Source of the DNA: an uncultured Bifidobacteriaceae bacterium
GTDB lineage: Bacteria > Bacteroidota > Bacteroidia > Chitinophagales > UBA10324
Assembly (NCBI GenBank): GCA_964424455.1
Contig: CAYRJA010000002.1
Location: 7,236-71,235, forward strand
DNA: 64,000 nucleotides
Direction of reading: 5' to 3'
Below the pieces are notes generated by a model, which was given only the letters and a program-made list of their open reading frames with translations, made no database searches and was not told where the DNA came from. Below, one piece after another: positions 1-64,000 of the stretch (positions are counted from its first letter, which is position 1; every line of letters starts with the position of its first letter). The translations under genes were made by a program, and so were the position numbers.

Positions 1-195
1 GCGTTTGACTCACTCAGCGGGCTGAGTTTATTTGCAGGGAAAACAGATACCATTATTCAGTCCATCGGGATTAACTATCATTATCGCGCTATCAGCAAAG
101 GAGTGGTGGACACAAGAGATGTGCTGTATTTTTTAAGTCTGATAGTAGTGTTTGTTCTGTTAACTAAAACTTCGATGGAAAGCCGTAAGTGGTAA
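1..195 (+). CDS. gldF: C-terminal fragment of gliding-motility ABC transporter permease (GldF-like); 5' end lies outside the window
   Basis: Frame 1 is open from the window edge to TAA at 193-195. The translated tail ...VVDTRDVLYFLSLIVVFVLLTKTSMESRKW ends in a hydrophobic helix. It stops 1 nt before the gldG-like ORF, matching the conserved gldF-gldG order. Family assigned from memory, not searched. Confidence 0.55.
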   Translation, partial: AFDSLSGLSLFAGKTDTIIQSIGINYHYRAISKGVVDTRDVLYFLSLIVVFVLLTKTSMESRKW

Positions 196-196
196 T

Positions 197-1918
197 ATGA
201 AGACCTCTGTACATAAGAAGAAACCACAAAAACAACAAGCCCTGTTTGGTGTTACAGTATTGATTGCAATAGTGGTGTTGCTGAATGTATTGTCTTCCGC
301 AGTTTTCTACCGTGTTGATTTAACTTCTGATAAGCGTTACACATTATCCGATTCTACCAAACAGATGCTTCGCTCATTGAACGATAAAGTGTTTGTCAAA
401 GTGATGCTTACAGGAAATATGCCTGCTGGATTTAAGCGGCTGAGTACTTCCACCAAAGAATTGCTTAATGATTTTAAAGCGTATGCCGGCTCTAATATCC
501 AGTATGAATTTGAAGATCCGCTTGTAGGAAAATCAAATGAGGAAAAGAACAGGATATACAAAGAGATGAGTGAAAAAGGATTGCAGCCAACTAATGTGCA
601 AAGCGTTGACGGCGATGAATACTCAGAAAAAATAATTATTCCCGGAGCTTTAGTTTATTATCATGGAAGAGAAGTTCCGGTGGATTTATTAGTGAATGAA
701 AAAGGGATAGCATCACAGGAAGCGCTTAACATTTCTGTTTCACAGTTAGAAAATAAATTTGCTTCCGCTATTCAGCAGTTGACTGTAACACGCAAACCTA
801 AAATAACTTTCCTCTATGGGCAGGGAGAATTACAGTCATACTACCTTGCTGACATCCTTCAACCGCTGTTTGATTTTTACGAAGTAGATACTTTAAATCT
901 GTCACATATAGTAAATGTGAAAAATGATGTTAAAGTAATAGTGGTGGCAAAACCTGTTACAGCATTTGATGAAAAAGATAAATTCAAACTGGATCAGTAC
1001 ATCATGCGCGGCGGTAAAATACTATGGCTGCTGGATGCTCTCAATGCCGATATGGATAGCCTAACTCAGAAACCGACGATGCTTGCAGTAGATCTTCCGT
1101 TGAATTTAGAAGACCAATTATTTACTTATGGTGTACGGGTAAATCCTGTATTGCTTCTCGATTTGCAGTGCAATCCGGTTCCGCTGCTCGTTAATAATCC
1201 CGGAGGCAATCAACCTGAGTTCAGATTATTTCCCTGTTACTATTTCCCTGTGCTGGTTCCTGATAGAAATAATATTATCACCAAAAACATAGATGCGGTC
1301 AGCTCTATATTTCCTTCCACTATAGATACTGTAAATGTGGGAGGAGTGAAGAAGACTATTCTTTTACATTCATCTGATTACAGTAAGATTGCTTTTACAC
1401 CCTGGCAAATAGATTTTCGTGAACTGAAAAATAAACCACAGCAGGAAACATTTAACAAGAGGAAACAACCCGTAGCCGTTCTTCTTGAAGGAAGTTTTAC
1501 ATCCGTTTACAGAAACAGATTGGCTCAGGGAATGATTGATATGATGAACGATTCTCTGAAGCAGCCATTTCTTGAACAAAGCAGCACACCATCGAAGATG
1601 ATAGTGATAGCAGATGGAGATATTATAAAGAACGACTTCAGTAAAGGAAAACCTACATCACTCGGCTACTACAAATACACAGGTGAATATTTTAACAACA
1701 AAAATTTTCTGCTCAACTGTATTGATTATCTCTCCGGTCACACGAACCGGATTGAAACACGCTCTAAAACTGTTCAGCTTCGCTTGCTGGATATGCAGAA
1801 GGTGAAGAAAGAAAGACTACAATGGCAATTAATTAACTTGCTATTGCCGGTTGGATTCATCCTTCTTTTTGGATTGATGTTTACTTTTGTCAGAGTGAAA
1901 AAATATTCGGGGCTGTGA
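197..1918 (+). CDS. gldG: gliding-associated ABC transporter auxiliary component GldG
   Basis: 573-aa ORF with an N-terminal TM (ALFGVTVLIAIVVLLNVL) and a C-terminal TM (LINLLLPVGFILLFGLMFTF) around a large periplasmic body. This is the GldG architecture, and it sits directly after the gldF-like tail. Confidence 0.8.
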   Translation: MKTSVHKKKPQKQQALFGVTVLIAIVVLLNVLSSAVFYRVDLTSDKRYTLSDSTKQMLRSLNDKVFVKVMLTGNMPAGFKRLSTSTKELLNDFKAYAGSNIQYEFEDPLVGKSNEEKNRIYKEMSEKGLQPTNVQSVDGDEYSEKIIIPGALVYYHGREVPVDLLVNEKGIASQEALNISVSQLENKFASAIQQLTVTRKPKITFLYGQGELQSYYLADILQPLFDFYEVDTLNLSHIVNVKNDVKVIVVAKPVTAFDEKDKFKLDQYIMRGGKILWLLDALNADMDSLTQKPTMLAVDLPLNLEDQLFTYGVRVNPVLLLDLQCNPVPLLVNNPGGNQPEFRLFPCYYFPVLVPDRNNIITKNIDAVSSIFPSTIDTVNVGGVKKTILLHSSDYSKIAFTPWQIDFRELKNKPQQETFNKRKQPVAVLLEGSFTSVYRNRLAQGMIDMMNDSLKQPFLEQSSTPSKMIVIADGDIIKNDFSKGKPTSLGYYKYTGEYFNNKNFLLNCIDYLSGHTNRIETRSKTVQLRLLDMQKVKKERLQWQLINLLLPVGFILLFGLMFTFVRVKKYSGL

Positions 1919-2910
1919 TTTCAGAAAGAAAATCTTTCATAAATAATATTTTGCATGGTGATGCTTTACAACTCCTCTCGGAAATAAAGAGTAACAGCAT
2001 TGATTTGGTGTTGACCGATCCACCGTATTTTTTGGATAAGATGGATGACGGATGGGATGATAAAAGAGTTTCAAGTAAGAAATATCACCATGTTGTAACA
2101 TCCCTTCCTGCCGGAATGAAGTTCGACAGAGTACAGGGAGAGAATTTTTACAATTGGTACTTCAAAGTTTCACAGGAAATTTTGCGCGTCCTGAAACCGG
2201 GTGGATTCTTTTTTTCCTTTTCAAGCCCTCGTCTGTATCATCGAATGGTTTCTGCGATGGATGATGCGGGGTTTTTGATTCGTGATAGTTTCATCTGGCT
2301 TTACACTCAGAATCAGCCGAAAGCGATGAGCTTAAATCATTTTATTAAAAAGCAGAAAGGAAGTGAAGAAGAAAAGTTAAATCTTCAGAAGAGACTAAGT
2401 GGATGGAAAACACCGCAAATAAAATCCTGCTTTGAACCGATTGCAGTTGCACAGAAAGAAACAGAAGGCACTTTCTTAGAAAATTTTAAAAAGTATCAGA
2501 CGGGCTTGGTTAATACTTCTGTTACAGTCGGAGATGAAATGTTTCCGGCAAATGTTATTTCGACAGATGAAATTAATTCTGTTGTTGACAAATGTTTTCT
2601 CATTGCAAAACCGGACAAGAAGGAGAAAGGTGAATTTAATACGCACCGTACAGTAAAACCGTTAAGCTTATGTGAATACATTATACGGCTAACCACCTTT
2701 TCAGAAGACTCGATAGTTCTCGACCCGTTTGCCGGAAGCGGAACTACATTAGTTGCAGCAAAGAGACTGAACAGAAAATTTATCGGTATGGAAATAAATA
2801 AACAGTATTTAAAGATAATTCAAAAGAGAATCAGCGACATTGCGCCTAAAAGAACTCAGCGTAGCACAAGAGCTAAAATACGCACAATTAAATACAGCAC
2901 CACTCTATAA
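1915..2910 (+). CDS. orphan beta-class DNA methyltransferase (N6-adenine or N4-cytosine)
   Basis: Motif IV LVLTDPPYF lies near the N-terminus and motif I LDPFAGSGTT near the C-terminus, the beta-class order IV then I. The GTG start at 1915 overlaps the gldG TGA (GTGA, 1915-1918). The next in-frame Met falls after DPPY, so the GTG start is required. No endonuclease gene is adjacent. Confidence 0.85.
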   Translation: MISERKSFINNILHGDALQLLSEIKSNSIDLVLTDPPYFLDKMDDGWDDKRVSSKKYHHVVTSLPAGMKFDRVQGENFYNWYFKVSQEILRVLKPGGFFFSFSSPRLYHRMVSAMDDAGFLIRDSFIWLYTQNQPKAMSLNHFIKKQKGSEEEKLNLQKRLSGWKTPQIKSCFEPIAVAQKETEGTFLENFKKYQTGLVNTSVTVGDEMFPANVISTDEINSVVDKCFLIAKPDKKEKGEFNTHRTVKPLSLCEYIIRLTTFSEDSIVLDPFAGSGTTLVAAKRLNRKFIGMEINKQYLKIIQKRISDIAPKRTQRSTRAKIRTIKYSTTL

Positions 2911-2919
2911 AGATCAGTC

Positions 2920-3966
2920 TTGTTCATGAAAAGAAACATTCTCTACCTTCTTCTTCTTGCAATACTTGCAATGGCTGTTTACTATTTTGTAGTAAAGCAG
3001 CAAAACTCTACTCTGGCAGAAGATGAAATGAACTTTGCAGTGGAAGACACTGCTGCCGTCGGTAAAATTCTGATTGCTGATATGAATGGGAAGAAAATTG
3101 CACTGGCAAGAAAACAAGACGGATGGTGGGTGAATGATAAATATCCGGCCCGAAAAGATGCAGTAGAACTTCTGCTTTCAACCATAAGAAATATCAGAAT
3201 AAAATTTCCGGTAGCAGAAGCGGCAAACGATAATGTGGTGAAAGAGCTTGCCACTCAGAATAAGAAGGTTGATATTTTTGACCGGAATGGTAACCTGTTA
3301 CAATCCTATTTTGTCGGAGGATCCACAGCAGATGGCACAGCTAATTATATGAAAACGGAAAAGGGAGAACATCCCTTTGCAGTAGGTATTCCCGGATTTG
3401 CCGGAACTGTAAGCATACGATATATAGTCAACGAAAATGAAATGCGCAGCAGAGATATTTTCAATACGCCACTCAACAGAATTAAAAGTGTAAAAGTGGA
3501 ATACCCTATGAAACCGGATAGCTCATTCATGCTTACTGTTTGGGGTATTGATTCATTTACTGTAACACGACTGAAAGATAATTCTGTATTTGATCATAGA
3601 TCAGTAAACAAAGACAGAGTAGGCACTTACCTTTCTATGTTTCGTTTTATCAATGCAGAAGCTTATGATAATGATAACAAAGGGAAAGACACCATTTTGA
3701 TTCAGAAGCCATTTTGTATTATATCGCTTACCAACAGAAATGAAGAAGTGAAAACGGCTACTTGTTACTATAAGCCTGTTACAGTTACAACGAAACAACA
3801 GTATGACCAGCACGGCAATCCGATGAATTATGATTCAGACCACTATTACGCAACCATCAATGAAGGAAAAGATTTTGTGCTGATTCAGCAATTTCACTTC
3901 GGTCAATTATTTAAAGCAGTAAGTTTCTTCCTAAAAGCTCCGCTTAGTAAGAAGAGAGTCAGATGA
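2920..3966 (+). CDS. DUF4340-like membrane-anchored protein (usual gldG neighbour)
   Basis: 348-aa ORF with an N-terminal anchor (ILYLLLLAILAMAVYYFVV). Its position downstream of gldFG is typical for DUF4340 proteins. Family assigned from memory. Confidence 0.55.
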   Translation: MFMKRNILYLLLLAILAMAVYYFVVKQQNSTLAEDEMNFAVEDTAAVGKILIADMNGKKIALARKQDGWWVNDKYPARKDAVELLLSTIRNIRIKFPVAEAANDNVVKELATQNKKVDIFDRNGNLLQSYFVGGSTADGTANYMKTEKGEHPFAVGIPGFAGTVSIRYIVNENEMRSRDIFNTPLNRIKSVKVEYPMKPDSSFMLTVWGIDSFTVTRLKDNSVFDHRSVNKDRVGTYLSMFRFINAEAYDNDNKGKDTILIQKPFCIISLTNRNEEVKTATCYYKPVTVTTKQQYDQHGNPMNYDSDHYYATINEGKDFVLIQQFHFGQLFKAVSFFLKAPLSKKRVR

Positions 3967-4051
3967 GAAATTAATTAAGTCGGAAACAGAACTCTTAATC
4001 TTCGTAACTAATTATAGGTAAGTTCCTTTTCTTTGAGGATAGTAACTGAAT

Positions 4052-4636
4052 ATGAAATATATTTTCGCTCTCTTTGTTTTTATTCTCCCGGTTCAATCAT
4101 TCAGTCAGAATGCAGACATTAATCTGCTTCATTCCATTAATAGTAACAGCTCTCCTTTTCTTGATAACACCTTTAAAACTGTTAATACGACTGCTTATCC
4201 GATAAGCTTTGCTGTGCCGGTAGGAGTTATTGCTGTTGGATTTATTGGAAAAGACAAGAAAATAAAAATTAACGGATGTGAGACTGCTGCTTCATTAGTG
4301 ATTGCGTCAGGCGTTGCATATATGTTGAAGTATTCTGTAAATCGTGAGCGACCGTTTGTGACTTATCCGTTTATTGTTCAAAAAACAGATGCAGGAAGTT
4401 CTTCATTTCCCTCCGGTCATACTACCACAGCATTTGCAGCAGCTACTTCTCTGAGTTTAAATTATCCTAAGTGGTATGTGATTGTACCGTCGTATTTGTG
4501 GGCAGGCTCGGTAGCATATTCACGTATGTATCTCGGAGTTCATTATCCTACGGATATACTGGGTGGAATGTTAATCGGCACTGGAAGTTCGCTGCTGGTA
4601 CATGAGATAAAGAAGAAGTTAGAGAAGAAAAAATAA
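4052..4636 (+). CDS. PAP2-family phosphatase (membrane)
   Basis: All three PAP2 motifs are present: KYSVNRERP, SFPSGHT and SRMYLGVHYPTD. It has a signal peptide and TM segments. Confidence 0.8.
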   Translation: MKYIFALFVFILPVQSFSQNADINLLHSINSNSSPFLDNTFKTVNTTAYPISFAVPVGVIAVGFIGKDKKIKINGCETAASLVIASGVAYMLKYSVNRERPFVTYPFIVQKTDAGSSSFPSGHTTTAFAAATSLSLNYPKWYVIVPSYLWAGSVAYSRMYLGVHYPTDILGGMLIGTGSSLLVHEIKKKLEKKK

Positions 4637-4740
4637 TCGTCTTCGTATTGATGAGTTATAACGATTCCGCTTTAAGTGTATTCAACTTGTAACAAAATAA
4701 AATTTATTAAGTAAAAGTCGGCCTAATAGTAAAATTGCCT

Positions 4741-5148
4741 ATGAAGGGAAGCCGTTACATAATTATAGATGATGATGATATTTCGATTGAACTAACTACA
4801 ATGACTATAAAGAGTTCGGTTAACAATCCCACTATTAATACTTTTAAAAATGCAAAAGAGGCATTAGATTTTTTGTCAGGTGAATTTTCAAATCAGATTA
4901 ACTATAACACGATTATCCTGCTAGACCTTGATATGCCGGAAGTAAACGGCTGGAGTTTTTTAGATTCTTACGACAAGTTGAATAACAAAATTAAAGACCG
5001 TATAAAAATCATTATCGTTTCCGGATATGATAATGTAGAGAACAGAAAAAGAGCGTATCAAAACCGATATGTATGTGAGTTTATTGCTAAGAAAGATTTA
5101 TATCATAATTTCTATTTCCGTATTTCAAGACATCTTAGTGCAGCTTAG
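4741..5148 (+). CDS. stand-alone response-regulator receiver domain protein
   Basis: CheY-like pattern: acidic pocket IIIDDDD, phospho-acceptor context IILLDLDMPEVNG, and later IIIVSG. There is no output domain. I took the ATG at 4741; the ORF track begins at TTG 4735. Confidence 0.7.
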   Translation: MKGSRYIIIDDDDISIELTTMTIKSSVNNPTINTFKNAKEALDFLSGEFSNQINYNTIILLDLDMPEVNGWSFLDSYDKLNNKIKDRIKIIIVSGYDNVENRKRAYQNRYVCEFIAKKDLYHNFYFRISRHLSAA

Positions 5149-5165
5149 TTTGCAAGCTACTTGCT

Positions 5166-5193
5166 AAAATCTTACCGGTTAAGTAAGATTTTT
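5166..5193 (+). terminator. candidate intrinsic terminator after the receiver gene
   Basis: Perfect 10-bp stem AAAATCTTAC (5166-5175) / GTAAGATTTT (5183-5192), with a 7-nt loop and a run of T at 5189-5193. The stem is AT-rich, so this is tentative. Confidence 0.4.
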
Positions 5194-5410
5194 CATAACT
5201 ATTTACAGCAGAATCTAATATAAGACTAATAGCATATTCACCGATGTAACCATAAGATTACAACGGTATCAAAATATCCCTCTGAACAGTATTGTTGTTT
5301 AGATTGAATAAAGCGGTTCAAAAAGTTGTATTTAAGATTATATAGGATAAATTTGAAGCTTAATTCAATTCAGTTACACTTTGACATTTCTTTCAAGTAC
5401 ACCTTCAAGC

Positions 5411-8410
5411 ATGAAAACCGGAATTTCGTTTTTAACAATTCTGATTTTACTGTCATCTTACTCACTGAAAGCACATGACACAGGAAGCTATCAGTTAGCT
5501 TTTAAGGAAAATAAAAACCAATGGAATCCGGTGGTAAAGTTTTCAGGTCAGGTACCCGGAGGAACCATTTTTTTAGAGCAGCAGGGATTTACATACCGCC
5601 TACTAAACGGTGATGATTTAAAGGACATTCATCCTTATCCAAAGGGAGAAACAAGGGTTGTTCATGGTCATGTTTACAAGGTTGACTTTCTTGGCTCCAA
5701 TGCTTCTGCAACTCTTTCAACCGAAGGGAAGTCTGCATTCTATTGTAATTATTTTATAGGTAACGATGTTTCAAAGTGGGCTTCGGATGTGCATGAATAC
5801 CAAAAGGTGACTTACCAGAATCTTTATCCGAATATTGATATGAGTGTGTATGGAAAGGACTTCACACTGAAATACGATTTGATAGTTCATCCGCATGGTA
5901 AAGCTGAAGCTATTCAGTTCCGTTACAGAGGAATGGATAATATCTATCTGAAAGACGGTAATCTGATAATTGAAACATCAGTGGGTAAAGTAGTCGAGGT
6001 TAAGCCTTACGCCTATCAAATTGTTAATGGAACACAAAAAGAAGTTGTATGCAACTACAAGTTAGAGAATGATGTACTGTCATTTGAATTTCCCAAAGGG
6101 TACAAGAAGAGCGCTGATTTAATTATTGATCCTACTCTGATTTTCTCCACCTATACCGGTTCCTCAGCAGATGAATTTGGCTTTACAGCTACTTACGATA
6201 ATGAAGGCAATATGTATCTCGGCGGATTGGTTAATGGGAATTTGGGGCAGTATCCTGTTTCACCGGGTGCCTTTCAGCAAACATTTGGCGGCGGCTCCAC
6301 TGCTGATGGAATAGCTTATCCCTGTGATATATCCATAATGAAATTAAGCAGCGACGGGAAAAACAGAATTTATGCTACCTATTTAGGAGGCAGCAATAAT
6401 GAAACACCACATAGTCTGATAGTTAATTCACTCGGGCAACTTTGTATTTACGGCAGAACCTACTCTCCTAATTTCCCTACTACAGCCAATGCTTACCGCA
6501 AAACTCAGTATGGAGGCGCTGACATTACTGTTACAATACTCAGCGCTGATGGCTCATCACTTATTGGTTCTACCTACATCGGCGGCAGTCTGGCTGATGG
6601 GGTGAACTATGACCCGACGGAAAGTGGTCTTGGTAATCTGAAATACAATTATGCAGATGATGCAAGAGGCGAAATAATCACTGACAGAGATAACAATATT
6701 TATGTAGCAAGTTGTACTAATTCATCCGATTTCCCTATTACTAATGGAGCATATCAGTCAATAATTGGCGGAGAACAGGATGGATGCGTTTTCAAATTAA
6801 GTCCCGATGCCTCATCGCTTATCTTTTCAACCTATATTGGAGGCAGTAATGATGACGCTGCTTATTCAATGGATTTAAAACCGGACAGATCAGTGTATGT
6901 AGCCGGCGGAACCATGAGTTCAAATTTTCCTTCAGCTAACAATGGAGTTAACAAAAATTATCTCGGAGGAACTTTTGACGGATTTCTTGCTCATCTGAGC
7001 GCTGATGGAACTACCTTGCTCCATTCTACATTTGTAGGAACATCGGCTGATGACCAGACTTATTTTGTAAAACTGGATTTAAGTGAAAATGTTTATGTGG
7101 TTGGTCAATCCCTGGGGACATATCCTGTTATCAATGCTCAGTATTCAGTTCCAAAAAGCGGACAATATATTACTAAATATAATCCCCAATTAAGTTCAAT
7201 TATTTATTCTACTGTATTTGGAAATGGCAACGGGAAAGACAATATCTCACCTACCGCTTTTCTTGTGGATACTTGTGAGAATGTTTATGTATGCGGATGG
7301 GGGAATAATAAGTTGTTCCAGTTCATACACACTACGGATATGACCAATATGCCGCTTACAGACGATGCATATCAGAAAACAACAGATGGAACCGATTTCT
7401 ACATTTTTGTAATGCGAAAAGATGCCGAGTCGCTGTTATATGGAAGTTATTTTGGTGGAAGTGGAGCTATTGAACATGTAGATGGAGGTACCAGCCGGTT
7501 TGACCGGAAAGGAATCATTTATGAAGCTATATGTGCGGGCTGCGGCGGAAATTCATTAACACCTACCACGCCCGGTGTCTGGTCAAATACAAATAATAGC
7601 CCGAATTGTAATGCACTTGGATTTAAAATGCAGTTGAACCGAATCATAACACGGATTAAAGACACTACTTATTACGGCTGCTCACCGCTTACTATTACTT
7701 TTCAGAACCTATCTGTGGATGCCGATTCTGTTTATTGGTATTTTGACGACGGCACTCATTCCAATGAAATTAATCCAACACATACTTTTACTGAAGCTCG
7801 CACTTACCACATTTATCTTGCAGGAGTAAATCACGCTACATGCAATGTATATGATACCGCCAAAGCAGTTATAAAAGTTATTGCTCAACCTTCCAAACCT
7901 GATTTTACCATCTCACCCGCCAATCCGTTTGTGAAAGGCACTGTTGAATTTCAGAATCAAACAACCAGCGGCAGCACCTGGTTATGGGTGGTGGACAGTG
8001 TTGCTATTTCACATGACCGCGATGCCACCCAGATTTATGACACCAGCGGCATACATCAGGTTTGCCTGTATGTAAATAAATCGGAAATGTGTCCCGATTC
8101 TGTTTGTAAAACTTTCAGAGTGGAAAGTAAGCCGGCAATAGACGTTCCCAATGCTTTTTCGCCTAATGACGACGGTCGCAATGATATCTTTTTTGTAAGA
8201 GGTATTGGTGTGGCTCAACTCAATTTAAAGATCTTTAACCGCTGGGGGCAAAAGGTTTTTGAAACTACCGACATCAATATTGGTTGGGATGGACAATATA
8301 AAGGTGTACCGCAGGAAATGGATGTTTATGCATGGGAATTAAATGCGACATTAGATGATTTAAACCAAACGAAAGTGGTACGCAATGGTAATGTTACACT
8401 CATAAGATAA
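5411..8410 (+). CDS. large secreted beta-propeller/PKD-repeat protein with T9SS type-B (gliding motility-associated) C-terminal domain
   Basis: Signal peptide from ATG 5411 (MKTGISFLTILILLSS). Repeated STYIGGS.DD/ GG...D motifs look like SBBP-like propeller repeats. The C-terminus IDVPNAFSPNDDGRNDIFFVRG...IFNRWGQKVFE...WDG matches the type-B sorting domain pattern. The track start at 5381 (TTG) was trimmed. Confidence 0.75.
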   Translation: MKTGISFLTILILLSSYSLKAHDTGSYQLAFKENKNQWNPVVKFSGQVPGGTIFLEQQGFTYRLLNGDDLKDIHPYPKGETRVVHGHVYKVDFLGSNASATLSTEGKSAFYCNYFIGNDVSKWASDVHEYQKVTYQNLYPNIDMSVYGKDFTLKYDLIVHPHGKAEAIQFRYRGMDNIYLKDGNLIIETSVGKVVEVKPYAYQIVNGTQKEVVCNYKLENDVLSFEFPKGYKKSADLIIDPTLIFSTYTGSSADEFGFTATYDNEGNMYLGGLVNGNLGQYPVSPGAFQQTFGGGSTADGIAYPCDISIMKLSSDGKNRIYATYLGGSNNETPHSLIVNSLGQLCIYGRTYSPNFPTTANAYRKTQYGGADITVTILSADGSSLIGSTYIGGSLADGVNYDPTESGLGNLKYNYADDARGEIITDRDNNIYVASCTNSSDFPITNGAYQSIIGGEQDGCVFKLSPDASSLIFSTYIGGSNDDAAYSMDLKPDRSVYVAGGTMSSNFPSANNGVNKNYLGGTFDGFLAHLSADGTTLLHSTFVGTSADDQTYFVKLDLSENVYVVGQSLGTYPVINAQYSVPKSGQYITKYNPQLSSIIYSTVFGNGNGKDNISPTAFLVDTCENVYVCGWGNNKLFQFIHTTDMTNMPLTDDAYQKTTDGTDFYIFVMRKDAESLLYGSYFGGSGAIEHVDGGTSRFDRKGIIYEAICAGCGGNSLTPTTPGVWSNTNNSPNCNALGFKMQLNRIITRIKDTTYYGCSPLTITFQNLSVDADSVYWYFDDGTHSNEINPTHTFTEARTYHIYLAGVNHATCNVYDTAKAVIKVIAQPSKPDFTISPANPFVKGTVEFQNQTTSGSTWLWVVDSVAISHDRDATQIYDTSGIHQVCLYVNKSEMCPDSVCKTFRVESKPAIDVPNAFSPNDDGRNDIFFVRGIGVAQLNLKIFNRWGQKVFETTDINIGWDGQYKGVPQEMDVYAWELNATLDDLNQTKVVRNGNVTLIR

Positions 8411-8415
8411 CAGAC

Positions 8416-9435
8416 ATGAAAACTTTTCTTAACACACTGCTCTGGCTTCTGGCTGTTACAGTTTCTGCTTCGGCACAGGATATTCATTTCTCTCAGTTCT
8501 TCGCTTCACCACTTACCATTAACCCTGCCAATACCGGATTTTTTGACGGTGACTACCGGATTGGAGCTAATTATCGGGAGCAATGGGCCAGTGTACCTGT
8601 TCCTTACAAAACATTTGCAGCTTATGGCGATTTGGGATTGATGAAAGGATCATTTAAAAAGTATTTTGTAGGTGCGGGCTTATCCATTGCCAGCGACAGG
8701 GCAGGCGACGGCAACCTTGGTGTTACAAAAATTATGGCATCCGGAGCATTTCACTATGCGTTGGATGTTAACCGGCTTAATTATATCTCGGTGGGCTTAC
8801 AGGCAGGATGGGTGCAAAAGCGGCTTGACTGGAGCAATCTCTATTTTGATGAGCAATGGTCTGATTTGGAATTTAATAAAGACTTGCCGAGTGGTGAAAC
8901 AGGTTACAAATCCGGATTCGGTCAGCCCGATGTTCAATTAGGAGCTAATTATACATTTGGCGCTTCTAAGTATTTTTCATTCTATGTTTCGGCGGCTGCA
9001 TTTCACATTATTAAACCGAAAGATTCTTTCTATGGACAGGACAATCATTTAGGCATTCGCCCGGTAGCAAGTGCGGGAGCTACCATCAGAGCATCAGAAA
9101 AACTTAATCTCTATCCATCTGTATATTATACTTCGCAGAAGAAAGCATCGGAGTTTATGGCAGGCAGTTTACTTAGTTATGATTTCATGGGTAACAGCAG
9201 TGTGGATCATAGTAAGTTTTATCTTGGTGCATTTGTCCGTGCGAAAGATGCGTGGTATCCTGTTGTAGGTTATGAATACCACAACATACGGGCATTATTC
9301 AATTATGACATTAACACTTCGGAAATGAAACCGGCAACCGGCGGGTACGGTGCATGGGAAGTATCCATTGTTTACATCGGCAATATCTTCCAGAAACTTC
9401 CGCAGATTATTGATATACCTTGTCCAAGATTCTAA
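8416..9435 (+). CDS. PorP/SprF-family T9SS membrane protein
   Basis: Signal peptide followed by QDIHFSQFFASPLTINPANTGFFDGDYR, the signature N-terminus of PorP/SprF proteins. It has beta-barrel-like alternation and ends in an aromatic residue (F). It starts 5 nt after the type-B cargo gene. Confidence 0.85.
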   Translation: MKTFLNTLLWLLAVTVSASAQDIHFSQFFASPLTINPANTGFFDGDYRIGANYREQWASVPVPYKTFAAYGDLGLMKGSFKKYFVGAGLSIASDRAGDGNLGVTKIMASGAFHYALDVNRLNYISVGLQAGWVQKRLDWSNLYFDEQWSDLEFNKDLPSGETGYKSGFGQPDVQLGANYTFGASKYFSFYVSAAAFHIIKPKDSFYGQDNHLGIRPVASAGATIRASEKLNLYPSVYYTSQKKASEFMAGSLLSYDFMGNSSVDHSKFYLGAFVRAKDAWYPVVGYEYHNIRALFNYDINTSEMKPATGGYGAWEVSIVYIGNIFQKLPQIIDIPCPRF

Positions 9436-9485
9436 TCTGAAATACTCTGTGTATTTCTTTTGTCACTCTTAAAATTTATAAAATA

Positions 9486-9887
9486 GTGCAACGGTGTTTT
9501 GTAATAGTTTTACTGTTTCTGATTTCCTGTAACACAAAGACAGAAAACAATTCGTCAGATAATAATCCGCTGAGTAAGGTACAGTTAAAAATGACTAAGC
9601 AGCAGGTAATTGATATCGCAGGAAAGCCGACACAACAAGATGATTATGGCACTATAAATAATATTGATACTATAACATCTGCTAATTCAGAAAAAATAGC
9701 CGTAACTTATTCTAATCACTTTGAGAAATGGAGCTATGGACAGAATATGGAAATTATGTTCACTAACGATTTGGTCAGCGGCATTGATACTAATATAGTA
9801 ATGACACAGCAGCGAATTCAGCGTAGGATAGATTCAGCACGTCAAGTAGAGCGGCAGATACAGGAACAACTGTCGCGGCAGAAATAA
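9486..9887 (+). CDS. small lipoprotein, unknown function
   Basis: GTG start. Lipobox-like VLLFLISC. The C-terminal part is Gln/Arg-rich and helical. I recognise no family. Confidence 0.4.
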   Translation: MQRCFVIVLLFLISCNTKTENNSSDNNPLSKVQLKMTKQQVIDIAGKPTQQDDYGTINNIDTITSANSEKIAVTYSNHFEKWSYGQNMEIMFTNDLVSGIDTNIVMTQQRIQRRIDSARQVERQIQEQLSRQK

Positions 9888-9935
9888 TAATCCGGAGAAA
9901 ACAGATTTCCGTTTTGTTATACCGGCAGCAGTCTG

Positions 9936-10295
9936 CTAAATTCTTTTCTTTGTTATCTCTACGGATGCGCTTTCTACTTTTCCTCCGAGCGGCGGATAGG
10001 GTTTTGTTACAATAACTTTCACTTCGGTTACTTCTTTATATACTGAGAAAATTTCGTCAACAATTTTATTGCTTACAGTTTCTAATAACTTGGTTGGAGT
10101 CAGAACAATCTTCTTTATTACTTCATAAACTGTTTCATAATTCACAGTATTTGATAGCTCATCATTTCCCACTTCTTCAATTTTGCTCTTCAATTCTATA
10201 TCAATTACAATATCACTCCCCAGCAACCGCTCTTCTGCATACCACCCTATAGGCGCATGAAACTGTAGTTGATTCAATCTGATAGATACTTCCAT
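9936..10295 (-). CDS. folB: dihydroneopterin aldolase
   Basis: 119 aa. Length and pattern (HAPIGWYAEERLLG...NYETVY...) are typical of FolB. Confidence 0.75.
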   Translation of the reverse strand: MEVSIRLNQLQFHAPIGWYAEERLLGSDIVIDIELKSKIEEVGNDELSNTVNYETVYEVIKKIVLTPTKLLETVSNKIVDEIFSVYKEVTEVKVIVTKPYPPLGGKVESASVEITKKRI

Positions 10296-10388
10296 TGTTC
10301 AGTTTTCCGGTACAAATGAAACACAATATTCCTCATCAAATATCCAAATTGCTATCCTTACTTTTACCCTCTTTCAAAATTAAATTTT

Positions 10389-11567
10389 ATGTACAAAGAC
10401 GAATACTCGCACCCAGACTATTATCAATTAGATGAATTGTTAACTGACGAGCATAAACTTGTTCGTGATTCCATTCGTGCTTGGGTAAAAAAAGAAGTTT
10501 CCCCGATTATAGAAGAGTGTGCACAGAAGGCAGAGTTTCCAAAACATCTGGTGCCGCAGTTGGGAGAGATAGGTGCATTCGGACCTACTGTTCCTGTTGA
10601 ATACGGCGGCGGCGGTTTGGATTATATTTCTTACGGAATCATGATGCAGGAACTGGAGAGGTGTGACAGCGGATTACGCTCTACTGCATCTGTACAAGGG
10701 TCGCTCGTGATGTTTCCGATTTTTACTTTCGGCAGCGAAGAGCAGAAGAAAAAATATTTACCCAAGCTGGCAAAAGGAGAGATGCTTGGCTGCTTCGGAT
10801 TAACCGAACCGGATCATGGTTCCGACCCTGCATCAATGATTACTCACATTAAAGATGCCGGCGACCATGTAATTCTGAACGGAGCCAAGATGTGGATTTC
10901 AAATGCACCCTTTGCTGACATTGCAGTGGTATGGGCGAAAAATGAACAAGGGAGAATAAAGGGATTGATTGTAGAAAGAGGTATGAAAGGATTTACTACT
11001 CCCGAAACACACGGCAAATGGTCGCTCCGTACTTCTGCTACAGGTGAATTGGTTTTTGATAATGTAAAAGTTCCGAAAGAAAATATCTTTCCTCATGCTG
11101 ACGGGCTAAAAGCGCCGCTTACTTGTCTTTCATCTGCCCGTTATGGAATAGCCTGGGGCGCACTGGGCGCGGCAATGGATTGTTATGATTCTGCTCTCCG
11201 TTATTCCAAACAGAGAATTCAGTTTGACAAGCCGATTGCATCTTTTCAGTTGACACAAAAGAAATTAGCTGAGATGATTACAGAAATTACAAAAGCACAA
11301 TTGATGGTTTGGCGGCTTGGAGTTTTAAAGAATGAAAACAAAGCTACCCCCGGACAAATTTCTATGGCAAAGCGTAACAGTGTGGAGATTGCTGTAAACA
11401 TTGCGAGAGAAGCAAGACAGATACATGGCGCAATGGGTATTACCGGAGAATATTCTATCATGCGTCATATCATGAACCTTGAATCCGTTATTACTTATGA
11501 AGGCACTCACGATGTTCATTTGCTGATTACTGGAATGGATGTTACAGGGATTAATGCGTTTAAATAA
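10389..11567 (+). CDS. acyl-CoA dehydrogenase (glutaryl-CoA dehydrogenase-like)
   Basis: 392 aa with ACAD signatures (GCFGLTEPDHGSDP, KMWISNAP, IHGAMGIT.EY, YEGTHDVH). Confidence 0.9.
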   Translation: MYKDEYSHPDYYQLDELLTDEHKLVRDSIRAWVKKEVSPIIEECAQKAEFPKHLVPQLGEIGAFGPTVPVEYGGGGLDYISYGIMMQELERCDSGLRSTASVQGSLVMFPIFTFGSEEQKKKYLPKLAKGEMLGCFGLTEPDHGSDPASMITHIKDAGDHVILNGAKMWISNAPFADIAVVWAKNEQGRIKGLIVERGMKGFTTPETHGKWSLRTSATGELVFDNVKVPKENIFPHADGLKAPLTCLSSARYGIAWGALGAAMDCYDSALRYSKQRIQFDKPIASFQLTQKKLAEMITEITKAQLMVWRLGVLKNENKATPGQISMAKRNSVEIAVNIAREARQIHGAMGITGEYSIMRHIMNLESVITYEGTHDVHLLITGMDVTGINAFK

Positions 11568-11760
11568 TAATAGTTTGCTCTATAGTTAGTGATAACTGTA
11601 TTGAAATGTTACTAAATGCCTAACCTGAAAAATTCTATTAAGCTTTTTTAGAAATCCTTTTGAACAACAACGGATGGTTTCGTTTCAAACACTTTGTTTA
11701 ATTCACGGTTTGTTGAAAACTTTTAGATAAAACAACTCTGAAAAATCCAAAACCAATTCC

Positions 11761-11768
11761 TACTTTTG
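11761..11768 (+). promoter_or_regulatory. candidate Bacteroidota -7 box (TAnnTTTG)
   Basis: TACTTTTG lies 23 nt upstream of the HTH gene ATG. Confidence 0.3.
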
Positions 11769-11790
11769 ACAGAAATAGTCAACAGCACAA

Positions 11791-12105
11791 ATGTCAACAG
11801 AAAGCATTGGAGACAAACTCAGAAAACTAAGAGAAGAAAATGAGTTGCCGCTACGCAAGGTTGCCGCATTGGTGGACATTGATGTAGCCATATTGAGCAA
11901 AATGGAACGAGGCGAAAGACGGCTCACAAAAGAAATTGTGCAGAAGCTGGCAAAGCTCTACAAGCATGACACCGAAGAACTTTTGGTGCTTTACCTGAGC
12001 GATAAAGTGCTGTATGAAATCGGTGAAGAAGATTTGGCTTTGAAAGCACTGCAAGTTGCAGAGGAGCAAATAAAGTATAACACAAGACAGAACAAGAAAA
12101 AATAG
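11791..12105 (+). CDS. XRE-family helix-turn-helix transcriptional regulator (possible controller of the R-M operon)
   Basis: 104 aa. The HTH_3-like N-terminus is LRKLREENELPLRKVAALVDIDVAILSKMERGERR. It ends 3 nt before mod. Confidence 0.75.
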   Translation: MSTESIGDKLRKLREENELPLRKVAALVDIDVAILSKMERGERRLTKEIVQKLAKLYKHDTEELLVLYLSDKVLYEIGEEDLALKALQVAEEQIKYNTRQNKKK

Positions 12106-12108
12106 ACA

Positions 12109-13755
12109 ATGCCAACACTCCATTTTAAAGGAAAAACATTTGTGCAGAACCACCATTTGGCGGTGAAGTATCACCAACTTGTTCCTAAAAAGGAATTGAG
12201 TTTAACCGATAATATCTCTTTACACGATAACCTGATTATACAAGGCGACAACCTGAAGGCATTAAAGGCATTGCTGCCTACTTATGCAGGAAAAGTGAAG
12301 TGCATTTACATTGACCCACCTTACAACACAGGAAATGAAAATTGGGTTTACAACGATAATGTAAACAGCCCGATGATTAAAGATTGGTTAGGTAAAGTAG
12401 TTGACAAAGAAGATTTGACAAGGCACGACAAATGGCTTTGCCTGATGATGCCACGATTGAAATTGCTTCGTGAGTTGTTGAGTGAAGATGGTGCAATTTT
12501 TATTTCTTGCGATGATAACGAACAGCATAATTTGAGAGTGCTGTTGGATGAAATTTTTGGTGAATTGAATTTTCGAAATACTTTAATAATCAGGAGAGGT
12601 GTAAAGAGTGTTCAAGCACAATTCAAAACTATTGACCGTTTAAATTATGGTGCAGAGTATGTCGTTTGTTATACAAAAAACACTGTATACAAATTTGAGC
12701 ATTTAGAAATTGAATTGGAAGAAGAAAAAGTTGGTAGTTGGAATAACCATTGGCGAGGAACAGATAGACCAACAATGCGATACAGACTTTTTAATATCAA
12801 ACCAGAAATGGGGCAATGGCGTTGGAGTGAAGATAGAAGTTTGAAAGCAGTCGAAAATTACAAGATGATGATCAAAGAAATTGGAAAAAAAGAAAATGAA
12901 ATTTCTCAAGACGAAATTGATAGTTGGTATTTGAAGTATGTTGAAGAAAATGATGAAGAACTTGATTTACTTCGTCTATCTCAAAACGGGAAACCCGAAC
13001 ATTACATTGCTTCATCTGATACAAAACTTGTAAGTAGCTTGTGGAGCGACTTAAAACCTAATGGAAATTCTCAACTCAAACATATCTTTGGGAAGAAAAT
13101 TTTCGATACCCCGAAGTCAGTTGATTTGCTTAAAAGAATAATCAGATTTATTTGTGGAGAAGATAAAAATTCCATTATCCTTGACAGCTTCGCAGGATCA
13201 GGCACAACAGCACATGCGGTTTTAGAATTGAATAAAGAAGATGGCGGCAACCGCAAATTTCTTTTGGTGGAGCAGGAAGATTATGCAAACACAATCACAG
13301 CCGAAAGAGTTAGGAGAGTAATCAAAGGTGTAAAGACAGCAAAGAATGAAAAACTAAAAAAAGGTTTAGGCGGAACTTTCAGTTACTTTGAATTGGGAAA
13401 AGAGATTGAGATGGAAAGCATACTGAGAGGAAAACATTTGCCATCGTTCAAAGAATTTGCCCGCTATCTTTTTTACACAGCCACAGGCGAGGAGTTCAAC
13501 GAAAAAGTCGTGAATGAAAAAACGGGCTTCATCGGTGAAAGCAAAAACCATGAAGTGTATCTGCATTACAAACCCGACACCGAATGGCTGAAAAAAAATG
13601 CGCTGACACTGGAAGAAGTAAAAGCGTTTCCGAAATTCAAAAGCAAGCAGCGTTTGGTTTTTGCCCCTGCAAAATATGTTGACGATTACACCTTGCTTGA
13701 ACACCGAATTGATTTTTGCCAACTGCCTTACGAAATTTACCGCATACAGAAATGA
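12109..13755 (+). CDS. mod: Type III restriction-modification methyltransferase (Mod, adenine-specific)
   Basis: Motif IV CIYIDPPYNTG is followed about 290 aa later by motif I LDSFAGSGTTAHAV. The gene is overlapped (ATGA) by a helicase-nuclease gene. Confidence 0.85.
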   Translation: MPTLHFKGKTFVQNHHLAVKYHQLVPKKELSLTDNISLHDNLIIQGDNLKALKALLPTYAGKVKCIYIDPPYNTGNENWVYNDNVNSPMIKDWLGKVVDKEDLTRHDKWLCLMMPRLKLLRELLSEDGAIFISCDDNEQHNLRVLLDEIFGELNFRNTLIIRRGVKSVQAQFKTIDRLNYGAEYVVCYTKNTVYKFEHLEIELEEEKVGSWNNHWRGTDRPTMRYRLFNIKPEMGQWRWSEDRSLKAVENYKMMIKEIGKKENEISQDEIDSWYLKYVEENDEELDLLRLSQNGKPEHYIASSDTKLVSSLWSDLKPNGNSQLKHIFGKKIFDTPKSVDLLKRIIRFICGEDKNSIILDSFAGSGTTAHAVLELNKEDGGNRKFLLVEQEDYANTITAERVRRVIKGVKTAKNEKLKKGLGGTFSYFELGKEIEMESILRGKHLPSFKEFARYLFYTATGEEFNEKVVNEKTGFIGESKNHEVYLHYKPDTEWLKKNALTLEEVKAFPKFKSKQRLVFAPAKYVDDYTLLEHRIDFCQLPYEIYRIQK

Positions 13756-16271
13756 AGCTGAAACATTATCAGGAAAAAGTTTTGACTACGCTCAAAGATT
13801 ACCTGAGTGCGCTGAATGATTTTAAAGCGAAGTATGAAAAGTTGTTGGAGGTTGACCCTGACCTTGCAAAAGAAATTGATTTTCCCAAGCGTGCGTTCAC
13901 ACAAGCGACCAACAGAAATATTTATCACAACAAAACAAACGGACTTCACGAACCTTTGCCCGATGTGTATTTGAAAGTTCCGACAGGCGGAGGAAAAACA
14001 TTATTGGCTTGCCACAGCATTGATTTAATTCAGAAATCATATCTTAAAAAACAAACGGGTTTAGTGTTGTGGGTTGTGCCATCAACACAGATTTACAGGC
14101 AAACAATTTCGGCTCTTAAAAATCGTGAGCATCCATACAGACAGATATTGGATATTTCAAGCGGAGGTAAAACGCTTATCAAAGAGAAAACTGAAATGTT
14201 CAACCGCCTTGATGTAGAAGAAAATTTAGTGGTGCTGATGCTGATGTTGCCTTCGGCAAACAGGCAGAATAAAGAAACGCTGAAAGTGTTTCGTGATGCA
14301 GGCGGCTTCACCGATTTTTTTCCGAATGAAGATAATTACCATGCACAAAAAGAATTGCTGAATAAAATTCCAAACCTTGATTGCTTTGGACAGGAAGGAG
14401 AAGTTTTTCAAATGCAAATAAAAACTTCGTTGGGCAACACACTCAAAACATTGAAGCCGCTTGTTGTAATTGATGAGGGACACAGGGCTTACGGTGAACA
14501 GGCACGAAACACAATTAGAAATTTCAATCCCAGTTTTATTCTTGAACTTTCTGCAACTCCCCCACCCAACAGTAATGAGTTGGTAAAAATTACAGGGCGT
14601 GAGCTGCACGAAGAAGAAATGATTAAGTTGGATATTCACCTGACCAACAAAACAAGTTTGGATTGGAAAGATACTATGCTTGCAAGTTTTGAAAAACGAA
14701 ATGAATTAGAAAAGAAAGCAAAAGAATACGAACAGAACACAGGCGAATACATCAGACCAATTTGTTTGATACAAGTTGAACGCACAGGCAAAGACCAGCG
14801 AGGCAGCGATTTTATTCATGCAGAAGATGCGAAAGAATATCTGATTAAGAAATGCAATGTTCCCGAAAAACATATTGCCATCAAGAGCAGTGAGAAAGAT
14901 GATATTGAGGGAATAGATTTGTTTGCTCACGATTGTGATATACGCTACATCATTACAAAGCAAGCGTTGCAGGAAGGTTGGGACTGTTCGTATGCATACA
15001 TACTTACCATACTTACAAATCCGCAATCAGCCACAGGCATTACACAATTGGTAGGAAGAATTTTAAGGCAACCGCAAGCGATAAAAACCAAAGTGAAAGA
15101 GTTGGATGAATGTTACATCTACACCTACAAACCAAACGCAGTAACATTAGTAAGAGAAATTAAAAACGGTTTGGAGAGTGAAGGACTTGGCGACATTGCA
15201 GGAAGATTAGTAAGTGATGATGAAGTTTCAGGAGACAGTTCTTTGAAAGACCGTGATTTGAAATACAGACCGAACTTCAAAAAGTTTGAAGGGAAAATTT
15301 ATCTGCCAAAATTTGTGATACAGGAAAAAGAAAGTTGGAGAGATATAATTTTTGAAGCAGATATTTTGAACGGCATTGAGTGGAGCAAAATTGATGTGAG
15401 TGAAATTGCAGACCGAACTTTAAGCGACAAGCAAAGCAAAGAACAAGAATTGACTTTGGGTTTGAGCAAAGAAGAAAAAGAATTGTTGGAAGAAACAGGA
15501 AGGTTGGAAACAAAAGGAACATTAGAATTGGATGAAGCATTTTTAGCAAGACAGTTGAGTGATGTTGTTCCCAATCCCTGGGTTGCTTTTGAGTTAGGAC
15601 ACACAGCCATCAAACAACTTTCAAAAAAATACAGCAGAGAAATAATTGCTGCCAATTTTGTTTTTGTGATTGAAGAACTGAAAAAGATTTTGGAGAAAGA
15701 GAAGAACCGCTTGGCAGAAGATGTTTTCAAAAAATTGTTGGACAAGAAAAAACTTTGTTTCTTTTTGCTGAAAGAAGAAGGTCATCATTTACTGCCGACA
15801 CATATCAAAGTGAAAAGCAATCGCCAGTTGGTGCGTTCCGACAACTCACCCATTCAGCAATCTTTGTTTGACTATGTTCCCGAAGAAGATTTGAACGACA
15901 CAGAAAAAACAGTAGCCATTTATTTGGATGAACAAGAGCAGTTACTTTGGTGGTATCGCAACCGAGTGAGAAAAGATTTTCACATTCAAGGTTGGCAGCG
16001 AAATAAAATTTACCCTGACTTCATTGCTGCAAAATCAAGCAAGACAAAGAAGGACGACTACGATACCGTTTATGTTTTGGAAACAAAAGGCGTTCACCTG
16101 AAAGAGAATGACGACACTCGCTACAAGAAAAATGTATTTTCACTTTGCAATGAGTTAGGAGCTAAAAAAGCATGGAAAGAACTGTTTGACGAATTCCCCG
16201 ACCACGATTTTGAATTTCAGGTTGTGTTTGAAGATGAATGGCAAAATGAAATGAATACGATAATGCTATAA
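13752..16271 (+). CDS. res: Type III restriction enzyme Res subunit (SF2 helicase with C-terminal PD-(D/E)xK nuclease)
   Basis: Helicase motif I VPTGGGKT, motif II VVIDEGH, motif III LSATP and motif VI QLVGRILR. The C-terminal nuclease motif is IYPDF...VYVLETKG. The ATG at 13752 overlaps the mod stop (ATGA); the track start at 13716 was trimmed. Confidence 0.8.
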   Translation: MKLKHYQEKVLTTLKDYLSALNDFKAKYEKLLEVDPDLAKEIDFPKRAFTQATNRNIYHNKTNGLHEPLPDVYLKVPTGGGKTLLACHSIDLIQKSYLKKQTGLVLWVVPSTQIYRQTISALKNREHPYRQILDISSGGKTLIKEKTEMFNRLDVEENLVVLMLMLPSANRQNKETLKVFRDAGGFTDFFPNEDNYHAQKELLNKIPNLDCFGQEGEVFQMQIKTSLGNTLKTLKPLVVIDEGHRAYGEQARNTIRNFNPSFILELSATPPPNSNELVKITGRELHEEEMIKLDIHLTNKTSLDWKDTMLASFEKRNELEKKAKEYEQNTGEYIRPICLIQVERTGKDQRGSDFIHAEDAKEYLIKKCNVPEKHIAIKSSEKDDIEGIDLFAHDCDIRYIITKQALQEGWDCSYAYILTILTNPQSATGITQLVGRILRQPQAIKTKVKELDECYIYTYKPNAVTLVREIKNGLESEGLGDIAGRLVSDDEVSGDSSLKDRDLKYRPNFKKFEGKIYLPKFVIQEKESWRDIIFEADILNGIEWSKIDVSEIADRTLSDKQSKEQELTLGLSKEEKELLEETGRLETKGTLELDEAFLARQLSDVVPNPWVAFELGHTAIKQLSKKYSREIIAANFVFVIEELKKILEKEKNRLAEDVFKKLLDKKKLCFFLLKEEGHHLLPTHIKVKSNRQLVRSDNSPIQQSLFDYVPEEDLNDTEKTVAIYLDEQEQLLWWYRNRVRKDFHIQGWQRNKIYPDFIAAKSSKTKKDDYDTVYVLETKGVHLKENDDTRYKKNVFSLCNELGAKKAWKELFDEFPDHDFEFQVVFEDEWQNEMNTIML

Positions 16272-16280
16272 ACTAAAATC

Positions 16281-16706
16281 ATGAGTGAATATAAAATCGT
16301 AAATGCTGACGAACTGAACCCCGGACCCATTCAGCACGATAAACTTTCGGAACAATGGTATAATGAAGCGGTTTCTATTTACAAACTGATTGCTGAAGTT
16401 GAAGGAGGCACTTTTGAAAAGTTTGAAGAAAATTTCAGGCGTGATGTTTCTTACGAAAAAGAAATAACAATTTGGCGTTGTATTGCAACCGCTTACAACA
16501 ATTTTGTAACAGCCCGAATAGCTCCATTTACTTTAGAAGAAAAGAAAGCAGCGTTTAGTTTGGCATTGATGTGTTCAATGATGTATGAAAATGAAAGCGA
16601 AGTAAAAGGCGATGAAAATCTTTCAGAAGAAGATGCAAAGTTTATTTACAGAACTTATCGCAGCATGATTACACAAACATATAAGAACAGAAGAAGCGGA
16701 AACTAA
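16281..16706 (+). CDS. hypothetical protein (141 aa) attached to the R-M operon
   Basis: ORF begins 9 nt after the res stop on the same strand. I recognise no motif. Acidic and helical, with no TM or signal peptide. Confidence 0.45.
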   Translation: MSEYKIVNADELNPGPIQHDKLSEQWYNEAVSIYKLIAEVEGGTFEKFEENFRRDVSYEKEITIWRCIATAYNNFVTARIAPFTLEEKKAAFSLALMCSMMYENESEVKGDENLSEEDAKFIYRTYRSMITQTYKNRRSGN

Positions 16707-16744
16707 ATGCTCACCTACAAAAAAATACACTTCTTATACTGGTT

Positions 16745-16862
16745 GTTGAATTGTGAAGTATAGCTCTTAGCTTGTATCACAACAACTACTAAAATATAAG
16801 AACTTAGTTGAGTTGAAGAATGGTGTTGAAAACATTTTATTTTTTGGAACGGTTGAGGTTGA
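16745..16862. repeat. cluster of six GTTGA pentamers
   Basis: GTTGA occurs at 16745, 16807, 16812, 16825, 16852 and 16858 within about 120 bp of non-coding DNA at the right edge of the island. Confidence 0.5.
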
Positions 16863-17006
16863 AAGTGGTAATAATATAATTTCTTATGAAATGGGCAATG
16901 AGTTCGTTAATTTCTTCCAGTTAAATCTTAACAGTGTTTATCCTAATAACCGTTTCTTTTATTGCTGAAAACAAGGATTAAAAGAAATACGACCATTTTC
17001 AAAACT

Positions 17007-17014
17007 TATTTTTG
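17007..17014 (+). promoter_or_regulatory. candidate -7 box (TAnnTTTG)
   Basis: TATTTTTG lies 17 nt upstream of ATG 17031. Confidence 0.3.
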
Positions 17015-17030
17015 AATTTTAAGTAAGAGG

Positions 17031-17966
17031 ATGTCCACTAAAAAAATGACAATGGACATTTCTACAAAATTCTTAGGTCATTCAGCAGCTATAGCGACTG
17101 TATTTACTTTTTTTACATTTAGCTTTTCTTCTGCCCAAAACAGTACTTCTCTTTCCGGATTAAAATCGGAAGTAATCAGTTCATCTCAGGTAAAAGTTGC
17201 ATGGGAAGGTTCACTCAGCGATAAATCGTATGAAGTCAGGAGACGCGAAGTCAACAGTAGTTTTTGGATTTACAATACTGTAACAGCTCCTTCCACCAGT
17301 CGCAGGTTTACCAACCTGAAACCGGCAACCACTTACGAATGGGAAGTTAGGATTGTGGGAGGAAAAAATGACGCGTTTGTAGCAGGAGAAAAATTTACAA
17401 CCTTCAGTAATTGTGAACTGCCCGATGATTATACTATTCATTACTCAGGACTAACCAGCGCCACATTGAACTGGAGTTATGGAAATAACATAGATAAATA
17501 TGCAGTACGCATTAAAGCCGTGGATGAGGAGGTATGGAAAACCTACTTTACCGATTATACTTCGCTCACGCTGAATGAACTTCAACCATACACCGAGTAC
17601 GAGTGGCAAGTTAGCAGCTATTGCAGCGCTACTTCAGAAACGGGTTCGGCTTTTTCACCTTCACAATATTTTTCAACAGAATCCTATCTTCAGTTGGGTT
17701 TAAATCAGGTCATGATTAACAGAAAGAGTCCATCAAAGAAAACAAGCAATACTATTCTTTCCAGCAATCAATCAGATACTAACCGGAATAATTTTGTTCG
17801 CATGATTAACACACTCGGACAAACAGTAAAACAATTTCCTGTTTCCTATACGGATTCATCCGGTGATTTATTTATAGATATCAATAATTATCCGCCCGCA
17901 GGAGTATATTTTATGAAAGCTCCGTCAGGTATGAATATTTCAGGACAGAAGATTTTAGTAAAATAA
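17031..17966 (+). CDS. secreted fibronectin-type-III repeat protein with T9SS type-A C-terminal domain
   Basis: Signal peptide. Two FN3-like modules (LKPATTYEWEVR, LQPYTEYEWQVS). C-terminal tail ...MINTLGQTVKQF...GVYFMKA....GQKILVK. Confidence 0.65.
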   Translation: MSTKKMTMDISTKFLGHSAAIATVFTFFTFSFSSAQNSTSLSGLKSEVISSSQVKVAWEGSLSDKSYEVRRREVNSSFWIYNTVTAPSTSRRFTNLKPATTYEWEVRIVGGKNDAFVAGEKFTTFSNCELPDDYTIHYSGLTSATLNWSYGNNIDKYAVRIKAVDEEVWKTYFTDYTSLTLNELQPYTEYEWQVSSYCSATSETGSAFSPSQYFSTESYLQLGLNQVMINRKSPSKKTSNTILSSNQSDTNRNNFVRMINTLGQTVKQFPVSYTDSSGDLFIDINNYPPAGVYFMKAPSGMNISGQKILVK

Positions 17967-18044
17967 TTTCTATAACCTTTCAAAGAGTAGAGGCTATATC
18001 TTTCATCTGTTACAGAAACAGAAGTTATTGAGATTATTACACTG

Positions 18045-18836
18045 TTACACCTTTTCCAGATTAAACCTGTTATCGTCAGTTTCTTTTACTCTTGCCATAG
18101 GTATTTCGGAAGAGTGAAAGAAAAGGCAAATCCATCCTTCCGTTGCTGCCTTGTGACCATATTCTCTTCTGAGTTCTTCTGACTCTTTTCCGTCGAAATC
18201 ATATTTCGCAATGAATCTTCTTTTCAACTGAGAGCCTTGCGGAAGTACATCTCCGCCATAAAAATATTTATCACTTCCCGTATCAATCCAAAATACCTGA
18301 TGAAATTCAGTATGTCCGCCACTGATTTTATATTGAATGGAAGCATTGATGTTTCCATCTCCGTTCAGTAATATCAGTTGCGGTTGTTGTGACAGAAATT
18401 TTATTTTCTCAGCTTCATAAGAGGAAGAATTTTTCCCGAGTGAATTCTTCAGTTCACCTTCCTGCACAAAGTAATTTGCCTTTGTAAACATCAGATGAAA
18501 ACCGTTTTCATCTTTATAAACAGCTCCACCTAAATGGTCTTTATGCAAATGACTTAATAAAACAATTGTAACTTCTTCCGGATGAAAGCCGCACTGTTGA
18601 ATATTGTGGTGAATGTGGTATTCTCTGTTAGCCAGTTGATATCCTAATCCTGTGTCAACCACTATCAGATCAGAAGAAGTTTTTATAAGAAAAGGACAAA
18701 TATCTACGATGAGCGATGCAGGACGGTCACGGACATTGTCTTTAGCTCTGTCAAAAGGAATGAATTTTTTTGAGGTATCAACAGAGTAAGTATTTTCAGA
18801 AAGAGGAAAGCAGCTTTTCAATGTATTGATTTGCAT
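18045..18836 (-). CDS. MBL-fold metallo-hydrolase
   Basis: HxHxDH motif in LLSHLHKDHLGG. I took the ATG at 18836 (MQINTLK), which lies 2 nt after the rodA stop. The track start at 18866 would overlap rodA by 29 nt. Confidence 0.75.
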   Translation of the reverse strand: MQINTLKSCFPLSENTYSVDTSKKFIPFDRAKDNVRDRPASLIVDICPFLIKTSSDLIVVDTGLGYQLANREYHIHHNIQQCGFHPEEVTIVLLSHLHKDHLGGAVYKDENGFHLMFTKANYFVQEGELKNSLGKNSSSYEAEKIKFLSQQPQLILLNGDGNINASIQYKISGGHTEFHQVFWIDTGSDKYFYGGDVLPQGSQLKRRFIAKYDFDGKESEELRREYGHKAATEGWICLFFHSSEIPMARVKETDDNRFNLEKV

Positions 18837-18837
18837 A

Positions 18838-20112
18838 TTATCGTAGAACAGATAATCTGTCCGCATCTAATTTAATAAGAATAAAAAGTAAAATGGTGAA
18901 TGACCAGAGCGATGAGCCGCCATAGCTGATAAAGGGCAAAGGAATTCCAATTACGGGGGCTAATCCGATAGTCATGCCGATATTTATCATCACATGAAAA
19001 AAGATGATGGAAGCAACGCCATAGGCATAAGCCCGGGAAAATACAGAACGTTGCCGTTCGGCAATCATCAGAATCCGTAACAGCAATCCGAGATAAATCA
19101 GAATTAACACAGTGCTTCCTAAGAAACCATATTCTTCTCCAATAGTGCAGAAGATAAAGTCTGTATGTTGTTCCGGTACAAAGTTGTATTTGGTAAGTGT
19201 GCCATGCAGAGGACCTTTTCCCAGAAATCCACCTGAGCCGATGGCAATTTTACTTTGACGGACATTGTAGTCGGCATCTTTCACATTCACATTCATGCCG
19301 AGCATTACCTGTATTCGTTGCTGCTGATGTGGTTTCAGAATTTTGTTAAATGCATAATCTGTTACAAAGACATAGGCAACAGAAGCAATTAACAAAGCGC
19401 TGATGAGTAAAATATTTTTTCTCGTTCTGCGTGCTGTGTATAAAGCGAGTGCGGCAATGGCAATAAGTGTTACAGTTAATATTATTTTATTAAAAAGGAG
19501 AGCAAATACAGAAAGAGCAAGAACAAAGACACCAAGAAGTAAAAACTCCCCAGGCAAGCCGAAGCGGTACAATACCAGAAAGAAGCAGAGAAAGACAAGA
19601 GTAGATCCGGTATCACCCTGCAACTGAATCATGGTGGCAGGAATAAAAATAATGGCAAGCGCTGTTAGCCGGGTACGCAGTGTTTTCATGTTCTGATTGG
19701 GATTGCTCAGAAACTTTGCAAGAGCGAGGTTGACTGCAAACTTTGCAAACTCCGACGGTTGGATCTGAAATGAACCGATTTCAAACCAGTTTTTATTTCC
19801 CTTTACTTCATGTCCGAAAAAGAAAACAGCAATAAGTAAAAGCATGATAGCTCCGTAAATAAAATAAGCAAATGCAGTGTAAAATTTATTGTCAATAACA
19901 ACAATGAAGAGTGCAAGAACTATAGATGTTCCAATCCAGATTAACTGGCGGATATAGATATGGTGAGTATCAAAGAAATTCTTAGTGGAGTCGTCGTAAC
20001 TGGAGGCAAACACAGCTATCCAGCCCACAGACATCAGCGCTGCATACAACAGGATGGTTATCCAGTCCAGATTGTTAGAAGTTTGCCGCCGGTCCTGAGT
20101 AGTGATAATCAT
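18838..20112 (-). CDS. rodA: rod shape-determining SEDS protein RodA
   Basis: 424 aa, polytopic, FtsW/RodA/SpoVE-like (HTDFIF..IGEE.G, PLPFISYGGSS). Follows mrdA with a 4-nt overlap. Confidence 0.9.
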   Translation of the reverse strand: MIITTQDRRQTSNNLDWITILLYAALMSVGWIAVFASSYDDSTKNFFDTHHIYIRQLIWIGTSIVLALFIVVIDNKFYTAFAYFIYGAIMLLLIAVFFFGHEVKGNKNWFEIGSFQIQPSEFAKFAVNLALAKFLSNPNQNMKTLRTRLTALAIIFIPATMIQLQGDTGSTLVFLCFFLVLYRFGLPGEFLLLGVFVLALSVFALLFNKIILTVTLIAIAALALYTARRTRKNILLISALLIASVAYVFVTDYAFNKILKPHQQQRIQVMLGMNVNVKDADYNVRQSKIAIGSGGFLGKGPLHGTLTKYNFVPEQHTDFIFCTIGEEYGFLGSTVLILIYLGLLLRILMIAERQRSVFSRAYAYGVASIIFFHVMINIGMTIGLAPVIGIPLPFISYGGSSLWSFTILLFILIKLDADRLSVLR

Positions 20113-21959
20113 TGTGAATGGTTAACAGAAGTTACATTTCTGGGGTGAATCAAATCTGCATCAAACATTCGCTGCTGAAGCGGCAGTCGTGATTTTGCTA
20201 TGGTATCGTTCAGGTATTTCTCCATCATCAAACTGGCAATAGGCGCCCCATAGGTAGCGCCGAATCCTGCATTCTCTACTATAACAGCAATGGCAATTTT
20301 AGGTGTATCAACCGGTGCAAATGCAATAAACAGAGAATGATCTTTACCATGTGGATTTTGTGCGGTTCCGGTTTTTCCGCCAACTGTAACACCCGGAATC
20401 TGTGCTACTCTGCCTGTACCTCCTTCCACTACATCGTGCATACTTTGTGCTATCAGATCAAACCAGTTTTTTTGGATTTTTACATCATGCCGGATACTGA
20501 ATTTCTTAGTATCTGTTGAATCACCATCAATTTTTCGGATAAGATGTGGTGAATAATAAAATCCTCTGTTCGCAATTAATGCCATGGCATTTGCCATTTG
20601 CAACGGCGTTTCACCTATTTCTCCCTGACCAATACTGAGTGAAATAACTGTAACAGAATTCCATGAACCTTTACCGTAGATTTTATTATAATATTCTGAC
20701 CCCGGCACAAATCCGTAGCCGGCACCGGGTAAATCAATATCCGGTTTTACTCCTAATCCCATTTGGTTCAGGTAATCTTTCCATGTGTTGAGTCCCTTTG
20801 CAACCGAATGATATTCGCGGTTATCAATAACTTTTCTGAAATTGTAACAGAAGTAAGCATTACAGGAATGCTCTACGGCTTGCTGAATATTACTGACTAA
20901 TCCACTGTGATGACATCCTACACGAAGACCTCCCACATAGTAAGCGCCAAGGCAGTTGTATGGCTCATTCGGATTAATAACGCCTTCTTCTAACCCGATT
21001 AGTCCCAGTAGAGGTTTGTAAATAGAGCCGGGAGGATATGCGGCTTTTAAAGGGCGAACAAATAGTGGCTTTAAAGAATCAGCCAGCAGTGATTTAAAAT
21101 TTTTACCTCTATCGCGACCGGTAAGTAACCGCGGATCATAGGAAGGGCTGCTCACCATGGCAAGAATTTCGCCGGTAGCCGGTTCAATGGCTACGATGCT
21201 TCCTATTTTTCCTGACATCAGTTTCTCACCATATTGTTGTAATTCAATATCAATAGTGGTGTACATATTTTTTCCGGGGGTTGCCAGTGTATCAAATTCA
21301 CCATTACTAAAACTGCCTTGTAACCGGTTATGTACATCCACTAACATTACCTGTTTCCCCTTTGTACCTCGCAATTGTTTTTCATAATACAATTCTAATC
21401 CACTGGTTCCGATATAATCGCCTTTCTGATAATCGCCATCGCTCTTTTCAATCTGAGAAGGTGTTACTTCGGAAATATAGCCCAACACATGAGCTGCTGC
21501 AGGATAAGGATAAGTACGCACCGTGTGTACCTGGGTAAAAAATCCCGGATACATGAATAAGTCTTCCTGTAATCGAGCATACAAATCCGGTTGGATGTGT
21601 GGTACAATTACCGATGGCTTGTATCTGGAATATTTATAGAGCCGGTCAAACTCACTCTTAAAAAGATTAATGTCAATTCCTAAAGTGTTACAGAGCGCTG
21701 CAGTATCCATCTGTTTCACCTGTCCGGGTGTTACCAGTAAGTCATATTCTGCCTGATTATAAAGAATTAATCTACCTTTTCTGTCATAGATTAATCCACG
21801 AGCAGGATAAAGTGTTACAGGTCGAAGTACATTGTTATTAGCTAATTGTTTATTTCTCTTGTCTAATACCTGAAGATACAGCAAGCGGACAACAAAAATG
21901 CTGCAGATAATAATAAAGACAGCAGCAATAACCTTTCTCCTTGACGATAATAAATCCAT
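20109..21959 (-). CDS. mrdA: penicillin-binding protein 2 (transpeptidase)
   Basis: N-terminal anchor, SxxK (PGSIYKP) and KTG (GGKTGTAQ). Position in the mre operon supports the call. Confidence 0.9.
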   Translation of the reverse strand: MDLLSSRRKVIAAVFIIICSIFVVRLLYLQVLDKRNKQLANNNVLRPVTLYPARGLIYDRKGRLILYNQAEYDLLVTPGQVKQMDTAALCNTLGIDINLFKSEFDRLYKYSRYKPSVIVPHIQPDLYARLQEDLFMYPGFFTQVHTVRTYPYPAAAHVLGYISEVTPSQIEKSDGDYQKGDYIGTSGLELYYEKQLRGTKGKQVMLVDVHNRLQGSFSNGEFDTLATPGKNMYTTIDIELQQYGEKLMSGKIGSIVAIEPATGEILAMVSSPSYDPRLLTGRDRGKNFKSLLADSLKPLFVRPLKAAYPPGSIYKPLLGLIGLEEGVINPNEPYNCLGAYYVGGLRVGCHHSGLVSNIQQAVEHSCNAYFCYNFRKVIDNREYHSVAKGLNTWKDYLNQMGLGVKPDIDLPGAGYGFVPGSEYYNKIYGKGSWNSVTVISLSIGQGEIGETPLQMANAMALIANRGFYYSPHLIRKIDGDSTDTKKFSIRHDVKIQKNWFDLIAQSMHDVVEGGTGRVAQIPGVTVGGKTGTAQNPHGKDHSLFIAFAPVDTPKIAIAVIVENAGFGATYGAPIASLMMEKYLNDTIAKSRLPLQQRMFDADLIHPRNVTSVNHSQ

Positions 21960-21965
21960 TACCGG

Positions 21966-22481
21966 CTATTTCAATTTTCTTCTCATGAATAAATACTCCG
22001 AAACTACAATAAGTGAAATAGATAGCAATGTGCTGATGATAATTTTTGTCAGAATAAAAATGATTTGAGAGAATCCGAGTGTTTCCAGAAAGAAAAAACA
22101 CAAGTGGTGAACAATGATGAGCAGTGAAATGTAAGTGATAAACCAGCGGAAACCCATATAACCAAGAGTGGGTTTGTCTTCAGGCTGATAGCCGCCACTG
22201 GGCTGAATAAGATGGAGTACCTGCGGGCGCATAAAGGCAAGGAGTGTAGTAGCAGCAGCGTGCATTCCCATTGTGTTACTGAACAAGTCTATTGTAATGC
22301 CTGTTGCAAAACCGAGTAACAGCAGCAGCCAGTAAGGAGTGTTAATCGGTAACAGTAAAATAAAAAGTGGGTAAATGTATGGATTGAAGACACCATTCAA
22401 TTGCAGATTGTTCAATATCAGCACCTGCACGAATACCAGCAGGAGAAAACGAATAAGCTGAGAAAAAATATTGAACATCAT
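21966..22481 (-). CDS. mreD: rod shape-determining protein MreD
   Basis: 171-aa polytopic membrane protein between mreC and mrdA. Confidence 0.75.
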   Translation of the reverse strand: MMFNIFSQLIRFLLLVFVQVLILNNLQLNGVFNPYIYPLFILLLPINTPYWLLLLLGFATGITIDLFSNTMGMHAAATTLLAFMRPQVLHLIQPSGGYQPEDKPTLGYMGFRWFITYISLLIIVHHLCFFFLETLGFSQIIFILTKIIISTLLSISLIVVSEYLFMRRKLK

Positions 22482-23305
22482 TCCTTATTGCTTTTTTCTA
22501 ATTTTTCCAGTTCGTCTTTCATCAGGTTGTTTACTACATATACATACGATAAACTTCGAAAGTCAGTAGAAAGCTTCACTTGTATATCATAAAAGTTATC
22601 AGTTGTTTTTGAACTGAAATTTGCAATCGTACCGATAAGAATATTTTCCGGAAACTTCAGTGATGATCCGCTGGTAAAAACCTTATCTCCAAGGGTAATT
22701 TTTATCTGCTTAGGTATTTCATCTAACTGTGCAAACTCAGGACTCTTCCCGTTCCAACTCAATGATCCAAGATTTCCTCCTGCACCCACCCGTGCGCTGA
22801 TGCGGAAATCTTTATGTAACAGAGGAATTACAGAAGAAAAGTTTTCAGAAACATCCTTAACAATACCCACAATTCCATTAGAGCCGATTACAGCCATTTT
22901 TATTTTTACTCCGGCAAGCGAACCTTTGTCTATCGTTATGTAATTATTGATTTTGTTGGTAGTGATGTTCACGACTTTAGCAGGAATATAACTGTACATT
23001 TGTTTGAAAGCGCTGTCTGTAACATTCACTTGTTGAAAAGTGGTATTGTAAAAAGAGCTTCGTAATTGATTTCTTAATTCAGCATTTTCATTTGCCAGCC
23101 GTTCATTCTCTTGCTTCAGTTGTAAATACTCCATCAATCCACTGTAAACGGAAAAAGTTTTTCCGGCTATCTCATTGGATGAATTAATGAAGGCAGACTG
23201 ATGATAATTATTATTCTGAATAATTAGAATTACACTGACGGATTCTAAAAAAAGAAACAGAATAAATGCGTTATGTCTGAGTAAAAAAGATAAAAGATTA
23301 CGCAT
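22478..23305 (-). CDS. mreC: rod shape-determining protein MreC
   Basis: 275 aa with an N-terminal anchor, a coiled coil (LQLKQENERLANENAELRNQL) and a beta-rich C-terminal part. Downstream of mreB. Confidence 0.85.
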   Translation of the reverse strand: MRNLLSFLLRHNAFILFLFLESVSVILIIQNNNYHQSAFINSSNEIAGKTFSVYSGLMEYLQLKQENERLANENAELRNQLRSSFYNTTFQQVNVTDSAFKQMYSYIPAKVVNITTNKINNYITIDKGSLAGVKIKMAVIGSNGIVGIVKDVSENFSSVIPLLHKDFRISARVGAGGNLGSLSWNGKSPEFAQLDEIPKQIKITLGDKVFTSGSSLKFPENILIGTIANFSSKTTDNFYDIQVKLSTDFRSLSYVYVVNNLMKDELEKLEKSNKE

Positions 23306-23403
23306 TGGTTATAATTATCATTCAGAGCGCAGTGAGGAATCTGTTTAGGAAAGTGATGAGATGAATTCGCTTTGCTTGCGATGATAGTACAGAATGCTCA
23401 CTT

Positions 23404-24426
23404 TTAAACCATCAGGAAGGGATAGCGCCCGGGATTTTTTAGTGCGATACCGGTTCCACGCACCACTGCACGAAGTGGATCATCTGCCACGCTTACATTC
23501 AATTTAGTTTTTGCTGAAAGGCGTTTGTCCAATCCGCGAAGCAAAGCGCCGCCACCCGTCAAATGCAACCCTGTGCTGTGAATATCAGAAGCTAATTCAG
23601 GAGGAGTAGTCTCCAATGCTTTCAATACCGCTTCTTCAATTTTTGAAATGGATTTATCAAGCGCATGAGCAATCTCAGAATAGGAAACGGTAATTTGTTT
23701 CGGAATTCCTGTCATCAGGTCACGACCGTTTACAGGGAAATCATCAGGTGCATCATCCAACTCAGTGATAGCAGCGCCGACATTTATTTTTATTGCTTCA
23801 GCAGTTCGCTCACCGATTAACATATTGTGCTGACGACGAACATAGTCAACAATATCTGCCGTGAACTCATCACCTGCCACGCGAATGCTCTGGTCGCAGA
23901 CAATTCCTGCAAGAGCAATTACCGAAATTCCTGTTGTGCCTCCGCCAATATCAATAATCATATTGCCTATCGGCTCTTCCACATCAATACCGATTCCAAG
24001 CGCTGCCGCCATAGGTTCATGTATCAGATATACTTCACGACCTCCTGCTTGTTCAGCGCTGTCTTTTACTGCACGCTTTTCCACTTCGGTAATGCTGCTC
24101 GGAATGCAAATCACCATTTTCCAGGAAGGAGTAAATAAAAATCCTTTCGGGTGAATCATCTTAATCATTTCCCGAATCATAATTTCCGCAGCATTGAAAT
24201 CTGCAATCACACCATCACGCAGAGGACGAATTGTCTTCAGTGTTTCATGCGTTTTCTCGTGCATCTGCATTGCCTTCTTTCCTACAGCAACTACTTTACC
24301 TGTAATACGATTGATAGCTACAATAGATGGCTCATCAACCACAACTTTATCATTATGGATAATGACAGTGTTTGCAGTGCCAAGGTCAATAGCTATTTCC
24401 TTAGTGAGAAAATTAAAAAGCCCCAT
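23404..24426 (-). CDS. mreB: rod shape-determining actin homologue MreB
   Basis: 340 aa with actin-fold phosphate motifs (IAIDLGTANT, IIDIGGGTT). Confidence 0.95.
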   Translation of the reverse strand: MGLFNFLTKEIAIDLGTANTVIIHNDKVVVDEPSIVAINRITGKVVAVGKKAMQMHEKTHETLKTIRPLRDGVIADFNAAEIMIREMIKMIHPKGFLFTPSWKMVICIPSSITEVEKRAVKDSAEQAGGREVYLIHEPMAAALGIGIDVEEPIGNMIIDIGGGTTGISVIALAGIVCDQSIRVAGDEFTADIVDYVRRQHNMLIGERTAEAIKINVGAAITELDDAPDDFPVNGRDLMTGIPKQITVSYSEIAHALDKSISKIEEAVLKALETTPPELASDIHSTGLHLTGGGALLRGLDKRLSAKTKLNVSVADDPLRAVVRGTGIALKNPGRYPFLMV

Positions 24427-24597
24427 TGTGTCAGGAAGAAAGATTAATTATTAATTGTCGCAAATTTTAAAAATTATTACGGGATAAAACGATAAATATT
24501 ATAAGATTAAAACAAAGGTTACTAACAATGCCTGTGACGACTGTTCAGTAAGCATAAAAAGAAGGGTAAAATCCATTTTAACATATCTTCACCCGCA

Positions 24598-24837
24598 ATG
24601 AATAATCTTCCGTCTTTCACACTATCGCAGATTGCCCTTCGTAATGGACAGGATAAGCCGGAAATATGGGTGGCATATAAGGGATTGATATATGATGTAA
24701 CAGATAGCCGCCTTTGGAGAAACGGTCATCACTATGAACATTGGGCGGGACAGGATTTAACTTCTGAACTGGAAATGGCGCCACACACCGAGAAAGTTTT
24801 TGAAAGAATGAAAGTAATAGGAGTGTTGGTGAGATAG
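24598..24837 (+). CDS. small cytochrome b5-like heme/steroid-binding domain protein
   Basis: 79 aa. The pattern EIWVAYKGLIYDVTDSRLWRNGHHYEHWAGQDLT resembles the cyt-b5-like family. Assignment from memory. Confidence 0.5.
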   Translation: MNNLPSFTLSQIALRNGQDKPEIWVAYKGLIYDVTDSRLWRNGHHYEHWAGQDLTSELEMAPHTEKVFERMKVIGVLVR

Positions 24838-24941
24838 GCAGCATATATTAAATATTTTTTGTATTGTATTTCGTAACTCTTTTCACCTTAGTTTAAAATA
24901 TGATTCTGAAAATATAACTTTATAACTCCAAACCATTTTTT

Positions 24942-26795
24942 ATGAAAAAGATAATTATTTCACTGCTTATTTCTATTGCTGCATTTAGTGTAAACGCACA
25001 ACTTCCATTTACCCAATCAACACTTATCACAGGACTTAGCCAACCGGTAGCTTTTAATTTTGCACCGAATGACTACCGCATCTTTGTAACGATTAAACCC
25101 GGACAGATTCTGGTCTATAACCTGAATGGAACTCCGATAGGAACTTTTTACAATCTTGCTGATTCAACTGTAACAACCGGCGAACAAGGAGTTATTGGAA
25201 TATGTTTTGACCCGGAATACAACAGCAATCACTATGTGTATGTTTACTACAATCACCGTTATCCTAACAACAGCAGTGGTAATCAGGCAATCCGCATTAT
25301 CCGGTTTACAGACAATAACAATACAGGAACCAATCCAACCATTATTATGAACATTCCGGTTTCCAATACCATACCGGGTAATCATGTGGCGGGCAATATC
25401 CGTTTCAGACCTTCTGACAATAAATTATATATCGCAATCGGAGAGTTGGGTACACCCGCAAATGCAACTGTTACAACCAACCCATTTGGTAAAATACTTC
25501 GCATTAATAAAGACGGTAGTATTCCTTCCGACAACCCATTTTACGATGACGGAAACCCTGCCACAGGGAAAGACGATCGTATCTGGGAATACGGTCACCG
25601 CAATCCTTTTGATTTTACTTTTGGTACTAATGACTCTCTTTATATTTCAGAAAACGGAGCCAGTGTCCGTGATGAGTGTAACTTAGGTACCCGTGGCGGC
25701 AACTACGGATGGTATTTTTGTGAAGGAGATAAGCAAACGAACTCGAATACACTATGCAACAATCCGGCTTACATCAATCCGCTTACTGTGTTTGAACCCA
25801 TTCCTGCTGTTACAGGAATTGTTTTTTATGATGCCTGTATGTTTCCTGAATACAAAAACCATTTACTGATTGGAAGCAACAAGAAAGGAGAATTATTTGA
25901 TTGTGTATTGGGAAATGCTCCTGCGTTTAATACAGTTACCAGTAACACTTTAATAGCAGACATTGCACCGAGCGGCGGCTTAACTACACTGATGGTAGGA
26001 CCGGAAGGAGCCATTTACGCTATGAATGGCGGTTATACAGCCAATGGCAGCATCTTCAAACTTTCACGCAGCGTTACCACTCCTTCCATTGTGGCAAATG
26101 GACCAACTACTTTTTGCCGTCCCGGAAACGTGTTGTTAACGGCATCTCCTTCAGGTGCTCCTCTTCAGTGGTATAAAGACAATGTAGTTATTAACGGAGC
26201 TACTTCTAACACATATCTTGCATCTACAAACGGCGCTTATCATGTTAAGACATGTGATATCAGCAGTAATAACATTAAGGTAAGGGTCAAAAATCGCCCG
26301 GAAGCAACTGTAACACCTGATGGTATTCAAACGGTTTGTTCAGGAAGTTTTATTTTGCTCAAAGCAAATTCAGGCGTAGGACTTACTTATCAATGGACAA
26401 GATATAACAACCCTATAGCCGGCGCAACAAACAGTACTTACAGAGCCAGAAGACCGGGCAGAACAAGAGTAATTGTAACAGGCACTAATGGTTGCACAAA
26501 GACATCACCGGCTACAATAATTCAGGTACAGTCCTGTACACGGAAAGAAAATATCTCAAATGAGGAAGTCTCTGTTTTTCCCAATCCAAGTAACGGAACA
26601 TTCACATTTATCCCGGACAACAATACATTTTTTCAGATTCAGGTAATGGATTTACAGGGAAGAATTATAGAAGAAAGGAAGGGTGTTCAGAAACAAGAAA
26701 CTCTCGGCGGGAAATGGACAGCGGGAATTTACTTAGCAAAATTTATGAACAGTTATGGAACTGTTACAGTAAAGAAATTAGTGAAGACAGAGTAA
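24942..26795 (+). CDS. PQQ-dependent sugar dehydrogenase-like beta-propeller with T9SS type-A C-terminal domain
   Basis: Signal peptide. SGDH-like motifs (GEQGVIG..FDP, WEYGHRNPFDF). Ig-like middle region. Tail VFPNPSNGTFTF...GIYLAKF. Confidence 0.7.
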   Translation: MKKIIISLLISIAAFSVNAQLPFTQSTLITGLSQPVAFNFAPNDYRIFVTIKPGQILVYNLNGTPIGTFYNLADSTVTTGEQGVIGICFDPEYNSNHYVYVYYNHRYPNNSSGNQAIRIIRFTDNNNTGTNPTIIMNIPVSNTIPGNHVAGNIRFRPSDNKLYIAIGELGTPANATVTTNPFGKILRINKDGSIPSDNPFYDDGNPATGKDDRIWEYGHRNPFDFTFGTNDSLYISENGASVRDECNLGTRGGNYGWYFCEGDKQTNSNTLCNNPAYINPLTVFEPIPAVTGIVFYDACMFPEYKNHLLIGSNKKGELFDCVLGNAPAFNTVTSNTLIADIAPSGGLTTLMVGPEGAIYAMNGGYTANGSIFKLSRSVTTPSIVANGPTTFCRPGNVLLTASPSGAPLQWYKDNVVINGATSNTYLASTNGAYHVKTCDISSNNIKVRVKNRPEATVTPDGIQTVCSGSFILLKANSGVGLTYQWTRYNNPIAGATNSTYRARRPGRTRVIVTGTNGCTKTSPATIIQVQSCTRKENISNEEVSVFPNPSNGTFTFIPDNNTFFQIQVMDLQGRIIEERKGVQKQETLGGKWTAGIYLAKFMNSYGTVTVKKLVKTE

Positions 26796-26804
26796 CAGCA
26801 GAGA

Positions 26805-27740
26805 TTAATCTACCAGCGAAATATCAAACTGAACCAGATTCACAAATTCCTGAAGCCGGTCTTCAATATCTTCATGTGTGAGTGAAATAAGTCGCTCTGT
26901 TCCGAATTTCTCCACACAAAAAGATGCCATAGCAGAGCCATAAATAATTGCACGCTTCATGTTATCAAATGAAATATCATCTGTTTGAGCCAGGTAACCG
27001 ATAAATCCACCTGCAAAACTGTCCCCTGCGCCTGTCGGGTCAAAGACATCTTCAAGCGGAAGAGCAGGTGCAAAAAACACATTCTTCTCATGAAATAGCA
27101 GCGCACCATGTTCTCCTTTCTTAATAATAAGATAGCGGGGACCCATAGTTAAGATTTTATGAGCTGCTTTTACTAATGAATACTCGTTGGACAACTCCCG
27201 GGCTTCAGCATCATTAATAGTCAGCACATCAATTTTAGCAATTACTTCCATTAATTCTTTAGGAGCATTTGACATCCAGAAATTCATAGTGTCCATCACT
27301 ACAAGACGAGGACGCTTCTTCATTCTTTCCAACACCTTCATTTGTACTGCGGGTGTAAGGTTTCCCAACATCAGATATTCGCTTCCCTGATAAGAATCCG
27401 GAATTATAGGATCAAAATCTGCCAGCACATTCAGTTCTGTAGCAAGCGTATCGCGCGTATTCATATCCAGATGGTATTTACCCGCCCAGAAAAATGATTT
27501 TTCATTTTCTCTTATTTGCAGCCCTTCTGTCTTAACCCCTCTTTCATTCAACATAAAAATCTGTTGCTTTGGAAAATCACCGCCAACCACTGAGATTAAG
27601 TTAACTTGTTTGGTAAAATATGATGCAGTCAGCGAAATATAAGTAGCAGCGCCACCAATAATTTTATCAGTTTTGCCAAATGGAGTTTCTATTGCATCAA
27701 ATGCAACTGTACCGACTACCGTAATGGAAGATTTACTCAT
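26805..27740 (-). CDS. PfkB-family carbohydrate kinase
   Basis: 311 aa. N-terminal GG pair (IIGGAATY) and the ribokinase-family signature DPTGAGDSFAGGF. Confidence 0.8.
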   Translation of the reverse strand: MSKSSITVVGTVAFDAIETPFGKTDKIIGGAATYISLTASYFTKQVNLISVVGGDFPKQQIFMLNERGVKTEGLQIRENEKSFFWAGKYHLDMNTRDTLATELNVLADFDPIIPDSYQGSEYLMLGNLTPAVQMKVLERMKKRPRLVVMDTMNFWMSNAPKELMEVIAKIDVLTINDAEARELSNEYSLVKAAHKILTMGPRYLIIKKGEHGALLFHEKNVFFAPALPLEDVFDPTGAGDSFAGGFIGYLAQTDDISFDNMKRAIIYGSAMASFCVEKFGTERLISLTHEDIEDRLQEFVNLVQFDISLVD

Positions 27741-27882
27741 ATAGTAAAATAAATTTTGCGGCGCAAAGATGAATGAAGTTGTTGGGATTGAGAAATACTA
27801 AAGCAGATTACTTTTTATTGCAATAATCTCAGGAATCAGAGCGGATTTCCGGTAATGAATTTATTAATGTTTTTTTCAGTAT

Positions 27883-27890
27883 TATATTTG
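27883..27890 (+). promoter_or_regulatory. candidate -7 box (TAnnTTTG)
   Basis: TATATTTG lies 15 nt upstream of the deoC ATG. Confidence 0.3.
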
Positions 27891-27904
27891 TACAATTAAG
27901 AACT

Positions 27905-28564
27905 ATGGCAAAAGAATTTGATAAGAATATAGCTTCAAGAATTGATCACACAATTCTTCGCCCTGACACTAAGCTATCAGAAATAGAAAAGTTGTGCGAC
28001 GAAGCAAAAGAATATGAGTTTGCGGCAGTATGCATACCTCCATATTTTGTAAAGAAAGCAGCAGATTTTTTAAAGAAGAGCAATGTAAAAGTTGCAACAG
28101 TTGTCGGTTTTCCGCTCGGCTATACCTGTACATCTGCAAAAGTGGAAGAAGCAAAGCGCGCCATCAGCGACGGTGCAGATGAGATAGATATGGTGATGAA
28201 CATAGCGGCGCTGAAAGAAAAAAATTACAAATATGTGTTGGATGATATGCAGAGTGTGGCAACCATTGCGCATCAGCACGATAAGATAGTTAAAGTAATC
28301 ATTGAGATTTCATTACTTACCAAAGAAGAAATAAAAAAAAGTTGTGATTTGGCGCGAAACGCAGGAGCAGATTTTGTTAAAACTTCTACGGGTTTTACCG
28401 GAGGAGGAGCCACTTTGGAAGCAGTGAAACTGATTCGTGCCTCTATATCAAAGAAAATGAAAGTAAAAGCATCCGGAGGAGTGCGCGACCGTGAAACAGC
28501 TTTGAAGATGATTGAAGCCGGCGCGGACAGAATCGGCACTTCGTCAGGTGTTAAAATTGTGTAA
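27905..28564 (+). CDS. deoC: deoxyribose-phosphate aldolase
   Basis: 219 aa. IDHTILRPDT, the active-site Lys context DFVKTSTGF, and KASGGVR. Confidence 0.9.
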   Translation: MAKEFDKNIASRIDHTILRPDTKLSEIEKLCDEAKEYEFAAVCIPPYFVKKAADFLKKSNVKVATVVGFPLGYTCTSAKVEEAKRAISDGADEIDMVMNIAALKEKNYKYVLDDMQSVATIAHQHDKIVKVIIEISLLTKEEIKKSCDLARNAGADFVKTSTGFTGGGATLEAVKLIRASISKKMKVKASGGVRDRETALKMIEAGADRIGTSSGVKIV

Positions 28565-28565
28565 G

Positions 28566-28982
28566 ATGAAAAACACTTTTTTAATACTGTTCATGCTAAA
28601 TCTGAGTTGCTCAGGTTTATCTGTTGCACAAACTGTAACAGACACATTACCCAATAAAAATGTAGTGATTGTTCAGGACTCATTGATTAAATTTCTGATA
28701 GAGCAAAACACACTCAATAACGAACAGAAGAAATCAATATCCGGCTTCCGCGTACAGATTATCAGCAGCACAAACAGGAAAGAGGTTCTTGAGCAGAAAG
28801 CGCTTTTTGAACAGCTTTATCCTGATACAAAAGCATATTTTCTTTACCAGCAACCTTACTTTAAACTTCGTGTAGGCGATTTTCAGATGAGAATAAATGC
28901 AAATCAGTTTCTTCAGGTTGTTTTAAAAGATTTTGATTCGGCGTTTATTGTACCCGACGACATTAGTGTTACAGAGGAATAA
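28566..28982 (+). CDS. SPOR-domain-like protein
   Basis: ATG at 28566 (MKNTFLILFML signal), 1 nt after the deoC stop. The C-terminal half (FRVQIISSTNRKE...KAYFLYQQPYFKLRVGDF) looks like a SPOR fold. The track start at 28512 was trimmed. Confidence 0.55.
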   Translation: MKNTFLILFMLNLSCSGLSVAQTVTDTLPNKNVVIVQDSLIKFLIEQNTLNNEQKKSISGFRVQIISSTNRKEVLEQKALFEQLYPDTKAYFLYQQPYFKLRVGDFQMRINANQFLQVVLKDFDSAFIVPDDISVTEE

Positions 28983-28997
28983 TTTTCCTTAATATAA

Positions 28998-29046
28998 ATG
29001 TGTAACAGACAGCAGATATTTTCTGCCTGTTACACATCTTTTTATT
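28998..29046 (+). terminator. intrinsic terminator built from an inverted pair of the TGTWACA word
   Basis: ATGTGTAACAG (28998-29008) pairs perfectly with CTGTTACACAT (29027-29037). An inner GCAGA/TCTGC segment (29012-16/29022-26) adds 5 bp, and the loop is 5 nt. A T5 run follows at 29039-29043. The hairpin lies between convergent genes ending at 28982 and 29052. Confidence 0.75.
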
Positions 29047-29051
29047 ACTAC

Positions 29052-29840
29052 CTATTCATAAACAAACATCATGTGGCTCATATTTCCCATCATCTTACCC
29101 AGCATGGTGTTATTGGCTGATGGGGTTGTAATGTTCAGGTTGGCTGCTTTGTTCACCTTTACACCCATAAAAAGCATGGCATAATCCGCTCCCAGATGAA
29201 TGTACTGATCCTGTCCGGGTGTTACAGTAAAATTCTTGTCCGGCATGGAGATGCGAGTGAATGCAGTGGACGTTCCCAGTTTGTAATTAAAGGGTATCAT
29301 GGCATTTGAGGCATTTGGAGCGCTTGAGGTGTCAATGGTGCCGCTGAAATTGATATACACAAACCCTTCCGGCTGTGGAGTTGCTCCAAACCACATTGAT
29401 GATTGGTTAAGTATGTTATCAGTTGAAGAAGGATTAACAGAGTTGGTTGCTGAATCTAATCCAACATAAAACCTTACTGATTTATAATTACCGGCAGGCA
29501 CTGATCCTATCTGATATTCCTTTGTGCCGTGTTTTGCAAAAAGTATTTTTCCTGTAACAGGCACTGTGGAGCCATCCAGTTTTACCAATTCAATGTTTGA
29601 AATATACATCTGTGCCATATCAATAGTAATTCTTCGCCCTTTGTCCACAAGGATATATTCTTCGCCGTAATTTTTTACTTCACTGGTGTCTGCCATTGTA
29701 TGAATATGAAAATAGAGAGTTCCGGATTCACTTTTTGGAGCAGGAGTATCTTTTTTTTCTTTCTTACATGAGATAAAAACTGTAACAGATAGAATAAACC
29801 AAATGATTAATGAGAGATTTTTATAATTAAAGTTGTTCAT
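29052..29840 (-). CDS. lipoprotein, MbnP-like (tentative), with Met-rich C-terminus
   Basis: Lipobox VFISC. The central MAQMYISNIELVKLDGS and GNYKSVRFYVGLD resemble MbnP-family copper-associated proteins, as recalled from memory. The tail is MLGKMMGNMSHMMFVYE. Confidence 0.4.
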   Translation of the reverse strand: MNNFNYKNLSLIIWFILSVTVFISCKKEKKDTPAPKSESGTLYFHIHTMADTSEVKNYGEEYILVDKGRRITIDMAQMYISNIELVKLDGSTVPVTGKILFAKHGTKEYQIGSVPAGNYKSVRFYVGLDSATNSVNPSSTDNILNQSSMWFGATPQPEGFVYINFSGTIDTSSAPNASNAMIPFNYKLGTSTAFTRISMPDKNFTVTPGQDQYIHLGADYAMLFMGVKVNKAANLNITTPSANNTMLGKMMGNMSHMMFVYE

Positions 29841-29870
29841 GATTAATTGTGTTTGAAAAAGTTTAAAAAA

Positions 29871-30968
29871 TTAAAAAGCATACCGCCAGGCAGCGTTCAA
29901 CACGCTCTGTTGCGGCTGTTGTATTCCATTAAGATGTTGATAGAGAGGTAGTCCGTATTCTACTAATACACGACTGTTCCTAACAACAGCGCCTTTTTTA
30001 AAGTAGTAGCTTAATCCGACATACCCGTTGACTAATGTTCCACCATAATTTTCAGGTGTAGCGCCCGGTTCCATCACTCTGTACAGTTGATTATCTTCAC
30101 CATGAATTGTTTCCGTGAAGGTGGCATCCACTCTGAGAGATGGGGAAAGTGAACCTAAGAACTGATAAGCTCCCCATGTATTTAGCATCAGTTTATTGCC
30201 GAGCCGGTAACCGTTTGCATTGTTATAGGTTCGCACTGTTCCTGTTGCCTGTACACTACCTTCGAAGTTTTTTGCCCGTTGAAGAAGTGTAACACCTGGA
30301 TAAAAATCAACTGTGCCGGAACCATTTTGCATCATATACGGCAGCCGCATATTGGGATACATCATATCATCTGCAACGCCTTTTTGACGGATACTTCCTA
30401 CAGGAATGTTTATGCCGCCACTTGCCATAAGTATCGTTCCTCTGCGAACAAAGAATGACCACAATGCATAGAGTTGTGCATCACCAATACCCGAAGCTTT
30501 ACTCTCCATCTCCATTAAATTCAAGCCCTCTGTACTGGGTGCAGCGGAGTGATTATGTCCACCTGCGGGTGTGTGCGAATGAGAAGCCGACAACATATTC
30601 ATCTTCATGTCAAATGAATTATAGTTGAGCATAGCCATCAGCGTAATCCGGTCCGATAAGCCATACATTCCCATCAGCATGTGCATATCCATCTTCATAG
30701 AGACAGGCGACATCAGGTAATTGTTCAGAATGGTTTCATCGGTTACCTTAGAAGTTCCGGAGATGTTGTTTTGCATTTGCATATTCATGTAGTTGTAGGA
30801 GAACATCCACATCCCTTTCAAATGTCTCATTCCTACCATTACACCTGCCGGGCTGTAGTCATCTCTGTTACAGCTACACAAAATGCTGTCACGCTTCGAT
30901 GCGAATGAAAATTCAATACTGGACAACAGTATGAGTAAACCCAAAACGGGTTTGAAATAAAATTTCAT
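29871..30968 (-). CDS. outer-membrane beta-barrel ('transporter'/MetA-pathway-like) with a Met/His-rich segment
   Basis: Signal peptide. The N-terminal third is packed with M and H (MWMFSYNYMNMQMQ, MKMDMHMLMGM, SHSHTPAGGHNHS). The rest shows beta-strand alternation and the protein ends ...WRYAF. Confidence 0.5.
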   Translation of the reverse strand: MKFYFKPVLGLLILLSSIEFSFASKRDSILCSCNRDDYSPAGVMVGMRHLKGMWMFSYNYMNMQMQNNISGTSKVTDETILNNYLMSPVSMKMDMHMLMGMYGLSDRITLMAMLNYNSFDMKMNMLSASHSHTPAGGHNHSAAPSTEGLNLMEMESKASGIGDAQLYALWSFFVRRGTILMASGGINIPVGSIRQKGVADDMMYPNMRLPYMMQNGSGTVDFYPGVTLLQRAKNFEGSVQATGTVRTYNNANGYRLGNKLMLNTWGAYQFLGSLSPSLRVDATFTETIHGEDNQLYRVMEPGATPENYGGTLVNGYVGLSYYFKKGAVVRNSRVLVEYGLPLYQHLNGIQQPQQSVLNAAWRYAF

Positions 30969-31060
30969 AACTGAAAAAATTATAGTGTAAAAAATCAGCC
31001 ACTAATAAATCATTAATGGAAACCCGGAGCTACAGAATTGTAGTTCCGTAAACTGTAACA

Positions 31061-31444
31061 CTATACTGTGGGCGGATGGAAAATGGAATTGCGGTAATGA
31101 TTTGAAATAAAATCTGATTGATAGATGGGTGAATAGGTAATGGCTTCCTGTGAAAGGAATTCAAATGAATAATCCTTTTCAAAGAAGAGTTGTAACTGTA
31201 TTTTCTCGGCAACACTATTACTTACCGGCGACTTCTCCTTTTCTTCCTGTTGCTTCATTTTTCGCATCATGTAACACTTTCCGTTACAGTGAAGTTTTGG
31301 TTTTGATTTGTTAATACAGAAATGGGAGATAATATATTCTTTATTCACCTCGTAATTCAGAACAACAGTCAGATTCGCCAGTGTATTCAGTAAGACTGCA
31401 AACACAAGGAACAAACCCGTAAGTCGTACAAGAATATTTTTCAC
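31061..31444 (-). CDS. small membrane-anchored Cys-containing protein, unknown function
   Basis: 127 aa with an N-terminal TM, then HFCINKSKPKLHCNGKCYM (three Cys). First gene of the three-gene minus-strand cluster. Confidence 0.4.
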   Translation of the reverse strand: MKNILVRLTGLFLVFAVLLNTLANLTVVLNYEVNKEYIISHFCINKSKPKLHCNGKCYMMRKMKQQEEKEKSPVSNSVAEKIQLQLFFEKDYSFEFLSQEAITYSPIYQSDFISNHYRNSIFHPPTV

Positions 31445-31512
31445 GCATCAAAAGTATTGATAAGAATTTATATTGATGTAATGATTTATATCAGTCACAA
31501 TCCGATTGGTAT

Positions 31513-31586
31513 TTCCGTCCACGCCGAATCACTGCTGCCGTGCCTTGTGCGTGTGCGAAGGACTCGGCGGAATTACTGTAACACTG
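31513..31586. repeat. hairpin repeat H, copy 1 (74 nt)
   Basis: 70/74 identical to 33558-33631. Stem arms are 31522-31530 (CGCCGAATC) and 31561-31569 (GACTCGGCG). It ends in CTGTAACAC. It lies 12 nt after the stop of the 646-aa gene and 68 nt upstream of the 127-aa gene start. Confidence 0.85.
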
Positions 31587-31598
31587 CTCATCCATCTC

Positions 31599-33539
31599 TC
31601 ACTGTTTTATGAATTTGTTGATTACCCATCCGTCTTTTGTTCTTGCCTTCAGCAGGTACATGCCGGAGGGAAGCCCGCTTACATCTATTTGAGTAGTGCG
31701 TACAGCATTCTGCGTAGTGCGTATCACTGTTTGCCCTAACAAATCTGTTACAGTTATTTCATCTCCAATTTGTAATTTGTCATTTGTAATCTGCAATTTA
31801 TCCATTGCCGGGTTGGGGCTTATTGTAATCTTACTTTCTTTCTTCTTCATTACAGCACTCACAGGAAAATCGCAGGTGACTCCTCCCGTAAAATATTTAT
31901 AGTACAAGCTCGTATCCTGATAACACAAAAGCGGTCCTTCATTATTAAAATAACTTACCGGCTGCGGCAGCATGGAAGCCAAACCTCCTATCAGTTGTGC
32001 ATAGCCATCATTACCAAAGCTCCATCCATCCAAAGGAGTAGTATAGATTCTTTTTAGGTTTTCTGTTTGTAAGATGAGCGTAGTAATGCTATCAACTATC
32101 ACTCTAAAGGTGGTATCGCTTGCACTTTGCGGCTGTGGTGTGTAGTAAGTGAGCGTGTCACCAACCTTCACATTAAACTTATACCCCTCTACAAATCTTT
32201 TCTGGTAATTGTTGTAGTACATAATGCGGTTGGTATCTCCGAATACATACAAGGGTTGTAATGCTGTATGAGTTTTATCAGGCAGGTATTGCTCTGCTAT
32301 TATTTTGCGGCAGTTGTAGCCGCTGGTGGGTGGGGTGTTCATGACAAAGGTATCTCTTGCTACCTCATAGTATTTGTAACAGCTATTGGGTTGCTGCTGC
32401 CCCTCTGCAGAGCTATTATGCCACCACCTGGTTGCTACGGGTGCGTAAGAGGAGAAGGTGCCATCTACAAATTTTACTATTTTTTTTGCAGGTATATACC
32501 CCACTGAATCAAAACTCCCCGAAATGAATAATGTATCATTGAATACTTCTAATGAAGTAAGACTAATTGAGGCTAATTTGTCACTCAATATAAAATGAGT
32601 TAAAAAATTTTCATCATATTGAAATAATCCTGTTGCATAAGAAAAACTTTTAGTCCTAAATCTTCCTAATAAATACAACTTATTATGGTAGACTTCTAAA
32701 GCGTTAAAGTTAATTATTATAATACTATCAAATTCAGGAATATTTTCCCACTTGTTACCTGTCCATCTTGCAAAACTATTTCCTTTAACCTCTCCAGCAG
32801 AGTCAAAATCGCCACCAACATACAGGTTGTATTTATATTCTTTTAAAACATTTACAAAAGCAGCTCCGGTTAATTCCGAACCTAATGAATTCCAAGAAAA
32901 GCAATTCCATTTTGCTAAACCGCTTACTTTAATAGTATCTATTTTATGAAAACCACCACCAGAATATAGCTCACCCTTAAAAAATTCCAATGCTCTTATA
33001 CTAGTCCCCACAGAAGTAACACCAATTCCCAAAGGAAAAGCATTGCCTAATGTATCAATACCACCAATCTGATAGCTATTTGTATTCTGAAATTCACCAA
33101 AAGCTCCTCCAGCGTAAATAGTATCATGTACTGACTTTAAACAGTAAACCAAACCCTCGCCACAGACGCTTTTATAACAGTGTGAAATGCTGAAACTATC
33201 TAGGGTGTAAAATGCCCAATCTGAATTATATCCTTTCATTATGACACACTCCCCTGAAGAAAGACAAGTACCGATTCCATAATCCCAAAATGATTCTGTT
33301 GGTCCCACTTGTGTTAGTTTTCCATCTCGATAAGCATAAAGCCAGGAGGTATCCAGCTCTTTCGGAAGTGCTCTATAAAAATAAGTTGAAGCATACAGCA
33401 GGTTATGAACTGTATCTGCAAACAAGGCGTTGCATGCATTTGCTTTTGACAGCTTATTGTCAAATACCGGAATAAAATACTGAGACCTTGAGTAGAGGGA
33501 AATTGAATTAAGAAATATTATTAAGAGGACTTTTTTCAT
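31599..33539 (-). CDS. secreted protein with T9SS type-A C-terminal domain, unknown function
   Basis: 646 aa with a signal peptide. The body is repetitive with GG/Y-rich beta-propeller-like segments. Tail ISPNPA...GMYLLKARTKDGWVINKFIKQ. Confidence 0.65.
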   Translation of the reverse strand: MKKVLLIIFLNSISLYSRSQYFIPVFDNKLSKANACNALFADTVHNLLYASTYFYRALPKELDTSWLYAYRDGKLTQVGPTESFWDYGIGTCLSSGECVIMKGYNSDWAFYTLDSFSISHCYKSVCGEGLVYCLKSVHDTIYAGGAFGEFQNTNSYQIGGIDTLGNAFPLGIGVTSVGTSIRALEFFKGELYSGGGFHKIDTIKVSGLAKWNCFSWNSLGSELTGAAFVNVLKEYKYNLYVGGDFDSAGEVKGNSFARWTGNKWENIPEFDSIIIINFNALEVYHNKLYLLGRFRTKSFSYATGLFQYDENFLTHFILSDKLASISLTSLEVFNDTLFISGSFDSVGYIPAKKIVKFVDGTFSSYAPVATRWWHNSSAEGQQQPNSCYKYYEVARDTFVMNTPPTSGYNCRKIIAEQYLPDKTHTALQPLYVFGDTNRIMYYNNYQKRFVEGYKFNVKVGDTLTYYTPQPQSASDTTFRVIVDSITTLILQTENLKRIYTTPLDGWSFGNDGYAQLIGGLASMLPQPVSYFNNEGPLLCYQDTSLYYKYFTGGVTCDFPVSAVMKKKESKITISPNPAMDKLQITNDKLQIGDEITVTDLLGQTVIRTTQNAVRTTQIDVSGLPSGMYLLKARTKDGWVINKFIKQ

Positions 33540-33557
33540 GGCTTTTGAAGAATTAAC

Positions 33558-33631
33558 TTCCGTCCACGCCGAGTCACTGCTGCCGTGCCTTGTGCGGGTG
33601 CGCAGGACTCGGCGGTATTACTGTAACACTG
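33558..33631. repeat. hairpin repeat H, copy 2 (74 nt)
   Basis: Perfect 9-bp stem CGCCGAGTC (33567-33575) / GACTCGGCG (33606-33614) with a 30-nt loop. It begins 18 nt upstream of the 646-aa gene start codon. Confidence 0.85.
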
Positions 33632-33740
33632 TTCGTTCATAAATTTGCCTATTGCATGAGTAAATCTAATACTATGAACAGACAACGTCAAGTAAATTAT
33701 TGTTTTGTTATGGATGCGGGCGGGGGGTTGGCTCTTTTTC

Positions 33741-34093
33741 ATCTACGCCCTTGTTGGTAAAGCTCTGCCTTGTCAGGTCTCCTGACCGACAAGCCGTTTA
33801 ACCGGCAACTCCATTTATTCTCTAACATGAGTTAAGAACTTCCACCTCATCTCATCGCTCAAAAAATAAAATGAAGCTAAACTATTTTCCGCCCCCGCAG
33901 AGTCTCCTCCGTCTTGCCTTGAGCCGTGCGAGGGACTCTGCGGCATCTACGCCCTTGTTGGTAAAGCTCTGCCCTTGTCAGGTCTCCTGACCGACAAGCC
34001 GTTTAACCGACAACTCCATTTATTCTCTAACATGAGTTAAGAACTTCCACCTCATCTCATCGCCCAAAAAATAAAATGAAGCTAAACTATTTT
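33741..34093. repeat. tandem direct duplication, period about 204 bp (two units of about 149 bp)
   Basis: 33741-33888 and 33945-34093 differ by two substitutions and one 1-nt indel. Each unit contains the bulged hairpin CTTGTC-A-GGTC TCCT GACC-GACAAG. The units are separated by the H' hairpin. Confidence 0.9.
33889..33944. repeat. hairpin repeat H' (diverged member of the H family)
   Basis: Perfect 10-bp stem CCGCAGAGTC (33895-33904) / GACTCTGCGG (33934-33943) with a 29-nt loop. It aligns to H with shared TGCCTTG.GC.GTGCG..GGACTC, and carries a compensatory C:G to A:T change in the stem. Confidence 0.75.
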
Positions 34094-34125
34094 AGCTGTC
34101 GGTCAGGAAACCTGACAGCGGCGGA

Positions 34126-34157
34126 GAGTTTACCCGCTGGCGAGTTTACCCGCTGGC
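34126..34157. repeat. 16-nt perfect tandem repeat, two copies
   Basis: GAGTTTACCCGCTGGC at 34126-34141 and again at 34142-34157. Confidence 0.9.
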
Positions 34158-34178
34158 GCAAGTGTTTTTCACTTGCGC
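34156..34178. other. perfect 9-bp GC-rich hairpin
   Basis: GCGCAAGTG (34156-34164), loop TTTTT, CACTTGCGC (34170-34178). It lies about 170 nt downstream of the nth stop. There is no clear U-tract on either strand. Confidence 0.6.
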
Positions 34179-34346
34179 TTCACTTCGCATTCATTCCTGC
34201 CGAGTTACTCCGCAATACTTTGAGCCGAAAAGAACTCAGCGACGAAATTGCAACACAGTTCATTCCACCAATCAAAATTCATTTTTTATAATGAGGCGCA
34301 CTACATATAACTTTCACTGGAATAAACATTCTTCTGCTACAGTAAG

Positions 34347-35024
34347 TCAACTATTAGCAATTTTCTTCATCTTAATTTTTGGCAAACTCTTCTGATAATA
34401 CTTACAGAGATCCCGTAGTCCGCACTCCTCACATTTAGGATTTCGTGCCAGACAGATATATCGCCCGTGCAAAATCAGCCAGTGATGTGCCAAGGATATT
34501 TTATCCTTCGGAATATATTTTATCAACTGCATTTCCGCCTGCAACGGAGTTTTTGCGCCTACAGTTAATCCGATTCTTGCGGCTACACGAAATACATGTG
34601 TATCCACAGCCATCTTCGGCTGATTGAAAATACAGGAGGCAATTACATTGGCGGTTTTTCTTCCAACGCCGGGCAACTCCTGTAACAGTTCTGTATCGCC
34701 CGGTACTTTACTGTCAAATTTCTCTACTAACATTTTTGCCATCCCGATTAAATGCTTCGTCTTGTTGTTCGGATAGCTGATACTTTTGATGAGCGGAAAT
34801 AATTCATCGAAAGAGGCGTGCGACAGTTTTTCAGGAGTAGGAAATTTTTTAAAGATGGCAGGCGTGGTCATGTTCACGCGCTTGTCGGTACATTGCGCAG
34901 AAAGAATTACCGCCACTAACAACTGATAGGGGTCTTCATATTCCAATTCCGTTTCTGCATTCGGCTGATGCTTGCTGAAATAATCAATAAACCGCCGGAA
35001 CCTTTCTTGTCTGGTCATAGGCAA
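34347..35024 (-). CDS. nth: endonuclease III
   Basis: HhH-GPD motif LPGVGRKTANV and the 4Fe-4S ligand pattern C-x6-C-x2-C-x5-C (CLARNPKCEECGLRDLC). Confidence 0.9.
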   Translation of the reverse strand: MPMTRQERFRRFIDYFSKHQPNAETELEYEDPYQLLVAVILSAQCTDKRVNMTTPAIFKKFPTPEKLSHASFDELFPLIKSISYPNNKTKHLIGMAKMLVEKFDSKVPGDTELLQELPGVGRKTANVIASCIFNQPKMAVDTHVFRVAARIGLTVGAKTPLQAEMQLIKYIPKDKISLAHHWLILHGRYICLARNPKCEECGLRDLCKYYQKSLPKIKMKKIANS

Positions 35025-35175
35025 ATGTATTTTGTAAAGCGAACTACAAACAAAAATTATTTTTTGTTTCCCGGAATTCTTCTGTCAAAGAAGGAGATAT
35101 GAATAGATGTTGTACAGCAAACTACTTCATTTGCCGACAACACATTGACAGATTTTAGACAGCGGAAAAGGAGAA

Positions 35176-35433
35176 CTAATGTATCTCCGTTTCCAGTGAA
35201 TTTTTGCTGTGCTGTAAAATCAGTTTAACCGAAGAGGGAGATGGCTCCATAGAAAGACAGTCCAGTTCTTCACGCGCAGTCAGCATGGCATGATAAGTTT
35301 TGGCAAGTTCCATATCTTCAAGAAGCGCCGTTTTAATTGCAAGAGTTTCTTCGGATGAGGTCTCTTTGTAGATATAACGTACTAAGTCGTCGTGTGTAAA
35401 AAGTGGTTGCATAATTTGTTTTGAAAAGAACAT
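35176..35433 (-). CDS. small conserved hypothetical protein downstream of the ECF sigma factor
   Basis: 85-aa ORF, or 78 aa from the ATG at 35412 (MQPLFTHDDLVRYIYKETS...). Same strand as the sigma gene, about 180 nt downstream. No TM. Confidence 0.4.
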   Translation of the reverse strand: MFFSKQIMQPLFTHDDLVRYIYKETSSEETLAIKTALLEDMELAKTYHAMLTAREELDCLSMEPSPSSVKLILQHSKNSLETEIH

Positions 35434-35614
35434 TGGGTGAATGAATTAATTGTATTAACGAGAGCGTTTTGAGGTTATTGTATTCCGGTAAAATATATTT
35501 TTTCATCGCTTTAAACATGAATACGGAATGAAGAATAAACCGTCCGGCTTGTTTTATAAATCTTCTTTTCGTATTCATGTTCTCAGTAACGATGCTTTAA
35601 GGAACTTATTTTAT

Positions 35615-36193
35615 TTAAATGGAAATTTGTTTTTCAACCATCATGCGGCGAATATTAATCAGTGCATAGCGCATTCTGCCCAGTGCGGTATTAATACTCA
35701 CATTGGTAATATCTGCAATTTCTTTAAAACTTAAATCTGAATAATGCCGGAGAATTACCACTTCCTTTTGTTCTTCGGGCAACTGTTCTATCAGCATTTT
35801 CACCCGCTCGTGAGCCTGAACGGTTATCATTTTCTGTTCTGCATTTTCACCGGTAAAATTCAGCAGCTTGAAAATATCGAAACCGTCTTTTGTACGGATT
35901 ACCGGAGTACGCTTGGTTTTGCGATAGTAATCAATACACAAGTTATTGGCGATACGCATCACCCATGGAAGAAATTTTCCTTCTTCGTGGTATTTTCCTT
36001 CGCGCAGCTTTTCCACCACTTTAATAAAAGTATCCTGAAAAAGGTCTTCAGCGATGTAACGGTCGCGTACAAAAAGATAAATAGAGGTAAATACCTTCTG
36101 TTTGTGGCGGTTCAGCAATGTGGCAAGCGCCTGTTCGTTGCCGCGCAGATACTGCTGTACCAGCGCATGGTCGTTGGGGGAGTTGGTTTGCAT
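35615..36193 (-). CDS. ECF-type RNA polymerase sigma-70 family factor
   Basis: 192 aa. Region 2 is AEDLFQDTFIKV. Region 4 HTH is VVILRHYSDLSFKEIADITNVSINTALGRMRYA. Confidence 0.85.
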   Translation of the reverse strand: MQTNSPNDHALVQQYLRGNEQALATLLNRHKQKVFTSIYLFVRDRYIAEDLFQDTFIKVVEKLREGKYHEEGKFLPWVMRIANNLCIDYYRKTKRTPVIRTKDGFDIFKLLNFTGENAEQKMITVQAHERVKMLIEQLPEEQKEVVILRHYSDLSFKEIADITNVSINTALGRMRYALINIRRMMVEKQISI

Positions 36194-36268
36194 GGTTTCT
36201 ACAATTAAGGGTTTAAAAATGGAATTGGTTTGTAGAAATTTACATGCGTCTTACTAACTTAAAAGTGA

Positions 36269-36298
36269 TTTAGAGTTTAGAAAATTGTTTAGAGTTTA
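36269..36298. promoter_or_regulatory. 11-nt direct repeat TTTAGAGTTTA, two copies, in the sigma/uvrA divergent region
   Basis: Perfect copies at 36269-36279 and 36288-36298, a 19-bp period. Further TAGAGT cores occur at 36380 and 36410. Confidence 0.4.
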
Positions 36299-36589
36299 AA
36301 GAGCCCGGGACAGAGTGATTAACTCAAAGCCCTGAACTAAAAACCCGAAAAATTAAAAAATGTGTAAAAAGCGAAACGATAGAGTATGTAGTGTAGAGAT
36401 GTTTCGTCTTAGAGTGTGTCTATTATGAGTTCTGTAATTTGTTCTCTATTTACGCAGAGAAATGAAATTTGTTTTATCAAATATGAGAATAATTTTTCAA
36501 CTGCCAAATTTTATTTCGATTAGTTGAACTTAATTACCTGATTGAACTAAAATCTTACGGCTCTATGTTACTAAACCTACTCCTTTATT

Positions 36590-36597
36590 TATTTTTG
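36590..36597 (+). promoter_or_regulatory. candidate -7 box (TAnnTTTG)
   Basis: TATTTTTG ends 10 nt upstream of the uvrA ATG. Confidence 0.3.
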
Positions 36598-36607
36598 CAA
36601 TCCTCTC

Positions 36608-39463
36608 ATGATTAGTATTCCTGAAAAGACCAAGACGAAAAAACAAACATCTCCCTCTGAGAAAAATATTTTTATCAAAGGAGCCCGTGTTCATAATCTC
36701 AAAAATATTGATATTGAGATAGAGCGCAACAAACTTGTAGTAGTTACAGGTGTATCCGGTTCAGGCAAATCCTCACTTACGATAGATACGCTTTATGCCG
36801 AAGGTCAGCGGCGCTATGTGGAATCATTGTCTGCTTATGCCCGTCAGTTTCTGATGAAAATGAATAAGCCGGATGTGGACTATATACACGGCTTATGTCC
36901 GGCAATCGCCATTGAGCAAAAAGTTTCCACCCGCACCACTCGCTCTACTGTAGGTTCGCTTACAGAAATTTATGATTACCTGCGCTTACTGTTTGCCCGT
37001 GTTGGTGAAACTTACTCGCCTGTTACAGGAGTAGAGGTGAAGAAGCACGAAGTGCTTGATGTAGTTGATTATGTAAATTCACTGGAAGAAGGAACTGCCG
37101 TTTATGTGCTGGTACCGTTTATAGAGTTTAATAAGCGACCGCTGAAAGAAGAACTCAATGTGCTGTTACAGAAAGGATTTTCACGGGTGATGACGGATAA
37201 TAAATTAGTGAAGATTGAAGAACTGATTAACACATTTGCAAAGAAAGAGGAGAAGAAAATAAAGCAGACACTTCGAATAGTTATTGACCGCCTGATGGTT
37301 AAAAAAAATGATGAAGATACTCAGGCACGAATTTCCGATTCGGTGCAGACTGCGTTTTATGAGAGTGACGGAGACTGTATTATCGCTTCAAACACTCATG
37401 ATACCAAGAGTCAGGAAGCTGTTACAGAAAAATTTTTCTCCAACCGTTTTGAAGCAGATGGTATCCGTTTTGAAGAACCAACTCCGCATTTATTCAGTTT
37501 CAATAATCCATTTGGCGCATGTCCGACTTGTGAAGGTTTTGGAAGCGTAATTGGTATTGATGAAGATTTGGTGTTTCCTGATAAATCACTTTCCGTTTAT
37601 GAAGGGGCTATTGCACCGTGGAAAGGCGAAAAAATGAGTGAGTGGAATGACCTGCTGATAAAAAATGCTATAAAATTTGACTTTCCTGTTCACCGTGCAT
37701 ATCATGATTTATCAGAGAAAGAAAAGAAGCTGTTATGGACGGGTAATAAATATTTCAATGGGCTGGATGACTTTTTCCGCGAGGTAGAAAGGCAATCTTA
37801 TAAAATTCAATATCGCGTAATGCTTTCGCGTTACAGAGGAAGAACTGTTTGCCCAAAGTGCAAAGGAACAAGAATCCGTAAAGAAGCCGGCTATGTAAAA
37901 ATCAATAACAAGTCTATTTCAGATTTAGTGTTGATGCCGGTAAAAAGTCTTAAAGTATTTTTTGATGAACTTTCTCTTTCTGATTATGAGAAAGAAATTT
38001 CAAAGAGAGTAACAGTGGAAATCAGAAACCGCATTCAGTTTATGTTGGATGTCGGACTGGGCTACCTTACCCTTAATCGTCTTTCTTCCACATTATCCGG
38101 AGGTGAAACGCAGCGTATCAACCTGACAAGAATGTTGGGAAGTAATCTTACAAGCTCCTTGTACATATTAGATGAGCCGAGTGTCGGGCTTCATCCGAAA
38201 GACACCGGAAGATTGGTAAAAGTGTTGCACCGTTTGCGTGATTTTGGGAACACAGTTGTAGTGGTTGAGCACGAGGAAGAAATAATGTTACAGGCAGACA
38301 GGATCATTGACATGGGACCGCTTGCAGGAACACATGGTGGAGAAGTTGTTTTCAGCGGAACATTTAATCAGATTTTGAAAGACGAGGACTCGCTGACAGG
38401 AAAGTATTTAGTCGGGAAAGAAAAGATTGAGGTGCCCGCATATCGTCGTAAGGGTACAAAGTTTATAGAAGTGATAGGCGCTTCGCATCATAATCTGAAA
38501 AATATTGATGTAAAAATCCCATTTAATACTATTACGGTTGTAACAGGAGTAAGTGGTTCAGGAAAAACCACTCTTGTCAAACAAATCCTTTATCCTGCTC
38601 TTAATAAATCACTCGGCAATATTGGTGAAAAACCCGGTGGATTTCGCGAGTTGAAAATGGATAGTAATTCTATTGCTCAGGTTGAATTGGTTGACCAAAA
38701 TCCGTTGGGGAAATCTTCCCGTTCTAATCCGGTTACCTATATCAAAGCGTATGATTTAATCCGCGAACTGTTTGCAAGTCAGAAGTTAGCCAAGATGCGA
38801 GGGTTTCAACCAAGGCATTTTTCGTTTAATGTTGAAGGAGGTCGTTGTGATACTTGCAACGGAGAAGGCGAGATTATAGTAGAGATGCAGTTTCTGGCTG
38901 ATGTGCATTTACTTTGTGAAACATGTAAGGGAAAGCGGTTTAAAGATGAAGTACTTGAAATCACTTACAAAGACAAAAATATTTCAGATGTGCTGGATAT
39001 GACGGTGGATGAAGCGCTTGATTTCTTCAACGATGAGAAATCATTGCATGATGCGTTGAAGCCGTTAGCTGACGTGGGTTTAGGTTATGTAAAACTTGGA
39101 CAATCATCAAGTACATTATCAGGAGGAGAGGCGCAGCGGGTAAAACTTGCTTCTTTTCTCGGAAAGGGTAAAGCGACTCATCCCGTATTTTTCATTTTTG
39201 ATGAACCGACAACCGGACTGCATTTCAACGATATAAAAAAACTGTTACAGTCTTTCAATGCGTTGATAGAACACGGTCATTCTATTTTGATTATTGAGCA
39301 CAATATGGAAATTATCAAATGTGCAGATTACATTATAGACCTCGGACCGGAAGGCGGTGAAGGCGGAGGACATCTTTTGTTTCAGGGTACACCTGAAGAA
39401 ATGGTAAAAAAGGTAAAATCACCTACGGCAGAGTATTTAAAGCAGAAAATTGCATTGAAATAG
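36608..39463 (+). CDS. uvrA: excinuclease ABC subunit A
   Basis: 951 aa. Two Walker A sites (GVSGSGKSS, GVSGSGKTT), two LSGGE signatures and CxxC zinc modules. Confidence 0.95.
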   Translation: MISIPEKTKTKKQTSPSEKNIFIKGARVHNLKNIDIEIERNKLVVVTGVSGSGKSSLTIDTLYAEGQRRYVESLSAYARQFLMKMNKPDVDYIHGLCPAIAIEQKVSTRTTRSTVGSLTEIYDYLRLLFARVGETYSPVTGVEVKKHEVLDVVDYVNSLEEGTAVYVLVPFIEFNKRPLKEELNVLLQKGFSRVMTDNKLVKIEELINTFAKKEEKKIKQTLRIVIDRLMVKKNDEDTQARISDSVQTAFYESDGDCIIASNTHDTKSQEAVTEKFFSNRFEADGIRFEEPTPHLFSFNNPFGACPTCEGFGSVIGIDEDLVFPDKSLSVYEGAIAPWKGEKMSEWNDLLIKNAIKFDFPVHRAYHDLSEKEKKLLWTGNKYFNGLDDFFREVERQSYKIQYRVMLSRYRGRTVCPKCKGTRIRKEAGYVKINNKSISDLVLMPVKSLKVFFDELSLSDYEKEISKRVTVEIRNRIQFMLDVGLGYLTLNRLSSTLSGGETQRINLTRMLGSNLTSSLYILDEPSVGLHPKDTGRLVKVLHRLRDFGNTVVVVEHEEEIMLQADRIIDMGPLAGTHGGEVVFSGTFNQILKDEDSLTGKYLVGKEKIEVPAYRRKGTKFIEVIGASHHNLKNIDVKIPFNTITVVTGVSGSGKTTLVKQILYPALNKSLGNIGEKPGGFRELKMDSNSIAQVELVDQNPLGKSSRSNPVTYIKAYDLIRELFASQKLAKMRGFQPRHFSFNVEGGRCDTCNGEGEIIVEMQFLADVHLLCETCKGKRFKDEVLEITYKDKNISDVLDMTVDEALDFFNDEKSLHDALKPLADVGLGYVKLGQSSSTLSGGEAQRVKLASFLGKGKATHPVFFIFDEPTTGLHFNDIKKLLQSFNALIEHGHSILIIEHNMEIIKCADYIIDLGPEGGEGGGHLLFQGTPEEMVKKVKSPTAEYLKQKIALK

Positions 39464-39503
39464 CATAGGAAAAACTATCCTTTGTTTTAAAACCGATTAC
39501 TTC

Positions 39504-39511
39504 TACCTTTG
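39504..39511 (+). promoter_or_regulatory. candidate promoter: -7 box TACCTTTG with an upstream TTTG
   Basis: TACCTTTG lies 18 nt upstream of the tatA ATG. A TTTG at 39481-39484 sits 19 nt upstream of the -7 box, matching the -33 spacing. Confidence 0.35.
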
Positions 39512-39528
39512 TAGTACAATTTAAAAAA

Positions 39529-39741
39529 ATGTCATATCCCTTTTTATTAAGTATGCCCGGCGGTAGTGAATGGATACTTATTTTTCTTGCTATCATTTTG
39601 CTTTTCGGCGGAAAGAAAATCCCTGAGTTGATGCGCGGTATCGGTAAAGGAATCCGCGAGTTCAATGCAGCTAAAAGCAGTGTTGAAAGCGAAATTAAAG
39701 AAGGCATGAAAGAGGAAGATAAGAAAGAACTTCCTAAGTAA
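39529..39741 (+). CDS. tatA: twin-arginine translocase TatA/E family subunit
   Basis: 70 aa. EWILIFLAIILLFGGKKIPELMRGIGKGIREF is the canonical TatA TM plus amphipathic helix. Confidence 0.8.
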   Translation: MSYPFLLSMPGGSEWILIFLAIILLFGGKKIPELMRGIGKGIREFNAAKSSVESEIKEGMKEEDKKELPK

Positions 39742-39766
39742 TTCATATCACTTTCACTCTGTTGTT

Positions 39767-41194
39767 TTGAGATTATATTCTTCTCTTTCATCCATACAAA
39801 ATGAATTAAAGAAAGGCAGTGTTACTTGTGTGGACATTGCAAACTATTATATTTCCAATATCGAAAAGAACCAACATCTGAATGCGTTTCTTGAAGTGTA
39901 TTCAGAGGAGGTGTTACACAAAGCAAGGATTGTTGACGGGAAAATAAAATCCGGCACTGCGGGCAAGTTGGCAGGGGCAGTTATAGCTGTCAAAGATGTA
40001 CTGTGTCACCGCAACCATAAAGTTTCTGCGAGTTCAAAAATACTGAGTGATTTCACTTCTCTTTATTCCTGTACGGCAATAGAACGGCTTGAAATGGAAG
40101 ACGCTATTATCATTGGCAGAACCAATTGTGATGAATTTGCGATGGGATCTTCCAATGAAAATTCTGCTTATGGTCCCGTGAAAAATGGTTTAGATAATAC
40201 CAAAGTCCCGGGCGGCTCATCAGGCGGCTCGGCAGTGGCGGTGCAGATGGACATGTGTCTTGCCTCGCTGGGGACAGATACCGGCGGCTCTATTCGCCAA
40301 CCTGCTTCATTTTGCGGAGTGGTTGGGCTAAAGCCGACTTATGGTAGAATTTCGCGTTACGGACTAATTGCTTATGCTTCATCATTTGACCAGATAGGAA
40401 CCTTTACTCATAACATTGAAGATGCAGCCATTCTCCTGGAAGTAATGTCCGGTAAAGATGAATATGACAGCACTGTATCTTCTGCTGTAACAGAAAATTA
40501 TTCGGATAAATTAAATTTCAACGGTAAAGCGCGGATTGCTTATTTCAATGACTGTGTTCATCACAAAGGATTGGATAAAGAAATCGGCAAAGAAGTGTTA
40601 CAGTTGATAGAAAAACTAAGACAGGAAGGACATACTGTAGAAGAGGTGCCCTTTGATGTGATTGATTATTTAGTACCGGCTTACTATGTATTAACTACTG
40701 CGGAAGCTTCTTCCAACCTTTCCCGCTTTGATGGTATTCGCTATGGTTATCATAGTTCTCACTCCACTGATTTAGAAAGCACTTACAAAAGGAATCGTAC
40801 AGAAGGTTTTGGTAAAGAAGTGAAACGGAGAATCATGCTTGGCACCTTTGTATTGAGTGCCGGGTATTATGATGCATATTATTCTAAAGGACAAAAGGTC
40901 CGCAGGTATATCAAAGAAAAAACGGAGAGCATACTAAGTAATTACGATTTTATTTTAACGCCCACCACTCCGACTACAGCATTCGGAATGAATGAAAAAA
41001 CAGGAGACCCTATTACCATGTATGTGGCAGATATGTTTACAGTTCAGGCTCCGATCTGTGGGCTGCCCGCCATTTCACTTCCATTAAAAAAACATTCCAA
41101 CGGATTGCCTTATGGTATTCAGTTGATGAGTGGAAAATTTAAGGAAGCAGAACTTCTCGCTTTCTCCGATTATCTGATGAAGTTTGCAGGATAA
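39767..41194 (+). CDS. gatA: Asp-tRNA(Asn)/Glu-tRNA(Gln) amidotransferase subunit A
   Basis: 475 aa with the amidase signature GGSSGGSAVAV and TDTGGSIRQPA. TTG start as given by the ORF track. Confidence 0.9.
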   Translation: MRLYSSLSSIQNELKKGSVTCVDIANYYISNIEKNQHLNAFLEVYSEEVLHKARIVDGKIKSGTAGKLAGAVIAVKDVLCHRNHKVSASSKILSDFTSLYSCTAIERLEMEDAIIIGRTNCDEFAMGSSNENSAYGPVKNGLDNTKVPGGSSGGSAVAVQMDMCLASLGTDTGGSIRQPASFCGVVGLKPTYGRISRYGLIAYASSFDQIGTFTHNIEDAAILLEVMSGKDEYDSTVSSAVTENYSDKLNFNGKARIAYFNDCVHHKGLDKEIGKEVLQLIEKLRQEGHTVEEVPFDVIDYLVPAYYVLTTAEASSNLSRFDGIRYGYHSSHSTDLESTYKRNRTEGFGKEVKRRIMLGTFVLSAGYYDAYYSKGQKVRRYIKEKTESILSNYDFILTPTTPTTAFGMNEKTGDPITMYVADMFTVQAPICGLPAISLPLKKHSNGLPYGIQLMSGKFKEAELLAFSDYLMKFAG

Positions 41195-41442
41195 CGCATT
41201 CCCGTTTTTTTGAGATTATTACTTTTTACAAGGTTTTACGGTTAAATCCGTTTAATATTACCAAATACAACCTATTAGAGTAAAACAAAATGAGTTTTAC
41301 TGCGTTAGAAAGCGGGCTGTAAAAGAGTTGAGGGTTATTGTGTACAGTTAATAAATTGCAGCGGATAAAATTGATTTACAACCCTGAAGTTGTTAAATGC
41401 AATTCTTATTTTGCCGCACTTAAAATTTTTTAAAAATGTAAA

Positions 41443-42954
41443 ATGACAATTCGGATGACGAAGCCAAATAGATTACAAAAGATAACTGCAGCCTTTCTCT
41501 TCGCCTTTGGCTGTAGTACTGCTGGTTACAATTATGCGTACGCACAGGTACCCTTTAATGTTAATCCGGTCGTAACACCTGAAATAATTTCAGAGAGTAC
41601 CATAGATGATAGTTTGAATATAGTTGATAATTCTCTTGACTCACTGGTGAGTGGAGATGATTTTACTACTGGTGATATACAATCGTTCCCCATATTTCCG
41701 GATTCGGTTTACGAGTCGCGAATCCTGTCGTTACCTACAACACTGCCTGTAACCTATAATGAACAGGTGCGCAATTTTATTGATGTGTACACTATGAGAG
41801 CTAAAAAGAGAGATCAGGTAGAGAGAATGGTAGGATTAAGTAAAATTTATTTCCCTTTGTTTGAGAAGATTTTAGCTGACAATCAGGTGCCAACTGATTT
41901 AAAGTATCTGGCAATTATTGAGTCGGCATTAAATCCTCATGCAGTGTCGCACTGCGGCGCTACCGGAATATGGCAGTTTATGTATTCTACAGGAAAAATT
42001 TATGGATTACAAATCAACGGATATCTTGATGAACGAAAAGATATTATTGAATCTACTAAGGCGGCAGCAACTTACCTGAAGAATATGTATAACACTTATG
42101 GTGACTGGCTTTTGTCTATTGCTGCATATAACTGTGGTCCGGGAAATGTAAACCGTGCCATCCTTCGCTCAGGTGGCAGTTATGATTTCTGGACTATCAG
42201 CAAGTATCTTCCTAAAGAAACAAGAGGTTATGTGCCTGCATTTATTGCTGCAATGTATGTGATGAATTATTATGACACACACGGTCTGTATCCTCAGTAT
42301 CCTGAGTATTGTATAGGAGATATATGTACAGTTGACGTGTCTGAGAAAATAAGTTTCGAACAATTATCCAAACTGACTTGTGTGCCGATTGAAGAAATTC
42401 GCTTTCTAAATCCTGCACTAAGAGGCGATGTGATTCCGGCTTTAGGTTCTCAGCCTTATTCGCTGAAATTACCGTCCGAATCTCTTCCTCTTTTTTCAGA
42501 AGTGAAAGATTCGATAGTATTCCTGTCGAAGAACTATACAGCAGCATATTACTCAAAGTATAAAGGACACTACTACAACACAAATGGTAAAGGGAATGTA
42601 CATATAGTAAGGAAAGGAGAAACACTTGGGTTAATTGCTCAAAGGCATAAATGTTCTGTTGCACAAATCAAATCATGGAATAATCTGAAAGGGAACACAA
42701 TTTATGCAGGCCAGAAGTTAAAGGTGTACGGGAAAAGCGGAGTTTCCTCTACTGTTAAGACGGTTTCACCCACGGTAACCAAGCAATCTTCTTCAACAGG
42801 TAAAGTAGTTTACTACAAAGTCAGAAGCGGAGATACTCTTTGGGGAATTTCCAATATGTATCCGGGTGTTACAGTGTCAGACATTAAAGCTGCAAATGAC
42901 ATTAGCAAGGTGCATAAACTTCAGCCGGGCACGGTTCTGAAGATTAATCTCTAA
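41443..42954 (+). CDS. lytic transglycosylase (SLT domain) with two LysM repeats (MltD-like)
   Basis: SLT core LAIIESALNPHAVSHCGATGIWQFM. LysM repeats HIVRKGETLGLIAQRH... and YKVRSGDTLWGISNMY.... Confidence 0.8.
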   Translation: MTIRMTKPNRLQKITAAFLFAFGCSTAGYNYAYAQVPFNVNPVVTPEIISESTIDDSLNIVDNSLDSLVSGDDFTTGDIQSFPIFPDSVYESRILSLPTTLPVTYNEQVRNFIDVYTMRAKKRDQVERMVGLSKIYFPLFEKILADNQVPTDLKYLAIIESALNPHAVSHCGATGIWQFMYSTGKIYGLQINGYLDERKDIIESTKAAATYLKNMYNTYGDWLLSIAAYNCGPGNVNRAILRSGGSYDFWTISKYLPKETRGYVPAFIAAMYVMNYYDTHGLYPQYPEYCIGDICTVDVSEKISFEQLSKLTCVPIEEIRFLNPALRGDVIPALGSQPYSLKLPSESLPLFSEVKDSIVFLSKNYTAAYYSKYKGHYYNTNGKGNVHIVRKGETLGLIAQRHKCSVAQIKSWNNLKGNTIYAGQKLKVYGKSGVSSTVKTVSPTVTKQSSSTGKVVYYKVRSGDTLWGISNMYPGVTVSDIKAANDISKVHKLQPGTVLKINL

Positions 42955-42976
42955 GATTTAGAAAAATAGAAACGAT

Positions 42977-43010
42977 AAAGCGCTCTCAAAAAAAGAGCGC
43001 TTTTTTATTT
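42977..43010 (+). terminator. intrinsic terminator
   Basis: Perfect 10-bp stem AAAGCGCTCT (42977-42986) / AGAGCGCTTT (42994-43003) with a 7-nt loop, running into T6 (43001-43006). It lies 23 nt after the stop at 42954. Confidence 0.8.
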
Positions 43011-43068
43011 GTGGAAAACAAATTGGATAATACAGCTCGTTTCCTTTCCATTCAACTCGCAGGAACTA

Positions 43069-43076
43069 TACATTTG
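43069..43076 (+). promoter_or_regulatory. candidate -7 box (TAnnTTTG)
   Basis: TACATTTG ends 8 nt upstream of the murF-alr ATG. Confidence 0.3.
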
Positions 43077-43084
43077 CCAATAAT

Positions 43085-45613
43085 ATGCAGTTGAAGAATT
43101 ATACGCCGGAGCAGATCGCTAAAATGATGCGGGCAAAACTTATCCAGAAAGGAAGCGCCATTACAATTGAAAATCTTTTACTTGACAGCCGGAAATTAGT
43201 TTTTCCTGAAAGCTCCTTGTTCTTTGCACTGAAAGGTGGAAGGCGAAACGGACATTTGTTCATAGATGAACTGTATGAAAAGGGAGTTCGCAGTTTTGTG
43301 GTGAGCGATGAACTGGATTTACAGAAATACCCAAAAGGAAATTTCTTCGGAACAAAGAATACCACTATTGCTTTACAAAATCTAACCGCCACTCACCGGA
43401 AGAACTACAACTTGCCGGTAATCGGAATTACAGGCAGTAATGGAAAGACCATTGTAAAAGAATGGCTCCATCAGTTGTTGGAACCGGATTATAGTATCGT
43501 TCGCAGTCCCAAAAGTTACAACTCGCAGATAGGTGTACCACTTTCTGTGTGGCAGATTGCAGACTACCACAACCTCGGAATCTTTGAAGCAGGCGTATCG
43601 CAACCAGATGAAATGGCAAACCTTGAAAAGGTTATTCAACCGACCATTGGAATTTTTACGAATATCGGAAATGCACACAACGAAGGATTCCTGAATATCC
43701 GTCAGAAAGTAAATGAGAAACTGAAACTGTTTGTAAGAGCAGACATTTTGATCTACTGCCGCGATTATGCAGACATCAACGAATGTCTTGCTATTGTTAA
43801 AGATCGGATGAAGCGGGCTGATTCTGACTTTAACGGATTTAAAACATTCTCATGGACTAAAAAAGAACTGGATGCGGATGTTGCAATTAAATCTATTGAG
43901 AAGAAAAATTCTTACACTGAAATTACTGCAGTATATCAGCAGGAAGACTATTCGTTTACCATTCCACTGACGGATGATGCGTCTATTGAAAACGCTATTC
44001 ATTGCTGGATGACACTGATGTATCTGAAAGTTGACCCTGTTACAATTGCAAACCGTATGTCAGCGCTGAGCATGATTGCAATGCGGCTTGAACTGAAAGA
44101 TGCGGTAAACAATTGCTCGCTTATCAACGATTCATACAACTCTGATTTGAATGCTCTCGGTATTGCAATTGATTTTCTGAATCAGCAAAAACAACATCGT
44201 CGCCGGACATTGATTCTTTCAGATATTTTACAATCGGGAATGGCTGACGGGGAATTATATGAAGAGGTGGCAGAAATGGCAAGCAGCAAAGGAATTAACA
44301 GGTTAATAGGAATAGGAAAGTCCATAGGGAAACAGCAGAAGATTTTTAATAATAAAGAAAATCTGCTTGCTTCATTCTACCCAAGCACGGATGATTTTCT
44401 GAAATCGTTCAATTCAGACGAATTTCATGATGAAACCATTTTACTGAAAGGCGCCCGCTCTTTTGAGTTTGAACGCATCAGTAAAAAGTTAGAACAGAAA
44501 CAGCATGAAACGGTACTGGAAATAAATCTGAATTCACTGTTGCATAATCTCAGCGTGTATCAGTCATTGCTGAAGCCGGAAACCAAAATGATGGTAATGG
44601 TGAAGGCATTTTCCTATGGCAGCGGTAGTTTTGAAATAGCCAATGTGTTACAGTTTCATAAAGTGGATTATCTGGCGGTTGCTTATGCAGATGAAGGAAT
44701 TGCTTTACGCAAATCCGGAATCTCCATGCCGATTATGGTGATGAATCCCGAGCCGAGAAGCTTTGAAGCGATTATTCATTACCAGTTAGAGCCGGAAATG
44801 TATTCGCTGAAAGAACTGAAGCAGTTTATGACGGTGGCAGAAGGAGTGAAAGAAAAATATCCTGACGGCTATCCCATTCATCTGGAAGTAGAAACCGGTA
44901 TGCACCGTTTGGGTTTTGATGAAGAAAATTTTGATGAACTGATTTCGCTGCTTCGTCAGAATAATTCAGTGAAAGTACAGAGTATTTTTTCTCACCTCGC
45001 TGCGAGTGAAGATGTTGCAATGGAAGATTACTCCAAAGGACAGATTGAAAAATTTGAATCTGCCAGCAAACAAATCACTGATGCTGTTGGCTATCCGGTT
45101 ATCCGCCATATTCTGAATTCAGCAGGTATTGTACGGTTTCCACAGGCACATTTTGATATGGTTCGTTTGGGGCTTGGAATTTACGGGATTGATTATTCAC
45201 AGAAATTAGAAGGTAAGCTGAAGAATGTAAGCACGCTGAAGACAACCGTTTCTCAAATCAAATATTTGAAAGCCGGCGAAACAGTGGGTTACGGACGGGC
45301 AGGAACTGTAACACGGGATACTGTTGTAGCTACCGTCGGCATCGGATATGCTGATGGACTTAGTCGTCGTCTGAGTTGTGGTATTGGTAAAATGATGATA
45401 AAGAATCAACCGGCTCCCATCCTCGGAAATATTTGCATGGACATGACTATGCTCGATGTTACAGATATACCGAATGTGGAAGAAGGAGATGATGTGATTG
45501 TATTTGGCGAAGAACTTCCGCTAAAAGCTTTAGCCGGCTGGAGTGGTACTATTCCTTATGAAGTAATGACTACTATTTCGCAGAGGGTGAGAAGAGTGTA
45601 TTTTCAGGAATAG
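43085..45613 (+). CDS. murF/alr: bifunctional UDP-MurNAc-tripeptide:D-Ala-D-Ala ligase (MurF) / alanine racemase (Alr)
   Basis: The N-terminal half has the Mur ligase P-loop ITGSNGKT. The C-terminal half has the alanine racemase PLP-Lys context MVMVKAFSYGSG and ...VGYGR.... A single uninterrupted 842-aa frame. Confidence 0.85.
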   Translation: MQLKNYTPEQIAKMMRAKLIQKGSAITIENLLLDSRKLVFPESSLFFALKGGRRNGHLFIDELYEKGVRSFVVSDELDLQKYPKGNFFGTKNTTIALQNLTATHRKNYNLPVIGITGSNGKTIVKEWLHQLLEPDYSIVRSPKSYNSQIGVPLSVWQIADYHNLGIFEAGVSQPDEMANLEKVIQPTIGIFTNIGNAHNEGFLNIRQKVNEKLKLFVRADILIYCRDYADINECLAIVKDRMKRADSDFNGFKTFSWTKKELDADVAIKSIEKKNSYTEITAVYQQEDYSFTIPLTDDASIENAIHCWMTLMYLKVDPVTIANRMSALSMIAMRLELKDAVNNCSLINDSYNSDLNALGIAIDFLNQQKQHRRRTLILSDILQSGMADGELYEEVAEMASSKGINRLIGIGKSIGKQQKIFNNKENLLASFYPSTDDFLKSFNSDEFHDETILLKGARSFEFERISKKLEQKQHETVLEINLNSLLHNLSVYQSLLKPETKMMVMVKAFSYGSGSFEIANVLQFHKVDYLAVAYADEGIALRKSGISMPIMVMNPEPRSFEAIIHYQLEPEMYSLKELKQFMTVAEGVKEKYPDGYPIHLEVETGMHRLGFDEENFDELISLLRQNNSVKVQSIFSHLAASEDVAMEDYSKGQIEKFESASKQITDAVGYPVIRHILNSAGIVRFPQAHFDMVRLGLGIYGIDYSQKLEGKLKNVSTLKTTVSQIKYLKAGETVGYGRAGTVTRDTVVATVGIGYADGLSRRLSCGIGKMMIKNQPAPILGNICMDMTMLDVTDIPNVEEGDDVIVFGEELPLKALAGWSGTIPYEVMTTISQRVRRVYFQE

Positions 45614-45749
45614 TAAATCTCAGATTGTTACACCAGTGAAACATCAAGGTATAAAGTATCAACTAACTGCCTGCTTTATCATTGACGCTTCATATTGTTT
45701 TTATTTACAATCCGCCCTTTAGGTATAACTTTACCGCGAAATAGATATA

Positions 45750-47333
45750 ATGAAGAAAATTCCTCTTCTCTTTCTTTTTGTTATTTCAGTTCTATCCGGT
45801 TCAGCACAGGAAGGACGACTCTCAGGCGATTTGCAGCTTAATGCTAATTTTTATAACAAAGATTCTACCATCGGCGCAAGTAACACTCCGCTATACGATA
45901 AGTTTTTTTCTTCTGTTGATTCATGGCTGACATTAGATTACAACATCAGCGGATTTAATGCACGGACACGCTTCGACTTGTTTAACAACTCTGCGTTGTT
46001 TGATCCGCAGAAAGCATATACCGGAGCCGGTCTTGGCTTTTGGTCATTATCAAAAGAGATAAAAGGATTAACTGTAACAGGCGGTTATTTTTACGACCAG
46101 TTTGGAAGCGGGATTGTTTACCGGGCTTATGAAGACCGAGGGCTTGGTATTGATTACGCCACTTTTGGTGTGCGGCTCAACTACAAACTAAATGACAACT
46201 GGTATGTAAAGGCATTTACCGGACAGGAGAAAAATTTATTCAGCACTTACAAACCGATAATAAAAGGAGTAGACATAGAAGGGTCGGTTGCGATAAATGA
46301 TAATATGCGCATCAATCCGGGTGCGGCTATAGTGAATCGTACACTTGATGATGCCTCTATGAATCTGATTGCTGCCACGATTAACACTTATCCGTTAGAG
46401 GAAAGATTCTATCCTAAGTATAATGTGTATGCTTATTCGGGATATAATACTCTGATATGGAAAAATATTACATGGTATGCTGAATATGCCGGCAAGACAA
46501 GCGAGGCGATAGTAGATAACAATGGAGAATTGGTTGATAAGGATGGAAGTGTGATTTACACTACGCTCTCTTATTCCAAAAAAGGTTTTGGTGTTACAGG
46601 ACAGTATAAGCGGACAGAGAATTTCATCTTTCGTACTTCACCAAATGAAACACTTCTGCTCGGTATCCTGAATTATATTCCATCTCTCACTAAGCAAAAT
46701 GCGATGCGCTTGCTGACACGATACAATGCAGCTACACAATATTTGGGCGAGGCGGCTTATGAAGGTGATGCAGTTTTCACTCCGGTAAAAGGATATAAAA
46801 TTTCACTGAACTATTCTAATGTTCAAACACTAAGTAATACTCAGCTTTGGCAGGAAATTAACGGAGAAATAGAAATAACGAAGAACAAGAAATTTCAACA
46901 GGCATTTGGAGTACAAAGCATTCTGTACAATCAGGAAGTTTATCAGAATGAACCGGGAGTTCCTGTGGTAAACGCTATAACACCTTTTGTAGAGTTTACC
47001 TACAAATTTGACAAGAAGAGGTCCCTCCGCACTGAATTGCAATACATGAATACCCGGCAGGACTACGGCTCATGGGCTTATGCTCTTCTGGAATTCAGCA
47101 TTGCTCCAAAATTTTCTTTTGCTGCCTCTGACATGTACAACATAGAACCCAATGCAGCAGTAGTGAAGGACAAAAAACATTATTACAATCTTTTTGCTGC
47201 TTATACACATGAAGGAAAGCGGTTCACCATCAGCTATGTAAAACAAGTGGAAGGATATAATTGCACAGGCGGTGTTTGTCGGTATGAACCTGCTTTCAGC
47301 GGAGTGCGTTTTACATTAACAACAAACTTTTGA
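45750..47333 (+). CDS. putative outer-membrane beta-barrel (DUF6029-like)
   Basis: Signal peptide, long alternating beta pattern, and a terminal ...FTLTTNF with C-terminal Phe. Family name from memory. Confidence 0.45.
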   Translation: MKKIPLLFLFVISVLSGSAQEGRLSGDLQLNANFYNKDSTIGASNTPLYDKFFSSVDSWLTLDYNISGFNARTRFDLFNNSALFDPQKAYTGAGLGFWSLSKEIKGLTVTGGYFYDQFGSGIVYRAYEDRGLGIDYATFGVRLNYKLNDNWYVKAFTGQEKNLFSTYKPIIKGVDIEGSVAINDNMRINPGAAIVNRTLDDASMNLIAATINTYPLEERFYPKYNVYAYSGYNTLIWKNITWYAEYAGKTSEAIVDNNGELVDKDGSVIYTTLSYSKKGFGVTGQYKRTENFIFRTSPNETLLLGILNYIPSLTKQNAMRLLTRYNAATQYLGEAAYEGDAVFTPVKGYKISLNYSNVQTLSNTQLWQEINGEIEITKNKKFQQAFGVQSILYNQEVYQNEPGVPVVNAITPFVEFTYKFDKKRSLRTELQYMNTRQDYGSWAYALLEFSIAPKFSFAASDMYNIEPNAAVVKDKKHYYNLFAAYTHEGKRFTISYVKQVEGYNCTGGVCRYEPAFSGVRFTLTTNF

Positions 47334-47337
47334 TAGG

Positions 47338-48228
47338 ATGTCAAAAACTGTAACAGTCTTATTTCTTTTTCTTTTTTTTACCTCTTCTTTCTGGAGCTGT
47401 AAAGAAGTTCCGCCAAATATTGATTTAAAAACTCCTTCCACTTCAGCAGATACAGCTTCTGTTCCCTTTGATGCTTCACTCTCATTACAGAGAAGAAATG
47501 TGCTGATTGAAGATTTTACAGGCGTGCGTTGTGTAAACTGCCCGAGCGCACATGAGGTGGCAGCTAATATTGTGAAGTCATATCCTTCGGGAAGAATAGT
47601 AGTGGTAGCCGAACATGATTCAGCAGGATTGCTAACCCTGCCTTATTCGTTTGGTTCCTATGATTTCAGAACAAAAGCCGCCTATGACATTGTGCAGGCG
47701 GTTGGTCCTATTTCAGCCAAACCCATCGGCTCTGTTAATAGAAAGCTTTTTTTGGGAGAAACTACCCGTACAGTTGCAAGACAGAAATGGGCAGGATATA
47801 CCACACAGGAATATGCTGATTCTGTTTCAACCGTTCAAATGAAAATGGAGCATAGCTATAATGATGCAGCAAGAACACTCTCACTTGGTGTGATTCTTCA
47901 ATATACACAGAGCATTACTTCTATGCTGAATCTTAGTGTGATGCTGATCGAGAGCGGAATGAAAGAACCTCAGTTAGGCGGTCCGAAGGGTGGTCCTTCG
48001 GGCATTGATACCTTTTATGTCCATCGTCATGTTCTGCGTACGATGCTGACTCCTTCATTAGGACGTGTCATTGTTGGAAATAAAACACCCGGACATGCTA
48101 CGAAGTATCTGTTCTCTGATTTTACTATCCCCTCATCGTGGAATGTGGACAGTACAAGCATTGTAGCATTTGTAACAGCAGGCACTGATTCTGTTTTGCA
48201 GGTGGTGGAGACTCCATTGAAGAAATAA
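47338..48228 (+). CDS. thioredoxin-fold lipoprotein with CxxC (Omp28-related)
   Basis: Lipobox SSFWSC. CxxC in FTGVRCVNCPSAHE. It starts 4 nt after the barrel gene. Confidence 0.45.
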   Translation: MSKTVTVLFLFLFFTSSFWSCKEVPPNIDLKTPSTSADTASVPFDASLSLQRRNVLIEDFTGVRCVNCPSAHEVAANIVKSYPSGRIVVVAEHDSAGLLTLPYSFGSYDFRTKAAYDIVQAVGPISAKPIGSVNRKLFLGETTRTVARQKWAGYTTQEYADSVSTVQMKMEHSYNDAARTLSLGVILQYTQSITSMLNLSVMLIESGMKEPQLGGPKGGPSGIDTFYVHRHVLRTMLTPSLGRVIVGNKTPGHATKYLFSDFTIPSSWNVDSTSIVAFVTAGTDSVLQVVETPLKK

Positions 48229-48269
48229 AACGACTGTAACTTTTCTACTTTTACTGCTGAAATTAGCAA

Positions 48270-50705
48270 ATGAAAATATCATATAACTGGTTGAAGGATT
48301 ACCTCGTAATTGATTTGCCCGCACAGGAAGTGGCGGATATTCTGACTCAAACAGGGCTGGAGGTGGAAGAAGTTTCATTGTATGAAACAGTGAAAGGCGG
48401 CATGAAAGGGTTGGTGATTGGCGTAGTAAACTCAGTGGAGAAACATCCGGATGCTGATAAACTGAAAATCACTAAGACAAATGTTGGAGGCAGTAATGAT
48501 TTGCAGATTATCTGCGGAGCGCCTAATGTAGCCGCAGGACAAAAAGTGATTGTTGCCACCGAAGGAACAGAAGTGTTCCCGACTGAAGGAGAAAAATTTA
48601 AAATCAAGAAATCGAAAATACGCGGAATAGAAAGTGAGGGAATGATTTGTTCCGAATCAGAAATAGGGCTAAGTACTGACCACAGCGGAATAGTGGTACT
48701 TCCTGCGGATGCAAAAGTGGGAACGGCTGTAAAAGATTTTTACAAGGTTGAATCGGATTACATTTTTGAAGTGGGTTTAACGCCGAATCGTTCTGATGCA
48801 TTTTCACATATCGGAGTAGCAAGAGATCTGGCTGCATACCTGAAAGTAAAAAAGGATTGGGAGGGAGAATTGAAAACTCCTTATCCTGAAATGTTGATTT
48901 ATGCGGCTTCAGCATCACCGGTAAGTGTTACAGTTGAGAACACAGGTGCGTGTCCACGGTACATGGGCTTGCTGATTAGTGATGTGAAAACAGGCGAATC
49001 GCCCAAGTGGTTGAAAGACCGGCTGCAATCTATCGGTATCCGATCTATTAATAATGTAGTGGACATCACCAATTTTGTGCTGCATGAATGTGGTCAGCCG
49101 CTTCATGCTTTTGATGCAGATAAAATCAAGGGGAATAAAGTTATAGTAAAAAACCTTCCGGATAACACTCCGTTTGTTACACTTGATGAGAAAGAAGTAA
49201 AGTTAAGCACAAAAGATTTAATGATTTGTGATGCGGAAGAAGGGATGTGTATTGCAGGAGTTTTCGGAGGAAAACATTCAGGTGTTACAGATACCACTAA
49301 AAATATTTTTTTAGAGAGCGCTCACTTTCACGCAGGAACTATACGGCAAACTGCCACACGGCATAATTTAAGAACGGATGCCGCCATTCATTTTGAAAAA
49401 GGCATTGATCCTGAAATTACTTTATATGCACTGAAGCGTGCAGCCACCTTAATGGTGCAGTATGCAGGAGCAAAACTGAAATATAAAATTGAAGAAGTAA
49501 ATACACAGAAGCCGACCGATAAAATTATTCATCTCAGTTATCAGTGGTTGAATGAAAGCGCTGGAATAGAAATTTCTGCTGAAGAAGTGAAGAATATATT
49601 ACAGGCGCTTCATTTTAAACTGATGACAGAAGAAGAGGATATCACATCATGGTTAGTGCCCTCTTATAAAATTGATATTGACCGCGATGTGGATTTAATG
49701 GAAGAAGTGCTGCGTATTTATGGTTATGATAACATACCGATACCTGAACATCTTCTGTCATCGCTGAGTTATTCTCAGCCGGAGGATATGGACAGAAACC
49801 AGTTGGAGAAGATTTCCGGCTATTTGTCTGCGAATGGTTTTTCTGAGATGATGAATAACTCAATCGTTAATTCAAAGACTGCATTGGAAAATGGTTTTAC
49901 AAACGAAGAGCAGATTCTCCGCTTTATGAATTATGCAAATACCGGATTGGATTCTATGCGCACTTCTATGTTGTATTCAGGATTAGAAGTAATTCAGCGG
50001 AATCAAAACCGCAAGCATGGAGATTTGAAATTGTATGAAACAGGAAAAACTTATTTAAGAGAAGGAGAAAAATTTTCTGAACAGTTTCAGTTGACTCTGT
50101 TTCTTTATGGGAAGTCAAATCCTGAAAACTGGAAAGTGAAACCGTCTGATACAGATGTTTTTGAACTGAAATCGTATGTGGAAAACATACTTGCCTTATG
50201 CGGTATTTCTAAATACACATTGGCACAATTCTCAGACGAAAAATACGAAAGCGGATTAGCGATTTCTCAGGGGAAAACCACTTTAGCGCGACTGGGATGG
50301 ATAAGAGAAAAGATATGTGGATATTATGATTTGAAATCATCTGTTTTTTTTGCTGAACTTTATCTTGACAATTTACTGCCGGAGACTCGTTCAGCAAAAT
50401 TGAAGTTTAGAGAGTTGTCAAAATTTCAGCCGGTTCGACGGGACTTAGCTTTGGTAATTGACAAGTCAGTAAAGTATAGTGAGATTGAAAAAGAAGCACG
50501 GCATTCGGCAGGCAAATTATTAAAGGAAGTAAATCTGTTTGATGTTTATGAAGATGAAAGATTGGGGAAAGACAAAAAATCTTATGCCGTCAGCTTCATT
50601 TTTTCAGATGATGAAAAGACATTGACCGATTCAGAAATTGACCAATTAATGAATAAAATTTCACAAGCCATTCAATCTCAAATTAAAGCCACCATCCGCC
50701 AATGA
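48270..50705 (+). CDS. pheT: phenylalanine--tRNA ligase beta subunit
   Basis: 811 aa. N-terminal MKISYNWLKDY, a tRNA-binding domain (KHPDADKL...CGAPN), and B3/4, B5 and FDX-ACB-like regions. Confidence 0.95.
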   Translation: MKISYNWLKDYLVIDLPAQEVADILTQTGLEVEEVSLYETVKGGMKGLVIGVVNSVEKHPDADKLKITKTNVGGSNDLQIICGAPNVAAGQKVIVATEGTEVFPTEGEKFKIKKSKIRGIESEGMICSESEIGLSTDHSGIVVLPADAKVGTAVKDFYKVESDYIFEVGLTPNRSDAFSHIGVARDLAAYLKVKKDWEGELKTPYPEMLIYAASASPVSVTVENTGACPRYMGLLISDVKTGESPKWLKDRLQSIGIRSINNVVDITNFVLHECGQPLHAFDADKIKGNKVIVKNLPDNTPFVTLDEKEVKLSTKDLMICDAEEGMCIAGVFGGKHSGVTDTTKNIFLESAHFHAGTIRQTATRHNLRTDAAIHFEKGIDPEITLYALKRAATLMVQYAGAKLKYKIEEVNTQKPTDKIIHLSYQWLNESAGIEISAEEVKNILQALHFKLMTEEEDITSWLVPSYKIDIDRDVDLMEEVLRIYGYDNIPIPEHLLSSLSYSQPEDMDRNQLEKISGYLSANGFSEMMNNSIVNSKTALENGFTNEEQILRFMNYANTGLDSMRTSMLYSGLEVIQRNQNRKHGDLKLYETGKTYLREGEKFSEQFQLTLFLYGKSNPENWKVKPSDTDVFELKSYVENILALCGISKYTLAQFSDEKYESGLAISQGKTTLARLGWIREKICGYYDLKSSVFFAELYLDNLLPETRSAKLKFRELSKFQPVRRDLALVIDKSVKYSEIEKEARHSAGKLLKEVNLFDVYEDERLGKDKKSYAVSFIFSDDEKTLTDSEIDQLMNKISQAIQSQIKATIRQ

Positions 50706-51001
50706 TTGAAACACTGCACAAACAAGCCGACGAACTTCAGCAACGGGTTCAACGCGTATCTGAAAAAGTTGAACAGTATCAACAAACTAATCAGAAACTA
50801 AAAGAAGAAGTAAGTGAGCTTCGTGATGAGTTGAAACAGAAAAGCATGGAACTGAAACAAACAGAAGACAGAGTAAAAACTGTTTCAATGGTCAACAATG
50901 TCCCCTCTCAGTCGCCTGCACAAGTGAAGGAGATGAAGCACAAGTTGAACGAATACATCCGTGAAATTGACCGGTGCATTAATAAACTCAACGCTATGTA
51001 A
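50702..51001 (+). CDS. coiled-coil protein (possible ZapB-like partner of ZapA)
   Basis: 99 aa, heptad-rich (QQRVQRVSEKVEQYQQTNQKLKEEVSELRDELKQK). Its ATG overlaps the pheT TGA (ATGA), and it ends 2 nt before zapA. Confidence 0.45.
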   Translation: MIETLHKQADELQQRVQRVSEKVEQYQQTNQKLKEEVSELRDELKQKSMELKQTEDRVKTVSMVNNVPSQSPAQVKEMKHKLNEYIREIDRCINKLNAM

Positions 51002-51003
51002 TT

Positions 51004-51300
51004 ATGACAGACCAGACACATCATATCAAAATAACTGTTGCTGACCGCCAGTATCCTGTTACAGTAAAGCCGGAAGATGAAAAAGCCGTCCGTACCGCTG
51101 CTAAAATGATTAATGATAAAATCAGTGAATACCAGCGGCAGTTTCAGGCAAAAGACAAGCAGGATTATCTTGCGATGAGCGCATTGATGAATCTTGTAGA
51201 GCAGATGAAAGAAACCGTACCAAACCAGCATGAAATAGAACTTCTCGGCGAGAAGTTAGAGAATATGAATACGATGGTAGGCGAAATGTTGAAGAGATAG
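51004..51300 (+). CDS. zapA: cell division protein ZapA
   Basis: 98 aa. IKITVADRQYPVTVKPEDEKAVRTAAKMINDKI is the typical ZapA N-terminal pattern. Confidence 0.75.
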   Translation: MTDQTHHIKITVADRQYPVTVKPEDEKAVRTAAKMINDKISEYQRQFQAKDKQDYLAMSALMNLVEQMKETVPNQHEIELLGEKLENMNTMVGEMLKR

Positions 51301-51358
51301 TATGACTTAAATCCGAATGTACTGTAGCTGTAACAGTTTCTATTATAACAGAAATAAT

Positions 51359-52090
51359 CTACCAGGTAATATTCAGCGACTGTAATGTTTGGAGATTCAA
51401 TCCACCTACCGGCAACTGATTTTCCTGTTGATATTTTTCAAGTGATTCAATAGTTGTTCCGCCTAATTCTTTTGCAGATACATCTACAGGATACCCCAGC
51501 ATTTTCAGGTGTTCCTGTACCTGACGGATTAGTTTAGAAGTTACTTTAGAAGGACATACAATTTCAGTTTCAACAAATTGCTCCTTTTGCTTTATTGCAG
51601 TTTTAGTAACTACATGAGTAAAGGTGGCAGGCACTTCTACCCTCATGGTTTTATCTTTGTTAACCTGTTCATACACTGTAACAGGTTTTTTCTTGGATAT
51701 ATTCATCAGGTTTTCAGTTCGTGCTTCTTCCAATACGATATATTTAGTAACCGCTTTGTAGCGAGGAGATTGCTTTTTACCACTGACCAGAACCTGTTCT
51801 TCATAAATATCATATACAGCAGGAATCTGTTTTTTCATTGAATCGCCTGAAGTATAAACAAGGGTATCCTGCATCACTAAAAAACTTCCGGGCACTTTAA
51901 CCATTGTTTTGTGCTGTTGCTTGTCAATAACCTTTATGGTATCATACTTATACTTGTAGGGAACACGGCAATTAAAAAAACACTTTGAACTGTCTGAAAT
52001 TGTATTCTGCGCGAGAGTGGTGTTACAGACAAAAGAAAGCAGAGTCATTAAACAAAAAGCAAGAGCTATTTTATAAAATGAATTATACAT
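51359..52090 (-). CDS. secreted protein with C-terminal peptidoglycan-binding-like domain
   Basis: Signal peptide. The C-terminus LIRQVQEHLKMLGYPV...LEKYQQENQLPVGG resembles PG_binding_1. Confidence 0.45.
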   Translation of the reverse strand: MYNSFYKIALAFCLMTLLSFVCNTTLAQNTISDSSKCFFNCRVPYKYKYDTIKVIDKQQHKTMVKVPGSFLVMQDTLVYTSGDSMKKQIPAVYDIYEEQVLVSGKKQSPRYKAVTKYIVLEEARTENLMNISKKKPVTVYEQVNKDKTMRVEVPATFTHVVTKTAIKQKEQFVETEIVCPSKVTSKLIRQVQEHLKMLGYPVDVSAKELGGTTIESLEKYQQENQLPVGGLNLQTLQSLNITW

Positions 52091-52137
52091 ACTCTTTTCA
52101 GCTTTTGTAACAGTGATTGGATAGAATTCATCTGAAA

Positions 52138-54039
52138 TTATTTCTTAATTACTATTTTAAAATAACTCTCTCTGTTCATTTGAAGGAAATAAATTCCCTC
52201 CGTTAAATCAGGCAATCTGATTTTTCCATTAGCGTCTGTATGACCATTCAGAACATGTTCACCAATCAGATTGAATAAATTTACTTCAGTGATTTGCTCT
52301 TTCTTTAAATCATTTTTTACCAGAATATATGCTGAAGCAGGATTTGGATAAACAGAATAATTGGGTTCAGGTACCATTGATTGAACCGAAAGGTTAGGAT
52401 CATTTACAATGGCTCCGGTTTTGTTTATAATCCATTGATTCGGGTCAATAACCAATCCTGTTACAGTTCTGCTGCTTACAAAATTCAGATTTGTAACAGA
52501 ATCTGCAACGTAAATACGGACAATGGTATCGCCATCAGCATATTGAATTTTAATTTCCAAAGGAGTTTTAAAGAAAGGCGTTTTTAGAGAAGAAGCAGTT
52601 TCAGTAAGCTCAATAGACAATAGATTGTTTAGTTGCTTCCATCTGGCGTTGAATGTCGGATAACCAAAGCCATAGTACCATTGATTGAAGAAATCGGTTA
52701 AATCTTTCCCTGATGTAGCTTCCATAACATTTTTAAAATCTTTTCCTGTTGCAGCCCTACCTGAGAACTGAGTTTGATAGTTTTTTAATCCATTAAAAAA
52801 AATGCTGTCGTTATTTATTTCAAACCTAAGTGAGTTGTAAACACAAGCTGCCTTACGATAAAACATCGCCTGATCAGCAAACACACCGTTTCCAAATCCG
52901 GCAACAGAAGAGGTATCACCCGGACCATATACAGAGCCAGTTGGTTTTGACACTGCACTACCTTCAAAGTTGGTTATCCGATTGATTCGTTTAGAAGAGT
53001 TAGATATTCCTGTTTCAAACTCCTCATATATTGCGATACTGTATTCTGCAAACCCTTCATTCAATGCCACATCATTCCATGAAGCACAGGTAGTGTTACA
53101 GCCCCACCACTGATGTGCAATTTCATGCACAGCTACTCCGTCAGCGCCCATTGAGATAGAAGTCTGATTTTCTATACCGCCGGACAAATCCACCTTTGAT
53201 ATAGCAAGTTGCTCATCATAAAACGGATAAAGACCATAGAGACTGCTGAATACATCTAATATATTCTGAATAAGGTTGGAAGGATTAGGAGTGTAGTTAT
53301 AAAATTTCAACGCCATTGAATCTGTTCTGCTTTCAGGGTGCCAATATTGGACTGTTTCAGTGAAAGAGCCGACCACAAAAGAGATGTTGTAGAAGTCAAT
53401 CGGATATTTGCTTTTCCATTCCCACCGGATTTTATTATTGGGAAGTGTTACAGTATCCGCAAGTAATCCGTTTGATAGTGCTCTGGACGAGTTGCCGGTG
53501 GTAATAAAAAACCAGGATGAATCTGCTTTGTCGGTCAGCACTTGTTTACAGGGCCACCATGAGTAAGAATTGTAAGGAGGAGATGCAGAAAACTTATGAG
53601 GTGATGGATTGTTGCTGCTCCAGAATCCGGAGTTTAAGGCAGTGGAAGGAGTTGGGTTCCCATGATAAAAAATACGGGTTTCAATTATGTCATTGCTATC
53701 AGCAATAAATGGCAACTTAATATTTACCTCTGAATTTTCTCTGAGAACTTCAGCGGTCATAAATCCTCCTGAATTAATAGAGGCAAGGGCTGAATCAATT
53801 AAAAGATTTGAAGCCAGTTCAACAGCGATAGTATCTAAACCGGTTACAAGAGATTTTGACCGCATCAGTACATCGCCGGAAATTGCAGGAGAGTCTGCCT
53901 CTATGTCAAGATTCAGAAAATAAAACTTCACATCATACCGTAGTTCGCGTATTCTGTGCTCTGTAGAAGGAATAGATTGTGAGTAGCTTACAACGGTCAG
54001 TAGAAAAAAAGAAAAGAATAGGGGAGTAAATTTTTGCAT
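52138..54039 (-). CDS. M1-family zinc aminopeptidase with T9SS type-A C-terminal domain
   Basis: HEIAHQWWG followed by NEGFAEY (HExxH-18-E). Signal peptide. Tail VYPNPASAYILV...GIYFLQM. Confidence 0.8.
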   Translation of the reverse strand: MQKFTPLFFSFFLLTVVSYSQSIPSTEHRIRELRYDVKFYFLNLDIEADSPAISGDVLMRSKSLVTGLDTIAVELASNLLIDSALASINSGGFMTAEVLRENSEVNIKLPFIADSNDIIETRIFYHGNPTPSTALNSGFWSSNNPSPHKFSASPPYNSYSWWPCKQVLTDKADSSWFFITTGNSSRALSNGLLADTVTLPNNKIRWEWKSKYPIDFYNISFVVGSFTETVQYWHPESRTDSMALKFYNYTPNPSNLIQNILDVFSSLYGLYPFYDEQLAISKVDLSGGIENQTSISMGADGVAVHEIAHQWWGCNTTCASWNDVALNEGFAEYSIAIYEEFETGISNSSKRINRITNFEGSAVSKPTGSVYGPGDTSSVAGFGNGVFADQAMFYRKAACVYNSLRFEINNDSIFFNGLKNYQTQFSGRAATGKDFKNVMEATSGKDLTDFFNQWYYGFGYPTFNARWKQLNNLLSIELTETASSLKTPFFKTPLEIKIQYADGDTIVRIYVADSVTNLNFVSSRTVTGLVIDPNQWIINKTGAIVNDPNLSVQSMVPEPNYSVYPNPASAYILVKNDLKKEQITEVNLFNLIGEHVLNGHTDANGKIRLPDLTEGIYFLQMNRESYFKIVIKK

Positions 54040-54140
54040 TTGCCAAAGATGAAATTTTTTTGTGTGCTGAAAAAGAACAGAAAAAAATTTGTTTTGAAAA
54101 GTAAGAATGTGTTACAGATTGAATGTTTACAATACTCAAA

Positions 54141-54176
54141 TAAGATTATCATTTACTTATATCTCTGATAATCTTA
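54141..54176 (-). terminator. candidate terminator hairpin after the nifU-like gene
   Basis: 11-bp perfect inverted repeat TAAGATTATCA (54141-54151) / TGATAATCTTA (54166-54176) with a 14-nt loop. On the minus strand only a short TTT follows. Confidence 0.3.
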
Positions 54177-54244
54177 GCTGAATGACTTTTCAATTATGAA
54201 TGTCAGTTTGAGAATTGTTAGGTGTATTACAGAAAAAGATAGTC

Positions 54245-54844
54245 CTATTCTGCAACTACTTGTTCCACCTCCGGAATTTCTTTTCTCAGGATTCTTTCAA
54301 TTCCTGCTTTCAGTGTAATAGTTGAAGAAGGGCATCCGTTACAAGCTCCATGTAGCTTTACTGCAACCTTTCCTTTGTGATAAGATTTAAACTGTATAGC
54401 TCCGCCATCCCTTGCTATTGCGGGCTTTATCTGATTTTCAAGTATTTCTTTTATTTCATTTATTAACTCTGCTTCGTCAGAAATATCAGAATGAGCCACC
54501 TTGGAAGGAAGATGAGTTAATGCCGGCTTAAAACTTTTAGTAAAAATGTCTTTGCCTTCAGTGATATAATCAGAAATGAATTCTTTAAGAATCAGAATAA
54601 TTTCGTGCCAGTCTGCATCCGGCTGCTTAGTAACTGTAACGAAATTGTTCATAATAAATACACCTTTCACAAAGGGAAATCCAAACAACTCTGTGGCAAG
54701 AGGAGATTCTTTTGCTATAGCTTCATCGGGGAAATCTGCAGAGATATTATGTAGCAGTATTTTATCTGTTACAAACCGCATCGTTTCAGGATTAGGAGTA
54801 CTTTCTGTATAGATGCTAACGGGGATATTTACAGTGGTATTCAT
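54245..54844 (-). CDS. NifU/Nfu-type Fe-S cluster assembly protein
   Basis: 199 aa. An Nfu_N-like N-terminal half plus a C-terminal NifU domain with CxxC (GACNGCPSS). Confidence 0.8.
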   Translation of the reverse strand: MNTTVNIPVSIYTESTPNPETMRFVTDKILLHNISADFPDEAIAKESPLATELFGFPFVKGVFIMNNFVTVTKQPDADWHEIILILKEFISDYITEGKDIFTKSFKPALTHLPSKVAHSDISDEAELINEIKEILENQIKPAIARDGGAIQFKSYHKGKVAVKLHGACNGCPSSTITLKAGIERILRKEIPEVEQVVAE

Positions 54845-55013
54845 TATAATGATTGCTAATACAGTATCAACACAAAAGTATCGAAAAAAATTGCAGCCAC
54901 ATTCGAAAGTACTTGCTTATTTTGTATTGAAATTATTTCCATTGACCGCTTCTCACCTTACTCAGACGATTGCAAATCGCAAAAAAGAGACTTCACAAAC
55001 GATTAAAACCGGA

Positions 55014-56042
55014 ATGCCTCCCGGCGAGTTGGTTTATATCGGGAAAGAAAAAAAGGAAACACCTGTTCATGTTACAGTTATAGATTATGATGAATCAAAT
55101 TTCTCAGAAAGAAAAATAACAAAGATTGAAGATGCATTTCCCTACAAGGACACCAATACCAGCACATGGATAAATATTGACGGACTTCATCATACGGAAA
55201 TAGTAAAGCAAATCGGGAAAGCGTACAATGTTCATTCGCTTTTTCTGGAAGACATTGTTAATACCAACCAGCGGCCTAAACTGGAGGAAGGGAAAGAAAA
55301 CATATTCATCGTTTTTAAGATGCTGGAGTATAACGGGCAAAACAAAAGTGTGAATGTGGAACAGATTAGTCTTGTGCTCGGGAAAAATTATGTGTTGTCA
55401 TTCCAGGAAAACATTGGAGATATTTTTGATTCGGTTCGTGCCCGCCTGCGCAATCCTGATTCACGCATCCGCAAATATGGCTCAGACTATTTAGTATATG
55501 CGCTGATGGATAAGGTGATTGATAATTATTTTCTGATTATGGAACAGATAGGAGAAGAAGTGGAAAGTCTGGAAAGTAAATCGGAAAAAATTCAAAGTAC
55601 AAAATTCATTCAGCAAATCAGCCAACTGAAGAAGGAGATTATGATTCTGCGGCGCACCATCTGGCCACTCCGTGAGGTAATAAATGATTTATTGAGAAGT
55701 GAAGTGAAAGAAATAAAACCTGAAACACTTTTGTTTTTCCGTGATCTTTATGATCACACTGTTCAGGTGATGGATGCGATTGAAATGTACCGCGACAGTT
55801 TAGTGAGTGCGCTGGATGTAAACTTTTCGCTTGTCAATTTGAAGATGAATGATGTAATCAAAGTACTGACTATTATTTCTACCATCTTTATTCCACTCAC
55901 TTTTATTGTGGGTGTATATGGAATGAATTTTAATTATATGCCGGAGTTAGGATGGCGCTATGGCTATTTTCTGGTTCTGCTGCTGATGTCTGCAGTAGCT
56001 GTGGGAATGATTTATTACTTTAAGAAAAAGAAATGGTTCTGA
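55014..56042 (+). CDS. corA: magnesium/cobalt transporter CorA
   Basis: YGMNF motif (VGVYGMNFNYMPE) and two C-terminal TMs. Start uncertain: ATG 55014, or TTG 54942, which would add a basic N-terminus. The track start at 54813 overlaps the divergent nifU gene and was rejected. Confidence 0.8.
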   Translation: MPPGELVYIGKEKKETPVHVTVIDYDESNFSERKITKIEDAFPYKDTNTSTWINIDGLHHTEIVKQIGKAYNVHSLFLEDIVNTNQRPKLEEGKENIFIVFKMLEYNGQNKSVNVEQISLVLGKNYVLSFQENIGDIFDSVRARLRNPDSRIRKYGSDYLVYALMDKVIDNYFLIMEQIGEEVESLESKSEKIQSTKFIQQISQLKKEIMILRRTIWPLREVINDLLRSEVKEIKPETLLFFRDLYDHTVQVMDAIEMYRDSLVSALDVNFSLVNLKMNDVIKVLTIISTIFIPLTFIVGVYGMNFNYMPELGWRYGYFLVLLLMSAVAVGMIYYFKKKKWF

Positions 56043-56043
56043 A

Positions 56044-56529
56044 TCAGTCAAACAGTTCATTCAGCGTATTCCACACCAATTCAGTTTCATATCCTTTAGT
56101 AATTAAGTGACGGGCAAGTTTATTCTTCTTTTCAAAAGAAGTAAGCCCTTTGAGTGTTACAGTTTTTTTCTGAATAATTCTCTTTAGCGTCTTTTTATAC
56201 TCTGTATCATCAATTTCTTTCAGCGCTTGATTAATGTTGTAATCTGATATTTTTTTAGCATGAAGTTGTTGAATAATTTTATTTCGTCCCCAACCTTTCA
56301 TTCTGAACTTGCCGCCGCTGTATGCTTTAGCGAATCGCTCTTCATTCAGATAATTTTCTTCAATCAGTTTTACTATAATTTCTTCAAGATCCAATCCTTT
56401 TTGACCCCACTGTAACAGTTTGTTCCTTACTTCCGAATGGCTGCGCTCCTGATAAGCACAATATTTTCGTGCACGCTGCAATGCTTCAGACTTTGACAGA
56501 TATTTTATCTTTTTTTCCTGTTCCATCAC
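56044..56529 (-). CDS. recX: regulatory protein RecX
   Basis: 161 aa with a three-repeat helical pattern (AL.RA.KYCAYQERS..EVR.KL). Size is typical of RecX. Confidence 0.75.
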   Translation of the reverse strand: MMEQEKKIKYLSKSEALQRARKYCAYQERSHSEVRNKLLQWGQKGLDLEEIIVKLIEENYLNEERFAKAYSGGKFRMKGWGRNKIIQQLHAKKISDYNINQALKEIDDTEYKKTLKRIIQKKTVTLKGLTSFEKKNKLARHLITKGYETELVWNTLNELFD

Positions 56530-56538
56530 CAGAGTGGA

Positions 56539-57861
56539 TTACCATCTTACACTTATCCGCGTAAATGCAGAAACGGAACTGAAAGCGTTGGGTGCAATAA
56601 ACCCCAGCACATCTTCCGAGCCAATGGAGAAAAACAATTTATCGCTGATAACTTTTGATAGCGCCACACCTGCATTAAATACCTGTGTGCCGCCGCCATA
56701 CAACATTATTGCCGGCTGAATAAATTTTGGTTTGAGCATACTGAAAGAAACAAAAAACATAGGCAGTATGTCAAAGGCGGGCTTGTATCGGAAACCAGCC
56801 CGCAGTTCTGCCTGGTTTTGCCATAGAGATGCAGTGTAACACATTCCGATTTTCATAGGCAAATGTGTAGTAAACTGCCGTTCTCTGGTTTTCACGCCCA
56901 TTAAACTGAGGACAGAATCTTTATCAATATTAAGGAAGGAAGTATCTTTAAAAGAGAACAGATTATTGATTTCAATACCTTCAAAATGAATGGAAGAGTC
57001 TTGCAAATAATGCAATGATTTATTATTCCATTGAATGAAGCCGGCATCATTGATTATAAACTTAAAGTTTCCCTTTGCGCCCATTGGAAAGGAAAGAACA
57101 AGGTCTGCTGAAGCGCCGGTTCCGTTGAAGGCAAGTAAAGTTTTATCCGTAGTGTTACTTTGCGAATAAAGAAACCTGGAATCCAAATCAAGATATTCTC
57201 CATTCTGTTCCGTAAACAGACTGCTAATTCCCGTAGTCAGGTGATTAGCATTTATTCCCTGTAACAGCGAGGCGCTTAATGATAGAGTCCATGACGAGTC
57301 AGCACTACCGAACCTTTTCAGCCATGTAAATTTTAATTGACGGAAACGGATATTGAGTAGTCCCGTACCAGTAAAGAAAGCGGAATCGCCTGCATACATG
57401 GCATTACCGTAAAAAACAGTATTGAATGCATCACGGGTAAACCGTAATTCTGTTACAGAGCGCTCGCTCAGTGAAACCCCGGTTACACATTTTCTGAAAA
57501 AAGATGAATCGCCCCAGTAATGATACCAGCTCAGCGAAGCAATGTAACTGTATTCATAGTGATTCATTCCCTTCAGCCGTTTGCTTGCAATGGATTTTAA
57601 ATTATCATCAATAAAATGTTTCTGTAAAATATTTTTACTGAATGAAACCGGAACAACTCCGGAGCGGGTGTATGCGCTTCCCGCTATTCTTAAAATATTA
57701 TCTCCCGGATTTTGCAAGTATGAATCACCGAACGACTGAAGGGAAACAATTTCTTCGCTGTTCAGATGAAACATTTCCTGATTAGTGCTTTGTGCCTGAG
57801 TATCACACAGGAAAAACAGAAAAAAAATAACAATGCTGAATTTTATTCCGGCTGATTTCAT
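56539..57861 (-). CDS. putative outer-membrane beta-barrel protein, unknown family
   Basis: Signal peptide (IVIFFLFFLCDTQAQ). 440 aa of beta-rich sequence ending ...RISVRW. Its start overlaps the upstream gene's stop (ATGA, 57858-57861). Confidence 0.4.
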   Translation of the reverse strand: MKSAGIKFSIVIFFLFFLCDTQAQSTNQEMFHLNSEEIVSLQSFGDSYLQNPGDNILRIAGSAYTRSGVVPVSFSKNILQKHFIDDNLKSIASKRLKGMNHYEYSYIASLSWYHYWGDSSFFRKCVTGVSLSERSVTELRFTRDAFNTVFYGNAMYAGDSAFFTGTGLLNIRFRQLKFTWLKRFGSADSSWTLSLSASLLQGINANHLTTGISSLFTEQNGEYLDLDSRFLYSQSNTTDKTLLAFNGTGASADLVLSFPMGAKGNFKFIINDAGFIQWNNKSLHYLQDSSIHFEGIEINNLFSFKDTSFLNIDKDSVLSLMGVKTRERQFTTHLPMKIGMCYTASLWQNQAELRAGFRYKPAFDILPMFFVSFSMLKPKFIQPAIMLYGGGTQVFNAGVALSKVISDKLFFSIGSEDVLGFIAPNAFSSVSAFTRISVRW

Positions 57862-59999
57862 CTCCCAGTATAATAAGTGAATTTGCCGGTCAACTTTACT
57901 TCCATCTTGTAATTGCTGTAAATTTTTTGATAGCTGTTACAGTTGTTATTGCCTGATGTATTCAGTACAGCCAATACAACTGCTTTTTTCGCATTGCGGA
58001 TTCGGTTCATCTTGTTATCATCTACCGGAATCTGAATCACACTCTTTGATACAGTTGAAACATGACAATTATTATCCAATATTCCGGCAGCAATTTCGTG
58101 TGGAGCCGCCATCAGCGAATCAATCAAAACGCCATAGTCATCATACAGAAACACCTGCATATTCGCTTTCAGCGGAAAACCATTTTCAGCTATCAGATTG
58201 AAAATACCATTCTTGATGGATGAACTTCCGTTGGAGTTAGTACTTCCTAAATTAAAATCCACAGTATCCGCAAACATAAGTTTGTTTGCTATAAGCGAAA
58301 GAGGAACAGACAAATCAAGTGATACATTCAGCGGGCTGTTATAGTAGGCAAAGTCACTATAGTTGTGACTATTGCCGGAAGGATTAATGAATACATCCAA
58401 TTTGTATTTCAGTTTATCCGGCAGATTTTCAATCAATGATTTGATATTTGAATTTGTGTTATCGAGATGAAAATTGGTGACGGAAGGAGCAAGGGGGAAG
58501 TCAGTGGCACGTACAATAGAAAGCGGTTGATTGACAATGGAACTTCCGGTAAGTGTTACAGTTGAGTTCCGGGACGAATTGACTGATGATAAATCATAAA
58601 GAATAATCCGCCCATCGGCGCCCACTCCATTTTCTATTCCCAGATCAACCGAAACCTTTTCCAATGCCAGCGATCCGCTTTTTATCTTTTTGAACAAATC
58701 AAAACTCTGCTCATCGGGACCAACTGTTACAATTTGCTGACCGAGATAGCCCTCTGTATAGTCGGGCACAATATCCACTAATCCATAATCAATATACACA
58801 CTGTCGCTGGTAGAAAGACTGACTTCCCTCCCGGTGGAATCAATCCGGGCAGTTACATGACTGACAAATGTGTTGTACAGATTTCCACTGATACCTTTTA
58901 AGCTAAGCGTGTAACCCGATAAATCATAACTACGATTACTTACTGTAACACCATTCGGCGGAGCAGGAGGCAATACCGTCTTTGCAAACATTGGTTTTCC
59001 GTTTGCATCTATTGCACCGGGCAGCGAGTAATCAAACTTTGAAGTATCGGCAATTGAACTCCGGATAGTAACTACCATTTTTCCACTCTTTATTTTCAGC
59101 AGATTTAACTTTGCCCCGCCACTCAGGACATAGGTAGTTTCATTGTTCTGATCAATTAAATTTTGAGAAGGGAAAACAGCGGTTGCAGATTCTACAATCA
59201 GATCATGTGCCTGCATTGTGGCTGTAAGTGCATTTGAAGTATCAATCAGTACAGAAGAACTTCCGCTGCCTGAACTTTCCAGATTAACGATGGTGGCAAC
59301 CAACTGCCCTTCCATTGTTTTTCCACTTAAGTCAATCTGTTTCGTTTGTGAGGTGTGAGGCAAAATATTCAAAAATGTCTGAGTGGAAATAATTTCTTTA
59401 CTCACTTTATTCTTAATCTGAAACACCAATTTGTCAATTGGAATTGGAAATCCGTTATCAATTTTCATATCAATAAAACCGGACTTCAGTGTTGCCGTTT
59501 TAAAAAATTTAGTGGCATCAATATCATTGTCACCGGAAGAAATGGGCGGAAAAGAAGGGATAGGAGAATAAGTACTGTTCGCCTCAATAATTGCATTACC
59601 AATAAACGCATTAACGCCGCCCGACTGAATCAACTGATGACAAAGTTCACCGAGTGAAATAGGATAAACAATAGATTGATCAGCCAATTCAAGGTTGACA
59701 ACACTATAACTTGCTTTGATAGTAGTATCAGGAATTTTAAAAGTTCGATCGGCAGGTGAGAAACCATAAAGATTCTGACTGTAAACAATCCTCAGCGAAC
59801 TATCAGTTTCAGATTGAAGTAATGTATCGTTTACTAAACTGCTCAGATCAAGAGTTGATTTTATAAGAGGAGTAAGCAGCGTGGTATTCCACCCTTCATT
59901 CAGATCATTGGATTTTCGGCATGACGAAAAAAGGAAAAAGAAGGTGCAAAAAATAATTGTACCCCTAAGTATTGCGTTCATCTTTTTCTTATTCATCAA
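57858..59999 (-). CDS. large lipoprotein, unknown family
   Basis: Lipobox FLFSSC. 713 aa, Ser/Asn/Thr-rich beta sequence. I recognise no catalytic motif. Confidence 0.4.
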   Translation of the reverse strand: MMNKKKMNAILRGTIIFCTFFFLFSSCRKSNDLNEGWNTTLLTPLIKSTLDLSSLVNDTLLQSETDSSLRIVYSQNLYGFSPADRTFKIPDTTIKASYSVVNLELADQSIVYPISLGELCHQLIQSGGVNAFIGNAIIEANSTYSPIPSFPPISSGDNDIDATKFFKTATLKSGFIDMKIDNGFPIPIDKLVFQIKNKVSKEIISTQTFLNILPHTSQTKQIDLSGKTMEGQLVATIVNLESSGSGSSSVLIDTSNALTATMQAHDLIVESATAVFPSQNLIDQNNETTYVLSGGAKLNLLKIKSGKMVVTIRSSIADTSKFDYSLPGAIDANGKPMFAKTVLPPAPPNGVTVSNRSYDLSGYTLSLKGISGNLYNTFVSHVTARIDSTGREVSLSTSDSVYIDYGLVDIVPDYTEGYLGQQIVTVGPDEQSFDLFKKIKSGSLALEKVSVDLGIENGVGADGRIILYDLSSVNSSRNSTVTLTGSSIVNQPLSIVRATDFPLAPSVTNFHLDNTNSNIKSLIENLPDKLKYKLDVFINPSGNSHNYSDFAYYNSPLNVSLDLSVPLSLIANKLMFADTVDFNLGSTNSNGSSSIKNGIFNLIAENGFPLKANMQVFLYDDYGVLIDSLMAAPHEIAAGILDNNCHVSTVSKSVIQIPVDDNKMNRIRNAKKAVVLAVLNTSGNNNCNSYQKIYSNYKMEVKLTGKFTYYTGR

Positions 60000-60119
60000 T
60001 TAAAATAAAAAAGGATTCACCTTCATTTTCGGAGTGAAAAGTAGAATAAAAATAATGGGAAATAAAATAAACCTGCCGGAATCCTGATGGTGATAATATT
60101 ATTGAGAAAATTCTTTTAA

Positions 60120-60365
60120 TCAACTCTCCATTTCCAAAGCAAGTTGCTCCACTTCAATTGCAAATTCCCAAAATAATTTTGACAACAAATCATCAAACTC
60201 ATTGAGATAGGAGCTACTCATTTCCTTTAACATAGGGTAATGATTAAATGCAATTTTTTTAATTGCTTCTTCAACTTCATTCTGAAATTGCTCAAACAGA
60301 TGAGAGTTTTTTTCTGCCTCTATTTTTAACAGAGTCAGTTTTTCTAAATCTTTCCGGGTAATCAT
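60120..60365 (-). CDS. small helical hypothetical protein
   Basis: 81-aa ORF, acidic and helical. No neighbour context. Weak support. Confidence 0.3.
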   Translation of the reverse strand: MITRKDLEKLTLLKIEAEKNSHLFEQFQNEVEEAIKKIAFNHYPMLKEMSSSYLNEFDDLLSKLFWEFAIEVEQLALEMES

Positions 60366-60508
60366 GGCAGTGGTTGGGTTTGGTCAATGTAACTATGAAT
60401 TTTGATAGTGAAAAATACAAATCAAATTTCAAACAAAGAAATGATAATTTCTCTGCTGTGGAAATGTATGAGAAATGTGATTCACCACTGTGCTTATGTT
60501 GTCTTTAT

Positions 60509-60516
60509 TATCTTTG
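60509..60516 (+). promoter_or_regulatory. candidate -7 box (TAnnTTTG)
   Basis: TATCTTTG lies 25 nt upstream of ATG 60541. Confidence 0.3.
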
Positions 60517-60540
60517 AACAATTCATATAATATATTTCCT

Positions 60541-61950
60541 ATGCAGATAAAATTTTGCGGCGCGGCACGAACTGTAACAGGCAGCTCTCATCTTATCACT
60601 CTTGACGACGGATATAAAATCTTACTCGATTGCGGATTGTTTCAGGGTAAGCAGGCTTATATTGACGAGCTCAACCAGCAGTTTCTTTTTGATCCTAAAG
60701 AAATTAATTGCCTGATTCTTTCTCATGCACATATTGACCATTCCGGCCGGATTCCCAAACTGGTAAAGGAAGGTTTTCGGGGAGAAATTTTCTGTACGAC
60801 AGCAACCAACGATTTATCAAAAATCATGTTGCTTGACAGTGCGCACATTCAGGAAAAAGATACCGAGTTTCATAATAAGCGCCGTGCAAAAAAAGGATTG
60901 CCCCCGCTTAATCCGCTTTATGAAGCCCAGGATGCAGAGCAGGCGCTCAGGAAATTTGTATCGGTAAATTATGAAGAATGGTTTCCGGTTCGTGAAGATG
61001 TTTCTGTACGGATTCGTGATAACGGACATATTCTTGGCAGCGGAAGTGTTACACTAAAAATCAAACGAAGCAATGGAAGAGAAGTATCCATAGCTTTTAC
61101 AGGCGATATTGGCCGTCCCGACCGCCCGATTCTGAAAGATCCTGCACAAATGGATGATGCAGATTATCTTATCAGCGAGTCCACTTACGGAGGTCGTCTG
61201 CACGAGAAATTTCCTGATGATAAAGACCATCTCTATAAAGTGGTGAAAGAAACCTGCATAGACCGGAAAGGAAAAATTATTATTCCATCATTCAGTATCG
61301 GGCGTACGCAGGAAATCGTTTATATGCTTGACCAACTCGAACACATGGGAAAGCTAAACCATATTCCGGTTTTCGTGGACAGCCCGCTTTCAACCAATGC
61401 TACTGAAATTTACCGCAACCATCCTGAATGTTTCGATGAGGAAATCAGAAACTATATGAAGAAAGAGTCGAATCCATTTGGTTTTAATAACCTTCAATAT
61501 ATCACAGAAGTAGAACAATCGAAACAACTTAATTCATTGAAAGAACCGGCAATAATTATTTCTGCTTCAGGCATGGCAGAAGCCGGAAGAATTATTCATC
61601 ACATTTCCAACAATGTTGAAAATCCGGATAACACGATTTTAATCGTAGGATACTGCGCAGAAGGCACTTTGGGATGGAGATTAAGAACAGGAATGAAAGA
61701 GATTAAGATTTTTGGAGAAGAGAAAAAAGTGAAAGCACAGATTGCAGTGATGGATTCATTCAGCGCACACGGTGACCAGAAAGAAATGCTTTCATTCCTC
61801 GACAATCTTGACCGCTCGCGACTGAAACAAACATTTCTGGTTCATGGCGAATATGAGGATGGGCAGTTGCCCTTTAAAGCCGTACTTGAAAAAAACAGAT
61901 TTCAAAATATTTCAATTCCCCAGAAAGGAGAAGTGATTACTATTGACTAA
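60541..61950 (+). CDS. MBL-fold beta-CASP hydrolase (RNA-metabolising, CPSF/RNase J-like)
   Basis: MQIKFCGAARTVTGS start, HxHxDH (LSHAHIDHSG), and a C-terminal SAHGD motif typical of beta-CASP. The track start at 60490 was trimmed to ATG 60541. Confidence 0.8.
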   Translation: MQIKFCGAARTVTGSSHLITLDDGYKILLDCGLFQGKQAYIDELNQQFLFDPKEINCLILSHAHIDHSGRIPKLVKEGFRGEIFCTTATNDLSKIMLLDSAHIQEKDTEFHNKRRAKKGLPPLNPLYEAQDAEQALRKFVSVNYEEWFPVREDVSVRIRDNGHILGSGSVTLKIKRSNGREVSIAFTGDIGRPDRPILKDPAQMDDADYLISESTYGGRLHEKFPDDKDHLYKVVKETCIDRKGKIIIPSFSIGRTQEIVYMLDQLEHMGKLNHIPVFVDSPLSTNATEIYRNHPECFDEEIRNYMKKESNPFGFNNLQYITEVEQSKQLNSLKEPAIIISASGMAEAGRIIHHISNNVENPDNTILIVGYCAEGTLGWRLRTGMKEIKIFGEEKKVKAQIAVMDSFSAHGDQKEMLSFLDNLDRSRLKQTFLVHGEYEDGQLPFKAVLEKNRFQNISIPQKGEVITID

Positions 61951-61970
61951 ACTTTATTCGTTCTGCTTAT

Positions 61971-61978
61971 TATCTTTG
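61971..61978 (+). promoter_or_regulatory. candidate -7 box (TAnnTTTG)
   Basis: TATCTTTG lies 46 nt upstream of the carA ATG. Confidence 0.3.
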
Positions 61979-62023
61979 CACTTTAGTAATTGCTCTGACA
62001 TTTTACGGAGCATTATATAAAAA

Positions 62024-63118
62024 ATGAGTCAAAGAAATCCCGCATTATTACTCCTCGAAGACGGAACTATCTATCAAGGACTTGCAGGCGGCAAAATCGG
62101 CACAAGCGTTGGAGAAATCTGCTTTAGCACAGGCAACACAGGTTATCAGGAAATTTTTACAGATCCATCGTTCTTCGGTCAGTTGTTAGTTACCACACAT
62201 GTACACATCGGTAACTATGGAATCAAGGATGAAGAAGCGGAGAGTGAATCTATCAAAATTGCCGGGCTTATATGCAAAAACTTTAATGTTGCTTATTCGC
62301 GTAAGTTAGCTCAAAAGTCAATCGAAGATTATTTCATTGAGCAAAATAAAGTAGCAATAAGTGGAATAGATACTCGCGCTTTGGTGCGTCATATCCGTAA
62401 TAAAGGAGCTATGAATGCCATTATCAGTTCAGAAATTACAGATATAAATGAACTGAAAAAGAAGCTTTCAAAAGTTCCTTCTATGGCAGGATTAGAACTG
62501 TCAAGTAAGGTAAGTACTGTTGCACCCTATTATGTGGGAGAACCATCTGCACCGTTAAAAATTGCTGTGCTTGATTTAGGAGTAAAGAAAAATATCCTGC
62601 GCTGCTTTTCGGAAAGAGGAGCTTATCTGAAAATTTTTCCTGCAAAAACTTCTTTTAAAGAAATGGCAGAATGGCAACCGCATGGTTATTTTATTTCCAA
62701 TGGACCGGGTGATCCATCAGCTATGTCTTACGCATTGCAAACGGTAAAAGATATTCTGAATGAAGAGAAACCATTTTTTGGAATTTGTCTCGGACATCAG
62801 TTACTCGCTATTGCGAATGGAATCGGCACTTACAAAATGCACCATGGGCACAGAGGCATAAATCATCCGGTGAAAAATATTGTAACAGGTCGTTGTGAGA
62901 TTACATGTCAGAATCACGGATTTGGTATAAATGAAGAAGATGTGAAAAAGAGTAAGAGCGTAGAAGCAACACACATCAACCTGAACGACAACAGCATTGA
63001 GGGAATACGACTGAAAAATAAAAAGGCATTTTCAGTTCAATATCATCCTGAATCTTCTCCCGGTCCGCACGACAGCCGGTATTTGTTTGATGACTTTTTG
63101 AAAATGATAAATAATTAA
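62024..63118 (+). CDS. carA: carbamoyl-phosphate synthase small (glutaminase) subunit
   Basis: 364 aa with the class-I GATase catalytic Cys in FGICLGHQLL and the HGHRG.NHPV motif. Confidence 0.95.
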   Translation: MSQRNPALLLLEDGTIYQGLAGGKIGTSVGEICFSTGNTGYQEIFTDPSFFGQLLVTTHVHIGNYGIKDEEAESESIKIAGLICKNFNVAYSRKLAQKSIEDYFIEQNKVAISGIDTRALVRHIRNKGAMNAIISSEITDINELKKKLSKVPSMAGLELSSKVSTVAPYYVGEPSAPLKIAVLDLGVKKNILRCFSERGAYLKIFPAKTSFKEMAEWQPHGYFISNGPGDPSAMSYALQTVKDILNEEKPFFGICLGHQLLAIANGIGTYKMHHGHRGINHPVKNIVTGRCEITCQNHGFGINEEDVKKSKSVEATHINLNDNSIEGIRLKNKKAFSVQYHPESSPGPHDSRYLFDDFLKMINN

Positions 63119-63124
63119 TTTACT

Positions 63125-63150
63125 CACCACAGAGGCACAAAGACACAGAG
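63125..63150. repeat. left inverted repeat of the GxxExxY cassette
   Basis: CACCACAGAGGCACAAAGACACAGAG. Confidence 0.85.
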
Positions 63151-63163
63151 ATATTTTTCTCAA

Positions 63164-63553
63164 ATGACACAAGAAGAAAGAAATAGAATTACTAAAGACA
63201 TTCTTGATGCCTCTATAGAAGTACACAGAAACCTGGGACCAGGATTGCTTGAATCTGTTTATGAAGTGTGTCTTTGCAAAGAATTGTTGATGAGGAAAAG
63301 AAATTTCCTTCGACAGGTAGCTCTTCCTGTTGTTTACAAAGAAGAAAGTTTAGATTTAGATTTCAGAATTGATATTCTTGTCGAAGAAGAAATAGTTATA
63401 GAATTAAAAGCTGTTGACGCATTATTACCTGTTCATGAAGCACAAATTTTAACCTATCTAAAACTGTCAGACAAAAGGATAGGACTTCTAATAAACTTTA
63501 ATGTTCCAAAACTTATTGATGGATTTAAACGGATAATCAATGGCTACGATTAA
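63164..63553 (+). CDS. GxxExxY protein (PD-(D/E)xK nuclease-fold family)
   Basis: GPGLLESVY gives the G-x-x-E-x-x-Y signature, with D...E.K-like residues later (DILVEEEIVIELK). 129 aa. Confidence 0.8.
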   Translation: MTQEERNRITKDILDASIEVHRNLGPGLLESVYEVCLCKELLMRKRNFLRQVALPVVYKEESLDLDFRIDILVEEEIVIELKAVDALLPVHEAQILTYLKLSDKRIGLLINFNVPKLIDGFKRIINGYD

Positions 63554-63579
63554 CTCTGTGCCTTTGTGCCTCTGTGGTG
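63554..63579. repeat. right inverted repeat of the GxxExxY cassette
   Basis: CTCTGTGCCTTTGTGCCTCTGTGGTG. Its reverse complement differs from the left repeat at one position. It starts directly after the stop codon. Confidence 0.85.
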
Positions 63580-63603
63580 CTCCCATAAAACATAAAACTT
63601 TAA

Positions 63604-64000
<397 letters not shown>

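Follow-up and report, generated by a model that had tools for sequence, protein, structure and literature searches.

The window, the 64-kb stretch of DNA analysed here, carries on its minus strand a 646-aa gene (31599 to 33539) whose product combines a signal peptide with a C-terminal Por_Secre_tail (T9SS type A) domain. This gene is bracketed by two copies of a short repeat, H2 (33558 to 33640) and H1 (31513 to 31595), both on the minus strand. A repeat search of the window returned them as a direct repeat of 83 nt with 92% identity, and BLAST aligned their cores over 74 nt at 94.6% (70 of 74 positions identical). H1 lies 12 nt past the stop codon of the T9SS-tailed gene and 68 nt from the GTG of a 127-aa ORF, and H2 lies 18 nt ahead of the gene's ATG; the first-pass annotation of this DNA had given the same identity and spacings, and we reproduced all of them. 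The stem of H2 is a perfect 9-bp pairing (33567-33575 with 33606-33614) that can be extended to 13 bp, and the element scores 83.3 bits with our covariance model. H1, with stem arms at 31522-31530 and 31561-31569, scores 75.5 bits, and its lowest-energy fold is not the hairpin (z = +0.44). A promoter-like site recognised by consensus match only, TTGACG-17-TAGATT (33663 to 33691, minus strand), is situated upstream of H2 and, if used, would place H2 within the 5' UTR of the gene's mRNA. The shared 5' flank of H1 and H2 is mostly explained by a copy of the 9-mer TGTTACAGT that both carry, immediately 5' of the hairpin at H2 (33620 to 33628, minus strand) and at the equivalent position in H1 (31575-31583). 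This 9-mer, which resembles an uptake signal, has 39 copies in the window where 0.5 would be expected, a density of ~0.6 copies per kb in this lineage. Neither the 9-mer nor any uptake sequence of Bacteroidetes/Bacteroidota turned up in the literature searched, and this by-product of the analysis may interest more widely.

The spacer upstream of the T9SS-tailed gene and downstream of nth is 807 nt long, has a GC content of 47-51% against 39% overall, and is filled with repeats. It contains H' (33889 to 33944, minus strand), a diverged hairpin with the stem CCGCAGAGTC/GACTCTGCGG and the loop TGCCTTGAGCCGTGCG, which scores 84.1 bits with the covariance model and has a fold z of -3.6. Its identification as a third member of the family was borne out, since it aligns to H1 and H2 with scores of 41-43 where the background maximum is ~26; it lacks the 5' ATGAAC..TGTTACAG part and sits between two copies of a 150-nt unit. 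Next to it, a search for inverted repeats together with folding detected LH (33955 to 34135, minus strand), a 181-nt near-perfect long hairpin of MITE-like appearance, whose predicted fold is -85.7 kcal/mol (z -9.5) for the minus-strand RNA versus -65.3 for the plus strand and whose arms contain 10 G:U pairs on the minus strand versus 2 on the plus strand. A partial tandem duplication (33740 to 34093; period 205 nt, ~1.7 copies, 98-100% identical) contains H', its unit consisting of the centre and right arm of LH, then 16 nt, then H'. The same spacer carries, at 34126 to 34178, two tandem copies of the 16-nt repeat GAGTTTACCCGCTGGC followed by a perfect 9-bp hairpin, GCGCAAGTG-N5-CACTTGCGC. 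Finally, a possible fourth copy, H'' (34184 to 34247, minus strand; GCUGAGUU..CUCAAAGUA..AACUCGGC), lies ~100 nt past the nth stop codon. It is strongly diverged and the evidence for it is weak: alignment of primary sequence alone gave no significance, and we retained it as a weak candidate on its covariance-model score (19.4 bits, E ~1e-3). The first-pass annotation had overlooked H'', LH and the 205-nt partial tandem duplication. Whether the region upstream of H2 is what is left of the 3' end of a paralogous T9SS-tailed gene (KFMNEQ against KFIKQ and a stop) was also considered and rejected, as the alignment is at background level and Pfam gives no match.

A fifth copy, Hx, is found on a metagenome contig, L007, upstream of a 66%-identical orthologue of the T9SS-tailed gene. 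The family can be described as units of ~55-83 nt with a GC-rich stem of 9-13 bp and a loop of 20-30 nt that is partly conserved (CAAGGCA, minus strand); folding predicts a bulged 13-bp stem around a loop of ~20 nt, which refines the 9-10 bp stem first described. An unpaired tail, GKGGRCGG, abuts GAA in the H elements, so that on the plus strand TTC stands directly 5' of all five copies; the 3' tails of the copies are GUGGACGGAA and GGGGCGGAAAA. In H1 and H2 the tag CGTC precedes the stem by 2 nt on the plus strand; CGCC takes its place in H', and the sequence is different in Hx and H''. All copies are in one orientation, that of transcription. The H hairpins are far beyond chance: the window holds three perfect GC-rich hairpins with a stem of at least 9 bp, all within 33567-34178, and ~74 kb of other loci held none besides Hx. 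That H1 and H2 encode a small peptide of 34-35 codons, with an ATG at the 5' end of the repeat (MNEQCYSNTAES...), is scarcely credible. The frame is open from the ATG in both copies, and in H2 it ends in an ATGA whose stop overlaps the start of the T9SS-tailed gene, but two copies with 92% identity would be expected to share an open frame by chance. Moreover, six of the eight differences between H1 and H2 alter an amino acid, and an overlapping 68-aa ORF has no Pfam match. The 1-nt deletion in H' and the in-frame stop in Hx led us to discard a small ORF as the explanation of H.

The stems of the five copies covary. Pairing is retained in 93% of the cells of the alignment, 5 of the 15 pairs are altered on both sides, and none of 500 shuffles reached the covariation score. 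Both stem changes pointed out in the first-pass annotation are present as described, namely a C:G to A:T double change in H' relative to H1 and H2, and a single change in H1 that reads as a G:U pair on the minus strand but as an A-C mismatch on the plus strand. Its broader claim, that this is a hairpin family whose variation preserves structure, is upheld by these numbers. The further step, that covariation favours a minus-strand RNA, does not hold. Totals for all copies are 4 G:U pairs with 5 mismatches when the stems are read on the minus strand and 3 G:U pairs with 6 mismatches on the plus strand, and folding energies computed for RNA and DNA prefer neither strand consistently; the strand argument fails on both counts, and covariation is equally expected of a hairpin that forms in single-stranded DNA. 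The compensatory change of half-sites between copies of one genome rules out a palindromic operator for a DNA-binding protein.

Comparison with relatives bears on how H came to lie where it does. The Met-rich/MbnP cluster is present without an H copy in L013 (88% identical), L016 and L017 (81%), and L014 and L015 (74%), where a divergent HMA gene lies upstream of it instead. The proposed role of H1 as a leader of the Met-rich cluster therefore fails; the presence of a Bacteroidetes-type -7 box (TACTTTTG) in the interval from H1 to the 127-aa ORF also counts against it. The segment at 31481 to 31516 (plus strand) is a remnant of the region upstream of the relatives' HMA gene. It matches L013, L014 and L017 as far as ..GGTATTTC|CGTCCACGCC, where H1 has its edge, and homology to four relatives breaks at ..ATTTC|CGTCCACGCC, at most 3 nt from the end of the similarity between H1 and H2. 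The break is either a rearrangement junction or an assembly join made across the repeat; it could be a chimeric join by the assembler, and even then it implies a multi-copy repeat. TTC is also present at the unoccupied site in L013. At the other end of the gene, H2 differs from the orthologous locus in L007 by a 30-nt indel at the foot of the hairpin. The flanks there are ~90% conserved, and the hairpin is a different member of the family: Hx is found at the position, ahead of the orthologous gene, that H2 takes in the window, and both have a stem of 13-16 bp, although their sequences are only ~55% alike.

Outside this setting we did not find the family. A covariance-model scan of the 64-kb window returned no other copies, the four in it all lying within 2.8 kb, and ~93 kb of relatives' DNA contained none apart from Hx on L007. 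The relatives have no copy either close to their Met-rich cluster or on the downstream side of nth; in the window, none lies beside the three other T9SS cargo genes; and a hairpin of this type is absent from L005, L011 and L012, whose homologues are 38-43% identical. A motif of loop and 3' arm matched 4 times in 185,579 GTDB representative genomes, all in unrelated GC-rich organisms and in the number expected by chance. Among JGI metagenome contigs, a pattern built from H1, H2 and H' gave no match; neither did one built from H' and Hx, which missed L007 itself, indicating that the relevant contigs are absent from the collection. A loose pattern for the arms hit 79 loci in viral contigs, the best scoring ~19 bits with the model, which is chance level. 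Searching the 807-nt spacer against plasmids and phages by blastn yielded nothing, and Rfam had no match at the gathering score in the whole window nor at E values up to 10 in 31400-34400.

The confinement of the family to the surroundings of this one gene, with nothing elsewhere in ~157 kb, is compatible with gene-specific, cis-acting RNA hairpins. The mRNA of the T9SS-tailed gene would then carry H2 (Hx in the relative) in its 5' UTR and H1 in its 3' UTR, as sites that protect its ends from RNases or serve for processing or protein binding, and H' and H'' would be relics of duplication. We regard such a role as rather unlikely. Several observations do suit it: every copy is co-oriented with transcription, H2 and Hx share their site upstream of orthologues and keep a long stem despite their low likeness, a promoter-like site lies upstream of H2, part of the loop is conserved, and the neighbouring LH has an excess of G:U pairs on the minus strand. 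Nevertheless, the H stems themselves have no strand preference, the more distant homologues lack the hairpin, H' and H'' are far from any start codon, and in H1 the hairpin is weakened. Gene-specific RNA elements also predict neither the synteny breakpoint at the edge of H1 nor the indel at the edge of H2.

The H elements share features with the attC sites of integrons, which function as single-stranded hairpins. Like attC sites, they are structured imperfect palindromes of 55-85 nt in one orientation, each follows a gene or unit, and their sequence varies while their structure is kept. We considered an att-like cassette site, at which a circle of a gene and one H integrated into a chromosomal H by site-specific or homologous recombination, leaving the array H'' - unit - H' - unit - H2 - gene - H1. 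The direct repeats of 92-95% identity do bracket exactly one gene, the uniformly oriented upstream hairpins are separated by short non-coding units, the segment is missing at the syntenic positions of the relatives, and the junction coincides with the edge of H1. We nevertheless judge this origin improbable. The R'' (RYYYAAC) and R' (GTTRRRY) cores are missing; read by eye, neither flank of H1 contains a GTT or AAC core, and H2 has at best the one-mismatch look-alikes GTTAATT and AATTAAC. The 64-kb window has no gene for an integrase or recombinase, the putative array contains a single gene, and its two units separating the upstream copies, at 98% identity, are a recent tandem duplication of one sequence and not distinct cassettes as in an integron array. 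With no core sites, attC itself is ruled out. More speculatively, H could be the recombination site of an undescribed, integron-like but attC-unrelated cassette system that inserts, excises or swaps T9SS surface-protein genes as H-gene-H units by single-stranded hairpin recombination in this uncultured, Chitinophagales-related Bacteroidota lineage. Such a system would account for direct repeats on both sides of a single variable gene, for a junction placed precisely at the foot of the hairpin and for the exchange of one hairpin for another at the same site in a relative, but we think it very improbable.

The explanation that we favour, with confidence that is about evenly balanced, is that the H elements are low-copy, lineage-restricted, REP-like short palindromic DNA repeats that are mobile or prone to recombination, and not a conserved regulatory RNA. 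We favour it because homology ends sharply at the edge of H1 and an indel lies at the foot of the H2 hairpin; because TTC adjoins every copy and is found at the unoccupied L013 site; because the same GC-rich spacer also carries a long hairpin, a tandem duplication and a 16-nt tandem repeat; and because H is not conserved with neighbouring genes, has no Rfam match and is not a terminator. In addition, stem covariation without strand preference, G-T pairs and position match the published behaviour of REP elements (PMC3733652). Under this explanation the hairpin would form in single-stranded DNA and would there be the substrate of a hairpin-recognising enzyme encoded elsewhere (an HUH/Y1 transposase of the RAYT or IS200 type), or, alternatively, would merely provoke illegitimate recombination at its foot. 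Duplication, gene conversion and recombination between copies may have spread the element locally, with the mosaic spacer downstream of nth, the near-identical copies flanking the T9SS-tailed gene and a junction with the Met-rich cluster created exactly at the edge of H1 as the outcome. Selection for recognition or propagation would keep the stem and thus produce the compensatory changes. The spacers with the copies are all transcribed and co-directional, so the mRNA probably contains the elements too, as 5' and 3' hairpins, which may have a modest effect on its stability as a by-product. Several findings speak against REP-like repeats: there are only 4-5 copies, clustered and not dispersed; pattern scans of GTDB genomes and JGI contigs gave nothing real, and the window encodes no transposase, RAYT (among ORFs of at least 110 aa) or integrase; the loop, partly conserved in sequence, far exceeds those of described REP families in length; all copies have a single orientation, along transcription; and the common site of H2 and Hx at orthologous genes fits a gene-specific RNA element as well.

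If H is indeed REP-like, it adds one more short palindromic repeat family, from a poorly sampled Bacteroidota lineage, and is an example of hairpins of this kind marking the junctions of rearrangements and the borders of variable surface-protein genes. That would be of use in annotation and in judging assembly joins in metagenome-assembled genomes, and would not be surprising. The finding would carry greater weight if H were a gene-specific RNA element controlling a T9SS cargo gene, or a cassette recombination site.

Among known systems, members of the IS200/IS605 family and their gene-less derivatives (PATEs) have direct subterminal hairpins at both ends, neither terminal inverted repeats nor target duplication, and a short fixed target on one side. 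The H hairpins are likewise direct at both ends of a segment, without terminal inverted repeats or target duplication, and abut TTC at five copies and one unoccupied site. Unlike in IS200/IS605, the segment from H2 to H1 carries a gene for a secreted protein and not tnpA or tnpB, and the window encodes no Y1 transposase. As a GC-rich stem-loop 12 nt past a stop codon, H1 also resembles a terminator or a 3' mRNA-stabilising hairpin. Terminator loops are typically 3-8 nt; the H loop is far longer, no U-tract follows the stem 3', and copies also lie upstream of a gene. Intrinsic terminators were ruled out, as no T-run follows the stem and a terminator scan called no copy; canonical terminators with T-runs exist elsewhere in the window (I16, I7).

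The first-pass annotation had also raised a REP- or MITE-like mobile hairpin, and this part of it fits the data better than its RNA reading, as the homology break at the edge of H1 and the repeat-filled spacer indicate, though H shows neither the terminal repeats plus target duplication of classic MITEs nor the high copy number and short loop of classic REP elements. Described REP families have G-T pairs in their stems, compensatory changes and locations downstream of co-directional ORFs (PMC3733652, Di Nocera et al. 2013). The H elements are similarly short, GC-rich imperfect palindromes outside genes, after coding regions and between co-directional ORFs, with G-T pairs and compensatory changes in their stems and, in H1 and H2, the unpaired tag CGTC beside the stem on the plus strand. 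A REP palindrome is typically 20-40 nt long, with an unpaired GTAG or CGTC tag at one end. The described families have stems of 5-13 bp and loops of 2-20 nt, and each comprises tens to thousands of copies dispersed over the genome, most of them arranged as inverted dimers (PMC3733652). In contrast, the 4-5 H copies are all direct and at one locus, high dispersed copy number was not seen in the DNA scanned, and the loop is 20-30 nt with conserved sequence. The CGTC families, which occur in Bacteroidetes without an associated transposase, have stems of 8-9 bp, loops of 4-5 nt, A-T first pairs and a CCA tail (PMC3733652); H has neither this loop nor these first pairs or this tail, and H', H'' and Hx do not carry the CGTC tag. 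As to MITEs, the stem arms could serve as inverted repeats of 9-13 bp, but H1, H2 and H' are flanked by no target duplication (TTCCGTCCA ... GTATTACTG at H2) and the conserved tails are asymmetric.

In Neisseria meningitidis, intergenic mosaic elements consist of dRS3 palindromes, each a 20-bp inverted repeat, interleaved with RS units of 50-150 bp. H differs from dRS3 in that it is a 50-nt stem-loop without sequence relation, seen in a single cluster, and shows no sign of phage or IS110-type integration. The arrangement of the H elements resembles the clustered intergenic mosaic repeats of Neisseria, in which CGTC-1/dRS3 elements cluster in mosaic intergenic regions (PMC3733652): palindromes alternate with repeated units of ~150 nt in a long spacer, the cluster adjoins a gene for a surface or secreted protein, and the host genome has a very abundant short motif similar to an uptake sequence.

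A family of GC-rich hairpins surrounds the 646-aa minus-strand gene with a Por_Secre_tail T9SS sorting domain (31599-33539; the T9SS-tailed gene), as the first-pass annotation had observed. A repeat search of the window showed an 83-nt direct repeat of 92% identity, made up of H1 (31513-31595), just after this gene, and H2 (33558-33640); their 74-nt core is identical at 70 of 74 positions, and the distances reported earlier (H1 12 nt after the stop, H2 18 nt before the start, and H1 68 nt before the 127-aa ORF) are correct. H' (33889-33944) does share the design of H1 and H2, with stem CCGCAGAGTC/GACTCTGCGG and loop TGCCTTGAGCCGTGCG, and its alignment score against them is well above background. 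H'' (34184-34247) was the sole extra candidate when we scanned the window, filters off, with a covariance model of H1, H2, H', and a relative's copy, Hx. It scored 19.4 bits (E about 1e-3) and is weak: aligned by primary sequence only, it does not stand out. All copies have the same orientation, on the minus strand, and H'', H', and H2 all lie inside the 807-nt spacer that separates nth (34347-35024) from the T9SS-tailed gene. These hairpins are not due to chance. The 64 kb contain three perfect GC-rich hairpins with a stem of at least 9 bp, all within 33567-34178; ~74 kb of other loci contain none except for one homologous case in L007, the metagenome contig that carries Hx. The stem 9-mer, allowing at most one mismatch, has 11 matches against 3.7 expected, and 6 of the 11 are H arms. 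That H1 and H2 are instead a small ORF is highly improbable, since neither H' nor Hx keeps the frame intact and six of the eight differences between H1 and H2 alter an amino acid.

Several results indicate that the hairpin itself is maintained. Across five copies, 93% of cells in the stem alignment pair and 5 of 15 pairs have changed on both sides; the covariation score was reached by none of 500 shuffles, and sliding the 3' partners by 1 to 3 columns lowered pairing to 32-49%. The strand is a different matter. The proposal of a minus-strand RNA rested on a single G:U pair, and it finds no support in a count over all copies, which gives four G:U pairs and five mismatches on the minus strand against three and six on the plus strand. 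Folding energies, calculated as RNA or DNA, show no consistent strand preference: the plus strand gives a slightly better fold for H2, the minus strand a better one for H', and the best fold of H1 is not the hairpin. Covariation does not reveal whether the hairpin forms in RNA or in single-stranded DNA.

Names on UvrA homologues place the host among uncultured Bacteroidota close to Chitinophagales. In all four sampled relatives, a divergently transcribed HMA (heavy-metal-associated) gene precedes a cluster of a 127/139-aa protein, a Met-rich outer-membrane protein, and MbnP, and no H copy lies upstream of that cluster, which speaks against the suggested leader role for it. Furthermore, the gap separating H1 from the 127-aa ORF contains a Bacteroidetes-type -7 box (TACTTTTG), so H1 more likely belongs to the 3' end of the transcript coming from upstream than to a leader. 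Starting in the cluster, nucleotide homology to the relatives extends as far as ...GGTATTTC and no further; the first base of H1 (CGTCCACGCC...) follows directly, while the relatives run on into the HMA gene. At the opposite edge, a hemerythrin gene follows nth after 79 nt in an 83% relative, with no hairpins. Because homology ends at H1 and the neighbor of nth differs, block 31517-34346 (H1, gene, H2, repeats, H', and H'') is specific to this genome, its edge being that of H1. The window comes from a metagenome-assembled contig, and the H1 junction could be an assembler join across a multicopy repeat; even so, H would still be a discrete repeated DNA element. The HMA gene is missing here, although part of its upstream region remains (window 31481-31516 versus L013:1691-1725), and either a rearrangement truly removed it or the assembly was joined chimerically at the H1 repeat.

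The corresponding cluster in the window (29052-31444) is likely copper related and is conserved in relatives together with the HMA gene. It encodes a small membrane protein of 127 aa, a Met/His-rich outer-membrane beta-barrel of 365 aa whose homologues carry PF13557, and an MbnP of 262 aa. Elsewhere, the window holds a type III restriction-modification pair (12109-16271), in which a 548-aa N6/N4 methylase overlaps an 851-aa ResIII helicase-nuclease, and a solitary 331-aa N6/N4 DNA methylase (1915-2910).

Hx was a chance find, upstream of a 66% identical orthologue of the T9SS-tailed gene in L007. The H2 site repeats the pattern of the H1 edge on a smaller scale: its flanks, GAACAGTRTTAC and AAGTTAATTCTYCAAAAGCCATG, are conserved in L007, but the hairpin between them is a different family member, with a 30-nt indel at its 3' foot. 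TTC stands immediately 5' (plus strand) of every H copy and of the unoccupied L013 site. Downstream of the orthologue, where the window has H1, the relative carries another GC-rich element (L007:2140-2375), ~230 nt long, whose terminal inverted repeats measure 28 nt (CCCCGTTAGCGCGCGACTGTGTCGCGTG ... CACGCGACACAGTCGCGCGCTAACGGG). The main rival to a DNA-level repeat draws on this locus: the mRNA of the T9SS-tailed gene would bear H at both ends as an RNA hairpin specific to that gene. In its support, H2 and Hx occupy the same position, and the family is confined to this gene. We consider this reading possible and rather doubtful. A promoter-like site at 33691-33663 would put H2 in a 5' UTR. No H copy accompanies the three other T9SS cargo genes of the window. 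Hx apart, none was found in ~93 kb of relatives' contigs, which include genomes with 83-90% identical UvrA and genomes with a 74-88% identical Met-rich outer-membrane protein. Pattern scans gave four matches in GTDB representative genomes, all chance, only chance matches in viral contigs, and none in JGI metagenome contigs; blastn found no H copy in plasmid and phage collections, and no Rfam family matched, even at E up to 10.

The spacer between nth and the T9SS-tailed gene is GC rich (47-51%, versus 39% for the window) and full of other repeats. A near-perfect, MITE-like hairpin of 181 nt (33955-34135) has its center and right arm duplicated 205 nt away at 98% identity, and this 205-nt partial tandem duplication contains H'. 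For the RNA of the long hairpin, the folding energy is -85.7 kcal/mol (z -9.5) for the minus strand, which has 10 G:U pairs between the arms, and -65.3 for the plus strand, which has 2; the long hairpin is a strand-specific RNA or else a mobile element in decay. At 34126-34178, two copies of an exact 16-nt tandem repeat (GAGTTTACCCGCTGGC) precede a perfect 9-bp hairpin, GCGCAAGTG-N5-CACTTGCGC, whose T-rich tail on the plus strand makes it terminator-like on the strand without a gene. H itself was rejected as a terminator, as no T-run follows the stem; canonical terminators with T-runs are present elsewhere in the window. No transposase, integrase, or Y1/HUH enzyme was found among window ORFs of at least 110 aa.

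A genome-wide motif is represented in the 5' part that H1 and H2 have in common (CAGTGTTACAGTAAT). TGTTACAGT, extended as S-TGTTACAGT-W, is the most frequent 9-mer of the window, with 39 copies (20 plus, 19 minus) against 0.5 expected, for example, at 250-258, 3559-3567, 29220-29228, 31052-31060, 31575-31583, 33620-33628, 53446-53454, and 58942-58950. ORFs contain 35 of the 39 copies, which favor certain reading frames (V-T-V or T-V-T) and have unrelated flanks, and the motif is enriched in contigs of related organisms (0.2-0.9 per kb) and absent from unrelated ones. Inverted pairs of TGTTACAG form a hairpin in the spacer of convergent genes at 28998-29037 (ATGTGTAACAGACAGCAGAT / ATTTTCTGCCTGTTACACAT) and a second one within the 52138-54039 ORF at 52455-52502. 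In Neisseria and Haemophilus, pairs of uptake sequences sit in spacers of convergent genes. Judged from its distribution, the motif resembles a DNA uptake signal sequence; lacking strand bias, it does not look like Chi or KOPS. The literature searched yielded no uptake-like motif of this kind in Bacteroidota.

Collectively, we give roughly even odds to H being a REP-like palindromic repeat at the DNA level, mobile or prone to recombination. This reading is favored because the sharp boundaries coincide with a synteny breakpoint and an indel, the copies have the TTC junction in common, other palindromic and tandem repeats are co-located, H is absent at orthologous positions of close relatives, and the stems covary without a strand signal. 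An enzyme or process that moves or recombines H would presumably exist. A cassette-type recombination site is improbable, H having none of the core sites of attC. The REP/MITE-like mobile hairpin of the first-pass annotation thus fits better than its minus-strand RNA or leader, although H lacks defining features of both element types. Unlike classic MITEs, H has no target duplication. Like H, described REP families are sited after genes between codirectional ORFs, have G-T pairs in their stems, and in some genomes occur in clusters interleaved with other repeats (PMC3733652). H differs from them in that only four to five copies are known, the CGTC tag of H1 and H2 is not conserved, the loop spans 20-30 nt against 2-20 nt in those families, and the copies are all direct, whereas REPs mostly form inverted dimers.
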